Source: Anaerolineae bacterium
GTDB lineage: Bacteria > Chloroflexota > Anaerolineae > S140-20
Reading direction: 5' to 3'
Length of the DNA: 64,000 nucleotides
NCBI GenBank assembly: GCA_027021705.1
Contig: JALUTT010000010.1
Coordinates: 8,211-72,210 of the forward strand
A program made the translations under genes and the position numbers. A model generated the notes under the pieces. That model ran no database searches. It worked only from the letters and a program-made list of their open reading frames with translations, and was not told the origin of the DNA. Shown here in pieces: positions 1-64,000 of the stretch (position 1 is the first letter of the stretch; the number at the start of each line of letters is the position of its first letter).

Positions 1-2086
1 CCACCTCCTTCATCGCCGGCAGGAGGACCTGGTTGAGAGTCCAGACGGGATCGTGGGCGGCGACCACCGCGTCCACCAGCGCCTCGATCCCCTCCTTGCG
101 CCGGTGGACGATCTGCCAGTAGAGCTTCTCCTCCGGCGTCATCCCGGCGGTGGGGTCCACCCGCTCCGCCTCTTCCATCGTCACCTCGTGCTCCTCGAAG
201 TACTGGATGAAGCGGGAGAGGGCGTCAGGTCGGCGGTTGAAGATCAGGTCGTCGGCCAGCGTCCGCTGCTCTTCGGGAATCTCGCTGTAGGGCGTCGTGT
301 GACGGGGGTTCACGATGGCCACATCCAGCCCGGCCTCCACGGCGTGGTAGAGGAAGACGCTGTTGAGCACCCGGCGGGCGGCCGGCTGGAGGCCGAAGGA
401 GACGTTGCTCACCCCCAGGTTGGTCAGCACGCCGGGCAGTTCTGCCTTGATGCGCCGGAGCCCCTCCAGCGTCTCCACGGCGGCGTTGGCGTACTCGGGA
501 TCGCCGGTCGCCAGGGTGAAGGTGAGCGGGTCGAAGATGAGGGCATCGGGCGGCAGGCCGTACTCCTCCACGGCGATCCGGTAGATGCGCCGGGCCACCT
601 CCAGCTTCCGCTCGGCGGTCCTGGCCATCCCCTGCTCGTCTATGGTCAGGGCGACGACGGCGGCTCCGTGCTTGACGGCCAGGGGGAGGACGGCGTCTAT
701 CCGGTCGCGCCCCCCTTCCAGGTGGATCGAGTTGATGATGCCCCGCCCCGGGTAGGTCTCCAGGGCGGCCTCGATGACGGCCGGCTCCGTGGAGTCGAAC
801 ATCAGCGGTGCCTCGACGCTGGTGGAGAGCTTCTTCACCACCGTGCGCATCATCTCCGCCTCGTCCTCCCGCTCCGTCATCGCCACGCAGACGTCGAGGA
901 CGTGGGCCCCGTAGGCCATCTGCTCCTGGGCCAGTTCCAGGATGGCGTCGTAATCGCCGGCCAGGAGGAGCCGCTTGGCCTTCCGGCTGCCCTGAGCGTT
1001 GATCCGCTCACCCACCAGGAGGGGGGGCGGCTCCTGGCGCAGGGGGACGGCCCGCATGCCCGAGGAGACGGTGGGGATGTAGGTGCGCTGCCGGCCGGCC
1101 CGGATCGCGCCCGGACGCCGGGCCTGCTCCTGGCGGTAGCGTTGGGGGGAGATGACCTCGATAAGGCGCTCGATGTGGGCCGGCGTCGTGCCGCAGCAGC
1201 CCCCCACCACCTCCACCCCCCAGGCGACGAACTCGGCCATCATCTCGGCGAAGGGGTCGGGCTGGAGGGGGTAGACCGCCTCCCCGTCCACGTTGAGGGG
1301 GAGCCCGGCGTTGGGGAGGACGCTGATGGGGCGAGGGCTGTGCTCCACCAGGTAGCGGACCGGCTCCCGCATATGCTCCGGCCCCGTAGAGCAGTTGATG
1401 CCGATGACGTCAATGGGCAGGTAGACCAGCGTCGTCAGGGCTGCCGCGATGTCGGTCCCCAGGAGCATCCGCCCGGAGGTGTCCAGCGTCACCTGGACCT
1501 GCAGGGGGACGCGCCGGCCGCTCTCCTGGAAGTAGCGGTGGATGCCGGCGACGGCGGCCTTGACCTCCAGGATGTCCTGGCTTGTCTCCACCAGGAGCAG
1601 GTCCACGCCCCCTTCGACGAGCCCCTGAGCTTGCTCCCGGTAGACCTCTTCCAGTTCCTTGAAGGTGATGTCGGAGAGTTCGGGATCGGTCGAGGAGGGG
1701 AGCTTGCCCGTGGGGCCGATGGAGCCGGCCACGTAACGGGGGATGCCCGTCTCCCGCTCGAAGCGGTCGGCCACCTGCCGGGCGATCCGGGCCGCGGCCC
1801 GATTGATCTCCAGCACCCGGTCCTGCAGGCCATACTCGGCCAGCGTGATCCGGTTGCTGCGGAAGGTGTTGGTCTCCACCACCTCGCTGCCGGCGGCGAA
1901 GTAGCCGCTGTGGACCTCGGCCAGCACGTCGGGGCGGGTGATGGCCAGGTAGTCGAAACAGCCGACGTACCGCTCACCGCCGAAGTCCTCGGCGGTGAGA
2001 GGGTACTTCTGCAGTTGGGTCCCGTTGGCTCCGTCGAAGACGACCACGTGATCGGCGATGGCCTCCAGGTAGCTTCTGCGCGGCAT
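1..2086 (-). CDS. metH: B12-dependent methionine synthase, N-terminal part (runs off window start)
   Basis: ATG at 2086 with RBS; translation MPRRSYLEAIADHVVVFDGANGTQLQ...VVETNTF...YVAGSIGPTGK...IGINCSTGP...VGGCCGTTPAHI (Hcy-binding Zn motifs), then pterin-binding region GERINAQG; no stop inside window, so missing from the ORF track. Confidence 0.93.
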   Translation of the reverse strand, partial: MPRRSYLEAIADHVVVFDGANGTQLQKYPLTAEDFGGERYVGCFDYLAITRPDVLAEVHSGYFAAGSEVVETNTFRSNRITLAEYGLQDRVLEINRAAARIARQVADRFERETGIPRYVAGSIGPTGKLPSSTDPELSDITFKELEEVYREQAQGLVEGGVDLLLVETSQDILEVKAAVAGIHRYFQESGRRVPLQVQVTLDTSGRMLLGTDIAAALTTLVYLPIDVIGINCSTGPEHMREPVRYLVEHSPRPISVLPNAGLPLNVDGEAVYPLQPDPFAEMMAEFVAWGVEVVGGCCGTTPAHIERLIEVISPQRYRQEQARRPGAIRAGRQRTYIPTVSSGMRAVPLRQEPPPLLVGERINAQGSRKAKRLLLAGDYDAILELAQEQMAYGAHVLDVCVAMTEREDEAEMMRTVVKKLSTSVEAPLMFDSTEPAVIEAALETYPGRGIINSIHLEGGRDRIDAVLPLAVKHGAAVVALTIDEQGMARTAERKLEVARRIYRIAVEEYGLPPDALIFDPLTFTLATGDPEYANAAVETLEGLRRIKAELPGVLTNLGVSNVSFGLQPAARRVLNSVFLYHAVEAGLDVAIVNPRHTTPYSEIPEEQRTLADDLIFNRRPDALSRFIQYFEEHEVTMEEAERVDPTAGMTPEEKLYWQIVHRRKEGIEALVDAVVAAHDPVWTLNQVLLPAMKEV

Positions 2087-2223
2087 AGCTCCCACCTCTG
2101 GGTGTGACACGTGAGACGTGGAACGTGTTCGGGTTACGTGATGGGTGTTGCGTATGTGGGGGCATTATAGCCGGTTTTGGCCTTCTCAGCAAATCGGGTC
2201 TTGCCCAGGTGTGGGGCCGACAG

Positions 2224-2260
2224 GAAAGGGCGGCTCCCCGGCGCCGGGGAACCGCCCTTC
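2224..2260. terminator. GC-rich hairpin downstream of the ABC permease
   Basis: gaaagggcggctccccgg-cg-ccggggaaccgcccttc inverted repeat. Confidence 0.5.
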
Positions 2261-2344
2261 CATCAGACCTGCCCGCGAGGAAGGAGATCGCGTGCGCGGT
2301 CAACGGTCCGGCGTCCGCCTGCTCAGGACCATCCTGGTGGCGTG

Positions 2345-3133
2345 CTAGTCGGTGCGGTTGAAGGCCCAAACGGCCGGCACCAGGAAGGCGAGCCAGAAGA
2401 GGGCCAGCAGGACCACGTCGGTGGCGATGGGGTGCAGGCGGACCATCTCCAGGACGAAGTCGGGGACGCTTCCCCGCAGAGCCACCTGGCGGATGGGGTC
2501 CACCCCGTAGGTCATCGGGTCCACCCTGGCCAGCCATTCCAGCCAGAGAGGAACTCCCTGCACGGGGAAGAAAGCCCCGCTCAGGAAGAACATCGGCATC
2601 AGGGTGAAGTTCATAATCAGGTGGAACCCCTCCATCGAGCGCATCCGGGAGGCCATCAGGACGCCTAAGGAGGTCATCGTGGCCGCCGTCAGGAGCATCA
2701 GCGCCAGGAGGACGACGATCTGGTCCAGGCTGAGGTGGACGCCGATGAGAGGGGCCAGCAGCAGGATGATCGCTCCCTGGAACATAGCGACGGTGCTCCC
2801 GCCGGCCACCTTTCCCAGGGCCACGACGATGCGGGAGATGGGGGCGACCAGCACCTCCTTCAAAAAGCCGAACTGGCGGTCCCACACGATGGAGACGGCC
2901 GAGAAGACGGCGGTGAAGAGGACGGCCATCGCGATGATGCCGGGGAAGAGGAAGGACTGGAAGTCCAGTTGTCCCTGGGCCAACCCCGTCATCGTCGGTG
3001 AGAGGCCGGCACCGAAGATGAAGAGGAAGAGCAAAGGCTGGGCCAGGGAACCGATGATCCGAGACCGATCGCGGGAGAAGCGCAGCACATCCCGGTACCA
3101 GATGGTGTAGAGTCCCTTCAAATGTCGTCGCAT
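2345..3133 (-). CDS. ABC-2 type transporter permease (DrrB-like)
   Basis: 262 aa, about 6 TM segments, 'WDRQFGFLKEVLVAP' and 'FFLSGAFFP' ABC-2 motifs. Confidence 0.9.
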   Translation of the reverse strand: MRRHLKGLYTIWYRDVLRFSRDRSRIIGSLAQPLLFLFIFGAGLSPTMTGLAQGQLDFQSFLFPGIIAMAVLFTAVFSAVSIVWDRQFGFLKEVLVAPISRIVVALGKVAGGSTVAMFQGAIILLLAPLIGVHLSLDQIVVLLALMLLTAATMTSLGVLMASRMRSMEGFHLIMNFTLMPMFFLSGAFFPVQGVPLWLEWLARVDPMTYGVDPIRQVALRGSVPDFVLEMVRLHPIATDVVLLALFWLAFLVPAVWAFNRTD

Positions 3134-3138
3134 CGCGG

Positions 3139-4137
3139 TTACCTCCTCGTCCCTCGCCAGGCCCGGGTGCGCAGCCGCATCCGCTCCACGGTGCTGCTCT
3201 CTTCCTCGCGGATGGTGCGTCCCGTCAGCCGGATGAAGACGTCCTCCAGAGTGGGGCGGCGCAGGTTGATGCTCTGGATCTCGATGGTCGGCCCGGTGCC
3301 GTTGGAGAGCACCTGCACCAGCCGGGGGATGGCCTGGTCGCCCCGAGGGAGCTCCAGCACCAGGTCGCCGTTGACCTGGCGCACCTCCACGTCGAAGGCG
3401 GCCTGAAGCCGTTGGGCGGCCCCGGCGTTGTCGCTGGTGCGCAGGGTGATCACGTCGCCGCCGACCATCGCCTTCAGGTTGTCCGGGCTGTCCAGGGCCA
3501 CGATCTCGCCGTGGTCAATGATGGCGATGCGGTCGGCGATCTCCGCTTCCTCCATGTAGTGGGTGGTCAGGAAGATGGTCGTGCCTTCCTGCTCGCGCAG
3601 CCGGATGACGTACTCCCAGATGTGGCGGCGGGTCTGGGGGTCCAGCCCCAGGGTGGGCTCGTCGAGGAAGAGGATGCGCGGCTGGTGCAACAGCCCTCGT
3701 GCCATCTCCAGACGGCGCTTCATCCCGCCGGAGAAGGTCCGCACCAGGCTGTCGGCCCGGTCGGCCAGCTCCACCAGCTCCAAAAGCGCCGACGCCCGCT
3801 GGTTGAAGAGATCACGGGGCATATCGTAGAGCATCGCGTGGAAGCGGAGGTTTTCCATCGCCGTCAGTTGGTCGTCCAAGCTGGGGTCCTGGAAGACCAA
3901 TCCGATGGACCGGCGGACGGCATCGGGATCGCGCCGGATGTCGTGGCCGGCGACCAGGGCAGTGCCCTCCGTGGGGCGCAGGAGCGTGCAGAGCATATTG
4001 ATGGTCGTCGTCTTGCCCGCTCCGTTGGGTCCCAGGAACCCGAAGATCTCTCCCTGCTCCACGTCGAAGGTGACGCCCTTGACGGCGACCAGGTCGCCGA
4101 ACTTGCGGACCAATCCTTGGGCTTCAATCGCTTTCAT
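3139..4137 (-). CDS. ABC transporter ATP-binding protein (DrrA-like)
   Basis: Walker A GPNGAGKTT, signature FSGGM, Walker B LFLDEPT; ATG at 4137 with RBS. Confidence 0.93.
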   Translation of the reverse strand: MKAIEAQGLVRKFGDLVAVKGVTFDVEQGEIFGFLGPNGAGKTTTINMLCTLLRPTEGTALVAGHDIRRDPDAVRRSIGLVFQDPSLDDQLTAMENLRFHAMLYDMPRDLFNQRASALLELVELADRADSLVRTFSGGMKRRLEMARGLLHQPRILFLDEPTLGLDPQTRRHIWEYVIRLREQEGTTIFLTTHYMEEAEIADRIAIIDHGEIVALDSPDNLKAMVGGDVITLRTSDNAGAAQRLQAAFDVEVRQVNGDLVLELPRGDQAIPRLVQVLSNGTGPTIEIQSINLRRPTLEDVFIRLTGRTIREEESSTVERMRLRTRAWRGTRR

Positions 4138-4178
4138 CGTCCCTCCCAATCTGTACGCTCGCGGATCTATTCAGCCTG

Positions 4179-4274
4179 CCCTCCCGCAGGTCACCGGTCG
4201 AGGGCGCTTTCAGCCCCGATGGGCTATTGGAAGCACGGTTTCGCGTCGGAAACGCGCTTAACCTGCGGGAGGGT
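4179..4274 (+). repeat. ~96-bp structured repeat family A (MITE-like), copy 1
   Basis: Terminal inverted repeats CCCTCCCGCAGGT...ACCTGCGGGAGGG; near-identical copies at 37336, 50984, 53581, 58879, 58978. Confidence 0.9.
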
Positions 4275-4280
4275 GAACAG

Positions 4281-4751
4281 TTACACGCGCTCGGTGATTC
4301 TCGAGGGGCCTTTCGTGGGGAAGTCGGCAGCGAAGAGGCGGTGGAGAACTTCCAGGCCGGCGGCCAACTGCTCCCGCTCCTCGGCCGACAGAGTGGCGAT
4401 CCTCTGAGCCAGCCGCTCCTCAATCTCGGCGTGAACCCGCAGGAAGAGGGCCCGGCCCTCGTCGGTGAGGCTCAGCAGCACCCGACGGCGATCCTTCGGG
4501 TCCCGACTGCGGGCGACGAGGCCGCGCTCGACCAGGGCGGACACCGTCCGGGACATCGTGGGCAGGCTGACTGCCTGGCAGCGGGCCAAGTCGCTCATCC
4601 CCCGAGGCTCTCGGTAGAGCAGTGCCAGCACCCGATAGTGGGGCGGGACGAAGCTGCTCTCTGTCATGCGGCGCATCCGGGCGTGGACGGCACGCATCGC
4701 CAGGGGGATCAGTTCCAGGATGCGGCGGGCCAGTTGTTCGTTGGAGATCAC
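4281..4751 (-). CDS. MarR family transcriptional regulator
   Basis: wHTH with 'MSDLA..VSLPTMSRTVSALVERGLVARSRDPKDRRRVLLSLT' motif; upstream of ABC efflux genes. Confidence 0.9.
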   Translation of the reverse strand: MISNEQLARRILELIPLAMRAVHARMRRMTESSFVPPHYRVLALLYREPRGMSDLARCQAVSLPTMSRTVSALVERGLVARSRDPKDRRRVLLSLTDEGRALFLRVHAEIEERLAQRIATLSAEEREQLAAGLEVLHRLFAADFPTKGPSRITERV

Positions 4752-4779
4752 CGGAGCTCCCTTTCGTTGATGTTGGTAC

Positions 4780-4829
4780 TACTAACGGTTAGCAGAGCTA
4801 ATTATACCATTCGTGGTCCGATTCGTCAA
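4780..4829 (-). promoter_or_regulatory. sigma70-type promoter for marR-ABC operon with overlapping palindromes (putative MarR operator)
   Basis: Minus strand TTGACG-17bp-TATAAT (4829-4801), followed by palindromes ctaacggttag and ttagcagagctaa. Confidence 0.6.
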
Positions 4830-4838
4830 CCGTGGACA

Positions 4839-5003
4839 GCATACGACCGCCGACCGGGGGAGGCACCGGGGAGTGAGGCACCGAGGACCGAGGAGTGGGA
4901 GACAGGGGGCAGGGCGCGAGGAGCGAACGACCGCCGACGGCCGACCGCCGACCGCCGACTGCGGACTGCGGACTGTGGACTGCGGACCAAGCGACCAAAG
5001 GAC
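4839..5003 (+). repeat. Heptamer-based low-complexity repeat block (ccgaccg/ggactgc)
   Basis: Tandem 7-mers; 33-bp and 16-bp modules are exact reverse complements of parts of 7028-7310. Confidence 0.8.
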
Positions 5004-5074
5004 CACCTTGGCACTTGGATGCCCCCGTGTTATAATCCCCTCCGCTATCTCCAGAATCGAAAGGAGGGTTCAGC

Positions 5075-5299
5075 GTGGCCACGGCTTTGAACATCGCTCA
5101 GATCATCGTCTCCATCGCCCTCATCGCCCTGATCCTGCTCCAGGCCAGGACCTCGGGCGTGGGCGGCGTCTTTGGAGGCAGCGATACCTCGGTCGTCCGC
5201 ACCCGGCGCGGTGTGGAGCGGACGATGTTCAACCTTACCATCGTCCTCTCCATTGTCTTTTTCCTCGTCACGCTGCTCAACGTCATCCAGAGCGGCTAA
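5075..5299 (+). CDS. secG: Preprotein translocase subunit SecG
   Basis: 74 aa, two TM helices, 'LILLQ...GGVFGG...RTRRGVE' motif; RBS aggagg; promoter TTGGCA-17-TATAAT upstream. Confidence 0.9.
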   Translation: MATALNIAQIIVSIALIALILLQARTSGVGGVFGGSDTSVVRTRRGVERTMFNLTIVLSIVFFLVTLLNVIQSG

Positions 5300-5344
5300 C
5301 CCCCGCCGATCCGTTGACCTGTTGACCCGCTCACCCGCTGCACC

Positions 5345-7027
5345 GTGATCCGATACATCCGCTGGCAGATCATCCTGGTGGTCACAGGGGTCGCCTTGCT
5401 GGCCACCTTGCTCATCTACGTGGCCTTGAACTTCTCCACCGTCTGGGTGCCGGCCCGGGGCGGGACCTACGTGGAAGGAGTGGCCGGTACGCCCCGTTAC
5501 CTGAACCCTCTTCTCTCCAACCAATACGTCGTGGATGGCGACCTCTGTGCCCTCCTCTTCGACGGACTGACCAAACTGGATGAGCGGGGGGAGGTCGTGC
5601 CGGACCTGGCCCTGCGATGGGAAGTCTCCGACGATGGGCTGACCTACACCTTCGAGCTGCGCCAGAATGCCCGCTGGCACGACGGTCGTCCCGTCACTGC
5701 CGATGACGTCCTCTTCACCGTCCGGCTGCTCCAGGATCCCGACTTCCCCGGCTCTCCCGACCTGAGCACCCTCTGGCGTTCCGTCAAGGTGGAAAAGGAG
5801 GGGCTGTGGACAGTCCGTTTCACCCTCCAGCAGCCCTTTGCTCCCTTCCTGGACTACACCACCATTGGACTCCTCCCGGCCCACATCCTGGAAGGGGTCA
5901 CGGCGGCTCAGCTCCCCGATCATCCCTTCAACCGGCAGCCGGTGGGCACCGGTCCCTTCCGCCTGGTGGAGATCGCCACCGAGGAGGGGGAGCCCGCCTA
6001 CGCCATCCTGGAGGCCAACCGACAGTTCTATGGCCCCGTCCCGATGCTCGACCGCATCCAGTTCAAGTTCTACCCCAGCGACCAGGCGGTCGTCCGGGCC
6101 TACGAGGCGGGCGAGGTGGCGGGCATCGGCCACGTTCCCCCATCGGCCCTGGCCTGGGCGCGGACGAACCCTTCCCTGAACCTCTTCACACTGCCGCTGG
6201 CCGGCTACACCCTGGTCTTCCTCAACCTGCGCAACGACGAGGTTCCCTTCTTGCAGACGCCTGAGGTCCGGCGGGCGCTGCTCTATGCCCTGGATCGGCA
6301 GGCCCTGATAGACGAGGTATTGGATGGGCAGGGCATCGTCGCCCACAGCCCCATCCTGCCGGGGACGTGGGCCTACAACCCCGAGGTGCGGAAGTATCGC
6401 CTCAACCGGGAGCGCACGGTGGCGCTGCTGAAGGAAGATGGCTGGCAGCCTTCTACCTCCTCGGAGAGCGAGTGGCCTACTGGCTGGACCAAAGAGGGGC
6501 GACCGCTGGCCTTCTCTTTGCTCACGGCAGATGACCCGCAGCAAGTCGCCCTGGCCGAGGCGATGGCCAAACAGTGGGCCACCGTGGGCATCCAGGTCTC
6601 GGTAGAAGCCGTGCCCCCGACCGACCTGCAGGACCGCCTGACCGCCCGGCAGTTCCAGGCCCTGCTGGTGGAACTGATCCTGCCGGGCGACCCCGACCCT
6701 TATCCCTTCTGGCACCAGACACAGATCGAAGAAGGGCAGAATTACGCCGGTTATGACAGCCGCGATGTCAGCGAGTGGCTGGAGGAAGCCCGCCAGACGA
6801 CGGATCGCCGCCGCCGCCGCGAACTCTACTGGCTGTTCCAAGAACGCTTTGCCGAAGACGTGCCCTCCCTGCTGCTCTACCACCCCGTCTACAACTACGC
6901 CGTGGATCAGAGCGTGCGAGGGGTGGAAGTAGGGCCGCTGAACCGGCCCGGCGACCGTTTCCGCAGCGTGGCCTCCTGGTACATCCAACTCCGGCGGGTG
7001 ATCCGGAGCGAAGCCTCGGCCCGGTAG
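5345..7027 (+). CDS. Peptide ABC transporter substrate-binding protein (family 5)
   Basis: 'PDLA.RWEVSDDGLTYTFELR..ARWHDG.PVTADDV.FT' and 'PVGTGPF' family-5 motifs; N-terminal TM. Confidence 0.92.
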   Translation: MIRYIRWQIILVVTGVALLATLLIYVALNFSTVWVPARGGTYVEGVAGTPRYLNPLLSNQYVVDGDLCALLFDGLTKLDERGEVVPDLALRWEVSDDGLTYTFELRQNARWHDGRPVTADDVLFTVRLLQDPDFPGSPDLSTLWRSVKVEKEGLWTVRFTLQQPFAPFLDYTTIGLLPAHILEGVTAAQLPDHPFNRQPVGTGPFRLVEIATEEGEPAYAILEANRQFYGPVPMLDRIQFKFYPSDQAVVRAYEAGEVAGIGHVPPSALAWARTNPSLNLFTLPLAGYTLVFLNLRNDEVPFLQTPEVRRALLYALDRQALIDEVLDGQGIVAHSPILPGTWAYNPEVRKYRLNRERTVALLKEDGWQPSTSSESEWPTGWTKEGRPLAFSLLTADDPQQVALAEAMAKQWATVGIQVSVEAVPPTDLQDRLTARQFQALLVELILPGDPDPYPFWHQTQIEEGQNYAGYDSRDVSEWLEEARQTTDRRRRRELYWLFQERFAEDVPSLLLYHPVYNYAVDQSVRGVEVGPLNRPGDRFRSVASWYIQLRRVIRSEASAR

Positions 7028-7310
7028 TCCTCGGTCCTTGGTCGGGTGGTCGCTTGGTCGCTTGGTCGAGTGGTCAAGTAGTCGTTTGGTCAGGTGGTCG
7101 GTCTGTCGGCGGTCGGCGGTCAGCCGTCGGCGGTCGTATGCAGTCCTCAGTCCTCAGTCCTCGGTCTGCCGCTAGGCCGCCAGTCGCTAGGCCGCTCGAT
7201 CGGCGGTCGGCGGTCAGCCGTCAGCGGTCTTTCGCCCCTCGCCCCCTGCCCCCTGCCCTCTGCCTCCCACCCCTCGGTCCTCGGTGCCTCACTCCCCGGT
7301 GCCTTCCCCT
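7028..7310 (+). repeat. Heptamer/octamer low-complexity repeat block, inverted relative to 4839-5003
   Basis: cggtcgg, agtcctc, tggtcgct and gccccct tandem units. Confidence 0.8.
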
Positions 7311-7316
7311 TCCCGC

Positions 7317-7345
7317 TTGACAGGTTCCCCTTTTCGGTGTATACT
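7317..7345 (+). promoter_or_regulatory. sigma70-type promoter
   Basis: TTGACA(7317)-17bp-TATACT(7340). Confidence 0.75.
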
Positions 7346-7413
7346 TGGTGTAAAGAATACACCAACTTGCCCCTTTTCTTTTTCGCCTCAAGTTAGTGTA
7401 TTTTTGACACTAA
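7345..7413. promoter_or_regulatory. Two 21-bp NrtR-like operator palindromes
   Basis: TTGGTGT-N7-ACACCAA (7345-7365) and TTAGTGT-N7-ACACTAA (7393-7413), with the GT-N7-AC core, upstream of a nicotinamidase-like gene. Confidence 0.75.
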
Positions 7414-7430
7414 CGCCATAGGAGGAACCA

Positions 7431-8150
7431 ATGGACGCACAAACCTTGATTCAGGAGAGCAAACCCTTCCTGGAGTGGCTGGTCAATTGGTACAACAACC
7501 TGCCGACCCAGGAGCTTTCCGCCGTCATCACGGACCCGGAGCGCGTGGCCGTCCTCTCGGTGGATGTCATCAAGGGCTTTCTCTACGAGGGTCCCCTGGC
7601 CAGCCCCCGGGTGGCCCGCATCGCCCAGCCCATCGTCCGGCTCTTCCAGCGGGCCTACGACCTGGGGGTGCGCCACTTCGTCCTGCTCCAGGACACCCAC
7701 GATCCCGAAGCCGTCGAGTTCGGCAGCTTCCCCCCTCACGCCGTTGCCGGAACTCCTGAGAGCGAGACGATCCCGGAACTTCAGGCCCTTCCCTTCGCCG
7801 ACCAGTTCGTGCGCATTTCCAAGAATTCCATCAGTTCCAACCTGAACACGCGGCTGCCGGCCTGGCTGGACGAGCACCCGGAGGTCACCACCTTCATCGT
7901 CGTCGGCGACGTGACCGATATGTGCACCTATCAGTTGGCCCTCTACTTGCGGCTGCGGGCCAACGCCTGGCAGCGCAAGGCGGATCGGGTCCTGCTGCCC
8001 GTCAACTGTGTCGAGACCTACGACCTACCCGTGGAGGCGGCCGAGAAGATCGGAGCCTACCCCCATCCTGGAGACCTGTTGCACCTGATCTTCCTGCACA
8101 GCATGGCCATCCACGGGGTTGAGATCTTCGCCCGCTTCAGCGATGCGTGA
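7431..8150 (+). CDS. pncA: Isochorismatase-family cysteine hydrolase, probable nicotinamidase
   Basis: 'VDVIKGF', 'QDTH...EF..FPPHA..GT', 'K' and 'TDMC' catalytic and metal-binding residues; NrtR-like boxes upstream. Confidence 0.72.
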   Translation: MDAQTLIQESKPFLEWLVNWYNNLPTQELSAVITDPERVAVLSVDVIKGFLYEGPLASPRVARIAQPIVRLFQRAYDLGVRHFVLLQDTHDPEAVEFGSFPPHAVAGTPESETIPELQALPFADQFVRISKNSISSNLNTRLPAWLDEHPEVTTFIVVGDVTDMCTYQLALYLRLRANAWQRKADRVLLPVNCVETYDLPVEAAEKIGAYPHPGDLLHLIFLHSMAIHGVEIFARFSDA

Positions 8151-8460
8151 TCATCATCCAACGCGATGGGCTTCTGACCGGCCTGGAATGGATCGGCACG
8201 AGGGATCGTGGTCAGGACCGGAACAGAGCATAGCGGCCGATGGCAATGGCTGGTATCGTCGGGGCGTTGCCCTCCTGCGCCAGGGCCGTCCCTTCGAGGC
8301 GATAGAGGCCCTGGAGCGGGCACTGCGGCTGGCCCCCGACGATCAGGACCTCCTGGCCCATCTGGCCGTGGCCCGCCGAGCCGTTGGCGACGTGGCAGGC
8401 GCTGCCGCCATCCGGCGGGCCCTCCTCTCCTGGCCACGGGAGCGGAACGTCTCAGGCTGA
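8143..8460 (+). CDS. Small TPR-repeat protein
   Basis: 'WYRRGVALLRQGRPFEAIEALERALRLAPDD' TPR consensus; start uncertain (8143 or 8188). Confidence 0.65.
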   Translation: MRDHHPTRWASDRPGMDRHEGSWSGPEQSIAADGNGWYRRGVALLRQGRPFEAIEALERALRLAPDDQDLLAHLAVARRAVGDVAGAAAIRRALLSWPRERNVSG

Positions 8461-8480
8461 GCACCTGTCGGAGAAACGGG

Positions 8481-8517
8481 CAAGGGCCTGGTCCTCGCCG
8501 GAGGGACCAGGCCCTTG
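8481..8517. terminator. Hairpin after TPR gene
   Basis: caagggcctggtcc...ggaccaggcccttg inverted repeat. Confidence 0.6.
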
Positions 8518-8532
8518 GCGTTGGGCAACCAT

Positions 8533-8640
8533 ACAAAAAGCCCCCCGCTTGGTCGCGGAGGGCCTTTTGTGTCGTAGGGCTGTGGTGTGGCGGCGCGGAA
8601 CCACACCACCCCTGATGCCGGGGTCAGGGTGCCCTACGAC
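8533..8640 (-). ncRNA. Candidate small structured RNA (three-way junction plus intrinsic terminator)
   Basis: Extended -10 TGgTATGAT at 8655-8647; 10-bp closing stem GTCGTAGGGC/GCCCTACGAC; two internal hairpins; terminator with U-tract ending near 8535. Confidence 0.55.
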
Positions 8641-8805
8641 GGCCTTATCATACCATAGACTGGCCCGTGTGGGATTACGATCGTGTTACGAGATGGTTAC
8701 GAGGCTGCAACGCACCGGCGTTTGCCTTTTTGGAACGATTCTGCTATCATTGGACCGGATGGCTCTCCGACCGATTCGTAGCGGCCTGATTCCGACGGAG
8801 GAATC

Positions 8806-9240
8806 ATGGGACGGATTGTACACACTCAGAGTCCGGCTCGGATTCGCAACTACCACCGGCGCACCATCGCCGAACTCTTGCGCCACCTGAGCCAGAAGCC
8901 CCAAGTGGACGAAGAAGCGAAGGATATGGCCGCCCTGCTGGTCTACAGCCTGCGGGAGATCGGCCAGGTCAACGAGCGCTCGGCCCAAGCGTGGGAGCGG
9001 CGGGACTACTGGCTGAAGGCCGACCGCTTCCGCCGAGAATGGGCCTGGGTGGGCCAGATGGCCGAGGACCTGGAAGATGTGCTGCGCCATCAAGCGTGGG
9101 ACCTCCTGCCCCGCCTCCTGATGGACCTGCTGCCCCGCTTTGCCGACATCAAGGTCACCCGCCTGACCCGTTCGCCGGATCTCTGGCGGGGGGCCTATGA
9201 CCGCCTCGTCAACGACTCTGCCGAATCCCCGCACCAATAA
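8806..9240 (+). CDS. Hypothetical helical protein
   Basis: RBS ggagga, coding-like codon bias, promoter TTGCCT-17-TATCAT at 8722-8750. Confidence 0.8.
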   Translation: MGRIVHTQSPARIRNYHRRTIAELLRHLSQKPQVDEEAKDMAALLVYSLREIGQVNERSAQAWERRDYWLKADRFRREWAWVGQMAEDLEDVLRHQAWDLLPRLLMDLLPRFADIKVTRLTRSPDLWRGAYDRLVNDSAESPHQ

Positions 9241-9257
9241 AGCAAGGGACCTGCCTG

Positions 9258-9917
9258 ATGGAGAACCTGGAACCCATCCTGGAGCGGATTCGTCTTCGTT
9301 TTGAGGCGGAGAACCAGGTGCGCGAGGAGACCCTGCGCCGCTCCCGCGAACTGACCCGCCTCTGTGCTACCGCCATCCGGGCCAGCCATCGCAACAACTT
9401 CGACGAGGCCGAACGGCTGCTGGCCGAGGCCCGGGCGGTGGCGGCTCGGATTCGGGAGGACACGGCAGCGTATCCGGCCATCTTCTACGCCGGCTACACC
9501 CAGGACGCCCTCAAGGAAATGGCCGAGGCCCACATCACCGTTGCCCTGGCCCACCACAGTCCACTGCCGGAGCCCGAGGCTCTGGGCGTCGAGTACCCGG
9601 CCTACCTCAACGGCCTGGCCGAGGCCGCCAGCGAGATGCGCCGCCGTGCCCTCGACATCATCCGGCGCGGCCATTCTCAAGAGGCCGAGCGGCTCCTGGA
9701 GGCGATGGACACCATCTACGGCCTGTTGGTCACCTTCGACTTCCCCGACGCCATCACGGGAGGGCTGCGCCGTCGGATGGACCAGTTGCGGGGCGTGCTG
9801 GAGCGCACCCGAGGGGACCTGACCCTGAGCATCCGGCAGGAGCAGCTCCAGCGGGCGCTCCAAGCTTCTGAGGAGCGGACGACCGGTGAACCACCGAAAG
9901 CGTCGGAAGAGCGCTGA
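9258..9917 (+). CDS. Translin/TRAX-family protein
   Basis: 'REETLRRSREL', 'KEMAEA' and 'YLNGLAEAASEMRR' match the translin-family pattern with acidic catalytic residues. Confidence 0.8.
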   Translation: MENLEPILERIRLRFEAENQVREETLRRSRELTRLCATAIRASHRNNFDEAERLLAEARAVAARIREDTAAYPAIFYAGYTQDALKEMAEAHITVALAHHSPLPEPEALGVEYPAYLNGLAEAASEMRRRALDIIRRGHSQEAERLLEAMDTIYGLLVTFDFPDAITGGLRRRMDQLRGVLERTRGDLTLSIRQEQLQRALQASEERTTGEPPKASEER

Positions 9918-10155
9918 ACTGCCCGTTGTCCGGGCCAGCGAGATCGGGGCCTACGCCTACTGCGCCCGGGCCTGGTGGCTGGGCCACGTCCAGGGCGTGC
10001 CGCCATCGGAGACGGCACGCCTGGAAGCCGGCACCCGGTTCCACCGGCAGCACGGGCGGGGAGCGGCTCAGGGCGTGTGGGCCTGGCGGCTGGCCCTCTT
10101 CTTCTTCGCCCTCGCCCTCCTGGCCGCCCTGCTGGCGCTCCTCACCCTCGGCTGA
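9886..10155 (+). CDS. Cas4-like N-terminal fragment with C-terminal TM helix
   Basis: 'VRASEIGAYAYCARAWWL...GTRFH' resembles the Cas4/AddB N-terminal (S..YC.R..W..G..H) segment; hydrophobic C-terminus. Confidence 0.7.
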   Translation: MNHRKRRKSAELPVVRASEIGAYAYCARAWWLGHVQGVPPSETARLEAGTRFHRQHGRGAAQGVWAWRLALFFFALALLAALLALLTLG

Positions 10156-10172
10156 GACCGGAAGGAGGTGCC

Positions 10173-10694
10173 GTGCTCTTCCTGGGACTGGCTCTCGCCT
10201 TTCTGGTAGTGGGGCTGATCGGGCTCTGGTGGAGCCGGCGGCGGTGGGCGGCAGCCGGCCTGCCCCACGGCCAGATCGTCTACGCCGACGTGGGAGACGC
10301 CTTCCCCGTCCAGGAGGCCCTCTATGATCCCCAGTTGCGCCTGGTGGGCCGGCCCGACTACCTGGTGCGCCAGGGCCGGACCCTCATCCCCGTCGAGGTC
10401 AAGTCGGGGCGGGCGCCGGCCCGAGGGCCGTACCGCTCCCATCTCCTGCAACTGGCCGCCTACTGCCATCTGGTCGAGGCGCAGACGGGCCACCGCCCGC
10501 CCTACGGCCTCATCCGGTACGCGGACCGGACGGTGGCGGTGAACTACACCCCGGCGCTGCGGGAACACCTCGTGCAGACCCTGGCTCGGCTGCGGGCCGA
10601 CCGTCAGGCCACTGAAGTGCATCGGGACCACCATCAGCCGGCTCGGTGCCGCGCCTGCGGCTACCGTGACCGCTGCGATGAAGCCCTAGCCTGA
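10173..10694 (+). CDS. Cas4-like PD-(D/E)XK nuclease, C-terminal part, with N-terminal TM helix
   Basis: GTG after aaggaggt; 'LVGRPDY...PVEVKS...QLAAY' and C-terminal CxxC-x5-C. Confidence 0.85.
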   Translation: MLFLGLALAFLVVGLIGLWWSRRRWAAAGLPHGQIVYADVGDAFPVQEALYDPQLRLVGRPDYLVRQGRTLIPVEVKSGRAPARGPYRSHLLQLAAYCHLVEAQTGHRPPYGLIRYADRTVAVNYTPALREHLVQTLARLRADRQATEVHRDHHQPARCRACGYRDRCDEALA

Positions 10695-10756
10695 CCCAGC
10701 ACGCAACACGCGACACGTGACCCATAACCCGCCACACCGTCCTCCAGGAGGCCCCG

Positions 10757-13700
10757 GTGAGATGTCCTCAGTGCCACCGTGAGGGGCTGCGCCCTCCTGA
10801 CCCCTGCCCCCACTGCCACTTCAGCGGCGATCCCGCCCTGCTGGAGGAGTTGGCCCACGTCGCCTACCTGCTGGCCGAGATGGAGGGCTGGAACCTGCCG
10901 CCCAGCCTCCTGGCCCGCCTCCAGAACCGCTACCGGCGCCGTCAGACCGCCTTGGAGATCGCCCTCGGCCTTCGTCCCCTGCCCCTCTCCTCGGCTGATG
11001 CCCGCCAGCTCTGGTGGGAGGTCATCTGTCTGGAGGCGCTTCAGGAGCGGCTGGCCCACTGGGAGGAAGCGGGCTGGGTACGTCCCGGGGCCGCTCAGGA
11101 GCTGGCCGAGGAGTTGCAGCAGCGCCTCCAGACGCTGCAGGCCCGCCTGGCCGACGGCCCCCCTGCCCCGCCCTTCAGCACCCTCACCGACCGCCTGGCC
11201 CTGCTCCGCTTTCTGCACCAGTCCCTGGACGACTTGCAGGACCGGGATGGCCTGGTGGACGAGGAAGCTTACGCTGCCGCTGCCGCCGACCTGGAGGCGG
11301 AGATCGAGGCCATCGAGGTCACATTGGGGTTGCGCCCTGCCCCCAAACCTGTCCCCGAGCCCGCCCCATCGCCTCCGGCGGAGGCCGAGGTCGGCCTGGA
11401 GCCGCCCCCTCCTCTCTCCCAACGCCTCCGCGCCTGGTTCGACCGGGAGCGCCTCTGGCAGACCCTCCTCTCCGAGCGGACGCTGCGGGCGATGCTCTTC
11501 CTGGGCGTCTTCCTCCTCTTCGCTGCCGCCGTCACGCTGGTCGTCTTCAACTGGGGCCGCTTCCCGCCGGCGGTGCAGGTCTTCTTCCTGGCTGCCTTCA
11601 CCTTCCTCTTCTACGCCCTGGGCTGGTACGTGCGGGTCTCGATGAGGCTGCGCAACTCCGGCATCGCCCTCACCGCCACCGGATCCCTCCTGGTCCCGTT
11701 GGACTTCTACGCCTTCTACCTGGGCGGCGGCTTCACGCCCTATGCCACGCCGGAGCAGGTCTGGTTCCTCACCTCGGTCGTCTGTCTACTGGCCTACCTG
11801 GTCACCGTCTGGGCCATCGAAGCCGAGTTCTTCGGCTACCTGGTGGCCGGGGCCGCCGGAAGCCTCCTCGCCGCGACGATGCGGATCGCCGGCCTTCCCA
11901 CCGACGGACAGATCGCGGCCCTCAGCGCCTTGGCCCTGCTGATCGCGTTGCTGGCCGAGAGGGTGCGGGAGACGAAAAGCCGCTGGCGCGTTCTCCATCG
12001 CCCCTTCTGGCACGCCGCTCTCCTGGGCGTTACCGTGATCCTGTCCCTAGCCTTCGGGCGCTACCTGGCCGGGCTGCTCGGGGAGCGCTCCTTCCGCGCT
12101 GCCCTCGCCGCATCCTGGTGGTTCGGCAGCACCGTCTACGCCTTGGGAGCCCTGCGCTTCCGTTTTCGCCCCCTCTGGAGCCTTGGAATGGTGGGGCTGT
12201 CGGTGGCCCTCTACCTCACCCAAACGCTCCCCCTCGAGCGGGCCGGCCTGGCCTTCGCCTGGCACGCGCCCGGCCTGGCCGGGCTGACGGCCTTCTACGC
12301 CGTCCTCGGCCGCCGGCTCTACACCCACGACCGAGCCGACCCGCTGCGTCGCGCCTGTGGGCGTGTCACCCTGACCTGGAGTACCCTGCTGACCGGCATC
12401 GCGACCCTCTGGTCCTTCGCCAACCCGGTCACCGCCCAGGACGTTGCCACCGTCACCGGTGCCATCCTGACGCTCTCGACGGCGCTGACGGCCTGGCTGT
12501 GGCAGCAGCCCCGCCGGCTCTTCGCCGCCAGCTTCTTCTCCCTCCTCGCCATCACCACGGCAATGGCCTCCCGGGGCCTGACCCTGGCCCAGCTCTGCCT
12601 GGGCTGGACCTTGCTGGCCGTGCTCCACCTGATCCTGGCCGTCCGCCTGCGAGGGCATCCCCCCTTCGCCGCCTCCCTCTACGCCGCCGGGTTCGGGCTG
12701 GCGGCGCTGGCCCTGCTGCCTCCCCTGGTGGGCGGGGAGCAGGGATTGCTCGTCTACGCCCTGGGCAACTGGATCGTCCTGGCCGCCTGGGCCGCCTGGC
12801 TGGACCGCACCGGGCAGCACCCCGGCCTGGGGATCGCCCTCCGCCCCTTGGGCCGCCTGGCCCCCACCGCCCTCTCCTGGGCCGCCGCCCTTCCCCTCCC
12901 CCTCTGGCTCTGGCTGACCTGGACCCACACCTGGTCCCTGGGCCGCTTCGACCGGGCCTGGCTGGGCGTCGCCTTGGCCCTGCTCGCCGGGGCCCTCGTC
13001 CACCTTCCGCCCCGGTCCTCCCTCGCCCTCCCTTGGCGGGCTACCGGCTACCTCACCACAGCCGTGGCCGTTGCCGCCGGCCTGGCCTACTTCGTCGGTG
13101 ACCGACGCCCGCTGGCGCTCCTCTTCCTGCTCATCGCCGTCCTCTACTTCGCCTCCGCCGGGCGCTTCCGGCAGCGGCGGTGGCTCGTGCCGGCCGGGGT
13201 GACGCTGCCGGTGGCCTGGTGGCTCATCCTGGCCCACCACCGCCTGCCGACCGCTCCTACCGGCTCCCTGATGGCGCTGGTGCCGGCCCTCTACCTGCTG
13301 GGGGGGCTGCTGCTGGTCCACCGCCGGCGCGTCGAGGGGAACTTCCTGAAGCCGCTCAACTTCATCGCCCACGGGCTGACGGTGGTGGCCCTGTTGTGGG
13401 GGCTCGCGCCCCTGGGGACCCGGCTGGTGCGGAGCGTCGGGTGGGCCGATCCCGACCGCCTCTGGGCCGCCGGGGGGCAGGTGCTCCTGGGCATCGTCTA
13501 TGGGCTGGTGGCCTGGGGCTACCGTCGGGAGCGATGGGCTCACCTGGCAACTTGGCTGGGCGTCAGCGCCGGGGGCATCGTCGCCACCGTCTACAGCCAC
13601 GGGCGGGGCTCTTCGGCGGCCAAGGCGGCGCTGCTCGCCGTCGCCTACGTCTTGGCGGAACGGACGCTGTTGGCCCTGCGTCCGCGCTGGCCCCTCGCCC

Positions 13701-16489
13701 CCCGGGTCTGGCGGCTCTACCGTCGTCCGCTGCTCGTCGCCGGCTGGGCCGTCTCCGGCGGCACCGTCGTGCTGGCCCTCCTCCGCAACCTGGTGCTGTT
13801 GGGGGGTGGTCGGGTGCGGGAGACCTGGGCCGTCATCGGACTGCTCATCATCGTCGGCCTCTACGCCCTCTCCGCCCGCCTCTTCCGACGCCCCCTCTTC
13901 GTCTGGCTGGCGGCGGTGCTCGTCGTCATCCCCTGGACTCTCCTCACCCACCTGGGCTGGTTCTTCCTCCCCCATCCCCTTCGCCTGCCCCAGTACGCCC
14001 TCGCCTGGCTGGTCCTGGCCTGGCTCCAGGTGGGGCTTGGCCTGGGGCTCGAGGCCCGAGGCGCCCGTCCCTATGGCCTTCCCCTTCGCGTCGTCGCCCA
14101 CCTGCTGGCCCCCTTCGGCCTGCTCTGGTCCCTGGCCGACCCCCCCACCGCCAGCATCGGTTGGGGGCTGGGCGTCGCCTTCTACGCCGTCTCGACGCTG
14201 GTGGACCACCGGCGGATGCCAGGGCAGGCGAGGGCGGCCCGCTTCCTCTACCCGACCGCGCTCCTGACGCCGGCCTGGACCGTCTACCTGATGATCCGCT
14301 TCGCGCCGACGGCCCAGCATCACCACTTCGGGCTCCTGCTGCTGGCCTTCGGACCGCTGGGCCTGCTGATCGGACGCCTGTTGCGGCGCATTCATCCTGC
14401 CGATGCGCTTCCCACCTACCTGGCCGCTTACGGCGCCGTCCTGGTCGGCACGCTCCTCGTCGCCCACCTGCGGCCCTGGCTCATCGGCGTCCTGCTCTTC
14501 GACGCCGTCCTCGCCGCCATCTCCGCCTGGCTCCACGCCGAGCCCCTCTGGGGCTACCCGGCTACCGCCTTCCCCATCGTCTCCCTGATGCTGGCCCTGA
14601 CCGAGTTCCGGGTGGACCCGAACCGCCACGGCTGGCCGCTCATCGCCCTGGGCGCGGCCTACCTGCTGATCGCCCACGGATTGCGGCGGGCTCGCCGGGA
14701 GCGCTATGCCATCCCCCTGATGGCGGTGGCCTACATCGCGGTGGCCCTGGGGCTGCCCCCCTCCAGCCGCGATCAGGTAGGGGCTTTCTGGGGCTACGGT
14801 GGTGCGGCGGTGGTCTACGCCCTCTCGGCGGTCTGGTTGCGTCAGCCGCTCCTCCTGACGCCGGCCCTCCTGCTGGCAGCCGTGCCCTACGGCGTGGCCC
14901 TCGTCCGCTCGTCGGTGGCTCCGGCCGACTACGGGCTCGGACTCTGGCCGGGGATCGCCCTCGTGCTGGTCGTGGCCCACCTGCTCGACCGTCGCCTGGG
15001 GGCACCCCGCGACTTCCCCTGGGGAGTCCCTACCCGCTGGCCGAGGGCCCTGGGGGAGCGCTGGTTCACCTGGGCGGGGCTGCCCTTCTACGCGGTCGGC
15101 TACCTGGCCGCCGTTGTCGCCGTCGTCCTCTCGCTGGTCTTGGGAGACACCCTCCGAGTGGCCGCCACCCTGGGCCTGGCCGCGCTGGCCTACGCCCAGG
15201 CCACCTGGCGTTTCCGTCTGCGAGGGTGGCTCCTGGCCGCCGCCACGGCCGCCCAATTGGCCTGTCTGGCCCTGATCCATCGGCAGGTCGGTCTGGTCTG
15301 GCCTGCCCGCGCCGCCCTCGCCTTCCTGCCGGTGACGGCGGCCACCGCGCTGGTGGCCCTCCTGATCCAACGGTGGCTTGGAGAAGGCTCCCCTTGGAGG
15401 GGGTGGCGTGCTCTGGTCGCCGGGTGGTCCCGTCCCCTCTACCTCCTCCTGATGGCGGACCTGGCCCTCGGACAGGGGGCTGCTTTCGCCGAGGCGGGGC
15501 CGGGTGGGCTGGTCTCCCTGGGCCACGCCCTGATCGTCGCGCTGCTGGCTTCTGCCTGGATGCTGGGGCCGGCCACCTACGCGGCGATGGCGTTGGGCGT
15601 GCTGGCCCTCTTCCAGCGGTTGACCGCCTCCCACGCCCCGCTGGAGCGCTGGTTGGAGGCGTTGGCTCTCCTGGCCCTGGGGTACGGGGTGGTCGGCTAC
15701 GGATTGCGCTACCTCTCCCGCCGGAGGGCGGCCCTGCCCCCCCGGCTGCGCCTTTGGGCGGAGCCGTTGGCCTACGGCGGGTTTAGCCTCACGACGGCGA
15801 CGCTGCTCTGGGCGGGGCTCTGGGGCGGAACCAGGGTGCTCTGGCTGACCTTCCTGGTCCTCATCGAGCAGCCCCTGCTGACGGCGGCCCAGGTGCCTGT
15901 GGTGCAGATGGTGATCACGGTGTCAGCCCTGGCCGGCCTGACCTACCTGGCGGTGGCGTTGGTCGAGAGGTGGCGTTGGCTGGGCTACGGCGCGGTGGCG
16001 CTTCTGTTGGTGGCCTACAACCTGGAACTGCTGCTCTTCCTCGGTCAGCGGGAGGTGCAGGGGTACGCGGTGCCGGCCGGCCTCTACCTACTGGGCATTG
16101 GCTATCTGGAGTGGCGGGAGGGGCATCGCCCCCTGGCCCGTTGGGTGGACCGCACGGCGTTGCTGCTGCTCTTCGGTTCGGCCTTCTGGCAGTCCCTGGT
16201 GATGGAAGGGGGGTGGCGCTATGCCCTGCTGATGGGGGGTGAGGGGCTGGGGGTGGCCTGGTGGGGCAGTGCCCGGCGGCTGCGCCGTTTCCTCTACGGC
16301 GGCGTGAGCGCCGTGGTGCTCGCCGTGGTCGGACAGCTTGTGGAGCCCCTCTTCTCCGTCAACCGTTGGATCGTCCTCGGGGCCGTTGGGTTGCTGTTGG
16401 TGGGCGTCGCCACGCTGGTCGAGCGGCGGCTGGAGGCGGTGCTGCAACTCTCGCAGGAGCTGCGGGAGCGGCTGGAGCGGTGGGAGTAG
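10757..16489 (+). CDS. Very large polytopic membrane protein with N-terminal zinc ribbon (DUF2157/SCO7613-like, tentative)
   Basis: 1910 aa, CPQC..CPHC N-terminus, helical soluble region, then dozens of hydrophobic segments; RBS aggagg. Confidence 0.8.
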   Translation: MRCPQCHREGLRPPDPCPHCHFSGDPALLEELAHVAYLLAEMEGWNLPPSLLARLQNRYRRRQTALEIALGLRPLPLSSADARQLWWEVICLEALQERLAHWEEAGWVRPGAAQELAEELQQRLQTLQARLADGPPAPPFSTLTDRLALLRFLHQSLDDLQDRDGLVDEEAYAAAAADLEAEIEAIEVTLGLRPAPKPVPEPAPSPPAEAEVGLEPPPPLSQRLRAWFDRERLWQTLLSERTLRAMLFLGVFLLFAAAVTLVVFNWGRFPPAVQVFFLAAFTFLFYALGWYVRVSMRLRNSGIALTATGSLLVPLDFYAFYLGGGFTPYATPEQVWFLTSVVCLLAYLVTVWAIEAEFFGYLVAGAAGSLLAATMRIAGLPTDGQIAALSALALLIALLAERVRETKSRWRVLHRPFWHAALLGVTVILSLAFGRYLAGLLGERSFRAALAASWWFGSTVYALGALRFRFRPLWSLGMVGLSVALYLTQTLPLERAGLAFAWHAPGLAGLTAFYAVLGRRLYTHDRADPLRRACGRVTLTWSTLLTGIATLWSFANPVTAQDVATVTGAILTLSTALTAWLWQQPRRLFAASFFSLLAITTAMASRGLTLAQLCLGWTLLAVLHLILAVRLRGHPPFAASLYAAGFGLAALALLPPLVGGEQGLLVYALGNWIVLAAWAAWLDRTGQHPGLGIALRPLGRLAPTALSWAAALPLPLWLWLTWTHTWSLGRFDRAWLGVALALLAGALVHLPPRSSLALPWRATGYLTTAVAVAAGLAYFVGDRRPLALLFLLIAVLYFASAGRFRQRRWLVPAGVTLPVAWWLILAHHRLPTAPTGSLMALVPALYLLGGLLLVHRRRVEGNFLKPLNFIAHGLTVVALLWGLAPLGTRLVRSVGWADPDRLWAAGGQVLLGIVYGLVAWGYRRERWAHLATWLGVSAGGIVATVYSHGRGSSAAKAALLAVAYVLAERTLLALRPRWPLAPRVWRLYRRPLLVAGWAVSGGTVVLALLRNLVLLGGGRVRETWAVIGLLIIVGLYALSARLFRRPLFVWLAAVLVVIPWTLLTHLGWFFLPHPLRLPQYALAWLVLAWLQVGLGLGLEARGARPYGLPLRVVAHLLAPFGLLWSLADPPTASIGWGLGVAFYAVSTLVDHRRMPGQARAARFLYPTALLTPAWTVYLMIRFAPTAQHHHFGLLLLAFGPLGLLIGRLLRRIHPADALPTYLAAYGAVLVGTLLVAHLRPWLIGVLLFDAVLAAISAWLHAEPLWGYPATAFPIVSLMLALTEFRVDPNRHGWPLIALGAAYLLIAHGLRRARRERYAIPLMAVAYIAVALGLPPSSRDQVGAFWGYGGAAVVYALSAVWLRQPLLLTPALLLAAVPYGVALVRSSVAPADYGLGLWPGIALVLVVAHLLDRRLGAPRDFPWGVPTRWPRALGERWFTWAGLPFYAVGYLAAVVAVVLSLVLGDTLRVAATLGLAALAYAQATWRFRLRGWLLAAATAAQLACLALIHRQVGLVWPARAALAFLPVTAATALVALLIQRWLGEGSPWRGWRALVAGWSRPLYLLLMADLALGQGAAFAEAGPGGLVSLGHALIVALLASAWMLGPATYAAMALGVLALFQRLTASHAPLERWLEALALLALGYGVVGYGLRYLSRRRAALPPRLRLWAEPLAYGGFSLTTATLLWAGLWGGTRVLWLTFLVLIEQPLLTAAQVPVVQMVITVSALAGLTYLAVALVERWRWLGYGAVALLLVAYNLELLLFLGQREVQGYAVPAGLYLLGIGYLEWREGHRPLARWVDRTALLLLFGSAFWQSLVMEGGWRYALLMGGEGLGVAWWGSARRLRRFLYGGVSAVVLAVVGQLVEPLFSVNRWIVLGAVGLLLVGVATLVERRLEAVLQLSQELRERLERWE

Positions 16490-16496
16490 GGGGCGG

Positions 16497-16640
16497 GTTG
16501 CGAATTGCAAGTTGCAGATTGCAAGTGGTTTGTCAACTGAGATTTTGGTGGGCGCGAAACAGCCTTATAGGGAGGTGCTCACACCCACAAATTCGGGGTT
16601 GACGGTCCACAAGTTGCAAATTGCAAATTGCAAGTTGCAA
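16497..16640 (+). repeat. TTGCAAA-type heptamer arrays upstream of four-helix-bundle gene
   Basis: ttgcgaa/ttgcaag/ttgcaga at 16498-16525 and ttgcaaa/ttgcaag at 16614-16640. Confidence 0.85.
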
Positions 16641-16670
16641 AGGCAAGGTGTTGGTTGAGGAGAAAGGCGG

Positions 16671-17081
16671 ATGGATTACAAAGGGTGGGAGCAGCAGGTG
16701 CCAGCGGAGGTCAAGGAAGATGCCTTGTGGCAGATGAAAGCTTACCGGCTGGCACTCTTCCTCTACGACTTGGCTTGGCGGGATTGCGAGAAGCTGATGC
16801 AGGACCTGAGGGGCGGGGAGGTGGCGAAGCAACTCATCCGCAGTGCAGGGTCCATAGCGGCCAACATCGAAGAGGGCTTCGGTCGGGGCTTTGGCAGGGA
16901 GTACGCCTATTTCTTGCGCGTCTCCGTCGGTTCAGCCCGTGAGACCCGGGGCTGGTACTACCGGAGCCGCCGCCTGCTGCCTTCCGCCGTCGTGGAACAC
17001 CGCATCGCCTTGCTGAGCCAGATTACGGCCCTCCTCATCACTGCCGTGAATCAGCAGAAGCAGCGTTCCCGCCATCGCTAA
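16671..17081 (+). CDS. Four helix bundle protein (23S rRNA IVS-protein / Avd-like family)
   Basis: 'QLIRSAGSIAANIEEGFGR...YFLRVSVGSARET' family motif. Confidence 0.9.
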   Translation: MDYKGWEQQVPAEVKEDALWQMKAYRLALFLYDLAWRDCEKLMQDLRGGEVAKQLIRSAGSIAANIEEGFGRGFGREYAYFLRVSVGSARETRGWYYRSRRLLPSAVVEHRIALLSQITALLITAVNQQKQRSRHR

Positions 17082-17090
17082 CTCAGAAGC

Positions 17091-17170
17091 AGCAAATTGC
17101 GAATTGCAAATTGCAATCTGCGAGTTGCAATCTGCAATTTGCAATTTGCAATCTGCAATCTGCAATCTGT
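17091..17170 (+). repeat. Heptamer array downstream of four-helix-bundle gene, largely complementary to upstream array
   Basis: gcaaatt units switch to gcaatct/gcaattt units, the reverse complement of the upstream units. Confidence 0.85.
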
Positions 17171-17183
17171 ATGGGAGTAACCT

Positions 17184-18461
17184 ATGCACATCCGCTGGAA
17201 GTGGCTCGTCGTGTGGGGGGGGCTGCCCCTCTTCCTGCTGGGGCTGTTGGCCCTGATGGGGGGATGCCTCTTTCTGTCGTTGGCGGTCGTGCTGGGGGAA
17301 GAGGGGTGGGGAGCAGGCACCGGCCTGGTCTGGTTCCTCTTCCTGGTCGTGGCCCTCGGTGGTGGCGGCATCACCCTGGTCCACGGGCTGCGCTCGCTGA
17401 GCGGCATTCCCTCCCGGCCCCTGCGCCTGCCCCCCATCTGGGGGCTGGGGGGAAGCTTCTTCCTGGCCTTGGTGGTCGGGATCGGGGTGCGGTCGGTTGA
17501 CCTCTGCCTCCCCGTCGGGTTCCCGCCCCTCTTCGTGGCGGCGACCTTCCTGCCACCCCTCGTCGCCGTGGCCTGGATGGTGGATCACCGTCCCGGCCGG
17601 CTCACTGGGCGGCGAGCGGCGGTGGCCTTCGTCGCGGGAGCGACCGTCTCGGTGGTGCTGGCCCTCCTGCTGGAGGTCCTGCTGCCGAGCCTGGTCCTGG
17701 CCTTGGTCTGGGGGCTGGCTGACCTGGTCCTGCCTGCCATAGACGGCCTGCTCCAAGCCCTGGCCGGCGGGGATGTGGCTGCTGCGCTCACCTCCCCCGG
17801 CTTCCTCTTCGCGATGGTGCAACTGGCGGTCATCGCCCCCCTGGTGGAGGAGTTCGTCAAGCCCCTGGTGACGTTGCCCCTGCTGGGGCGGCTGGAGCGG
17901 CCGCGCGACGCGCTGCTCCTCGGGGCCGTGGCCGGGGCGGGGTTCGCCGCCCTGGAGAACGCCGTCTACGCAGGATTTGGCCTCTCCGTCTGGGCCGGCA
18001 TCCTGCTGGTGCGGGCCATAGGCGCGGCCATTCACCCCTTGGGTGCGGGGTTGACGGCGATGGGGTGGCACGGGCTGCTGCGACGGCGGCCTGGTGCCGG
18101 TCGCCGCTGGCTGGAGCGGTATGGCCTGGCCGTGGGGATCCACGCCCTTTGGAACGGCGGTTCGCTCCTGGTGCTGACGCTGAGCGGAGCCAACTTCTTT
18201 GGGAGCCCACCGCCTGAGGTGGACGTGCTGGGGGTGACGGCGGGGGGCGTGCTGCTGGCGCTCTTGGCCGTCGAGGGGGCGGCCGTCTGGATTGGAGCAC
18301 GGGCTTTGTCCCGGCGGCTTCTCCCGGAGGAGGCGGCCCCTTCGGAGTTGGCGGGGCGGGCCGTCGAGCGGGCCATTGCCCTCTGGGCCTTCGTCTGCCT
18401 GCTGGTGTTGGTCCCGGTGGGGCTGGCGGCGTTGCGCTCGGCCTGGTGGGGAGGTGGATAG
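17184..18461 (+). CDS. PrsW family intramembrane metalloprotease
   Basis: 'APLVEEFVK', 'GAGFAALEN', 'IHP' and 'IHALWN' PrsW motifs. Confidence 0.88.
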   Translation: MHIRWKWLVVWGGLPLFLLGLLALMGGCLFLSLAVVLGEEGWGAGTGLVWFLFLVVALGGGGITLVHGLRSLSGIPSRPLRLPPIWGLGGSFFLALVVGIGVRSVDLCLPVGFPPLFVAATFLPPLVAVAWMVDHRPGRLTGRRAAVAFVAGATVSVVLALLLEVLLPSLVLALVWGLADLVLPAIDGLLQALAGGDVAAALTSPGFLFAMVQLAVIAPLVEEFVKPLVTLPLLGRLERPRDALLLGAVAGAGFAALENAVYAGFGLSVWAGILLVRAIGAAIHPLGAGLTAMGWHGLLRRRPGAGRRWLERYGLAVGIHALWNGGSLLVLTLSGANFFGSPPPEVDVLGVTAGGVLLALLAVEGAAVWIGARALSRRLLPEEAAPSELAGRAVERAIALWAFVCLLVLVPVGLAALRSAWWGGG

Positions 18462-18462
18462 G

Positions 18463-19026
18463 ATGCGCAGGCTTCTCGTGGCCTTGAGGAGTCCCAACCT
18501 GTGGGTGCCGGTGTTGCTGCTCATCACCAACGGCATCGCCTGGCTCAGCGCCTTGGCGTCGGGCGAGCCTTACGTCGTCGAGCCCCGTCTGGAGCCGAGC
18601 CTGGCCGACCTGCGGGCTAGGCTTGACGAGGGAGGCCATTCGGGCGAGCCCTTCACCCTCGTGGTCACGGACCAGGAGGCGGCGGAGACCATCGCCTGGT
18701 ATCTGGCGCGTCACCCGCGTATTCCCTTCGCCCGTCCGCGCGTCGCTTTTCACCCTGATGTCGTCGAGGCGTGGGGTGAGGCCCACGTGGCCGGGCTGCG
18801 GGTAGGGCTCCACGGACGGGCGCGGATCGTGTTGCAGGATGGGGTGCCGGTCGTCACCGTCGAGGAGTTGGGCATGGCCGGCCTGAGCGTGCCGGGCTTC
18901 GTTCGGCAGCGCATCCAGCAGGAGGTGGATGTCCAGCTCGACCTGAGCGACCGGCGGCTGCCGGTGATCATCACCCGTTTTGAGTTGGAGGAGGGGCAGG
19001 CGGTGATCGAGGGGACGATCCGTTGA
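18463..19026 (+). CDS. Membrane-anchored hypothetical protein (elongated beta/helix, LmeA/YpmS-like, tentative)
   Basis: ATG at 18463 after ggagg; N-terminal TM; coding bias. Confidence 0.65.
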   Translation: MRRLLVALRSPNLWVPVLLLITNGIAWLSALASGEPYVVEPRLEPSLADLRARLDEGGHSGEPFTLVVTDQEAAETIAWYLARHPRIPFARPRVAFHPDVVEAWGEAHVAGLRVGLHGRARIVLQDGVPVVTVEELGMAGLSVPGFVRQRIQQEVDVQLDLSDRRLPVIITRFELEEGQAVIEGTIR

Positions 19027-19124
19027 GAGGGCTGGAGGGCCTGTCCGATGGCGTGGGGGCTGGTAGGGGGCGACTGGTCGGTTCTGTGATTGGAGGAATT
19101 TGCCGGAAACGGGGCGTTATCCTC

Positions 19125-19153
19125 TTGACAAGTGAGGGGTGGTTTGGTATAAT
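19125..19153 (+). promoter_or_regulatory. Consensus sigma70 promoter (P1)
   Basis: TTGACA-17bp-TATAAT. Confidence 0.85.
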
Positions 19154-19159
19154 AGGAGC

Positions 19160-19306
19160 GCACTGAGTTGAGGGACCGACGATCTCGCCCACGGACAGGT
19201 GGGAAGATCTGACAAGCGAAAGGAGTGAAGGGCAGCACGGAATCTAGGAGACAACGCATGAGGACGCGGAGGTGCTGCCTGCCGATGTGAGAACATCGGC
19301 CTTTTT
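19160..19306 (+). ncRNA. Candidate ~145-nt GGA-rich sRNA or terminated rrn leader
   Basis: Lies between perfect promoter P1 and the terminator gccgatgt-gaga-acatcggc-cttttt (19281-19306). Confidence 0.45.
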
Positions 19307-19320
19307 GTCCCTTGACAGTC

Positions 19321-19349
19321 TTGACAGTTTGGGGTGGGTGTGCTATAAT
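19321..19349 (+). promoter_or_regulatory. rrn promoter (P2)
   Basis: TTGACA-17bp-TATAAT with GC-rich discriminator cccgccc. Confidence 0.85.
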
Positions 19350-19453
19350 CCCGCCCGCTCTGGGGGGACCTTAACAACTGAAGAGTGGTAAGAAGGTGGA
19401 ACGGACTTGGGCTCACGTCAAGAAATGACCACGGCATAGACCGTGGACAGAAT

Positions 19454-21003
<1,550 letters not shown>

Positions 21004-21102
21004 TAGGGAGCTACAGCCAGCCCCTGTGAAGGGGCGGCTAGCAGCGGATCACCCAAGTTCGGACCCCTTCTTGCCACTTCTCAGTTGTTAAGGCGACAAG
21101 AT

Positions 21103-21176
21103 GGGCCTTTAGCTCAGCAGGTTAGAGCACTCCTCTGATAAGGGAGAGGTCCCTGGTTCGAGTCCAGGAAGGCCCA
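21103..21176 (+). tRNA. tRNA-Ile(GAT), CCA not encoded
   Basis: Cloverleaf, anticodon loop CT-GAT-AA, GGTTCGAGTCC T-arm. Confidence 0.96.
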
Positions 21177-21212
21177 CTCGGACTCCCGACATTGATAATT
21201 CCATAGATAGTT

Positions 21213-21285
21213 GGGGATGTAGCTCAGATGGGAGAGCGCCTCCCTTGCACGGAGGAGGTCAGGGGTTCGAGTCCCCTCATCTCCA
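21213..21285 (+). tRNA. tRNA-Ala(TGC), CCA not encoded
   Basis: GGGGATG acceptor stem with G3:U70, anticodon TGC, GGTTCGAGTCC. Confidence 0.96.
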
Positions 21286-21301
21286 CTGGTTTCGGAGGCG
21301 C

Positions 21302-21330
21302 TTGACAGAGCGGCAGAAATCACGTATACT
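21302..21330 (+). promoter_or_regulatory. Internal promoter in ITS upstream of 23S
   Basis: TTGACA-17bp-TATACT. Confidence 0.7.
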
Positions 21331-21566
21331 CTATGGCGGTCAACAACCGGATAGCAGGAACGGGATAGCGAGGGGAAAGGCCATATCCAACGGTCGTTAA
21401 ACGGCCTGGATATGCCAGGCCGTTTTGTGTGGGAAGGGTTGAGCGTTGGCGATTGGGGTCCACAGCGGTGGACGACAATGGTCAGCGGTCAACCCGCTGA
21501 GGAGCCACCTGGCACCTTAACAACTGAACAGAATGCGCGGTCTTCAATTTCTCCGGTTTTTACGTG

Positions 21567-24615
<3,049 letters not shown>

Positions 24616-24712
24616 ACTCACAGACCGGGGAAAGCGAGACCAAGCATTCTGTTCAGTTCTTAAGGTGTCAGGGCTCTCGACACGTTGGTTCAACCGTAAA
24701 CTCAAAAAGAGC

Positions 24713-24832
<120 letters not shown>

Positions 24833-24853
24833 GCTCTTTTAGTCTTCGCTGCA

Positions 24854-24885
24854 AAGAGGCCGGGCCGCTACAGGCCCGGCCTCTT
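24854..24885. terminator. Bidirectional terminator after rrn
   Basis: aagaggccgggcc-gctaca-ggcccggcctctt. Confidence 0.75.
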
Positions 24886-24918
24886 GTTGCTTGATGGCCC
24901 TTTTCTCGCCAGAACGGC

Positions 24919-27828
24919 TCAACTTCCTCCTCCTTTGGTTGAGGGCTCATCAAGCCAGATAGGCAAGGTGAAGCTGAAGGTGCTGCCCTTCCCCACAGCG
25001 CTCTCCAGCCACACTTCCCCGCCATGCATCTCCACCAGCGACTTGACGATGGGCAAGCCAAGCCCTGTGCCGATCTGGCGGGTGACCAGCGGGTGATCCA
25101 CTCGGTAGAACCGTTCCCAGATCTTCTCCTGTTCCTCGGGAGGAATGCCGATCCCCGTATCGGCGACATCCACCTGCAGGTAATCGCCCACCGACTGGAC
25201 CTGGATCGTCACGGTTCCGCCTTCAGGAGTATAGTTGATGGCGTTGCCCACCAGGTTGGTCAGCACCTGCTCGATCCGCTTGGGGTCCCCTCGGGCCAGG
25301 GGCAGGTCCGCCGGTACGTGGGCCGAGAGGGAGATCCGTTTGGCCTCGGCGCGCTCCCGAAAAGCGTTGACGACCTGGGCGATGATGCCCCCGATGGCGA
25401 AGGGGCCAATGTCCAGCTTCAGCCTGCCCGTTTCCATCCGGGAGATGTCTAGGAGGTCGTTGACCAGAAGGCTCAAGCGGTCGGCGTTGGACTTGATGAT
25501 CCGCAGAAATTCCCGTTGTTGATCGGTCAAGGGACCAGCCGTCCCCAGCATCAGCAGGTCCGTATACCCTTTGATGGAGGTCATCGGCAGGCGAAGTTCG
25601 TGGGAGACGGTGGAGACGAACTCGCTCTTGGCGCGGTTCAGCTCCACTTCCTTCGTAATGTCGTGGAAGATGGCCACTACGCCCAGGAAGCGGGGTCCCA
25701 TATAGACCGGCGAGAGGCGGATGCTGAGGGTGCGCTCCCCCACGACAGCCCTCTGTTCCATACAATCCATCTCGGCATCGGTCTGGACATACGCCCAGCG
25801 TCGGAAGGCGGTGTCCCATGCAGCCTCGTCGAGGCCCAGTTGGTGGGTGATCGCCCGGAGGGTGTGGCCCAGGACATTCTCGCGGGGCTGGCCCAAAAGC
25901 CGTTCGGCAGCGGCGTTGAAGAGGATGATGCGTCCCTCTCCGTCGGTCACCAGGACACCGTCGGCCACGCTTTCCAAGATCGCCTGTCGCTTGGAGGCTT
26001 CCACCTCCAGGGCGTGGACGGCCTGGGCCAGCTCTGCGGTCCGGGCGTCCACTTTGCGCTCCAGGTTGCGCCGTTCGATGCGCAGCTCTTCGTAGAGACG
26101 GGCATTCTCGATGACGATGGCGGCCTGCTGAGCCAGGGTCTGGCCCAGTTTCATCTCCCACTCGCTGAAAACACGCTGCGGACGGTAAGCTCCCAGTTCG
26201 ATGAGGCCAATGGCCTCGTCGCGGGCAACGAGGGGGAGGATCAGGTAAGTCTGCATCGTGTCCGGCCTCAGTGCGGTCGGTGGATGGTCTGGGATGGGAA
26301 GGGTGACGGCGACGGGGGTGCGGCCTTCCAGGGCCTGGCGGAAGTCAGGGCGCTCGTCCAGGTGGTAGACGGTTCCCAGAGGGCCAGGAGTCCAGGGGGC
26401 ATCCGGCAGATGGTGGTCAAGCCAAGAGATGACCTGGTTCCGGTCCTGATCCCAACTGGAGACCCGGCATCCGGCGACGTTCAGGATGCGCACCATCTGA
26501 TCCGCAATGAGGGCCAGGGCTCCTCGGACATCGAGGATGGAGGCGATGATGGCTTGGATGCGCAGAAGGGCTGTCAGCTCTTCTGTGCGTCGGACTTCCT
26601 GCTGGTAGAGGTGGGCATTGGCGATGGCGGTCGCGGCTTGGTTGACCAGCGCCTGGGCCAGGTCCATCTCCTGCTCGCTGAAGGTGCGGTGGGGATCCGC
26701 CGTGTAGAGCTCGACCAGTCCCACCGTGTCGTCGCGGGAGACCAGGGGGAGTAGGAGGGCGGCGCTCATCAAGCCGGTGCGGAGTAGGGGAACCTGACTG
26801 GCCTCTTCTGGGGAGTCCCCCATCGCGACGGTCATCGCCTGGCGATCTTGGAGAACCTGCGCCGCCAGGGGGAAATCGCTGAGGTTCTGGACGGACCCAG
26901 GCGGAGGGAGCAGGGGGACCTTGTCTGGAGAAGAGCGCACCAGGTGGATGACCAGCGTCTGATCCTCTGACTCCCATTGGGAGATGATGCATCCGTCGGC
27001 TTGAAAGGCGCTTATCAGGCGGGTAGCGATGATGTCGCGGATTTCGTCGGGATCGAGGCTGTTGGAGACGGCTGCCCCGGCTTCGAAGAGGATGTTGAGT
27101 TCGTCCAAGCGGTCTAGAGCCTGGGCGTACTGGTGGGCATTGTGGATGGCGATGGCGATCTGATCGGCCAAGATGTTGAGCCACTCGATCGCCTCACGCC
27201 TGTACTGGTTGCCCTCTTGGGGGGGGCCCAGGAGCAGGAGGCCAACGAGGCGATCCTCCAGGATGAGGGGCACGACCCAGGTGATGTCCAGGGTGCACCA
27301 CTTGCGCCAGAGGGGGGAGGCGGGGAGTTTCTCCTCCACGAGGGATAGGGCACGGCGGTGCTGGAGGATGCGATAGAGGAGGCCGTCGTTGGAAGGAACC
27401 GGCCCAATCTCTGGCGGGGTGGGACCACTCTGGCGGACGACTTCCAGGGGGCGGTCGGGATAGAGGGTAATCAGGAGGGCAGAAAAGTAAGGAGAGAGGG
27501 TCTCATCCAGCAGGGTGACGATCTCGTCCAGCAGGGCGTCTGGATGGTGGTGCCGATGCAGGCGCTGGATGAGGGTGAGTAACTGCTCTTGAGAGTGGCT
27601 GAGGCCGGGGGCAGCCAAGTAGGCAAGCTGCTGGCGGACGAAGAGGAAGAGGGGAACGGCCAGCAGGAGGGTGATCAAGATCGCGGTTAGGAGAGCCCAA
27701 CCGGTGGAGATCTCAATCTGCTGGAGCAGAACGACGATGGCGTAGGAGACGAGCACCAGCAGCAGCGCCAAGAGGCTGTATATCAGGGTGGTCAGCGCGA
27801 ACCGGCTGACCTGGGCTGGTTTACGCAT
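24919..27828 (-). CDS. Multi-GAF/PAS sensor histidine kinase
   Basis: N-terminal TMs, three GAF-like repeats, PAS 'ILESVADGVLVTD', H-box SHELR, N-box NAINY, G-boxes DTGIGI and GTGLGL. Confidence 0.93.
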   Translation of the reverse strand: MRKPAQVSRFALTTLIYSLLALLLVLVSYAIVVLLQQIEISTGWALLTAILITLLLAVPLFLFVRQQLAYLAAPGLSHSQEQLLTLIQRLHRHHHPDALLDEIVTLLDETLSPYFSALLITLYPDRPLEVVRQSGPTPPEIGPVPSNDGLLYRILQHRRALSLVEEKLPASPLWRKWCTLDITWVVPLILEDRLVGLLLLGPPQEGNQYRREAIEWLNILADQIAIAIHNAHQYAQALDRLDELNILFEAGAAVSNSLDPDEIRDIIATRLISAFQADGCIISQWESEDQTLVIHLVRSSPDKVPLLPPPGSVQNLSDFPLAAQVLQDRQAMTVAMGDSPEEASQVPLLRTGLMSAALLLPLVSRDDTVGLVELYTADPHRTFSEQEMDLAQALVNQAATAIANAHLYQQEVRRTEELTALLRIQAIIASILDVRGALALIADQMVRILNVAGCRVSSWDQDRNQVISWLDHHLPDAPWTPGPLGTVYHLDERPDFRQALEGRTPVAVTLPIPDHPPTALRPDTMQTYLILPLVARDEAIGLIELGAYRPQRVFSEWEMKLGQTLAQQAAIVIENARLYEELRIERRNLERKVDARTAELAQAVHALEVEASKRQAILESVADGVLVTDGEGRIILFNAAAERLLGQPRENVLGHTLRAITHQLGLDEAAWDTAFRRWAYVQTDAEMDCMEQRAVVGERTLSIRLSPVYMGPRFLGVVAIFHDITKEVELNRAKSEFVSTVSHELRLPMTSIKGYTDLLMLGTAGPLTDQQREFLRIIKSNADRLSLLVNDLLDISRMETGRLKLDIGPFAIGGIIAQVVNAFRERAEAKRISLSAHVPADLPLARGDPKRIEQVLTNLVGNAINYTPEGGTVTIQVQSVGDYLQVDVADTGIGIPPEEQEKIWERFYRVDHPLVTRQIGTGLGLPIVKSLVEMHGGEVWLESAVGKGSTFSFTLPIWLDEPSTKGGGS

Positions 27829-27891
27829 GATCGCACCCCACGTTGGGCCCTGGGGCTATGCGGTTCTCGGATGACGACAGTTACAGGCCCG

Positions 27892-29403
27892 TCACGTCCG
27901 TGGTCGCAGGTGGGGGAAGAGGATCACTTCACGGATGGATGCCTTGTCGGTGAAGAGCATCGTGAGCCGGTCAATGCCCATCCCGAATCCCCCGTTGGGA
28001 GGCATCCCGTATCTCATAGCCTGGAGGTAATCCTCGTCCATTGGGTGGGCTTCCTCGTCGCCAGCATCGTAGGCACGTCCCTGTTCAATGAAGCGCTGTT
28101 CCTGATCGAGGGGATCGTTGAGCTCGGTGAAGGCGTTGCAGATCTCCATTCCGCCGATGAAGCCCTCGAACCGCTCGACGTGGGTGGGGTCGTCCGGCTT
28201 CCGCTTGGCGAGGGGCGTGATGTCAACGGGATAGTCCAGGACGAAGGTGGGCTGGATGAGGTTGGGTTCTACGTAGTGACTGAGCAGGCTGTCTACCAGT
28301 TTGCCCCAACTAGATGAGGGGGAGGGCTCATGCCCCAGGGCTCGCATCGCCTCGGCCAGGGAATCACGGGTGGGATGCTCGGTGTAGTCAATCCCGCAGG
28401 CGTTGTAGATCGCTTCCCGCAAGGTGAGGCGGGTCCAAGGAGGGGTAAGGTCAATCTCATGACCCTGGTAGGTGAGCCGTCGGCTGCCCAGGACTTGCTC
28501 GGCCGCGTAGACGATCATCTCTTCGGTCAAGGCCATCACGTCGTTGTAATCGGCGTAGGCCACGTAGAACTCCAACTGGGTGAACTCGGGGTTATGCTTG
28601 AAGGAGACACCCTCGTTGCGGAAGTCCCGCCCGATCTCATACACCCGCTCATACATCCCCACCAGCAGTCGCTTCAGGTAGAGCTCAAAGGAGATGCGCA
28701 GGTAGAGGTCTTGATGGAGTTGGTTGTGGTGGGTGATGAAGGGACGGGCGGCTGCTCCCCCATAGACGGGCTGGAGGATGGGGGTTTCTACCTCCAGGAA
28801 CCCCCGCTCATCGAGGAACTGGCGCAGGGCGGCGATCAGGCGGGCCCGCTTGCGGAAGACCTCGCGCACTTCGGGGTTGGTGGCCAGGTCGGCGTAGCGC
28901 TGGCGGTATCGCTCTTCCACGTCGGAGAAGGCGGAATAGCGGATGACCTTCCCATCCACGACCTGTTCCTTGACCACCGGGAGCGGACTAAGGGCCTTGG
29001 CCAGCATGGCGAATCGCTGGACCTGGACGGTGATCTCGCCGGTGCGTGTGCGGAAGAGGCGACCTTGGGCTTCGAGGAAGTCGCCCAGATCGAAGTCCCG
29101 CTTAAAGTGGTCGTAGCGCTCTTGGCCCAGGTCGTTGAGGCGGAAGAAGAGCTGGATCTTGCCACTGCCATCCTCGATGTGGGCAAAGGTGATCTTGCCC
29201 ATCACCCGAACGGAGCGGAGACGTCCTGCGACGATGACCTCGGGACCTTCTTGGCCTTCTGCTTCGGCGTTCAAGAAGGCGGCAATGGCCTCCGTCGTAG
29301 TGTGGGTACGGTGGGAGCGAGGCGGGTAGGGGTCAATCCCCTGGGCACGTATCCGTTCCAGTTTGGCCAGGCGCTGGCGTTCTAGGTCGCTCAGTGGGCG
29401 CAT
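27892..29403 (-). CDS. lysS: Lysine--tRNA ligase (class II)
   Basis: 'RYRQRYADL', 'GGAAARPF', 'FRNEG..HNPEFT', 'GMGIDRL', 'IREVILFP'. Confidence 0.97.
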   Translation of the reverse strand: MRPLSDLERQRLAKLERIRAQGIDPYPPRSHRTHTTTEAIAAFLNAEAEGQEGPEVIVAGRLRSVRVMGKITFAHIEDGSGKIQLFFRLNDLGQERYDHFKRDFDLGDFLEAQGRLFRTRTGEITVQVQRFAMLAKALSPLPVVKEQVVDGKVIRYSAFSDVEERYRQRYADLATNPEVREVFRKRARLIAALRQFLDERGFLEVETPILQPVYGGAAARPFITHHNQLHQDLYLRISFELYLKRLLVGMYERVYEIGRDFRNEGVSFKHNPEFTQLEFYVAYADYNDVMALTEEMIVYAAEQVLGSRRLTYQGHEIDLTPPWTRLTLREAIYNACGIDYTEHPTRDSLAEAMRALGHEPSPSSSWGKLVDSLLSHYVEPNLIQPTFVLDYPVDITPLAKRKPDDPTHVERFEGFIGGMEICNAFTELNDPLDQEQRFIEQGRAYDAGDEEAHPMDEDYLQAMRYGMPPNGGFGMGIDRLTMLFTDKASIREVILFPHLRPRT

Positions 29404-29415
29404 AGGGCTCTCCCA

Positions 29416-29889
29416 TTACTCGATGGCAACGATGCGGAAGGTGAGGACGCCGTCGGGAGCGTTGACCCTCACTTCGTCCCCGACCTTCTTGCCTATCAAA
29501 ACCCGTCCCAGAGGGGATTCGTTGGAGATGCGGCCGGCGATGGGATCGGCCTCTGCGGAGCCCACGACGGTGTAGGTCTCCGGCTCATCCTCCCGGCCAA
29601 CCTCGACCACGGTCACACGGCTGCCTAGTCCGACCCGGTCTTTAGGACCTTTTTCTTCAACGACCACGGCGTGCTTCAAGATGCTTTCCAGTTCCAAGAT
29701 GCGTCCTTCGACGAAGGCCTGTTCGTTGCGAGCATCTTCCAACTCGGCGTTCTCCAGCAGGTCTCCCTCGTCCATTGCGGAATGGAGGCGTTTGGCGACC
29801 TGTTGGCGGCGCACAGTGCGCAGGTACTCCAACTCTTCTTCCAGCTTCTTGTACCCTTCGGGGGTGAGGAAAATGGATTGTTTACTCAT
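29416..29889 (-). CDS. greA: Transcription elongation factor GreA
   Basis: 'LTPEGYKKLEEEL', 'GDLLENAE', 'ISNESPLG'; ATG 29889 with gaggag. Confidence 0.95.
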   Translation of the reverse strand: MSKQSIFLTPEGYKKLEEELEYLRTVRRQQVAKRLHSAMDEGDLLENAELEDARNEQAFVEGRILELESILKHAVVVEEKGPKDRVGLGSRVTVVEVGREDEPETYTVVGSAEADPIAGRISNESPLGRVLIGKKVGDEVRVNAPDGVLTFRIVAIE

Positions 29890-29928
29890 CGTCTCCTCTG
29901 CAGCAGGCTGAGAGGTGTCTGGTGGGCT

Positions 29929-29957
29929 AAAAAAAGCCTGGGGGGTCTCCCCAGACT
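29929..29957 (-). terminator. Intrinsic terminator in greA leader
   Basis: agtctgggg-agacc-ccccaggct-tttttt on minus strand, downstream of promoter TTTACA-17-TATAAT (30037-30009). Confidence 0.65.
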
Positions 29958-30112
29958 GAGCGCTTTTTGAAGCAAGGAAGCTCCTGTCGTCACCCAGGAG
30001 CCGACCCAATTATAGCGCAGATTTGGCAGTTTGTAAAGATGCAGTAGGGAACCAAATTTGAGAGCGGGCAGAATTATACCAGAACATTCGTTCCTTGACC
30101 AGGGAAGTTTTC

Positions 30113-30215
30113 CGGTGATTACCCATATCTTTGGAGATAGGGAGACTAGCCGTCCACGAATGGCGTGGACGGCCTGCTACGGACCACTCTCTCGCTCCCT
30201 TGTGGGTAATCACCG
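30113..30215 (+). repeat. Structured repeat family B (MITE-like), copy 1
   Basis: TIR CGGTGATTACCCA...TGGGTAATCACCG; second copy at 51146-51299. Confidence 0.85.
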
Positions 30216-30301
30216 CAAGTTTTGATCTGGGGGCGCCATTGGTTGACGAAAGGGCCGCTCAAGGGTAGAATGAGGCCGTGAAGGAGGAGGCAGGGACCAC
30301 G

Positions 30302-31168
30302 ATGTCCATCATCACGCTGATCACCGATTTTGGAACGGTGGATGGCTACGTGGGGGCGATGAAAGGGGTGATCCTGAGCCTGGCCCCCCATGTCCAGATC
30401 GTGGACATCACCCACGAGATCCCCCCGCAGGCCATTCGCCAGGCAGCCTGGGCGCTGGCTACGGCAGCGCGCCATTTCCCCCCTGGAACAGTGCACGTGG
30501 TTGTGGTGGATCCCGGCGTGGGCGGGGAGCGCCGTCCCTTGGCGCTGGAGCGGGATGGGCAGTTCTTCGTCGGGCCGGACAACGGGGTCTTCACGCCCTT
30601 TCTCCCGGCTTCCGCCTGTGTAGCCCTCACGGAGCCGGTCTACCACCACCACCCCGTCTCGGCGACCTTTCACGGTCGGGACATCTTTGCACCGGTGGCA
30701 GCCCACATCGTTTTAGGGGTTCCTCTCTCCAAGTTTGGTCCTCCGGTTGCCGATCCCGTGCGTCTTCCCCCGCCGCGTCTGGAGGTCCAGGCGGAGGGAC
30801 AGATCCTCGGTGAGGTGGTCCACATTGACCGCTTTGGCAATGGGATCACCAGCATCGGTCCTTTGCGATGGCAAGGACACCTTCTGGCTCTGGGTGGTGA
30901 GGCGGCGACGGGATTGGCCCTAGGGGGGGAGAGGGTCGTTGGTGCGTCGGTTCCAAGCCTGACCTTCCACGCCCAGCGGGTGGTTGTGGAAGTAGGAGGG
31001 CGACGGTTGGCCGGCATTCACCGCACCTACAGCGAGGGGATGCCTGGTGAGGCGCTGGCGCTGGTAGGCAGCAGCGGCTACCTGGAGATCGCTGTTCGGG
31101 AGGGGAGCGCAGCCCGAGCCCTGGCCCTTCGGCCGGGGGACCCTGTTATGCTCAAGGTACTGCGATGA
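30302..31168 (+). CDS. SAM hydroxide adenosyltransferase / chlorinase-like (DUF62)
   Basis: 'ITLITDFG', 'VVVDPGVG', 'GPDNG', 'TFHGRDIFAP', 'IDRFGN'. Confidence 0.92.
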   Translation: MSIITLITDFGTVDGYVGAMKGVILSLAPHVQIVDITHEIPPQAIRQAAWALATAARHFPPGTVHVVVVDPGVGGERRPLALERDGQFFVGPDNGVFTPFLPASACVALTEPVYHHHPVSATFHGRDIFAPVAAHIVLGVPLSKFGPPVADPVRLPPPRLEVQAEGQILGEVVHIDRFGNGITSIGPLRWQGHLLALGGEAATGLALGGERVVGASVPSLTFHAQRVVVEVGGRRLAGIHRTYSEGMPGEALALVGSSGYLEIAVREGSAARALALRPGDPVMLKVLR

Positions 31169-31656
31169 ATTTCTGGACCCGTCTCTGGTTTTGGGGATTG
31201 GCTTTGGCGGACCGATGGTTGGGCACCAACCTGTTGGAGCGGGAGCTGTCCCGCCGCCAAGCCGCCCTGGCGGCCATTGAGGCCGAGGTCGCCGAATTGG
31301 AGCAGATGCTGACCCAGGTCAACTTGGAGCTGGATCACCTGGAGCTCGTCGTCTGCCTGGCTTGGCTCTACCAGCGGTCCATCCAGTTCGGCTCTAATTG
31401 GTCCCGTTTCGATCCCCGGCGGGGCGGCGAGGAGGAAGAGGTCCTGGACATGGCCATCCAACGCCTGGTGCGCGCGGGGTTGGCAGCCGTGCACACCGAG
31501 GAGGTGGAGCCCGGTCACTACATTTACACCTTGCGCCCTTACTGGGGGCCGATTCGCCAGGAGATGGAGAGGTGCCCGGGGGCGATGGATGAACTGATCG
31601 CCTGGGTGGCCCAGCAGGAAGCTGGAGCTTCAGAGACCCGGGCTGAGGGAGGATAA
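31165..31656 (+). CDS. Hypothetical protein (coiled coil plus wHTH-like)
   Basis: Overlapping ATGA start with upstream gene, coding bias. Confidence 0.7.
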   Translation: MNFWTRLWFWGLALADRWLGTNLLERELSRRQAALAAIEAEVAELEQMLTQVNLELDHLELVVCLAWLYQRSIQFGSNWSRFDPRRGGEEEEVLDMAIQRLVRAGLAAVHTEEVEPGHYIYTLRPYWGPIRQEMERCPGAMDELIAWVAQQEAGASETRAEGG

Positions 31657-31660
31657 CCTT

Positions 31661-32956
31661 ATGGAGAAATTCGTCATCGAAGGGGGGTATCCTCTACGCG
31701 GCGTCGTGGCCGCCAGCGGGAACAAGAACGCGGCTTTGAAGCTTCTGCCGGCTTGCCTGCTGACGGATGAGCCGGTGGTCCTGCACAACATCCCGGACAT
31801 CGCGGACGTCCGCACGATGCGGGCGATCCTGACCGACCTGGGCGTGGAGATCGAAGACCTGGGTAAGGGGAGTCTGCGCGTCCACGCCCGGGAGGTGGTC
31901 AAGACCCGGGCCGATTCAGAGCTGGTCAACCGCATTCGTGCCTCCATAGTGTTAGCAGGCCCAATGTTGGCCCGGATGGGGTTCCTGGAGATGGCCCCAC
32001 CGGGCGGGGATGTCATTGGCCGACGCCGTGTAGACACCCACGTGCTGGCCCTGCGGGCCCTGGGTGCTCAGGTGGAGATCAACCGGGGATTTCGCTTCCG
32101 TGCCGACCGATTGCGGGGCACCGAGATCCTGTTAGACGAGGCCAGCGTCACGGCGACGGAGAACGCGATCATGGCCGCCGTCACGGCTCAGGGAACGACC
32201 GTCATCCGCAACGCGGCCTCGGAGCCCCACGTGCAGGACCTGTGTCACTTCCTGAACGGCCTGGGGGCTCAGATCGAGGGGATCGGTTCCAACGTGCTGA
32301 CCATCCAGGGGGTTGAGCGGCTGCGGGGAGGGGAGTACACCATCGGAGCCGATTATCTGGAAGTGGCCAGTTTCATCGCAGCGGCGGCTGTGACCGATGG
32401 GGAGATCACCATCAGGAATGCGGATCCTCACCACCTGGGGATGATCCGTCTGGTCTTCGGCAAGCTGGGCGTGCGCTGGGAGGACCGGGGGAAGGACGTC
32501 TTTGTGCCTCGGGGGCAATCCCTGACGGTGGTGCCCGATGTCGGGGATGCGATTCCCGAGATCAAGGATATGCCCTGGCCAGCTTTCCCCAGCGATCTGA
32601 TGAGCATCGCGCTGGTTGTAGCCACCCAGGCTGCCGGGACGGTCCTCTTCCACGAGTGGATGTACGAGAACCGGCTCTTCTTCGTGGACAAGCTGGTCTA
32701 CATGGGGGCGCGGATCGTGCTCTGCGATCCCCATCGCTGTCTGGTCCAGGGGCCTTCGTGGCTCCATGGGGATCGGATGGAGAGTCCGGACATCCGAGCC
32801 GGGATGGCTCTGATCATCGCTGCGCTGGCAGCCCGAGGGACCAGTGAGATTCGGAACATTCGCCAGATTGACCGGGGGTACGAGCGGGTGGACGAGAAAC
32901 TGCGCTCCCTGGGGGCCCGGATCTGGCGGGTGGTGGACGAGGGGGATCCCCGGTGA
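31661..32956 (+). CDS. murA: UDP-N-acetylglucosamine 1-carboxyvinyltransferase
   Basis: 'SGNKNAAL', 'RAS', 'PGGDVIGRR', 'SVTATEN', 'FPSD', 'DIRAG', 'IDRGYE'. Confidence 0.96.
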   Translation: MEKFVIEGGYPLRGVVAASGNKNAALKLLPACLLTDEPVVLHNIPDIADVRTMRAILTDLGVEIEDLGKGSLRVHAREVVKTRADSELVNRIRASIVLAGPMLARMGFLEMAPPGGDVIGRRRVDTHVLALRALGAQVEINRGFRFRADRLRGTEILLDEASVTATENAIMAAVTAQGTTVIRNAASEPHVQDLCHFLNGLGAQIEGIGSNVLTIQGVERLRGGEYTIGADYLEVASFIAAAAVTDGEITIRNADPHHLGMIRLVFGKLGVRWEDRGKDVFVPRGQSLTVVPDVGDAIPEIKDMPWPAFPSDLMSIALVVATQAAGTVLFHEWMYENRLFFVDKLVYMGARIVLCDPHRCLVQGPSWLHGDRMESPDIRAGMALIIAALAARGTSEIRNIRQIDRGYERVDEKLRSLGARIWRVVDEGDPR

Positions 32957-33003
32957 GGGGGGCTGAGCTTCAGGACGTATTGGAGGGTGGTTCCGCTCAA
33001 AGG

Positions 33004-33037
33004 AGGAGCCCGGCTCTGGCGAGAGAGCCGGGCTCCT
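33004..33037. terminator. Bidirectional hairpin between convergent genes
   Basis: aggagcccggctct...agagccgggctcct. Confidence 0.65.
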
Positions 33038-33068
33038 GCGTTCCACATTGGGTTCGAGGAACAGTGTC

Positions 33069-35705
33069 CTATCGGGAAACCAGGGGCAGGAAAACGCGGT
33101 AGGCGGTACTGGCGGCCCCGCTGTCCGGGTCCAGGTAGTTGGGGATGCCGTCGTGGTCGCTGTCCCCGGTTCCCTCGTCTTGATCCAGGATGCCGTCGCC
33201 ATCGGAGTCCAGGTCCAGATAGTTGGGGATGCCATCGCCGTCGGCATCGGGATCAGGGATGCCGTCGTTGTCGGCGTCGCCCGTCGCCTCGACGGCGTCG
33301 GGGATGCCATCGCCGTCGGAGTCGAGGTCGAGGAAGTTGGGGACGCCGTCGTGATCAGCGTCGCCTGCACCCTCATCGGCGTCGGGGATGCCATCGCCGT
33401 CGGAGTCGAGGTCGAGGAAGTTGGGGGTGCCGTCGCCATCGGCGTCGTCGGCTCCCTCGACGGCGTCAGGGATGCCATCGCCGTCGGAGTCGAGGTCGAG
33501 GAAGTTGGGGGTGCCGTCGCCGTCGGCGTCATCGGCTCCCTCGACGGCGTCAGGGATGGTATCGCCATCGGAGTCGAGGTCGAGGAAGTTGGGGGTGCCG
33601 TCGCCGTCGGCGTCGTCAGCCCCTTCGACGGCGTCAGGGATGGTATCGCCATCGGAGTCGAGGTCGAGGAAGTTGGGGGTGCCGTCGCCGTCGGCGTCGT
33701 CGGCTCCCTCGACGGCGTCAGGGATGGTATCGCCATCGGAGTCGAGGTCGAGGAAGTTGGGGGTGCCGTCGCCGTCGGCGTCATCGGCTCCCTCGACGGC
33801 GTCGGGGATGGTGTCGCCATCGGAGTCGAGGTCGAGGAAGTTGGGGGTGCCGTCGCCGTCGGCGTCGTCAGCCCCTTCGACGGCGTCGGGGATGGTGTCG
33901 TTATCGGCGTCCCGGTCTAGGTAGTTGGGGGTGCCATCACCGTCGGCATCACCTCTCCCTTCCAGAGAGTCGGGGATGCCATCGTCGTCGGTGTCGGGGA
34001 CGGCGCTCACGTAGTCGGTGACGGAGACTTCGATGAAATCGGGGAGTTCGTTGCTCTTGGCCCAGGCGGTGTTCACCACCGGACCACCGCCCGCCGGCTG
34101 GAAGTCCTCAGCCACCTGGACCTGGAAGCGGAGGATCAGGTCCTCATCGGGGGCCAGGACCGTCTCCGACATCATCGCGGTGATTAGTACCGTCCCGCTG
34201 TCATAGCTGAAGAGCAAGAGGTCGGCATTGGTCCAGACGGTGCCGCTGATGTAGGTGGTGTTCGTCGGCACCAGGTCCACGATGACGACACCCGTCTGGG
34301 GGCGTCCCCCGGTGTTGGCAGCGACAACCTCGTAGGTGATGATGCCACCGGGGTAGAGGGGGGTATCGGTCCAGGAGACCTTGCTCAGGATGAGCTCGTA
34401 GGCCAGAATAGCGGTGCTGGTTTCGGCGTCGTCGGTCACCGTCTGGCCCAGGCGGTCGCGGCCTGAGGCGGTGGCCTGGTTCACCAGCGGGTCCTCGTCC
34501 GACTCCTGGACGGTGTAGGACATCTGGCAGGTGTAGGAGTCGGCAGGGGCCAGGGTGTCTCGGTCGCAGTCCGGCACCGTGGCGGCGATGAGAGCATCGT
34601 AGACGGAGAGGTCGTAGAGGGGAGTGTCGCCCGTGTTGGTCACGGTGAAGGTATAGACGATGGTCTCACCGATGCCCGTCTGGGCGGGTCCCTCTTTCTC
34701 CAGGGCGATGGCTGGATGGAGGATGTCGAGGCTGTGGGAGGCGGAAGCGCTGGCCTGACGTCCGTAAGGGTCTGTGCCTACTGCGGCGGCTTCGTTGACG
34801 AGGGGGGGATCTGCTCCTGCGGGCACAGTGTAGCTGGCTTGGCAAGTGTAGGTGTCGCCGGGGAGCAGCCCTGAGTAGGCGCAGTTGGCCACCTCACCGC
34901 CCAGCAGCGGGTCCGAGACCGTGACGTCCAGGGGGACCAGGCCGGTGTTGGTGATTTCGAAGGTGTAGGTGACCTCGTCTCCTTCGTGGGCGGCATCGGG
35001 ACCGCTCTTGGTCATAGTCAGCGCCGGGGGAGCGATGATGTAGCAGACCTCCAGCCAGGGGCGCTGGCTGGTGACTTCGTATTCGCTGCTGTAGTACTTT
35101 TCGTACTCGGCGAAGCCGGCGTCAGGGACCTCCAGCACGATGCCGTAGTTGGGGCGCTGACCGTCCAGCCACTCTTGGACCAGGGCGGTCAGGTCACTGG
35201 TGTGCCAACCCTTCGTCTCTACGGAGAAGCTGCCGGCGACCTCGGGGTCCAGGCTCTCGGCGAAGCTTTCCCAGGTGACGGTGGACTCCTCCCAGGCGGT
35301 CGTAGCGGCGTGGATGGAGACGGTGGCCTGTCGGGCTCCCTCGAAGTGGTAGATGCCAAAGGTTGCCGAGTCCAGGATGGCTCCTTCCGGGAGGATGTCG
35401 TCTAGGTCGAACCAGAGAAGGGCCCACTTGCGGTAGACGTTCACCTTGCCTGTGTGCAGGTGGCGGGCGGAGCCCAGGTTGCGCTGGGGGAGCCCTTCCC
35501 AGATGCTGGCGTCGGCCACCGTGCCGAAGGTGCCCCGCTGAATGAGCACGCACGTCCGTTCCGGTCCAGTCTGGGGGAGGGCTTCTGGGGAGGTGGCCGA
35601 TGGGCTCGTGGCCTGCACCAGGGTGGGGGAGAGGAGGAGAAGGGAAAGAAGCAGCCAGCTCAGAAGGGAAAGGATGGCTATAGGTCTGTGACGTTGTGTG
35701 ATCAT
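33069..35705 (-). CDS. Secreted surface protein: DNRLRE-like domain, DUF11-like Ig repeats, thrombospondin type-3-like Ca-binding repeats, C-terminal VFLPLV motif
   Basis: Signal peptide; 'WEESTVTW..FYSSE'-like; 'YTFEITNTG' repeats; about 10 DxDGDxIPD units. Confidence 0.85.
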   Translation of the reverse strand: MITQRHRPIAILSLLSWLLLSLLLLSPTLVQATSPSATSPEALPQTGPERTCVLIQRGTFGTVADASIWEGLPQRNLGSARHLHTGKVNVYRKWALLWFDLDDILPEGAILDSATFGIYHFEGARQATVSIHAATTAWEESTVTWESFAESLDPEVAGSFSVETKGWHTSDLTALVQEWLDGQRPNYGIVLEVPDAGFAEYEKYYSSEYEVTSQRPWLEVCYIIAPPALTMTKSGPDAAHEGDEVTYTFEITNTGLVPLDVTVSDPLLGGEVANCAYSGLLPGDTYTCQASYTVPAGADPPLVNEAAAVGTDPYGRQASASASHSLDILHPAIALEKEGPAQTGIGETIVYTFTVTNTGDTPLYDLSVYDALIAATVPDCDRDTLAPADSYTCQMSYTVQESDEDPLVNQATASGRDRLGQTVTDDAETSTAILAYELILSKVSWTDTPLYPGGIITYEVVAANTGGRPQTGVVIVDLVPTNTTYISGTVWTNADLLLFSYDSGTVLITAMMSETVLAPDEDLILRFQVQVAEDFQPAGGGPVVNTAWAKSNELPDFIEVSVTDYVSAVPDTDDDGIPDSLEGRGDADGDGTPNYLDRDADNDTIPDAVEGADDADGDGTPNFLDLDSDGDTIPDAVEGADDADGDGTPNFLDLDSDGDTIPDAVEGADDADGDGTPNFLDLDSDGDTIPDAVEGADDADGDGTPNFLDLDSDGDTIPDAVEGADDADGDGTPNFLDLDSDGDGIPDAVEGADDADGDGTPNFLDLDSDGDGIPDADEGAGDADHDGVPNFLDLDSDGDGIPDAVEATGDADNDGIPDPDADGDGIPNYLDLDSDGDGILDQDEGTGDSDHDGIPNYLDPDSGAASTAYRVFLPLVSR
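33123..33996 (-). repeat. 84-bp coding tandem repeat (28-aa DSDGDTIPDAVEGADDADGDGTPNFLDL), about 10 units
   Basis: Seen directly in DNA and translation; central units near-identical. Confidence 0.92.
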
Positions 35706-35925
35706 ACCGGTACCTCGCTTGAAGCTAGCCCTGAAGTTTACCCATCTCAACAGAGGCTGGTCCCTCGAACTTCCTACGAGCTATTTTAGCTTGCTCCGGT
35801 GAGAGAGGTGTCAGCGGTGGGTTAGAAAAAAGTTAAGGGGGGCCTCTGGAGCCGTTTTCTAACCCGTTTTTAATGAATCCATGCTATCATATCCCCGTCA
35901 TCGAATCGAGACGCAGGAGGGTGCT

Positions 35926-37254
35926 ATGGTCCGGTGGGGCAGGCTTGGCTCTGTTCTCAAGGTATGGGGACTCCTGGGACTCCTGTTGATCACCGCTGGC
36001 TGTCGCAGTTCGGCCCCGGTTGGGGCGGGGGGGGCGGAAATGGGGGAGGTCACGGCCACAGCCACACCGGCTCCCCTGCGCACGCCGGTGCCTCGGATCA
36101 CCATTGTGCCCCGGCCCACGCTCCCGGCCCGAGGGAACTCCCCGACGCCATCGTCGGAACTGTCGGCCTTGCAGTCGCCGCTCAGCCCTCTCCCCTCGCC
36201 GTCTCCCTCCTCGGGGGGAGGGGCGGGGATAGGGGAAAGCCCAGGAGGACCGACGGCCACGCCCGAGGAGGGGGCCTCCTTTAGGCCGACTCCCTCCCAA
36301 GATCTGACGGCTACACCAACGCCGCTGTCAACGCGGTGGGCAGGAGAAGCTTCCCCGACACCTATGGCGACATCTACCCCCAGACCGACGCCAGCTTCTT
36401 CGCCAACGTCGGGTCCCCCACCCTCGCCTTCCCCTTCCCCCAGGCCGACTTCGACGCCAACCCCGACGCCGGGACCGACGGCAACGCCCACCTCAACGCC
36501 GCCAACCCCGACACCGGGACCTACGGCAACGCCTACCTTAACACCGGCCCCTGGGACCGTTATGCCATCGGCTACCCCTTCTAGCACGCCCACGCCGACC
36601 CCAACGCCGAGGCAAGGGCACACACCAACCCCCACGCCTATGCCTACCCCTACCGTTGTGCCAGCCGGCTGGACTTTCTCCGGGCTATTCCTGCAGGTAG
36701 AGGAGGAGGACGTGTTTACACTGTACTTGTGGGGGGAACTCCTCAACGGGACCGGCGAGTCGCAGGAGGTCATCTCGATCTACCTCTGTGAGGTGGGCGG
36801 CGATCCCATTTTAGAGGACGTGACCATCTCCTTCTTCCCAATGGAAGTCCTGCCCCCGGGCTGGAAGGGTCCCTTTCAGATGGTTATGGGTCCTCTGGAC
36901 GCACTGCCGGCTCCTGCAGACCAACTGCTGGACCAGTATGAGCTCTGTGTGGCCGAAGCAGAGCCCAGCGATTTCCCGCTTCGGGAGGACCTGGTGGTTA
37001 CCGATGCTTCATTGGTGGGCGCGGATGGGAGCTGCCGGGTAGAGGGGACGGTCCGCAACGACGGCCCGGCGTTGAGCGATTACCTGCAGGTGGTGGTGAC
37101 CTTCTACAATGCTGAGGACCTGGTGATCGGCTACGGGGATTTTTACACGGTTGCGACGAGCGATCTGCAGGCCGGTGAAGTCCCTTTTACCGTAGAGTGC
37201 CTCGATATGCCCGAGTTCCCCGATGACTACGCGGTCCAGGCGGTGGGGAGTTAG
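35926..37254 (+). CDS. Pro/Thr-rich putative lipoprotein with C-terminal FxLYD-like domains
   Basis: Lipobox-like 'ITAGC'; long PT linker; 'GELLNGTG' and 'GTVRNDG..VTFYNAED.VIG'. Confidence 0.75.
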   Translation: MVRWGRLGSVLKVWGLLGLLLITAGCRSSAPVGAGGAEMGEVTATATPAPLRTPVPRITIVPRPTLPARGNSPTPSSELSALQSPLSPLPSPSPSSGGGAGIGESPGGPTATPEEGASFRPTPSQDLTATPTPLSTRWAGEASPTPMATSTPRPTPASSPTSGPPPSPSPSPRPTSTPTPTPGPTATPTSTPPTPTPGPTATPTLTPAPGTVMPSATPSSTPTPTPTPRQGHTPTPTPMPTPTVVPAGWTFSGLFLQVEEEDVFTLYLWGELLNGTGESQEVISIYLCEVGGDPILEDVTISFFPMEVLPPGWKGPFQMVMGPLDALPAPADQLLDQYELCVAEAEPSDFPLREDLVVTDASLVGADGSCRVEGTVRNDGPALSDYLQVVVTFYNAEDLVIGYGDFYTVATSDLQAGEVPFTVECLDMPEFPDDYAVQAVGS

Positions 37255-37335
37255 CCTTCTCTCCGTTTCGTTGTTCCCCTTGGTCCAAGGTGCGCGAGAG
37301 TCCGTCCAGATTGGGGTAACGTATCTATTCATCCC

Positions 37336-37382
37336 ACCCTCCCGCAGGTTACCGGTCGAGGGCGCTTTCAGCCCCGATGGGC
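37336..37382 (+). repeat. Family A repeat, truncated copy overlapping 3' end of CCA-like gene
   Basis: accctcccgcaggttaccggtcgagggcgctttcagccccgatgggc. Confidence 0.85.
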
Positions 37383-38873
37383 CAGTTGAGCGGCCAGGGC
37401 TAGGGCTTCCTCCCGGTTGTGCACTTCGCCGGCGGCCTGGGCCTCGCGCACAGCCTCCAGGATCCGTCCTACTCGGGGGCCAGGGGGTACTCCCAGCGTT
37501 TCAATCAGGTCGTGGCCGCTAATGAGGGGGGGAGGGTGGACCTGGTCGTGGTCCTGGAACCAGCGGGCGAGCAGTTGTTCGACGACCTCCAGCAGCCGGG
37601 TCCATCGCTCCGGGATCAGGTCCGGCCCCCAGATGGCCAGGTGGTCGGCCAGGGCGAGGAGGGCGACCTCCACGCCGGCCGGTCCCAAGGCTCGGAAGTA
37701 GCGGTAAACGGCTCGCCGGCTGGGGCGACCGCTACGGGCCAGATAGGCGGGCCGCATGTGGTGGGCAACCATCCGCTCCACTTCCTGGACCTCCCGCCGG
37801 TTGAACCGGAGGAGCTGGAGCCGTCCGGCGGCCATCTCCGCGCCGATGGCATCGTGGCCGTAGAAGTGGATCCGCCCCTGATCGTCCATCGAATGGGTGG
37901 CCGGCTTCCCCACGTCGTGGAAGAGGGTGCCCAGCTTCAAGAGCAGCAGCCGGGTGCGCTCCTCACCCCCGGTTTCCTGGGCCAGGTGGGTCTGCAGGTA
38001 AGGGGCCAGCGGGATCAGCCTCTCCTCGATCTCCTGCCAGGTTCCCTCCGGAACGGGCGGAACGGTCTCGGGCCGAGGGAGGGTCTCAGCCATCCCTAGC
38101 TGTTGCAGCAGACGCTCCAGGGCTCCCAGTGTGTAGAGGGTGTGTTCCCAGACGTCCCAGTGGTGAGGGGGCGTCTGGGGCTCTCCCCGGAGCAGGGCGA
38201 TTTCGGGCAGGACGATGGAGAGCGTTCCCAACCGGTCCATCAACGCCAGGTGGTGGGGGCTGCCGGGGGCGTCCAGAATGCGGGCCAGCTCGTCCCGGAC
38301 CCGTTCGGCGGAGGATTGGGCCAGGAGGGGGGCGTCCTGCCGGGCCTGGCGGGCCGTTGACGGCTCCAACTCGAAGCCCAGGTCGGCGACCATGCGCACG
38401 GCCCGCAGCAGTCGGACCGGATCTTCCCGGAAGGCGTGAGGCGTGGTGGCCCGCACCAGCTTCTTGGACAGGTCGGCCTGACCGTCGAGGGGGTCCAGGA
38501 CTTGACCGGTGCGCAGATCCACGGCGATGGCGTTGATGGTGAAGTCCCGTCCGGTCAGGTCGGCCTGGATGTCAGGGCCGCGCAGGCGGGCGAAGTCCAG
38601 GTAGAGGCGCTGACCGGCCTCGTCGCGTACCACGGCACGGGCGGTATCCCGCTCCTCGTCCAGAGGAACGTAGGCACCGCCCAGGGCGTTGGCCATCTTC
38701 CGGGCCAGGTCCATCGCCGGTCCATCCACGGCGAAGTCATAGTCGTGGGTAGGACGGCCCAGCAGGGCGTCCCGCACCGCGCCGCCGACCAGGAAGATGG
38801 GAACGCCTTCTTGCAGCAGAAGGGTGCGGGCTCGGATCAAGAGAGAGGATTCAGGCCAGGGAAACCGGGGCAA
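37368..38873 (-). CDS. cca: tRNA nucleotidyltransferase / poly(A) polymerase family with HD domain
   Basis: 'LVGGAVRD', 'DYDF', 'RDFTINA', 'EDPVRLLR', 'SAERVRDE', 'HDVGKP'. Confidence 0.85.
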   Translation of the reverse strand: MPRFPWPESSLLIRARTLLLQEGVPIFLVGGAVRDALLGRPTHDYDFAVDGPAMDLARKMANALGGAYVPLDEERDTARAVVRDEAGQRLYLDFARLRGPDIQADLTGRDFTINAIAVDLRTGQVLDPLDGQADLSKKLVRATTPHAFREDPVRLLRAVRMVADLGFELEPSTARQARQDAPLLAQSSAERVRDELARILDAPGSPHHLALMDRLGTLSIVLPEIALLRGEPQTPPHHWDVWEHTLYTLGALERLLQQLGMAETLPRPETVPPVPEGTWQEIEERLIPLAPYLQTHLAQETGGEERTRLLLLKLGTLFHDVGKPATHSMDDQGRIHFYGHDAIGAEMAAGRLQLLRFNRREVQEVERMVAHHMRPAYLARSGRPSRRAVYRYFRALGPAGVEVALLALADHLAIWGPDLIPERWTRLLEVVEQLLARWFQDHDQVHPPPLISGHDLIETLGVPPGPRVGRILEAVREAQAAGEVHNREEALALAAQLAHRG

Positions 38874-38880
38874 AGTCGTC

Positions 38881-39711
38881 TCACCCTCCGCGGGGATTAG
38901 GTTGGCGTTCGGCCTGGGGAGGAGGTTGGCGCAGACCTGCTTGGCACAGGAGCTCGTGGGACCAGGCAGCGAGGGCCGGGTCCAGGGGCGGAACGGGCTC
39001 CTGGGTGTAGTCTATCCGCAGATCGTAGCGCATCCGCTCGTAGACCTGGGTGAGCAGTTCCCCCAGCGCCAGGGTGGGTTCCTCGTCGTCAGGACGCAGG
39101 GGGATGGGAACCTCCGGGATGGGTTCGTTCAGGTTGAATGGGTAGAGATGGGCTTGAGGCCGTTCCCACCCCCGGCTGACGAGGATCCGGTAGTGGCTGG
39201 CGGGGATGGTGCCCATAGGCATAGGGTCCCAGGCCCGCAAGGGGTCTATCTCGACCAGGTTGGTAGGGGTGTGGAGCACCTGACGGCGTTTCCGCTCGTA
39301 CTGCCGACGCCCTGGGCCGGGTTGCTTATTGGTCGGCGAGAGGATTTCAAGGACCGTGATCACCTCGTGGGTGACCACGTCGCGGATTTCCAAATAGCGT
39401 TCGCGAACCGGGTCGGGCAGTGGGAGCTCGATGGTGACCGGGCGTTCCGGGGCGGCTGCGGCGGCGGCGCCGGTGGGAAGTTGGGATGGTGCCGGTGGGA
39501 GGCCGATGACTGCGATGTCCGGTCGGCCGATGAAGGTGGGTGGTTCAGCCGCTACGATGTAAGTGCGTTGCTCCACGGCCACGTAGTAGCGAGGGGCCAC
39601 CTGGGGTCCCAAGGCCATCGCCACGCTGGAGATCAGGAGGGCGTGCAGTCCGGGCCACAAGGCCGGATTTTCCAGATAGGGGTCCATTCCAGGGAACGGC
39701 GAAGCGGTCAC
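38881..39711 (-). CDS. DUF4058 family protein
   Basis: 'SPFPGMDPYLE', 'EILSPTNK', 'LVEID.LR'; GTG after ggagg. Confidence 0.85.
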   Translation of the reverse strand: MTASPFPGMDPYLENPALWPGLHALLISSVAMALGPQVAPRYYVAVEQRTYIVAAEPPTFIGRPDIAVIGLPPAPSQLPTGAAAAAAPERPVTIELPLPDPVRERYLEIRDVVTHEVITVLEILSPTNKQPGPGRRQYERKRRQVLHTPTNLVEIDPLRAWDPMPMGTIPASHYRILVSRGWERPQAHLYPFNLNEPIPEVPIPLRPDDEEPTLALGELLTQVYERMRYDLRIDYTQEPVPPLDPALAAWSHELLCQAGLRQPPPQAERQPNPRGG

Positions 39712-39809
39712 GGCCAACCTCCCCCAACTGTTCGGGCGCAGGCTCATTATACCAAAAGCTGGGAATCCGACCACCGGTTGGCCTCTCCGCGAGGGGTGGG
39801 ACAGTTGGG

Positions 39810-42764
39810 TTAGAGCAGATCCACCGGGTCCACGTCTACCCGCCAGCCGGGGGGGATGGGGACTTGGCGCAGCAGGGCGGCGGGGTCGGGGTGGCGCAGC
39901 AGGAGGTGCCAGCGGTAGGCTCCCCGGAGGCGGGCGAAGAAGGCCGGCGCCGGCCCAATCAGGTCGGTGGCCGGCCTTCCTTCTTCGCGCAGTCGTTCGC
40001 GGATGGCCTCGGCCAGCGCCTCGGCTTCCTGACGGGCCTTGCGGGCCTGGGTGTGGCGGTAGAGGAGACGGGCCAGGCGGCCGTAGGGGGGATAGCCCAT
40101 CTCCTCCCGAAAGGCCAGCTCCCGCCGGGCGAAGGCGCTGTAGTCGTGGGCCGCGGCCGCCCGGATGGCGTAGTGCTCCGGGTGGTAGGTCTGAAGGATC
40201 ACCCGCCCGCCCCGCAGCCCCCGGCCGGCCCGTCCTGCCACCTGAACCAGCAATTGGAAGGTCCGCTCGGCCGCCCGGAAGTCGGGCAGGTGGAGCGCGG
40301 TGTCGGCCGAGACGATCCCCACCAGGGTCACCAGGGGCAGGTCGAGCCCCTTGGCGATCATCTGGGTCCCCACCAGCACGTCGGCCTGTCCCTCGACGAA
40401 GCGGCGCAGGAAGAGGTCGTGGGCTCCCCGCCAGCCTGTGGTGTCCCGATCCCAGCGCAGCAGCCGGGCCTGGGGGAAGAGGGTGCGCACCGCCTCCTCC
40501 ACCCCCTGGGTCCCCAGGCCGAAGTAGCGGATGCGGGTGCTGCCACAGGCCGGGCAACGGGCCGGGGCCGGCTCCCGGTGGTCGCAGTAGTGGCAGACGA
40601 GGTGCGAGGCGGGCAACCCCTCACCGCCTTCGACCGGATGGTGATGCTGGGTCAGTGGGATGTCGCAGCGGGGGCAGGTCATCACGTGGCCGCAGTCCCG
40701 GCAGAAGACGTGGGTTGCCGCCCCCCGCCGGTTCAGGAAGAGGATCACCTGCTCGCCGCGCTCCAGCGTCTCCGCCATCGCCCGTTGGAGGGCCCGGCTG
40801 AAGATGTGGCGGTGGCCGGCCCGCAGCTCCTGGCGCATGTCCACCACCTGGACCTGGGGCAGGGGGAGGACGACGGCCTGGGCCGTCTCCTGCCGGTAGC
40901 GGATCACCGTCAGGCCGAACCGCCGGCGCTGGGCCTCGATCCGACGCCGGTAGCCTCGGATGCGCTGGGGCAGCGTCAGTAGGCGGAAGTCGCCCTGGCG
41001 GGCCCGGTGGTAGCTCTCCAGGCTGGGTGTCGCGCTGCCCAGGATCACCACCGCGCCGGTCAGCCGGGCTCGGGCCAGGGCGACGGTGCGGGCGTGGTAG
41101 TAGGGGGGGCGATCCTGCTTGTAGGAGGTGTCGTGCTCCTCGTCCAGGACGATGAGGCCCGGCCGGGGTAGGGGGGCGAAGAGGGCGGAGCGGGGGCCGA
41201 CGACGATGGGCAGTTCACCGGCTCGGATCCGCCGCCAAGTGTCGTAGCGCTCGCCTTCGGAGAGCCGGCTGTGGAGCAGCGCCACCCGACCGGGAAAGCG
41301 GGCGACGAAGCGGCGCACCGTCTGCGGGGTGAGGCTGATCTCCGGCACCAGCACGATGGCCCCCCGGCCCTGCTCCAGCGTCGCCGCCACCGCCCGCAGG
41401 TAGATCTCCGTCTTGCCCGACCCGGTGACGCCGTGGAGGAGCCAGGTGACCGGCTCCTCGGAGGTGAGGGAGGGGGCGATGGCCTCCCAGACGGCCCGCT
41501 GGTCCGGGGTCAGGGGTGGGGGCGACTCGGGCACGACCTCGATCTCGGCCAGGGGATCTCGCCAGACCTCGGCGGAGCCGAAGGCGACCAGCCCCAGGTC
41601 GGCCAGCCGCTTCAGGTGGTGGGGCCGACAGCGGGCCTGGGCGTAGACCCAGCTCACGTCCACCGGTTCCGGCTCGCGGCGCAGGAGGTCCAGGATGCGC
41701 CGGTAGACGTCGCCGCCGCGCAGTTCGTCGGCCCGGCGTCGGGCCTCGTCGGGGGAGAGGAGGAGCTGGACGAGGGCCGGCGTCTCGATGCGGCGCACGT
41801 AGCCCCGCCGGATGAGGGCTCGCAGCGGAGCGGAGGGGAACTGACCGGCGGGCAGGGGGGCGGCAGCGTCCCGAAGCGTCTGCAGGACGGCGGCCTGGGC
41901 CGGCGCTCGGCTCAGGGTGTCGGTCAGAACCTCCTCGATCGCCTCGCGGGAGAGGGTGGACTCGACCAGCGTCTGGGCCGGTATCAGGGCGATCCACCCC
42001 CGGCGGGCCAGGGCCTGGATGGGGGCGAGGGAGCAACCGACGGCTTCCCGGACCCGCTCCAGCCGGGGGAGAGGGTCGGGGGAGGTGGCCAGCCAGTCCA
42101 GCAGGTCCGCCTGTCGGCTGGAGCGTCCCAACTGGGGGCGGGCGGCGGCGATTTCGGCGTCGGTGGCGGCCAGGTGGACGGTGCGGACGGCCTGGGGGCG
42201 GGCACGGGGCGGGGTCAGGATGGGGCGCTTGCTCACGATACCCTGAGCGGCCAGCCGGTCCACGGCGCGCCGCCACCGCTCCCGCCGCATCACCCGGTCC
42301 AGTTGGCCGCTGCGCAGGGGGCCCCGGCGCTGGAGCAGGGTGATGATCTCCCGCTGGGCCGGGGTGAGGGTTTCGGGCAGTGGAACGCCGGGGAGCAGGG
42401 TGACGAGGGTCTCGGCGCTGCCCACGACGCCGGGGGGGAGCATGGTCTGGAAGCAGGTGGCGAGCGGGGCCAAGTAGTAGTCGGCCATCCAGCGGGCCAA
42501 CCGGACCTGCTCCGCCGTCACCACGGGCTCCGGATCCACCAGCGCCTCCAGGGGGCGGAGCTCTTCGGCGGGAACGGGGCTGGTCTCGCTCAGACCGACG
42601 ACGATGCCGTACTGGCGGCGGGGGCCAAAGGGCACCGTGACCAGGTGGCCAGGCCGGAGCCGGCCCTCCAGGTCCGGCGGGATGGCGTAATGAAAGGTCG
42701 GCTGGGTGGTCTCCTGGGGGCCAGCCGACCGTAGGGGGACGAGGACGGCCACTTCGGCGTACAT
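39810..42764 (-). CDS. priA: Primosomal protein N' (replication restart helicase)
   Basis: 'HGVTGSGKTEIY', 'VPEISLTPQ', 'DEEH', Zn cysteine cluster, 'GTQMIAKGLD', 'QVAGRAGR'. Confidence 0.96.
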   Translation of the reverse strand: MYAEVAVLVPLRSAGPQETTQPTFHYAIPPDLEGRLRPGHLVTVPFGPRRQYGIVVGLSETSPVPAEELRPLEALVDPEPVVTAEQVRLARWMADYYLAPLATCFQTMLPPGVVGSAETLVTLLPGVPLPETLTPAQREIITLLQRRGPLRSGQLDRVMRRERWRRAVDRLAAQGIVSKRPILTPPRARPQAVRTVHLAATDAEIAAARPQLGRSSRQADLLDWLATSPDPLPRLERVREAVGCSLAPIQALARRGWIALIPAQTLVESTLSREAIEEVLTDTLSRAPAQAAVLQTLRDAAAPLPAGQFPSAPLRALIRRGYVRRIETPALVQLLLSPDEARRRADELRGGDVYRRILDLLRREPEPVDVSWVYAQARCRPHHLKRLADLGLVAFGSAEVWRDPLAEIEVVPESPPPLTPDQRAVWEAIAPSLTSEEPVTWLLHGVTGSGKTEIYLRAVAATLEQGRGAIVLVPEISLTPQTVRRFVARFPGRVALLHSRLSEGERYDTWRRIRAGELPIVVGPRSALFAPLPRPGLIVLDEEHDTSYKQDRPPYYHARTVALARARLTGAVVILGSATPSLESYHRARQGDFRLLTLPQRIRGYRRRIEAQRRRFGLTVIRYRQETAQAVVLPLPQVQVVDMRQELRAGHRHIFSRALQRAMAETLERGEQVILFLNRRGAATHVFCRDCGHVMTCPRCDIPLTQHHHPVEGGEGLPASHLVCHYCDHREPAPARCPACGSTRIRYFGLGTQGVEEAVRTLFPQARLLRWDRDTTGWRGAHDLFLRRFVEGQADVLVGTQMIAKGLDLPLVTLVGIVSADTALHLPDFRAAERTFQLLVQVAGRAGRGLRGGRVILQTYHPEHYAIRAAAAHDYSAFARRELAFREEMGYPPYGRLARLLYRHTQARKARQEAEALAEAIRERLREEGRPATDLIGPAPAFFARLRGAYRWHLLLRHPDPAALLRQVPIPPGWRVDVDPVDLL

Positions 42765-42769
42765 CGTGG

Positions 42770-43324
42770 TCAGCGAGTCCTTGGTCCTCGGTCCTTCGTC
42801 CTGAGTCCTGGATCTCTGCGGCTCGATGCGGCGATCGAGGGGGCGGACGGCGGGGTGGTTTCCAGGCTCGCATGGACGACGGTCTCGTTATCCTCCCCGA
42901 AGGTGAAGGTAGCCCGCACCCGTTCCCCGGCAAGGATGCGTGGCAGCCAGTAGGCCCCATCCTGCCACATCTGGGCCAGGGGGAGCCGATCCACCGGGAA
43001 CCAGGCCGGCCTCATCTCCGGGCTCTCCCGGGGAGTTCCTTCCCAGGCGGTGACCAGGAAGACGTGGACTTCCTGGCTCCAGGTGGGCCGGGCGGGGAAG
43101 AGGAAGGTCAGGTGGGCCACGGGTCGGAGGGCAGCTTCTTGGGCCTCGAGGCCGGCTTCCTCCCATAGCTCTCGGAGGGCGGCGGTGGTGATGGTCTCGC
43201 CGGCCTCCACTTTGCCGCCGAAGCCGGCGTATTTTCCGGCCCCGAAGCCGGCCTTCTTGAGTCCCAGGAGGACCTCGCGGGCCGGGTTGCCGCGCACGGG
43301 AAAGCAGAGGGTCCGCTGGTTCAT
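42770..43324 (-). CDS. NUDIX hydrolase, 8-oxo-dGTP diphosphatase (MTH1-like)
   Basis: 'LLGLKKAGFGAGKY.GFGGKVE.GE....ALRELWEEAG' and 'MWQD..YWLP'. Confidence 0.88.
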   Translation of the reverse strand: MNQRTLCFPVRGNPAREVLLGLKKAGFGAGKYAGFGGKVEAGETITTAALRELWEEAGLEAQEAALRPVAHLTFLFPARPTWSQEVHVFLVTAWEGTPRESPEMRPAWFPVDRLPLAQMWQDGAYWLPRILAGERVRATFTFGEDNETVVHASLETTPPSAPSIAASSRRDPGLRTKDRGPRTR

Positions 43325-44665
43325 CTAGGCGTGGTCCCGAACTTGGATGCGCAGGCGGGCGATGCGTTTGCCGTCCATCTCTTCCACCCGGAACCAGACG
43401 TGACGACCGTTGTCGTAGACCTCCACTTCGTCGTGGAGTTGGGGGATGCGCCCCAGTTGGCCCATGACGAAGCCGGCGATGGTGTCGTAGTGGGGGTCGG
43501 AGAGGTTCAGGCCCAGGGCGTCGTTGACCTCTTCGATGAGGGCCAGCCCATCCACCTGGTAGCTTCCATCGGAGAGGGGTTGGATCTCCGGTTCTTGGCG
43601 GTCGAAGGCGTCCTGGATGTCCCCCAAGATCTCCTCGACCAGGTCTTCCAGCGTCACCAGGCCGGCGGTGCCTCCGTACTCGTCCAGCAGGATGGCGATG
43701 TGCTGACGGGCACGGCGGAATTCGGCCAGCAGGTCGTCCACCCGGATCGTCTCGGGCAGGAAGAGGGCTTCGCGGGCCAGGTCTCGGAGGGAGGTGTTTG
43801 CTCCTCCTTTGTGGATTACCCGCACCAGGTCCTTGGTGTGCAGGATGCCGATGATGTGGTCCAGGTCCCCTTCGTAGACGGGGAACTTGGTCAGGAGGGT
43901 CTCGGCGGCCAGTTCGACCACTTCATCGAGGGTGGCATCGGCCGAGATGCAGACCATCTCGGTGCGAGGGATCATCACCTGGCGGGCGACCATGTTGCCC
44001 AGGTCGAAGACGGCGTGGAGCATCTCCCGCTCCTCGGGTTCGATGACGCCGCTCTCCTCGCTCTCCTCGACGATCAGCTTGAGCTCTTCTACGGTGTAGA
44101 TGGCGGAGTGGCCGCCCATGGGCTGCATGCCCAGGGCGCGCAGGATGGCGCTGGATAACCGGTCCAGGACCCAGACGAAGGGGTGGAAGAGAAGGGTGAA
44201 GAGGTACATCGGCCGGGCCGCCAGGATGGCCGCCTGTTCGGGGAACCGGAGGCTGGCGACTTTGGGGACCTGTTCCCCCAGGACGACGTGGAGGCCGGTG
44301 ACGATGGTGAGGGAGAGGATGACGGGCAGGGCGGCGAGGACGATGCTCAGGAAGCCGGCGGTCTGTTGGGCCGCTTCGTGGAGCCATGGTTCCAGCAGTT
44401 CGGCGGCGGTGTTCTCCCCCAGGTCACCCAGGGCCAGGCTGACGATGGTGACGCCCACCTGCGCCGCGGCGATCAGCCGGTCTTTGGCTTCCTGGGATTC
44501 CACCCAGTGGCGGACGATGGCGACAGCCCCGTTCCTTTCCTCGGCGAGTTGCTCGATGCGCGTCCGTCGGATGGCGACGACGGCGAACTCGACGGTGACG
44601 AAGAAGGCGTTGAGGCCGATGAGAAAAGCGATGCCCAGAATTTTAAGTAGCAGAGAGCCTTCCAT
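43325..44665 (-). CDS. Hemolysin-family CNNM/CBS/CorC protein
   Basis: 'NAFFV..EFA', 'GEQVPK', 'VMIPR', 'DEYGGTAGLVTLEDLVEEI'. Confidence 0.92.
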   Translation of the reverse strand: MEGSLLLKILGIAFLIGLNAFFVTVEFAVVAIRRTRIEQLAEERNGAVAIVRHWVESQEAKDRLIAAAQVGVTIVSLALGDLGENTAAELLEPWLHEAAQQTAGFLSIVLAALPVILSLTIVTGLHVVLGEQVPKVASLRFPEQAAILAARPMYLFTLLFHPFVWVLDRLSSAILRALGMQPMGGHSAIYTVEELKLIVEESEESGVIEPEEREMLHAVFDLGNMVARQVMIPRTEMVCISADATLDEVVELAAETLLTKFPVYEGDLDHIIGILHTKDLVRVIHKGGANTSLRDLAREALFLPETIRVDDLLAEFRRARQHIAILLDEYGGTAGLVTLEDLVEEILGDIQDAFDRQEPEIQPLSDGSYQVDGLALIEEVNDALGLNLSDPHYDTIAGFVMGQLGRIPQLHDEVEVYDNGRHVWFRVEEMDGKRIARLRIQVRDHA

Positions 44666-44709
44666 TGGATAAGTTACAGATAAGTTGGGGGGTGCTACCC
44701 CGATGCGTG

Positions 44710-45573
44710 TTACGTGTTGCGCGTTGCGTGTTGCGTCGTGTAGAAGACGGCGGCAGCATAGCCTACGACGGCGTAGTAGTCACCGGTGACGTCACCGGAG
44801 GTGGCGTAGTGGAGCAGACGGGCTTCGTTGGCCCCCAGGGCCTGGGCGGCGAACATGACGGTGGCCATCGGCCCGCCCCCACAGGCCTGTCCTTTGCCCG
44901 TCTCCAGCACCTCCAGCAGCCCCACAGGGTCGAAGGCGGCGATGCGATCGGTGACGACGGTGTCCAACCGGCGGGCGGTGTTGGCGTCGTAGTAGTGGGA
45001 GAGGTCGGAGCTGGCGATCAAGAGGGCTCTCCTGCCCTGCAGCAGGTCGGCCAAGGCTGCTCCCAGCTCACGGCAGGCGGCCTCCGACTGATCGCGCATC
45101 ATCACCGGGAGCAGGCGGAACTCTCCATCCAGGGCGACCTGGAGGAAGGGGAGCTGGATCTCCAGGGAGTGCTCCTGGTCCTGCCGCACCCGCCGCAGCC
45201 CCACCCGGTGGTCTAATTCCTCCAACAGCTCTGTTGCCACCGGCACCTCTCCCAGCGGCGTCTGATAGCCATCGTGGGCGGTGGTGAAGAAGGGGGCGAA
45301 GCCCAGCCCCCGATGGTCTGGCCCGATGAGGGCGACCACGTCGTAGGTGTTGCCTTCGACCTGGCGATAGGCGTAGCCGGCGACGGGACCGGAGTAGATG
45401 TGGCCGGCATGGGGAGCGACCAGTCCAATCACCCGTCCGGGGACGACCTCCACCTGGGCCTCCCGGATGTAGCTGGCGACGGAGTCACGAAGTTGCTTCG
45501 GTGAACCGGTATACCAGGTCCCTGCGATAGGGGACGGTCTGGGGTCTCGGACGGCGGTCTTCACGACACTCAT
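44710..45573 (-). CDS. amrB: AmmeMemoRadiSam system protein B (MEMO1 family)
   Basis: 'AGTWY', 'APHAGHIYSG', 'EHSLEIQLPFL', 'SSDLSHY', 'ACG', 'VGY'. Confidence 0.9.
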   Translation of the reverse strand: MSVVKTAVRDPRPSPIAGTWYTGSPKQLRDSVASYIREAQVEVVPGRVIGLVAPHAGHIYSGPVAGYAYRQVEGNTYDVVALIGPDHRGLGFAPFFTTAHDGYQTPLGEVPVATELLEELDHRVGLRRVRQDQEHSLEIQLPFLQVALDGEFRLLPVMMRDQSEAACRELGAALADLLQGRRALLIASSDLSHYYDANTARRLDTVVTDRIAAFDPVGLLEVLETGKGQACGGGPMATVMFAAQALGANEARLLHYATSGDVTGDYYAVVGYAAAVFYTTQHATRNT

Positions 45574-45600
45574 TGCAACACCTCCTACGTTCCAACCGGC

Positions 45601-46221
45601 CTACAACCGGACGATCCGTGGTTTCACCCGACAGTGTTCCGCCGTGATGATAGCCAGAATCTGATCTACGGCTTTGTCCAATTCCCCCGTTCGGTTGACG
45701 ACCACGTAGTCGAACTCGGGCAGCCGCCGCATCTCCTGACGGGAGGTGGCGATGCGGAGCTTGAGTTGGTCAGGAGGCTCCGTCTTGCGGGCTTGGAGGC
45801 GGGCGATCAGTTCTTCTTCCGAAGGGGCCGTGACGAAGATGAGGACCGCCTCGGGGATGAGGCGACGGATGGTGGCGGCTCCCTGGACGTCTATGCGGAG
45901 GATCACGTCCTTGCCGCTGGCCAGGGCCTGGCGCACCTGCTCTTTGGGGATGCCTTTGTAATCTCCATATACGACGGCGTACTCCAGGAGCTGATCCTCC
46001 TCGATCATCTGGGCGAATTCGTCGGTGGAGACGAAGAAATAATCGCGACCGTGGACTTCCCCCTCGCGTTGGGGACGGGTGGTGGCCGTGACGACGAAGT
46101 GGAAGGGATAGCCTAGCTCCTTCATCCGGGCGATGAGCCGGTCCTTGCCGGCGCCCGAGGGGCCGGAGATGACGATGAGCAGCGGATAGGTGGGGAAGTG
46201 GTAGAGGTCCTCAGTCTCCAC
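45601..46221 (-). CDS. gmk: Guanylate kinase
   Basis: 'ISGPSGAGKD', 'TTRPQREGEVHGRDYFF', 'IDVQGA'. Confidence 0.95.
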   Translation of the reverse strand: METEDLYHFPTYPLLIVISGPSGAGKDRLIARMKELGYPFHFVVTATTRPQREGEVHGRDYFFVSTDEFAQMIEEDQLLEYAVVYGDYKGIPKEQVRQALASGKDVILRIDVQGAATIRRLIPEAVLIFVTAPSEEELIARLQARKTEPPDQLKLRIATSRQEMRRLPEFDYVVVNRTGELDKAVDQILAIITAEHCRVKPRIVRL

Positions 46222-46386
46222 AGACGGGTTCCCTTTGGTTGCTCCAGTGCCTTGCTTCGGGTATAATCTAGAGAAAACCTCGCTTCTGACCCTCTCGCGG
46301 GCCTCTGAGGCCGTGGGCCGGCCTCCCCGGTGCTCGATGAGACCTCGGAGAACCTGCGGGAGGGTTCAATGGTCAGGAGGAGAACG

Positions 46387-46791
46387 ATGCCCATCTACGA
46401 GTATCGCTGTCTTGACTGTGGTCGCAAGCTCTCCGTTTTCTGGCGCAGCCGACACGATGTGAAGCCGGTGAGCTGTCGCCGCTGTGGGAGCGATCGCCTG
46501 GTCCGCATGGTCTCTCGGGTGCGCCTGATGCGCTCGGAAGAGAGCCGGCTGGACGATCTGGCCGATGAAGCGATGCTGGCCGACCTGGATGAGAACGACC
46601 CCCGCAGCCTGGGGCGCTGGATGCGCCGGATGAGCCAGGAACTGGGGGAGGACCTGGGGCCGGAGTTCGACGAGATCGTGGGCCGGCTGGAGGCGGGCGA
46701 GAGCCCTGAGGAGATCGAGAAGTCCATGCCGGAACTGGCCGACTGGGCCGATGGAGGCGAGGACTTCGTCGGTGGGAGCGAGTTCGATTGA
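46387..46791 (+). CDS. FmdB-family zinc ribbon protein
   Basis: 'MPIYEYRCLDCG...CRRCGS'. Confidence 0.9.
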   Translation: MPIYEYRCLDCGRKLSVFWRSRHDVKPVSCRRCGSDRLVRMVSRVRLMRSEESRLDDLADEAMLADLDENDPRSLGRWMRRMSQELGEDLGPEFDEIVGRLEAGESPEEIEKSMPELADWADGGEDFVGGSEFD

Positions 46792-46800
46792 GCGAACCCC

Positions 46801-47057
46801 TCTCCCGTAGGAGGGCTTTTCAAGCCCGACCTGTCGGCCCTGGAAGGGCCTCCTACGAGCCTTCCCGTAGGAGGGCTTTTCAAGCCCGACCTGTCGGCCC
46901 TGGAAGGGCCTCCTACGAGCCTTCCCGTCGGAGGGCTTTTCAAGCCTGACCCGTCGGCCCTGGAAGGGCCTCCTACGAGCTTCCCGTAGGAGGGCTTTTC
47001 AAGCCCGACCTGTCGGCCTTGGAAGGACCTCCTATCGGCCCTGGAAGGGCCTCCTAC
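46801..47057. repeat. Tandem array of ~60-bp REP doublets (GTAG-type, REPIN/BIME-like), 4 units plus a partial unit
   Basis: GTAGGAGGGCTTTTCAAGCCCGAC paired with inverted GTCGGCCCTGGAAGGGCCTCCTAC in each unit. Confidence 0.85.
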
Positions 47058-47698
47058 GCCGTCTCCCGCTCTAACAAGGGCACGACGGCCTTCCAGATGT
47101 CGGTCTGCACCGCCTCGATGGGGCGATCGGCATCCAGCACTCGCCATCGTCCCGGTTCTGCTGCTGCCAGGGCGAGGTACCCTGCCCGCACCCGTTGGTG
47201 AAAGGCTACCTCCTCTTGGTCTAACCGGTTCCACTCCCCTTCGCCCCGTTGGAGGGCCTCCCGTTTGCGTGCCAGTCCCTTCTCGACCGGCAGGTCCAGG
47301 TAAAGCGTCAGGTGAGGTTTTAACCCGCCGGTGGCGAAGTCCATCATCCTCCGTAGCGTCTCCAGATCCAGCCCGCGACCGTATCCCTGGTAGGCGAGGG
47401 TGCTGTCGGTGTAGCGGTCGCAGAGGACGATGGTGCCTCGTGCCAGGGCCGGGCGGATGACCTCGGCGACCAGTTGGGCTCGGGAGGCGGCGTAGAGCAG
47501 GACCTCGGTTCGGGGGTCCATCGCCCGGTTGCGGAGGTCGTGGAGCACGGCCCGAATCTGGTCGCCGATGGCGGTACCGCCAGGTTCACGGGTGGTGAGG
47601 ACGGGCTGGCCGGCCTGGCGTAGCCGGTCGGCCAGCCGTTGGATCTGCGTCGTCTTCCCACTCCCCTCGGGGCCTTCGAAGGTGATGAAAAGGCCCAT
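47054..47698 (-). CDS. tmk: Thymidylate kinase
   Basis: 'FITFEGPEGSGKTTQ', 'TREPGG', 'CDRYTDSTLAYQG'. Confidence 0.96.
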   Translation of the reverse strand: MGLFITFEGPEGSGKTTQIQRLADRLRQAGQPVLTTREPGGTAIGDQIRAVLHDLRNRAMDPRTEVLLYAASRAQLVAEVIRPALARGTIVLCDRYTDSTLAYQGYGRGLDLETLRRMMDFATGGLKPHLTLYLDLPVEKGLARKREALQRGEGEWNRLDQEEVAFHQRVRAGYLALAAAEPGRWRVLDADRPIEAVQTDIWKAVVPLLERETA

Positions 47699-47717
47699 TC
47701 CATCGCTGGTGCTGGGG

Positions 47718-48185
47718 CTAGCTGGCCTGCACGGCCAGGTAGTTCTGGAGACCCATCTGCTCGATCTGGTCGAGTTGGGCCTCAAGCCAGTCCACGTGGG
47801 CTTCCTCGTCCTGGAGGATGGATTCGAGAAGCTCCCGGGTCCCGTTGTCGCCGACCTCGGTGGCCAGCCGGATGCCTTCGTTGTACGCTCTCACGGCACC
47901 CTCTTCGGCCGCCAGATCGTGCCTGTACTGGGCTTCGACGTCGGGGCCGATGGTGACCTCGTTCAGCCGGGTGACGATGGGCGTTCCTTCCAGGAAGAGG
48001 ATGCGTTCGATCAGCTTTTCCGCGTGCTTCATCTCCTGGACGGCCCGCTTCTCAATCGCCTGATGGAGCCGTTCGTACCCCCAGTTGGCGCACATCTCCG
48101 AGTGTACGATGTACTGGTTGATGGCGGTCAGTTCGTCGGCCAAGAGGGCGTTCAGCGTTTCGATGAGTTTCTGGTCCCCTTTCAT
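47718..48185 (-). CDS. bfr: Bacterioferritin
   Basis: 'MKGD', 'ELTAINQY', 'EMKHA', 'RILFLEG.P', 'DEEAHVDWLE'. Confidence 0.95.
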   Translation of the reverse strand: MKGDQKLIETLNALLADELTAINQYIVHSEMCANWGYERLHQAIEKRAVQEMKHAEKLIERILFLEGTPIVTRLNEVTIGPDVEAQYRHDLAAEEGAVRAYNEGIRLATEVGDNGTRELLESILQDEEAHVDWLEAQLDQIEQMGLQNYLAVQAS

Positions 48186-48242
48186 ACTTCCTCCTTCAGA
48201 CAGAGTTCACGCTTTGCGTCTTACGTTTCATACCTCCACCGC

Positions 48243-49856
<1,614 letters not shown>

Positions 49857-49977
49857 CTGATTTTTCTTCTACCCTCCTCTGCGTGGTTCTTGGTTAGTCT
49901 GGGAACCGGCTCTTCTCGTCGGTCCTCCTCGATCGGCATAACAACCGCTCTGGTCCGGTCGTCCGTTCAATGGCCGT

Positions 49978-50904
49978 TCAATGGATGGAGACCGAGGGCG
50001 TGCTCATCTCGGTGGGCGTCTCCAGCCCCAGGGTGTGGGCCCAGGCGGGCTCGACAATCCGGGCGACGGTGTGCCGGACCAGGACGGCAGTGGTCAGCAG
50101 CGGCTCGAAGCCGGCCTGGCGCAGGGCTCCATCCAGCCCCCCCTGATAGCGGCGCACCCGACAGTAGATGGGCCGGTCCGGTGCGTTGCGCAGCGCAGCT
50201 AGCCCATGGGCCAGCAGGAGGTCCACGTAGCGATCGGCCTGGGGGTGGAGCATCAGGTAGAGGGCGTGGCCCAACCGGCCCCGGCGCACGGCCAGGTGGG
50301 CGATGATCTCCTGTCCTTGCTCCAGCACCAGGGCGTCGTGCCAGCGGTCGGGCTGAAGGCCGTTCCACGTTCCCTCGGCCTGGCGGACGAGGGGGGGGAC
50401 CAAGTTGATGTAGAAGCTGCGCACGGCCCATCGGTCGGCAGCCCGGTAGGGACGCAGGCCGGGCAGCCTCCTGGCCTGGAGACCGACAGAGGGACGGTCC
50501 AGGCGGTAGATTTGCTGGTAGGTGTAGAGGGCAAAGCCGGCCCGTTGCAGGTGCTCTATGACTTCTCCGCCCTCCGGGGCTTCCACCACCAGTCGGTGGG
50601 CTCCGCGCCGTCCCAGGTAGGCCACGATCCCCTCTAGGAGGGGCAGCCAGTCCTCCTGGGTGCTGACGCTCAGGTAGCAGAGATGGGCCCGGCTGGCGCC
50701 AGGCTGATGGGTGAGCTGGGCGAAGGCCCGCCGAGGCAGGACCAGGGTCTGCATCCCCCAGCTACCCAGCGTCAGGTAGCCGATCAGCGCCTGGCGGAGA
50801 GGGGAGACCCCCTCCAGCAAGGCTCGCTCGTAATCCAGCACGTGACCGTGATCCCGTAGTCGTCGGACCAGGTCCAGATCACGCCAGTCGAAAGGTCGAA
50901 TCAT
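49978..50904 (-). CDS. Hypothetical protein (tandem GNAT-like folds, tentative)
   Basis: 'MIRPFDWRD' and 'LRPYRAAD' starts of two domains, '..AGF' motifs. Confidence 0.7.
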   Translation of the reverse strand: MIRPFDWRDLDLVRRLRDHGHVLDYERALLEGVSPLRQALIGYLTLGSWGMQTLVLPRRAFAQLTHQPGASRAHLCYLSVSTQEDWLPLLEGIVAYLGRRGAHRLVVEAPEGGEVIEHLQRAGFALYTYQQIYRLDRPSVGLQARRLPGLRPYRAADRWAVRSFYINLVPPLVRQAEGTWNGLQPDRWHDALVLEQGQEIIAHLAVRRGRLGHALYLMLHPQADRYVDLLLAHGLAALRNAPDRPIYCRVRRYQGGLDGALRQAGFEPLLTTAVLVRHTVARIVEPAWAHTLGLETPTEMSTPSVSIH

Positions 50905-50983
50905 CACCCTGGTTCCATCCGCCTTTGGTCCTGCTTCGGATTGGGAGCGTGACCAAACGCATGCGGAACGTTTCAGCTCTCGT

Positions 50984-51080
50984 ACCCTCCCGCAGGTCAC
51001 CGGTCGAGGGCGCTTTCAGCCCCGATGGGCTATTTGAAGCACAGTTTCGCGTCGGAAACGCGCCTAGCCTGCGGGAGGGT
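50984..51080 (+). repeat. Family A repeat copy
   Basis: Near-identical to 4179-4274. Confidence 0.9.
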
Positions 51081-51145
51081 GAACAGTTACCAGCTACTTA
51101 TGGTATTGTACACCGGTTAATCGTCCACGACAAGTAAGGAAAACC

Positions 51146-51299
51146 CGGTGATTACCCATATCTTTGGAGATAGGGAGACTAACCGTCCACGAATGGGGCA
51201 CGAAACATGAATTAAGGACCGCCTCATTCGTGCATTTGTGAGAAATTCGTGGACGGCCTGCTACGGACCACTCTCTCGCTCACTTGTGGGTAATCACCG
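51146..51299 (+). repeat. Family B repeat copy 2 (longer central region)
   Basis: Same TIRs and arms as 30113-30215, with about 50 extra central bp. Confidence 0.85.
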
Positions 51300-51371
51300 C
51301 AGGAAAAGGACCGGCATCGGGTGCCGGTCCTTCGGTGCGGCCATGTCCATCGCTCTTCGCCTCTCAATCCC

Positions 51372-52829
51372 TCAGCCGGCCTGGTGGGCCGGTTCCCGCC
51401 GGGGCGGACGCGGCGTCGCCGGCGGACCACCCCGGTGGATGCCATCCCGATTTAGCCCCAGCTTGCGCATTATCCGCTCCCAGGTGAACCGCTCCCGCTG
51501 GGCCCGTACCCACCGCTTGAGGGCGTTGATCGGCTTCCGTCGCTGGCTCTCCTGGAGCGCCCACTTGAGGAACTCGTAATCCTGCCCCTTGATCTTCGGC
51601 TCCGTGGGGTTGCGCCGATAGCTGTCGTAGTCGGTGATGCGGCTCAAATCGTGCTCCACCACGTAGTCGTAGAGGTCTGTGCCCGGGTGCGGGGTGTAGA
51701 AGGCGGGGCTGTAGTAGTCGGGGTCAATCTCCTTCATCATCCGCACCGTGTCCATAACCTCTTCTTTCGTCTCCGTGGGGATCCCCAGCATGTAGTTGGC
51801 CCAGATGGTGATCCCCTTCTCCTTGCAGATGCGGGCTGCCTCCAGGTTCTGCTCCACCGTCGTCCCCTTGCGCAATAGGTTGAGGATGCGCTGGTTGCCG
51901 CTCTCGAAGCCGATGAAGTAGCCCTTTAGCCCCGCCTCCACCATCCGGTCCACCATATCCTCGTGGCGGACGATGATGTCGGCCCGGCTCTGGCAGAAGA
52001 AGGGCTGGGTGAACCCTTCCTCCTGGTAGCGGCGGGTGAACTCGATGACCCAGTCCCGGTCCTCGGTCAGGCAGTCATCGTGGAACATGAAGCTGGCGAA
52101 GTGGTAGCGGTCGCGCAGCATCTTCAGTTCCTCGATGACGTTCTCGACGGAGCGGCGGCGGGTGCGCTTGCCGAAGATGTAATCCTCGCCGGGCTTGCAG
52201 AAGGAGCAGTTGTAGTTGCAGCCTCGGCCGGCGATGATGGTCACGAAGGGGGGTGGGAGTTCCTTGACGAAGGGGACCTCCGGCGAATCCAGGTCGTAGC
52301 CGAACTTGCGCCACTCTTCCAGGAAGAGGTCTCGGTCGGCAAAGGGGATGGCATCCAGGTCGGGCGTCTTCCCCCGGATGATCCTCCGGTCGGGGGGACG
52401 GCCCATCTCGATGGCCTTAAGCATCTCCGGGAAGGTGATCTCCGCCTCGTGGGTCACCAGGTAGTCCACGTGGGGGATGCGCATTGAGTCTTCCAGGGCC
52501 AGGGTGACGTGGGGGCCTCCCACGATGGTGATGATGTCAGGGCGGTACTCCTTGACGATTTGGCAGGCGATGCGGACGGGGTTGTAGTCCACGCTCATCA
52601 TCGTCAGGCCGACGACGTCCGGCCGGCGCTCGGCCAGCACATCCCGGAAGTGGTCCCAGCTCTGGAGGGCTCGTAGGTCAATCAGGTCTATCTCGAACCC
52701 TTCGGCCTTGGCCGCCGCGCTGAGGGAGGCCAGGCCGTGGGAGATCCAACCGGCGTCCATCCCCTGTTTCAGGGAGTTGAACCCACGCCCGGCGATGCCG
52801 GGGTAGATGAGGGTCGTCTTGAGGTTCAC
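51372..52829 (-). CDS. B12-binding radical SAM protein
   Basis: 'IVGGPHVT', 'GRGCNYNCSFC' CxxxCxxC, 'GFESG', 'PHPGT'; GTG after ggagga. Confidence 0.92.
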   Translation of the reverse strand: MNLKTTLIYPGIAGRGFNSLKQGMDAGWISHGLASLSAAAKAEGFEIDLIDLRALQSWDHFRDVLAERRPDVVGLTMMSVDYNPVRIACQIVKEYRPDIITIVGGPHVTLALEDSMRIPHVDYLVTHEAEITFPEMLKAIEMGRPPDRRIIRGKTPDLDAIPFADRDLFLEEWRKFGYDLDSPEVPFVKELPPPFVTIIAGRGCNYNCSFCKPGEDYIFGKRTRRRSVENVIEELKMLRDRYHFASFMFHDDCLTEDRDWVIEFTRRYQEEGFTQPFFCQSRADIIVRHEDMVDRMVEAGLKGYFIGFESGNQRILNLLRKGTTVEQNLEAARICKEKGITIWANYMLGIPTETKEEVMDTVRMMKEIDPDYYSPAFYTPHPGTDLYDYVVEHDLSRITDYDSYRRNPTEPKIKGQDYEFLKWALQESQRRKPINALKRWVRAQRERFTWERIMRKLGLNRDGIHRGGPPATPRPPRREPAHQAG

Positions 52830-52904
52830 CGTTCTCCTCCTGAAGGTGTGGGGCTGCTCCAAGGCATTGGAACCGGGATCACGACGAGAGGATGCCGGGG
52901 GAGT

Positions 52905-53543
52905 TCAGGAGAGAGGGGAGGCTGAAGGCGTGATCCGGTAGGTGCAACGGTCGTCCCCCCGTACCACCCAGGTCAGTTGGGTGGGAGAGATGCCCAAGAG
53001 TCGGGTGAGGAGGGCTTCGTCCATCGCGCAGACCTCCGGGTGCTCGCGGGCAACCCGATGGTAGGGGCAGTTGTGGGTGTAGAGGTAGTAGCTCCCGTTG
53101 TCCCCTTCCTCCCAGTGGGCGATGTAGCCCCTGTCTGTGAGGAACTCGGCGACGGCCTTGAGCCGTTCGCTCAGGGGAGCGTCGGGGGAAGGGGCGGGAG
53201 CATCGGCAGCGATGCCGTCGGCCATCCCCTCCATCAGGGCGTGTAGTTCCTCGCTGCTCAGGTGGTCCCGGATCTGGGCGATCATCAGGGAAGCCAGGCG
53301 CTGGTAGTCCTTGGGGAAGTGCTCTGAGGCCGCTTCGGTCAAGGTGTAGACGTACTGGGGACGTCCCGGGGCCCGCCGTCGCCGCACCGTCGGCGCTTCC
53401 ACCAGCCCCCGGCCCTGCAGGATCTCCAGGTGGTGGCGCACCGTGACGGAAGTCAGCCCTAGGGCCTGGCTCAGTTCCTCGACCGTCGCCTCACCTCGCT
53501 CCTTCAAGATCTCCAGGATCCGCTGGCGGGTTGCCTGCATCAC
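52905..53543 (-). CDS. ArsR/SufR-like HTH transcriptional regulator
   Basis: N-terminal HTH 'TVRHHL', 'GRP..VY.LT', C-terminal 'NCPY...HPEVC...C'. Confidence 0.85.
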   Translation of the reverse strand: MMQATRQRILEILKERGEATVEELSQALGLTSVTVRHHLEILQGRGLVEAPTVRRRRAPGRPQYVYTLTEAASEHFPKDYQRLASLMIAQIRDHLSSEELHALMEGMADGIAADAPAPSPDAPLSERLKAVAEFLTDRGYIAHWEEGDNGSYYLYTHNCPYHRVAREHPEVCAMDEALLTRLLGISPTQLTWVVRGDDRCTYRITPSASPLS

Positions 53544-53580
53544 TTCTCACCCTCTGTAGCTCTGCATTTCAGTTCAGCCT

Positions 53581-53677
53581 ACCCTCCCGCAGGTCACCGG
53601 TGGAGGGCGCTTTCAGCCCCGATGGGCTATTGGAAGCACGGTTTCGCGTCGGAAACGCGCCTAACCTGCGGGAGGGT
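53581..53677 (+). repeat. Family A repeat copy in 5' leader of HTH regulator
   Basis: Near-identical copy. Confidence 0.9.
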
Positions 53678-53711
53678 GAACCGTTACGCATTTCACCGGG
53701 TTACACCACAC

Positions 53712-53740
53712 ATTGTAGCATAGGCTGCCCCATTTGTCAA
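53712..53740 (-). promoter_or_regulatory. sigma70-type promoter
   Basis: TTGACA-17bp-TACAAT on minus strand with extended TG. Confidence 0.75.
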
Positions 53741-53770
53741 ATAGTGCTCATCTTAATTTCCTTATCTGCC

Positions 53771-55450
53771 CTACGCCTCCCGCAGCGTCGCCAGGGCCTG
53801 GGGCAGGCGGGGCAGCAGGTCGCCGGCCACCCCCCCGGCCGGCCCGATCTCTTGTCGGACCAGCTCCCCGGCCAACCCGTGCAGGTAGGCCCCCGCCAGG
53901 GCCGCCGCGAAGGGTTCCAGTCCTTGGGCCAGGAGGCCGACGATAGCCCCCGCCAGCACGTCGCCCGTGCCCGCCGTGGCCAGCGCCGGATTGGCGAAGG
54001 GGAGGAGCGCGAGGCGACCGTTGGGATCGGCGATGACGGTGTGGGCTCCCTTGAGGACCAGGACGACCCCCCACGTCTCGGCCATCCGGGCTGCGACGCC
54101 CAGCCGGTCCGCCTGGACCTCGGCCGTCTTCACCCCCATCAGCCGGGCCATCTCCCCCGGGTGGGGCGTCAGGATGGCGGGGCGGGGCAGCCGCTCCCAC
54201 CAGCCCTCCACATCCACCAGGGCGTTCAGCCCGTCGGCGTCAATGACCAGGGGGGGCAGGGGGAAGGGGGGACCGGCGGACCCGCCCTTCTCGGCCTTCT
54301 CGCCGGCCCGGAAGCCGATGGAGCCCCGTTTGGGAGCCGGCTCCACCCCCAGCAGCCGTCGGACGAAGGTGACGGTCGGCTCCTCGTGGGTGAGGCCGGA
54401 GCCGACCAGCAGCGCCCGGTAGTTGCCGATCCAGTCGGCCAGGACGGGGATCGCCTCGGGGCTGATGACGCCCAGGTCGTGGGGCAGTAGGATGTAAGTG
54501 GTCTCGGTGAGGTGGGCGGCGACGGCCGGCTGGATGGGCTGGGGCAGGGCCATAGTCACCAGGCCGGCCCCCACCCGCGTCGCGGCCCCGCCGGCCAGAC
54601 AGGCCGCGCCCACGTAGTTGACCGATCCGGCCACGATGAGGGCCCGCCCAAAGCTCCCCTTGTGGGCGCCGGCGGGACGGGGAGGGAGCAGGTCGGCGAT
54701 CATCGGCCCGGTGGCCACCTCCAAGCCGACCCCCTCGGCCAGGGCCGGGTCGGTGCCGATGTCGGCCACGACCAACTCGCCCAGCGCTCCGGCGGCCGGA
54801 AACAGGAAGTGGCCCCGCTTGGGGTAGGCGAAGGTGACGGTGAGGTGGGCGGGCAGGGCGTTGGGGTCCATCTCGCCCGTGTCGTAGTCCATCCCGCTGG
54901 GGCCGTCCACGGCGACGATGGCAGGGCCTGCCGGGAGGGGGGCGGGATGGGCGAGGGCGGTGAGCCGTCGGGCACGGGCGGTCCGGCGTCGGGCGTCGAG
55001 TTCCTGGCGCACCACCTCGACCACCCCGGCGATGGTGCCCCGCAGCGGGGGGCGGGCGCCGGTGCCCAGGAGGGCGTCCACGATGATCCCGGCCTCCCGC
55101 ACCCACCGGCGGAGCACCTTTCCCCCTTCATCCTCGCCGGCCAGCACGGTGGGGACCTGCCGCTCCCGGACGGCCTGGAGGTTGGCGTCGTCGGCGGGGC
55201 GGGGGCGGGTCAGGTAGCAGCGCACGTCGGCGCCGGCGTCGGCCAGGTGGCGGGCGGCCACCAGCCCATCGCCGCCATTGTTGCCCGGCCCCACCAGCAC
55301 CAGCAGGGTCTGGCCGGCCACCTCCCACCGTTGGCGGATCGCCTCGGCCACGCCCAGGCCGGCCTCTTCCATCATCTTTGCATAGGTGTGCCCTTGGGCG
55401 TCCGAGGCCCGTTCGATGGCACGCATCTCCTCGACGGTCACGACCTTCAT
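53771..55450 (-). CDS. nnr: Bifunctional NAD(P)H-hydrate epimerase/dehydratase
   Basis: 'GPGNNGGDG', 'DALLGTG', 'HKGSFG', 'DADGLN', 'LTPHPGEM', 'ATAGTGDVLAG'. Confidence 0.95.
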   Translation of the reverse strand: MKVVTVEEMRAIERASDAQGHTYAKMMEEAGLGVAEAIRQRWEVAGQTLLVLVGPGNNGGDGLVAARHLADAGADVRCYLTRPRPADDANLQAVRERQVPTVLAGEDEGGKVLRRWVREAGIIVDALLGTGARPPLRGTIAGVVEVVRQELDARRRTARARRLTALAHPAPLPAGPAIVAVDGPSGMDYDTGEMDPNALPAHLTVTFAYPKRGHFLFPAAGALGELVVADIGTDPALAEGVGLEVATGPMIADLLPPRPAGAHKGSFGRALIVAGSVNYVGAACLAGGAATRVGAGLVTMALPQPIQPAVAAHLTETTYILLPHDLGVISPEAIPVLADWIGNYRALLVGSGLTHEEPTVTFVRRLLGVEPAPKRGSIGFRAGEKAEKGGSAGPPFPLPPLVIDADGLNALVDVEGWWERLPRPAILTPHPGEMARLMGVKTAEVQADRLGVAARMAETWGVVLVLKGAHTVIADPNGRLALLPFANPALATAGTGDVLAGAIVGLLAQGLEPFAAALAGAYLHGLAGELVRQEIGPAGGVAGDLLPRLPQALATLREA

Positions 55451-55468
55451 CGCTTCCCACCTCCTTCG

Positions 55469-56305
55469 CTAGGAGTCTGGCGCCTGTTCGGGACGCACGA
55501 CCAGCACCGGACGGCGGGTGTGGAGCAGCACCTGCTCGGTGACGTTAGGCAGGGCGAGGCGTTGCCAGGGGGAGACGGCCCAAGCCGATCCCACCACCAG
55601 CAGGTCCTCATCCTGTTCGTAGGCGACTCGCAACACCTCCCGCTCCGGCAGTCCGTAGGCGAGCTGCAGCTCGACGGGGAGGCCCATCGCTGTGAGGAGG
55701 GCCGCCCCTTCCCGCAGGGCCCGGGCCTCTTCTGTGTCGCTCTCCAGGAAGTCGGCCAGCGACTCGCTCACCTGGGGGAGGCCGGTGTACATCAAGGGTG
55801 GGGGAGGGAGGACGTGGAGCAGCGTGACCTGGCCGCCGAAGGCGCGGGCGATCTCCCCACCCCACCGGACTTCCTCTTCTTGGAAGCCGCGCCCGGAGAT
55901 GCCGATGAGGATTCGGCGCAGTGCCTCCCGGGGTTCTCGGACGATGAGGACCGGGACGGGGACCAGGTGGGCGATGCGCACGGCGACGGAGCCGAAGAGG
56001 ACCTTCTCCAGGAAGCGGCGCTCCCGGTAGCCTACGACGACCAGGGCGTAGGTCTCCTGCTGGAGTTGCCGGCGGAGGGCATCGGGCAGGCTCCCCGGAT
56101 AGGTGTGGAGCTCCGGGGTGATCCCTTGCCTTTGTAGCAGTTCCCTGGCCTGGGCCTCGATCGTGGCCTGGCGGGAGCGGGGTCGGCCTGGCCGCTCGAT
56201 GCACAAGAGGGCGACAGAGGCCCCCATATGGGCAGCCAGGCGGCCTCCCAGCCGCACGGCCGCCATCGCCTGGTTGGAGCCATCGGTGCAGAGGAGGAAC
56301 TTCAT
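55469..56305 (-). CDS. Universal stress protein (tandem USP domains)
   Basis: 'LCTDGS', 'FGSVA.RIA...VPVLIV', 'NVTEQVL....PVLVV'. Confidence 0.88.
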   Translation of the reverse strand: MKFLLCTDGSNQAMAAVRLGGRLAAHMGASVALLCIERPGRPRSRQATIEAQARELLQRQGITPELHTYPGSLPDALRRQLQQETYALVVVGYRERRFLEKVLFGSVAVRIAHLVPVPVLIVREPREALRRILIGISGRGFQEEEVRWGGEIARAFGGQVTLLHVLPPPPLMYTGLPQVSESLADFLESDTEEARALREGAALLTAMGLPVELQLAYGLPEREVLRVAYEQDEDLLVVGSAWAVSPWQRLALPNVTEQVLLHTRRPVLVVRPEQAPDS

Positions 56306-57213
56306 TTGACAAATCCCCCGTGGAAGAGGCGCACCAGCAACAACGCTGCGCCGATAAAGGGCAGGAAGGCGAAGGCGATGCGCAGACGAGGACCGCTGAT
56401 GTAACGGGTGGCGAGGGCTCCCAGGTAGGCTCCGACCGCCGCCCCGACCTGCATCACCAGCGCCATCAGGATGTCCACGTTCCCCTTCAGGGCGTGGGTG
56501 AGGGTGCCGTAACCGGCGGAGAAGACGATCTCGAAGAGGTCGGTGCCCACGGCGACGTGGGTGGGGACGCCCAGAAGGTAGATGAGGGCGGGGACACGGA
56601 TGAACCCGCCGCCCACCCCCAGGAGCCCGGCCAGGAAGCCGGTGACCAACCCCACGGCCAGCACGGCCCACAGGGAGATGGAAGAGATCCCCGAGGCGGG
56701 CAGGCTGACCATCGGAGGGAGGTGCAGCCGTTGGGTGCGTCGGGAGAGGGCGGTGAGGGTCAGCATGTCGCCGGCGTCCATACGTTGGTGGACCTGGAGA
56801 CGGGTGGCCCGGAATCCTTCCAGGAAGACGAGGGTGCCGATGGAGAGGAGCAGGACCAGGTAGATGATGCTGAGCACCAGCTCCAGCGTGCCCGGGGCCT
56901 GGCGTTTCAGGTACTCGATGACCCAGGCTCCTCCCTCGACGCCGACCATCGTGCCGGCTACCATCAGGATGCCCAGCTTCAGGTCCACGTGGCCGAGGCT
57001 CTGGTGGCGGCGGGTGGCGACCAGCGCGTTGCCGGTCATGTGGGCCAGGTCCGTGCCGACGACAAAGTGGCCCGGAATGTTCAGCAGGAGCATCAACGGA
57101 CCGGCCAGGAACCCACCGCCCACGCCAAAGAAGCCTCCCAAGGCACCGACCAAGAAGCCGATGCCGGTCAGCAACAACGGTGAAATGGTGATGTCCGATA
57201 TAGGGAAGTACAT
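56302..57213 (-). CDS. Sulfite exporter TauE/SafE family protein
   Basis: Repeated 'GFFGVGGG' and 'GLLGVGGG' motifs, 'AVGTDLF'. Confidence 0.9.
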   Translation of the reverse strand: MYFPISDITISPLLLTGIGFLVGALGGFFGVGGGFLAGPLMLLLNIPGHFVVGTDLAHMTGNALVATRRHQSLGHVDLKLGILMVAGTMVGVEGGAWVIEYLKRQAPGTLELVLSIIYLVLLLSIGTLVFLEGFRATRLQVHQRMDAGDMLTLTALSRRTQRLHLPPMVSLPASGISSISLWAVLAVGLVTGFLAGLLGVGGGFIRVPALIYLLGVPTHVAVGTDLFEIVFSAGYGTLTHALKGNVDILMALVMQVGAAVGAYLGALATRYISGPRLRIAFAFLPFIGAALLLVRLFHGGFVK

Positions 57214-57235
57214 CAACCTCTCTCCAGAAGCAGGG

Positions 57236-57487
57236 TTACTCCAGGCGGAAGAGCCGGAGTCGTTTGAGCAGGAAGGTGGTCAGCATCTCCAGGGTCGCTC
57301 CCTGGATGGCGATCAGGGCCAGGGCGACCCAGGCGTAAGTGGTGCGGTGATCGCTGTAAAGGCGGGTGAGAGGGGCGCTGAGAAGGCGCAGCACGGTGGC
57401 GATGTAGAGGGCGGTGAGCAGTCCATAGAGAACGAGATGGACTAGGATGATCCGGGTTGCTCGCAACACTCTTTTGTCAATGGGCAT
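57236..57487 (-). CDS. Small membrane protein
   Basis: ATG after ggagga; two TM helices; 'QGATLEMLT'. Confidence 0.7.
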   Translation of the reverse strand: MPIDKRVLRATRIILVHLVLYGLLTALYIATVLRLLSAPLTRLYSDHRTTYAWVALALIAIQGATLEMLTTFLLKRLRLFRLE

Positions 57488-57510
57488 CGCTCTCCTCCAT
57501 ATCCGGGCAT

Positions 57511-58560
57511 TCAGAGTCGGCTCAACCAATCCACGATCCTACCCAATCCCCGGGGACCGTAGCCCTGCTCGGCGTACCAGGCCAGCGTCTGGCGGGCTCC
57601 CTCCTCGAAAGGGGTGGGCCGGAACCCCAGCTCCCGCTTGGCCTTCTCGCTGCTGACGTTCCAGTCGCAGAAGACGTAGGGGGCCAGGTTCAGGGGGTAG
57701 TAGGGTTCCCGGCCCGTGTACTGGGAGAGCCAGGTCCAGGCACGGGCCAGGGTCAACATCAGGCCGGCAGGGACGTTGACGTACCAGTCCCGCCGCCCCA
57801 TCAGCCGGCTGATGATGCCGTTGATCTCCCGATGGGTGAGGCTCTTCCCGGCGACGTTGTAGACCTCCCCCGGACGTCCCTGGGTCAGGGTGGTCTCGAT
57901 GACGCGCACCAGGTCGGGGACGAAGACGGGAAAGGTGAGGTGGCGTCCGTGGTGGATGCGCACGGCCAGCCCCTTCAGCGGGTCCTCGAAGAAGAGCCGG
58001 TTGAAGGCGTAGTGGCCCCAGGGGCCGTAGAAGGCTCCCGGCCGCAGGACAATGACCGGCAGGCCCACGTCCTGGTGGTAGAGCAGGGCCAGCTCCTCGG
58101 CGTCCAGCTTGCTGTGCTGGTAGGCGTCCTGGGGGTGGCAGGGCGTCTCCTCGGTGATCACCGTCCCCGGCTGGGGGCAGCCGACGACGGCGATGGTGGA
58201 GATGTGGATGAAGCGCCGGACGCCGGCCTGGTAGGCGGCCTCGAGCATGTGGGCCGTTCCCTGGACGTTGATGGCGAAGAAGGCCCGGTAGGGCCCCCAG
58301 AAGCGGAAGAGGCCGGCGGCGTGGATGACGGCCTGGCATCCCTCGACGGCGGCCTGGACCGCCTTCCAATCGCGGACGTCCCCCCAGGCCAGTTCGATGC
58401 CCAGCTTCTCCAGGAAGGCGTAGTCGCTGGTGGGGCGGACCAGGGCCCGCAGCCGGTATCCCCGGCGGGCCAGGTAGGGGCTGAGGTTGTGCCCCAGGAA
58501 CCCCGTGGCCCCCGTGATCAGGATACGTCCCTGGAAAGGCGGCGAGGGGTGGTTCGGCAT
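57511..58560 (-). CDS. NAD-dependent epimerase/dehydratase (extended SDR)
   Basis: 'TGATGFLG', 'HAAG', 'YQHSK', 'RPGAFYG'. Confidence 0.92.
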   Translation of the reverse strand: MPNHPSPPFQGRILITGATGFLGHNLSPYLARRGYRLRALVRPTSDYAFLEKLGIELAWGDVRDWKAVQAAVEGCQAVIHAAGLFRFWGPYRAFFAINVQGTAHMLEAAYQAGVRRFIHISTIAVVGCPQPGTVITEETPCHPQDAYQHSKLDAEELALLYHQDVGLPVIVLRPGAFYGPWGHYAFNRLFFEDPLKGLAVRIHHGRHLTFPVFVPDLVRVIETTLTQGRPGEVYNVAGKSLTHREINGIISRLMGRRDWYVNVPAGLMLTLARAWTWLSQYTGREPYYPLNLAPYVFCDWNVSSEKAKRELGFRPTPFEEGARQTLAWYAEQGYGPRGLGRIVDWLSRL

Positions 58561-58617
58561 CGCTGGGCTGGGGGGTGTTGACCGGCGGCCGGGCCGAGGG
58601 CGGGGCGTGCCGGTTCC

Positions 58618-58836
58618 TCAGTCTTGGTGGGGGAAAAGGCGACGCCCCGCGTCGTCGTAGACGGTGAGCGCCTGGGTGGGACATCGCTCCGCCGCCTCGA
58701 GGATCCGCTCCAGGGGATCGCCTTCAGGGTCCAGGACGACGCATTGGTCATCCTCCACGTCAAAGGTGTTGAGCGCCGTGGCGCGACAGACCGCCGATCC
58801 GATGCAGCGATCGTAGTTGACTTCGATCCGGGGCAT
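58618..58836 (-). CDS. Ferredoxin (probably 3Fe-4S)
   Basis: 'CIGSAVC...CP' motif with Ser at the second Cys position. Confidence 0.88.
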   Translation of the reverse strand: MPRIEVNYDRCIGSAVCRATALNTFDVEDDQCVVLDPEGDPLERILEAAERCPTQALTVYDDAGRRLFPHQD

Positions 58837-58878
58837 AGTCTCTCCTCGTCTGTGATGGGCCGGGTATCTATTCAGCCT

Positions 58879-59073
58879 ACCCTCCCGCAGGTCCCCGGTG
58901 GAGGGCGCTTTCAGCCCCGATGGGCTATTTGAAGCGCGGTTTCGCGTCGGAAACGCGCCTAACCTGCGGGAGGGTGGCCCTCCCGCAGGTCCCCGGTGGA
59001 GGGCGCTTTCAGCCCCGATGGGCTATTTGAAGCGCGGTTTCGCGTCGGAAACGCGCCTAACCTGCGGGAGGGT
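58879..59073 (+). repeat. Two tandem copies of family A repeat
   Basis: Copies at 58879-58975 and 58978-59073. Confidence 0.92.
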
Positions 59074-59146
59074 GAACGGTTACTGGGCCGGAAAGATGGG
59101 GGTATTGTAGCACAAGTTGGGGAAGGCAACAAACGGACGGGGGGGA

Positions 59147-59175
59147 TTGTCTCCCGGTTCCAGGTGTGATACAAT
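59147..59175 (+). promoter_or_regulatory. Putative promoter reading into the tandem array and NACHT gene
   Basis: TTGTCT-17bp-TACAAT with extended TGn. Confidence 0.55.
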
Positions 59176-59234
59176 GGACCGGGAGGCCGGCCATCAGACC
59201 GGTACCCCATCGGTCTCCCATCCGCTCAATCGTT

Positions 59235-60364
59235 CTCAACGGATTAGCTGTCAACGGATTCGGGGAGCGGATTGAACGGATTGAAGGAGCGGATTGGAGG
59301 AACGGAGGGCTGTCAACGGATTAGGGGAGCGGATTGAGCGGATGTGGAGGTTGGTGCTCCCAAGCAGGCTTATCCGGCCTTTCGCACGCTTTGTGCCCTT
59401 TGCGCTCTTGGTGTTCTTCGTGTTTCTCGTCGTGGCCGGAGCGGATGAGCTGTCAACGGATTAGGGGAGCGGATTGAGCGGATGTGGGGGTTGGTGCTCC
59501 CAAGCGGGCTTGTCCGGCCTTTCGCACGCTTTGTGCCCTTTGCGCTCTTGGTGCTCTTCGTGTCTCTCGCCGTGGCCGGAGCGGATGAGCTGTCAACGGA
59601 TTAGGGGAGCGGATAGAACGGATTGAAGGAGCGGATTGGAGGAACGGAGGGCTGTCAATGGATTGGGGGAGCGGATTGAGCGGATGTGGAGGTTGGTGCT
59701 CCCAAGCGGGCTTGTCCGGCCTTTCGCACGCTTTGTGCCCTTTGCGCTCTTGGTGCTCCTCGTGTCTCTCGCCGTGGCCGGAGCGGATGAGCTGTCAACG
59801 GATTGGCTGTCAACGGATTAGGGGAACGGATTGAACGGATTGAAGGAGCGGATTGGGGGAACGGAGGGCTGTCAACGGATTGGGGGAGCGGATTGAGCGG
59901 ATGTGGGGGTTGGTGCTCCCAAGCGGGCTTGTCCGGCCTTTCGCACGCTTTGTGCCCTTTGCGCTCTTGGTGCTCCTCGTGTCTCTCGCCGTGGCCGGAG
60001 CGGATGAACTGTCAACGGATTGGGGGAGCGGATTGAACGGATTGAAGGAGCGGATTGGAGGAACGGAGGGCTGTCAACGGATTAGGGGAGCGGATTGAGC
60101 GGATGTGGAGGTTGGTGCTCCCAAGCGGGCTTGTCCGGCCTTTCGCACGCTTTGTGCCCTTTGCGCTCTTGGTGCTCTTCGTGTCTCTCGCCGTGGCCGG
60201 AGCGGATGAACTGTCAACGGATTGGCTGTCAACGGATTCGGGGAGCGGATTGAACGGATTGAAGGAGCGGATTGGAGGAACGGAGGGCTGTCAATGGATT
60301 GGGGGAGCGGATTGAGCGGATGTGGAGGTTGGTGCTCCCAAGCGGGCTTATCCGGCTTTTCGCA
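59235..60364 (+). repeat. Modular tandem array (62-, 140- and 15-bp modules, each starting CTGTCAACGGATT)
   Basis: Order A B B A B C A B A B C A B'; 13 copies of the 13-mer head, two with one mismatch. Confidence 0.95.
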
Positions 60365-60384
60365 TTATCCGTTGGAGCAGCACG

Positions 60385-63300
60385 ATGACGTTGCCGGCAG
60401 ACTTTCTCTCCAACCTGGCCGTTGAACTGGTCGCCGACCTCCTCAAGGCCGGCGCCGGCCGGCTGCGCGACGCCGCCTTCGGCGATGCCGAGACCCAGGC
60501 CCTGGGCCGCGCCTGGGAGAGGGCCTTCCAGACGATGCTGGAGGAGGTCGCCGCCGATTTGGAGGAGGACCGGGCCGGGCTGGTGGGCGACCTCTTCCGG
60601 GAGTTCGTCCGGGCCGAGGGGGTGGCCGACGCCCTCCTCGACCTGGCGCTGGAGGGGCGGGAGCCGCCGCTGGAGGCGCTGCGCACCCGCTTCGACGAGA
60701 TGGACTTCGACCGGGAGACGCTGCCGGTGGACTTCGACGCCGCCCTGACCGCCCTCACCCGGGGCCTGGCCGATGCCCTGTGGGAGGCGGCGGCCAGGCC
60801 GGAGAGCCCCCTCCACAACCGGGTCAGCCTGGTGCGCGTGGCGGTGATCCACGAGCTGCTGCGGGAGCAGCGCGGCACGCTGGAGACCATCGCCGCGACG
60901 GTGGCCCGCCTGGAGGCCCGACTGGGCGCGGCCAAGTACAACCTGATCTTCCTCGGCCCCGTCAGCGGGATCGGGGTGGGCGACAGGGCGATCGTCACCG
61001 CGCTGCCCCCCGACCTGCGCCCTCTCCTGGAGCGGGCCCTGGCCCTGCTGACCGACCTGGCGGCCTCCCGCCAACCCCCGCCCTACACCGAGGCCGACCT
61101 GACCGCCTACCTCCAGGCCGTCGTGCGCGAGTGCGCCACCGTCCAACTCCCCTACGCCCAGGAGGGGCAGGCCAGCCTCCCCCTGGAGCGGATCTACGTC
61201 GCCCTCCGGGCCGACCGCTCCTCCCCCGCCGAGCGGAAGGCCAGTTACCGGTTGATGCAGCGGCTGGCCCGGGAGCGGGAGGTGTTCCGACCGGGGCAGG
61301 TTGAGGGGCAGGTCCTCCACCGCCTGGCCCTCCTCGACCCTTACGCCGCCCGCTACCTGCTCTACGATCCCGACCGGTGGGGAGAGCTGCTGCAGGCGAT
61401 GGGGGAGGGGCGGGAGCGCACCTACCACCTGGCCGAGCTGGTCCGCCGCCACCGCTGGCTGGTCCTCCTGGGCGACCCCGGCAGCGGCAAGACCACCCTG
61501 GCCCGCTGGCTGGCCCTCCAACTGGCCCGCGCCCTCCAGGAGGGACGGGAGGAGGTGGAGGTTCCCGGCGACCACGTCCGCCCCGACGCCGAGGCGGGGA
61601 GCCGGGAGCCCCTCGGCCCCGCCCGCCTGCCCATCCTGGTGCGGATCGCCGACTACGCCGCCGCCCGCTGGCCCAGGCCGGGGGAGGATACCCCCCTGCC
61701 GCTGCTCAACTACCTGGGGCGGCACCTCCAGGGGAGGCTCCGGCCCGGCCGCCGCCCCGAGGCCGTCCACGCCCTGCTCCGGGACTACCTGGTCGCCGGG
61801 CGGGTGACGCTCATCCTGGACGGCCTGGACGAGGTGACCAACCCGGACCAGCGACAGGCCGTCGTCGCCGAGATCGAGGACCTGATCCGAGATTGGGTGC
61901 GGGACGCCCGCGGTCGTTCCCCCCTGGACCCCGGCTACCTCCCCGCGCCGGACGGGCCGGGGGACGGGAACCAGATCATCGTCACCAGCCGCATCGTCGG
62001 CTACCACCTGCGCCCCCTCCACGAGAACCTGCCCCACTTCGTCATCCAGCCGATGGACGACACCGCCGTGCGCCGCTTCTGCCACAACTGGGCGGCGGCC
62101 ACCGGCGCGCCGGAGCAGGCCGACGCCCTGGCGAAAGCGATCCTGAAGCACCCCAACCCCCACGTGCGGGAGCAGATGGCCCGCAACCCCCTCCTCCTCA
62201 CCATCCTGGCCCAGGTCTTCGGGGAGGACCCCGAGGAGGGGCTGCCCGCCCGACGGGCCGAACTCTACCGCCGGGCCACGCGGGCCGTCTTCGGGCAGCG
62301 GCAGGACCGGTGGGGGAGGCTGGTCCAGGCGGTGGGTGGGCCGGACCCGGCCAAGGCCCTGGAGCGGCTCCTGACCCGGATCACCGCCTGCGTCGCCTTC
62401 CACCTCCACGCCAACCCCGACTACCCCGCCGCCCTGGCCGACGGGCCGAGCGTCCGCCGCTGGCTGCGGGAGACGTTGGCGGGGGAGCTGGTGGAGGATT
62501 TCCTGGCGGCGGCGGCCCACCTGAGCGGCTTCTTCGTCGCCCGGGGCGAGGGGGTCTACGGCTTCCTGCACCGGCAGTTCCAGGAGTACTTCGCCGCCCT
62601 CCACCTGGTGGAGGAGGCGAAGGGCCGGGAGGGGCCGGGGCGCTGGCAGCCCTTCTTCGAGCGGTTGGGCGACCCCAACTGGCGGGAGGTGCTGCTGCTG
62701 ACGGTGGGGGCGGTGGAGGCGGACGAGGAACTGGGCCGCCGAGAGGCGGTCCGGCTGGTCGAGGCGGTGCTGGAGGCCGACGACCTCACCGGCGGGCTGC
62801 TCCCCCACAACCTCCTCTTCGCCGCCGCCGCGCTGCGGGAGGTGGAACGGCCCGACGCCGACCTGGTGCGCCGGGTGGCCGAGGGGCTGATCGCGGCCTA
62901 CCGCCGGGACGACGAGGCCCGCTTCCAAGTGTTGCACGAGCGGGTGGAGCGGGCCTTCGCCGCCCTCCCCCGCCGCCTGGGCCGCCGCGACCCCGTGGGG
63001 GAGGCGTTGTGTGCGGCGTTGACCCACCCTCCCCGCTCCGACCGTCCGAGGGCGGGCTCCCGGAGGGCCGGGGAGGGAGGGGCGGGTTCCCGCCTCACCC
63101 GCCTGGCCGCCGCCGAACTGGTGGTGCGATCCGAGTGGTGCACCCGCGAGGTGGCCCGGGCCCTGGCCCGGGCCTGGCGGGAGCACCCGGAGCCGGCAGC
63201 GACGCTCCTGGTGGCCCTTCAGAAGGTCTACGACGCCCACCCGGACCACTTCTCCCCCGCCTTCCTCCCCTTCCGCCGGGCGGTGGAGGGGGAGCCGGAG

Positions 63301-64000
63301 CTGTGGGCGCGGGTGGAGGCGCACCCCCACTGGCGGGCCGTCGTCCGCGCCCTCTACCTGGCCCCTTGGGCCGACCTGGAGGCGGCGGCCATCGTCCGCG
63401 ATTCCCCCCTGACGGACGACCTGCTCCCCCTGCTGCGGGGGAGGCCGGAGGAGCGCGAGGGGCTGCTGGCGTTGCTCTGGGCCCGTTTCGAGGTGGCAGG
63501 GGAGGACGACCTCCTGGGGCGGGACGCCGGCCTGGCCCTGGCCCACCTGGAGGAGGGGCGGCTGGCTGCCCTCTTGGCGGGGGGCAGCGAGGATCGCCCG
63601 CCGGCGCGGGCGATCCTCGCCGCAGCATTCCTTGACCTCGCCCTCGCCCTCGCCCTCGCCCTCGCCCTCGCCCTCGACCGCGCCCTCGCCCGCGCCCTCG
63701 CCCTCGCCCTCGCCCGCGACCTCGACCTCGACCTCGACCTCGCCCTCGCCCTCGACCTCGACCTCGCCCTCGACCTCGCCCTCGACCTCGCCCTCGCCCA
63801 CGCCCTCGCCCTCGCCCGCGCCCTCGCCCGCGACCTCGCCCTCGCCCTCGCCCGCGACCTCGACCTCGACCTCGCCCGCGACCTCGACCTCGACCGCGCC
63901 CGCGCCCACGACCTCGCCCTCGCCCGCGCCCTCGACCTCGCTCCCGACCTCGACCGCGCCCGCGCCCGCGCCCTCGACCGCGCCCGCGCCCTCGGCCTCG
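60385..64000 (+). CDS. NACHT-domain (NLR-like STAND) NTPase, runs off window end
   Basis: ATG 60385 after ggag; Walker A GDPGSGKT (61471), Walker B LILDGLDE (61810), 'VTSR', 'NPLLL', 'FLHRQFQEY', 'WREV'; no stop in window. Confidence 0.93.
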   Translation, partial: MTLPADFLSNLAVELVADLLKAGAGRLRDAAFGDAETQALGRAWERAFQTMLEEVAADLEEDRAGLVGDLFREFVRAEGVADALLDLALEGREPPLEALRTRFDEMDFDRETLPVDFDAALTALTRGLADALWEAAARPESPLHNRVSLVRVAVIHELLREQRGTLETIAATVARLEARLGAAKYNLIFLGPVSGIGVGDRAIVTALPPDLRPLLERALALLTDLAASRQPPPYTEADLTAYLQAVVRECATVQLPYAQEGQASLPLERIYVALRADRSSPAERKASYRLMQRLAREREVFRPGQVEGQVLHRLALLDPYAARYLLYDPDRWGELLQAMGEGRERTYHLAELVRRHRWLVLLGDPGSGKTTLARWLALQLARALQEGREEVEVPGDHVRPDAEAGSREPLGPARLPILVRIADYAAARWPRPGEDTPLPLLNYLGRHLQGRLRPGRRPEAVHALLRDYLVAGRVTLILDGLDEVTNPDQRQAVVAEIEDLIRDWVRDARGRSPLDPGYLPAPDGPGDGNQIIVTSRIVGYHLRPLHENLPHFVIQPMDDTAVRRFCHNWAAATGAPEQADALAKAILKHPNPHVREQMARNPLLLTILAQVFGEDPEEGLPARRAELYRRATRAVFGQRQDRWGRLVQAVGGPDPAKALERLLTRITACVAFHLHANPDYPAALADGPSVRRWLRETLAGELVEDFLAAAAHLSGFFVARGEGVYGFLHRQFQEYFAALHLVEEAKGREGPGRWQPFFERLGDPNWREVLLLTVGAVEADEELGRREAVRLVEAVLEADDLTGGLLPHNLLFAAAALREVERPDADLVRRVAEGLIAAYRRDDEARFQVLHERVERAFAALPRRLGRRDPVGEALCAALTHPPRSDRPRAGSRRAGEGGAGSRLTRLAAAELVVRSEWCTREVARALARAWREHPEPAATLLVALQKVYDAHPDHFSPAFLPFRRAVEGEPELWARVEAHPHWRAVVRALYLAPWADLEAAAIVRDSPLTDDLLPLLRGRPEEREGLLALLWARFEVAGEDDLLGRDAGLALAHLEEGRLAALLAGGSEDRPPARAILAAAFLDLALALALALALALDRALARALALALARDLDLDLDLALALDLDLALDLALDLALAHALALARALARDLALALARDLDLDLARDLDLDRARAHDLALARALDLAPDLDRARARALDRARALGL
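63634..64000 (+). repeat. Coding hexamer repeat G[C/A]CC[T/G]C encoding (A/D)(L/R) dipeptides
   Basis: gccctc/gacctc/gcccgc/gaccgc units give DLALALAL...DRALARALALALARDLDLDL... Confidence 0.92.

Follow-up and report, generated by a model that had tools for sequence, protein, structure and literature searches.

Cas4-type nucleases are common outside CRISPR loci. Members of the family, such as CRISPR Cas4 (TIGR00372/PF01930/COG1468; 8D3L, 7MI4, 4IC1), are single soluble polypeptides of ~160 to 220 aa. Related "iron-staple" nuclease domains (AddB, AdnA/AdnB, Dna2, Exo5) are likewise soluble and are found in large single chains. Family members encoded away from CRISPR-cas loci have been described as Solo-Cas4 (PMC5704561), and supplementary file 4 of Hudaiberdiev et al. 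2017 includes one solo cas4 each from Anaerolinea thermophila UNI-1 and Caldilinea aerophila (PMC5704561). In the main text of that paper the words "transmembrane" and "split" are absent and "membrane" occurs once (PMC5704561). The Solo-Cas4 of M. mazei is described as a single purified protein that forms a ~318-kDa complex, with its four cysteines on the same polypeptide (Rentz et al. 2025, PMC12501428).

Here we describe a locus from a 64,000-nt stretch of an Anaerolineae genome (hereafter, the window) at which the hallmarks of the Cas4 family are spread over two genes: motif I is encoded by a small gene, A, the catalytic Asp, the ExK motif, and the QxxxY motif by a larger gene, B, and the four cysteines by both together. 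The pair departs from the single soluble polypeptide of the family in comprising two genes, each of whose products has one membrane helix, and it differs from CRISPR Cas4 in that the break falls between motifs I and II and the genes lie away from cas1, cas2, and an array. It resembles Solo-Cas4 in belonging to the Cas4 family outside CRISPR-cas loci; compared with the M. mazei protein, one cysteine and motif I sit on the separate small subunit A. We consider it probable, at roughly 70%, that A and B are the halves of one Cas4-family (solo-Cas4) nuclease domain, each anchored in the membrane, that share an Fe-S site and a metal site. In the literature searched, whose coverage did not extend to subscription journals, no published description of the split or of the anchors was found. 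B may correspond to the published Chloroflexi solo-cas4 genes, and a MAG labelled Anaerolinea thermophila (L054) carries the A-B pair. B is called Cas4 in the sources and no name for A turned up, so A is easily missed.

Two genes carry complementary parts of a Cas4-like domain

The sequence-only reading had proposed a Cas4-like nuclease divided between two ORFs in different frames, and both were recovered as described (9886-10155 and 10173-10694, with 17 nt between them). The features of the locus are as follows.

9258..9917, + strand: translin/TRAX (C3PO)-like gene, upstream neighbor of A (NF011160, E 1.4e-78); it shares its final 32 nt with the start of A
9870..9875, + strand: Shine-Dalgarno-like GAGGAG, 10 nt upstream of the GTG of A, read from the sequence
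9886..10155, + strand: gene A, small tail-anchored subunit, 89 aa, GTG start; N-terminal segment of Cas4, then a C-terminal membrane helix
9961..9963, + strand: codon of A Cys26, which occupies the first, N-terminal, Fe-S ligand position in the Cas4 pattern, invariant in 17/17
10030..10044, + strand: A motif I, G49-T-R-F-H53, with the predicted metal-ligand His; G49 and H53 invariant in 17/17
10078..10152, + strand: C-terminal hydrophobic helix of A, predicted membrane anchor (KD-19 maximum, 2.77)
10160..10169, + strand: Shine-Dalgarno GGAAGGAGGT, ending 3 nt upstream of the GTG of B, read from the sequence
10173..10694, + strand: gene B, large subunit, 173 aa, GTG start; N-terminal membrane helix followed by a Cas4 PD-(D/E)XK core
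10176..10232, + strand: hydrophobic helix at the N terminus of B, with RRRW after it (KD-19 maximum, 2.55)
10356..10403, + strand: B catalytic motifs II and III, D62 (in RPDY) and E75-V-K77, invariant in 19/19
10449..10463, + strand: B QxxxY motif, Q93-L-A-A-Y97; Q93 and Y97 invariant in 19/19
10647..10676, + strand: B C159-x2-C162-x5-C168, the three C-terminal Fe-S ligands of the Cas4 pattern, invariant in 19/19

Taken alone, the Cas4 likeness of A is weak by profile matching. Residues 17-58 match positions 3-44 of the 180 in TIGR00372 (E 1.6e-4; 21.6 bits against a cut-off of 65), PDDEXK_1 is also matched at positions 4-43, and the scores lie under both Pfam cut-offs (PF01930, PF12705). Profile comparison with the PDB gives Cas4 8d3l_I at E 0.088, and hhalign against the canonical 219-aa Cas4 of the same genome covers residues 27-67 with a probability of 36.6% (E 3.7e-4). 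The residues conserved in A are nonetheless those of the Cas4 pattern: C26, G49, and H53 are each invariant in all 17 A homologues, C26 aligns with the N-terminal cysteine of both 8d3l_I and the genome's own Cas4, and G49 and H53 align with the G..H of the same two proteins. His62 of SSO0001, the counterpart of H53, is described as a metal ligand (PMC13621843).

B is the more readily recognized of the two. Its match to TIGR00372 spans residues 52-168 and model positions 63-178 (E 1.7e-16, 60.6 bits, same cut-off of 65), and it passes both Pfam cut-offs (PF01930, 36.0 versus 22.7 bits; PF12705, 44.1 versus 22). Neither A (21.6 bits) nor B (60.6 bits) reaches the TIGR00372 cut-off of 65 by itself, and their plain sum lies above it. 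Motifs II and III align to Cas4 models and structures, the three cysteines align with the three C-terminal cysteines of 8d3l_I, and residues 86-207 of the genome's own 219-aa Cas4 are covered by B. D62, E75, K77, Q93, Y97, C159, C162, and C168 are invariant in 19/19 B homologues, and C159, C162, and C168 are kept in 95/95 rows of the B-homologue alignment. Neither the first cluster cysteine nor the G..H of motif I is present in B; A carries both. The 1+3 division of cluster cysteines that had been read from the DNA (C26 in A; C159, C162, and C168 in B) is thus borne out, with all four invariant. The motif-I His, too, lies on the small chain, a point that goes beyond the earlier claim.

Membrane helices and predicted topology

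Each product has a strongly hydrophobic segment at the end that faces the break. In A the best Kyte-Doolittle score over a 19-residue window is 2.77 (residues 70-88), two K/R occur in the 12 residues before the helix and none after it, and one residue extends past the membrane; the C-terminal score is at least 2.05 in 17/17 A homologues. In B the best score is 2.55 (residues 1-19), with no K/R before the helix and three in the 12 residues after it, and the N-terminal score is at least 1.88 in 19/19 B homologues. By the positive-inside rule the core of B would be cytoplasmic, and the charge distribution puts the soluble parts of both A (17/17) and B (19/19) on the same, cytoplasmic, side. Two further claims of the sequence-only reading stand: that the first ORF joins the N-terminal Cas4 segment and first cysteine to a C-terminal hydrophobic helix (from the model match and the 17/17 invariance), and that the second has its own strong ribosome-binding site (GGAAGGAGGT), an N-terminal hydrophobic helix, the nuclease core, and three cysteines (19/19 invariance).

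The split is conserved across Chloroflexota

One alternative, for which no support was found, is that the two ORFs of this genome reflect misassembly, pseudogene formation, or a frameshift of recent origin. Three further sequencing runs gave contigs across the A-B junction that carry substitutions only and no indels. One of these, record 18 of run X4, covers 9200-10800 with 39 substitutions and no gaps; in this strain variant each of the four substitutions in A is nonsynonymous and falls at a family-variable position, and the 12 altered codons of B include five amino-acid changes, a pattern that counts against the two-subunit reading. Since the three other runs show no indels and the same two-gene layout occurs in several classes of the phylum, we regard the chance of such a recent error as negligible.

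A survey of Chloroflexota for split versus fused forms, which had been suggested from the DNA as a check, found the split to be the norm: in 77 of 80 named loci, A is an ORF of its own that lies upstream of B. Nor do the relatives consist of one continuous ORF: among 1,288 matches to B, the best 120 are 168 to 194 aa long, and the best 120 of 4,693 matches to an A-B read-through query are 148 to 202 aa. The small ORF is itself conserved, as a family of 520 cluster representatives of which the best 150 are 68 to 133 aa. A search of the relatives of A, itself a weak test, returned no longer (fused) forms. One pattern scan of species-representative genomes confirmed at least 585 relatives. Most of the families sampled within the class carry the pair, as do several families elsewhere in the phylum; the counts are 31 of 41 for the relatives and 74 of 251 for the phylum genomes, a distribution that fits the mainly vertical inheritance ascribed to Solo-Cas4.

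The two genes are also co-inherited. With thresholds of E <= 1e-29 for B and E <= 1e-3 for A, 74 of the 251 sampled phylum genomes have a B match, and 69 of those 74 have an A match too. In three more of the 74 (G174, G269, and G277), a local profile search revealed weakly matching A-like ORFs that adjoin B (E 2e-6 to 4e-7), and once these weak matches and one genome with a fused form (G069) are counted, A accompanies B in 73 of 74 genomes; in the remaining one (G042), B lies ~520 nt from a contig end. Conversely, A matches without a strong B were seen in only 3 of the 251 genomes, and in two of these three A adjoins a weaker B-like gene. In four genomes (G016, G006, G011, and G014) A and B are unlinked yet both retained. 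In members of genus g77 and in G277, catalytic residues have been lost and the A-B pair has been kept, so the function of the pair may not always be cleavage. On sequence evidence, the split is conserved across the phylum and A/B is not a broken gene.

A-B spacing bears on a second alternative, that programmed frameshifting or stop-codon read-through joins A and B into one polypeptide. In its favor, the B frame is open upstream to 9975, and in one locus (L071) the frame stays open through the latter half of A and into B. Across 73 adjacent pairs, however, the median spacing is 5 nt with 21 overlaps, and the junctions include overlaps of 1 and 4 nt and gaps of 3, 5, 17, and more nt. All three frame relations are therefore found, some genomes have an entire gene between A and B and others have the two unlinked, and B has its own strong Shine-Dalgarno. 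The nearest relative of L071 (92% identity) is split and L071 itself is frameshifted inside A, and we judge frameshifting or read-through highly improbable.

L071 was also considered as a second natural fusion and set aside, given the frameshift in A, the 92%-identical split relative, and record names that point to a long-read MAG. It is probably an assembly error or a very recent change and is not counted as support.

A natural fusion models as one Cas4 domain

In one genome, G069, a single ORF (L125:1395-2411, 339 aa) contains an A part, two hydrophobic helices, and a B part in a single frame; three congeners of G069 have the split form. The fusion has lost the motif-II Asp and is a distant relative, with ~29% identity to the B of the window. 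Its AlphaFold model has a mean pLDDT of 83.5, a pTM of 0.69, and an N-terminal part at 84 to 91, values to be read in light of an input alignment that combined B rows with the N-terminal 55 residues from 19 A homologues, unpaired, and of the fact that AlphaFold knows Cas4 structures. From B rows alone, the N-terminal part was modeled at pLDDT 36 to 57. Helices are placed at residues 117-147 and 155-195, and residues 81-115 are unmodelled (pLDDT 48 to 59). As predicted, the fusion would form one complete Cas4 domain that overlays complete Cas4. Atlas look-alikes of the fusion, which we treat as a lead only, are Cas4/PDDEXK clusters of 265 to 282 aa, mostly from Thermoplasmatota (scores, 0.96 to 0.97).

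A proposed two-subunit membrane nuclease

We infer a heterodimer from the co-occurrence of the genes, their tight spacing, their complementary motifs, and the one fusion whose model overlays Cas4. In the proposed arrangement, the nuclease domain would be divided between motifs I and II. A would be tail anchored, with 60 cytoplasmic residues that include C26 and H53, and B would have a short external N terminus, one membrane helix, and a cytoplasmic core bearing D62, E75, K77, QxxxY, and three cysteines. The two membrane helices would pair in a hairpin-like manner and so unite the halves. A [4Fe-4S] cluster would then be completed across the interface, with one ligand from A and three from B, as would the catalytic metal site, with the His from A and the Asp and Glu from B, and the assembled enzyme would be located at the membrane's inner face, where it would cut DNA. 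The anatomy of the two genes, the conservation of the split since ancient times, and the joint inheritance of A and B are observed, and assembly, cluster sharing, topology, and activity are all predictions from sequence. To our knowledge, Fe-S clusters shared 1+3 between different subunits are unusual; compared with the iron-staple nucleases, the staple here would join two membrane proteins.

A different reading is that B alone is a membrane-anchored nuclease. A would then be an independent small membrane protein, for example a regulator or inhibitor or one that aids insertion; its only tie to Cas4 would be descent from the N terminus, and it would complete neither the active site nor the cluster. 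The four genomes with unlinked genes and the weak Cas4 match of A fit this reading, as does M. mazei Solo-Cas4, which is reported to keep its nuclease activity when the cluster cysteines are mutated and hence to be active without the cluster (PMC12501428). The latter result also implies that a shared cluster need not be essential for catalysis under the preferred reading. We nevertheless think it unlikely that B acts alone, since what A keeps invariant is precisely what B lacks, namely the Cas4 cluster cysteine and motif-I G..H, since A almost never occurs without B in the 251 genomes, and since the model of the natural fusion is a single complete Cas4 domain.

Under the reading that we prefer, of two membrane-anchored halves of one domain, the pair appears to be a natural split enzyme in which the function of the cluster could be tested simply, by supplying or withholding the small subunit. 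Placement at the cytoplasmic face would restrict the candidate substrates to DNA or RNA in contact with the membrane.

Genomic context and possible roles

The gene upstream of A encodes a translin-like product that also matches AfTRAX in the PDB (3zc1, E 3.5e-22). This gene is a conserved neighbor of A in Anaerolineae: it is present in 62 of 80 named loci, every time with A, and in G011 and G014, two genomes with B on another contig, it still adjoins A. In Anaerolineae the translin-like gene, A, and B form a predicted operon. Among the relatives, neighbors are translin-like, YkuD, M50 peptidase, or HD genes; the 144-aa ORF at 8806-9240 and the downstream 1,910-aa protein are not conserved beside the pair.

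The sequence-only reading had also stated that no CRISPR lies nearby. This holds for the window, in whose 64 kb no CRISPR-like array was found, and the contig gave no Cas1 match, but it does not extend to the genome as a whole, which has CRISPR-Cas loci on other contigs: Cas1 matches occur on four of them, and the canonical 219-aa Cas4 lies beside Cas1 on one (C155). In PADLOC, A and B matched only generic families (Cas4 and DruK), no defense-system context emerged, and the translin-like gene had no match.

Because the Anaerolineae operon includes a translin/C3PO-like nuclease gene, our preferred guess at a role is membrane-proximal processing or degradation of nucleic acid, for example of incoming or stray DNA, rather than CRISPR adaptation. 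The association of the pair with a bacterial translin/C3PO homologue may offer another lead.

The halves might also be kept apart in the membrane until a signal, such as a membrane disturbance caused by phage entry, cell division, or DNA uptake, triggers assembly, so that the split would switch a dangerous nuclease on and off. Separate anchors would permit such regulated pairing, and overexpressed M. mazei Solo-Cas4 is reported to reduce growth (PMC12501428), which suggests that nucleases of this kind need control. The tight or overlapping A-B spacing and the viable natural fusion are, however, a better fit to constitutive 1:1 assembly, and PADLOC gave no defense-system context; we hold regulated assembly to be improbable. 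A more elaborate version, speculative and in our estimate rather unlikely, is a safety catch in which A and B diffuse apart and pair upon a membrane event (phage DNA entry, uptake, or septum closure), the 1+3 cluster serves as the latch, and the enzyme, together with the C3PO-like translin nuclease in Anaerolineae, destroys nucleic acid at the membrane. If true, this would amount to a new membrane-gated surveillance of nucleic acids unrelated to CRISPR. Our preferred reading is still that of two anchored halves that jointly form one nuclease domain.

As to transcription signals, a consensus scan gave a single promoter-like site, at 8722-8750, and no terminator after B; one terminator-like site inside the helix-coding region of A was taken as chance.

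Division of a Cas4 domain between two genes

The sequence-only reading had proposed a Cas4-like nuclease split into two genes, A for the small N-terminal half and B for the core half. The features involved are as follows.

9258-9917, + strand: translin/TRAX (C3PO)-like gene, directly 5' of A, overlapping its start by 32 nt
10 nt 5' of the A start, + strand: GAGGAG
9886-10155, + strand: gene A, GTG start, 89 aa
3' end 3 nt before the B start, + strand: GGAAGGAGGT
10173-10694, + strand: gene B, GTG start, 173 aa

A and B are 17 nt apart and in different frames, and GGAAGGAGGT provides B with the ribosome-binding site of its own that had been claimed. Residues 17-58 of A match positions 3-44 of the 180-position Cas4 model TIGR00372 (E 1.6e-4, 21.6 bits), and residues 52-168 of B positions 63-178 (E 1.7e-16, 60.6 bits); B also exceeds the Pfam cut-offs of PF01930 and PF12705 and is annotated at source as a Cas4 or Dna2/Cas4 domain protein. 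On the 219-aa canonical Cas4 of the same genome, the A family aligns with residues 27-67 (hhalign E 3.7e-4, probability 36.6%) and the B family with residues 86-207 (E 1.5e-13, probability 98%). Because these alignments are complementary, the two products jointly span one Cas4 domain, and the proposed split holds. The break corresponds to the ~19-residue stretch separating motif I (G..H, on A) from motif II (D62, on B), and both hydrophobic helices are located precisely there.

Contigs from three further public sequencing runs, compared over window 9200-10800, list no indels and have 0 gaps in every piece, which rules out an assembly error or frameshift as the cause of the split. One contig (X2 record 8) spans 9200-10410 with one substitution; another (X4 record 18) spans the entire interval with both frames preserved and, having 39 substitutions and no indels, comes from a diverged strain. 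There, 12 codons of B contain 13 substitutions that alter 5 residues, and A has 4 substitutions, all nonsynonymous (H3P, E11D, L12P, P39S) and each at a family-variable position. Four of four amino-acid-changing substitutions in A is too small a number to indicate relaxed selection, yet we count it as a point against.

Conservation and co-inheritance of the pair

The split is the conserved state of this gene pair. Relatives of B numbered 1288 at E ≤ 1e-3 within the searched length band, the best 120 being 168-194 aa long; the one fused form found is in G069. The small ORF is likewise conserved: in a library without length filter, 520 cluster representatives match it at E ≤ 1e-3 (best 150, 68-133 aa). 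Within the same class, B was matched in 31 of 41 genomes, and A lay upstream on the same strand in 16 of 19 non-self loci (tblastn). A is away from B in the other three (G016, G006, G011) and in G014: by 2.8 Mb on one chromosome in G016, and on separate contigs in the rest.

A pattern scan of species-representative genomes gave 585 confirmed B relatives, of which the best 80 form our named loci set; these are named Anaerolineales, Anaerolineae, Caldilineae, Thermoflexales, Brevefilum, Anaerolinea thermophila or Chloroflexota, apart from two Pyrinomonadaceae. A is upstream on the same strand in 77 of the 80; upstream DNA is missing in one of the others, and no A occurs inside 1.4 kb in two. The pair-carrying MAGs labeled Pyrinomonadaceae (Acidobacteriota; loci L080 and L122) result either from wrong binning of Chloroflexota contigs or from gene transfer.

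We also searched the same 251 genomes of the phylum with A and B profiles. B was matched at E ≤ 1e-29 in 74 (51 at ≤ 7e-52, 23 between 1e-43 and 1e-29), and 69 of these 74 had an A match at E ≤ 1e-3; we give raw counts, with no statistic, because related genomes are non-independent samples. G174, G269, and G277 have, immediately 5' of B, an A-like ORF of 140-143 aa with a weaker match (E 2e-6 to 4e-7), G069 has the fusion and no separate A, and in G042, with no A match, B lies ~520 nt from a contig end. Only three of the 251 genomes had A without B at E ≤ 1e-29: in G132 and G157 it adjoins a weaker or truncated B-like gene, and in G117 the match is weak and inside a 324-aa frame. Two unpublished genomes in this sample (G076, G263) gave weak canonical-type matches only, and no claim is built on either.

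The pair occurs as three sequence types: the Anaerolineae type, which includes the window; a second with an A of 135-149 aa bearing an acidic insertion and a B of 187 aa; and a third in which the two reading frames overlap. The cysteine and G..H motif of A, both helices, and C-x2-C-x5-C are present in each type, which makes the fission an old one. G106, a genome of the third type, has two copies of the pair, on contigs C91 and C54 (L044, L143).

Among 73 adjacent pairs in the 80 named loci, the median distance from the A stop to the chosen B start was 5 nt, with 21 overlaps; start codons were chosen heuristically, and two extreme values are artifacts of that choice. A Shine-Dalgarno-like core precedes B in 12 of the 73, versus 4% of random positions. 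Distances include 1- and 4-nt overlaps and 3-, 5-, and 17-nt gaps, and because every one of the three frame relations occurs, a single recoding mechanism joining A and B is ruled out. Eight loci have A-B gaps of gene size (L005, L006, L012, L018, L051, L058, L100, L101), and some Anaerolineae genomes have a YkuD gene separating A from B, with Pfam confirmation for L020 and L017 only.

L020:617-1393: membrane-anchored YkuD L,D-transpeptidase gene between A and B, Pfam-confirmed
L017:593-1471: the same, Pfam-confirmed
L010:530-1480: YkuD-like gene between A and B, likeness judged by eye

Membrane helices and sidedness

A hydrophobic helix on each product, as first read from the sequence, was borne out by Kyte-Doolittle scoring in 19-residue windows. 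The maximum in A is 2.77 (residues 70-88, with a single residue remaining C-terminal of the helix) and in B 2.55 (residues 1-19). The C-terminal window scores 2.05 or more in every one of the 17 A homologues and stops 1-11 residues short of the C-terminus; in every one of the 19 B homologues the N-terminal window scores 1.88 or more and begins at residues 1-14. The A homologues carry 1-5 K/R within 12 residues ahead of the helix and 0-1 beyond it; the B homologues carry 2-5 within 12 residues past the helix, and ahead of it none in 15 of 19, one in 3, and four in 1. Read by the positive-inside rule, an established guide to membrane-protein topology, this distribution would place the soluble parts of both A and B in the cytoplasm. 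Fe-S cluster insertion takes place in the cytoplasm.

A natural fusion and derived forms

The G069 fusion is one 353-codon open frame (L125:1395-2411, 339 aa counted from the first ATG), running from an A-type N-terminus with its cysteine through two hydrophobic helices, separated by a six-residue loop, to a B-type core with three cysteines. It is ~29% identical to the window's B and is without the motif-II aspartate; its congeners G174, G269, and G237 have the two-gene form. We folded it with AlphaFold as a natural single chain, adding the first 55 residues of 19 A homologues to the alignment. With these rows the mean pLDDT rose to 83.5 and pTM to 0.69 (pLDDT 84-91 at residues 11-80; helices at 117-147 and 155-195), values to be read with the alignment rows being unpaired and Cas4 structures already known to AlphaFold. 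In this model the A part thus stands in for the Cas4 N-terminal region, with the helix hairpin as an insertion, and an overlay suggests that the four cysteines converge. Atlas look-alikes of the fused protein are Cas4 clusters of 265-282 aa, mostly from Thermoplasmatota, which we take as a lead.

In L125 (G069), L040 (G174), L041 (G269), L129 (G237), and L126 (G277), B has Ala, Ser, or Thr in place of the motif-II aspartate, and G277 has also lost ExK. These forms, from one genus and a neighboring lineage, retain the pair, helices, and cysteines and are probably inactive or repurposed derivatives; the sole fused form falls among them. The L071 locus (1209-1953) belongs to a MAG that, judging by its record names, was assembled from long reads; its A has a frameshift beyond the cysteine helix, and the second half of that A continues stop-free into B as a 219-aa ORF. 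We do not count it as a fusion; because its nearest relative (92% identity) is split, it is probably an assembly error or very recent change.

Proposed two-chain enzyme and relation to known Cas4

In SSO0001, the catalytic metal ligands described in PMC13621843 are His62, Asp99, Glu113, and the main chain of Lys115. The equivalent histidine is H53 (with G49) on A, and D62, E75, and K77 are on B, as is QxxxY (Q93/Y97); the cluster ligands are divided as the sequence-only reading had it, one on A and three on B. On the simplest interpretation of these motifs, A and B would form an obligate two-chain enzyme, in which the membrane helices would pull the halves together at the inner membrane face and the Fe-S cluster and metal site would be completed across the interface. 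Because M. mazei Solo-Cas4 stays active after mutation of its cluster cysteines (PMC12501428), the cluster of the pair may by analogy be structural; even then, motif I would still have to be supplied by A.

Hudaiberdiev et al. 2017 (PMC5704561) term the Chloroflexi solo-Cas4 monophyletic, and their supplementary file 4 has one solo cas4 each in A. thermophila and C. aerophila; the B half probably belongs to this group. The words "transmembrane" and "split" are absent from the main text of that paper, and our full-text literature search turned up no paper describing a Cas4 that is split or anchored in the membrane. What emerges is a genuine, conserved, and unusual arrangement: a Cas4-family nuclease predicted to assemble from two membrane-anchored chains.

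Genomic context

The translin-like product (NF011160, E 1.4e-78; A. fulgidus TRAX 3zc1, E 3.5e-22) belongs to a superfamily that, according to PMC5100593, occurs among bacteria in Chloroflexi only. Its gene is the immediate upstream neighbor of A within Anaerolineae; it occurs in 62 of the 80 named loci, A being present every time, and in G011 and G014 it remains beside A although B sits on another contig. In other classes the neighbors are an M50 peptidase with PDZ domains or an HD protein, so A-B is the only constant partnership. Membrane-proximal nucleic-acid processing is our guess at the role of the pair. Downstream (10757-16489, + strand) lies a 1910-aa predicted polytopic membrane protein with paired, zinc-ribbon-like N-terminal CxxC motifs; Pfam gives no match to it, and it does not flank the pair in other loci.

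Cas1 matches in the window's genome lie on four other contigs (C155, C85, C104, C117), and on C155 the canonical Cas4 gene immediately precedes Cas1; the split pair thus coexists with ordinary CRISPR adaptation genes. The reported lack of a nearby CRISPR is right for the window, where the repeat arrays (59247-60364, 58880-59074, 46803-47063, and 63588-64000) are non-CRISPR. The first consists of interleaved 22/35-nt AACGGATTG-type units inside 202/419-nt higher-order repeats; the arrays also include a perfect 97-nt duplication, a 60-nt unit in four to five copies, and the hexamer CCTCGC, ~60 copies of which extend to the window end. A GC-rich stretch at 33123-34011 contains an 84-nt unit nine times in tandem, with 69-100% identity to the reference copy, and is probably a repeat-domain coding region.
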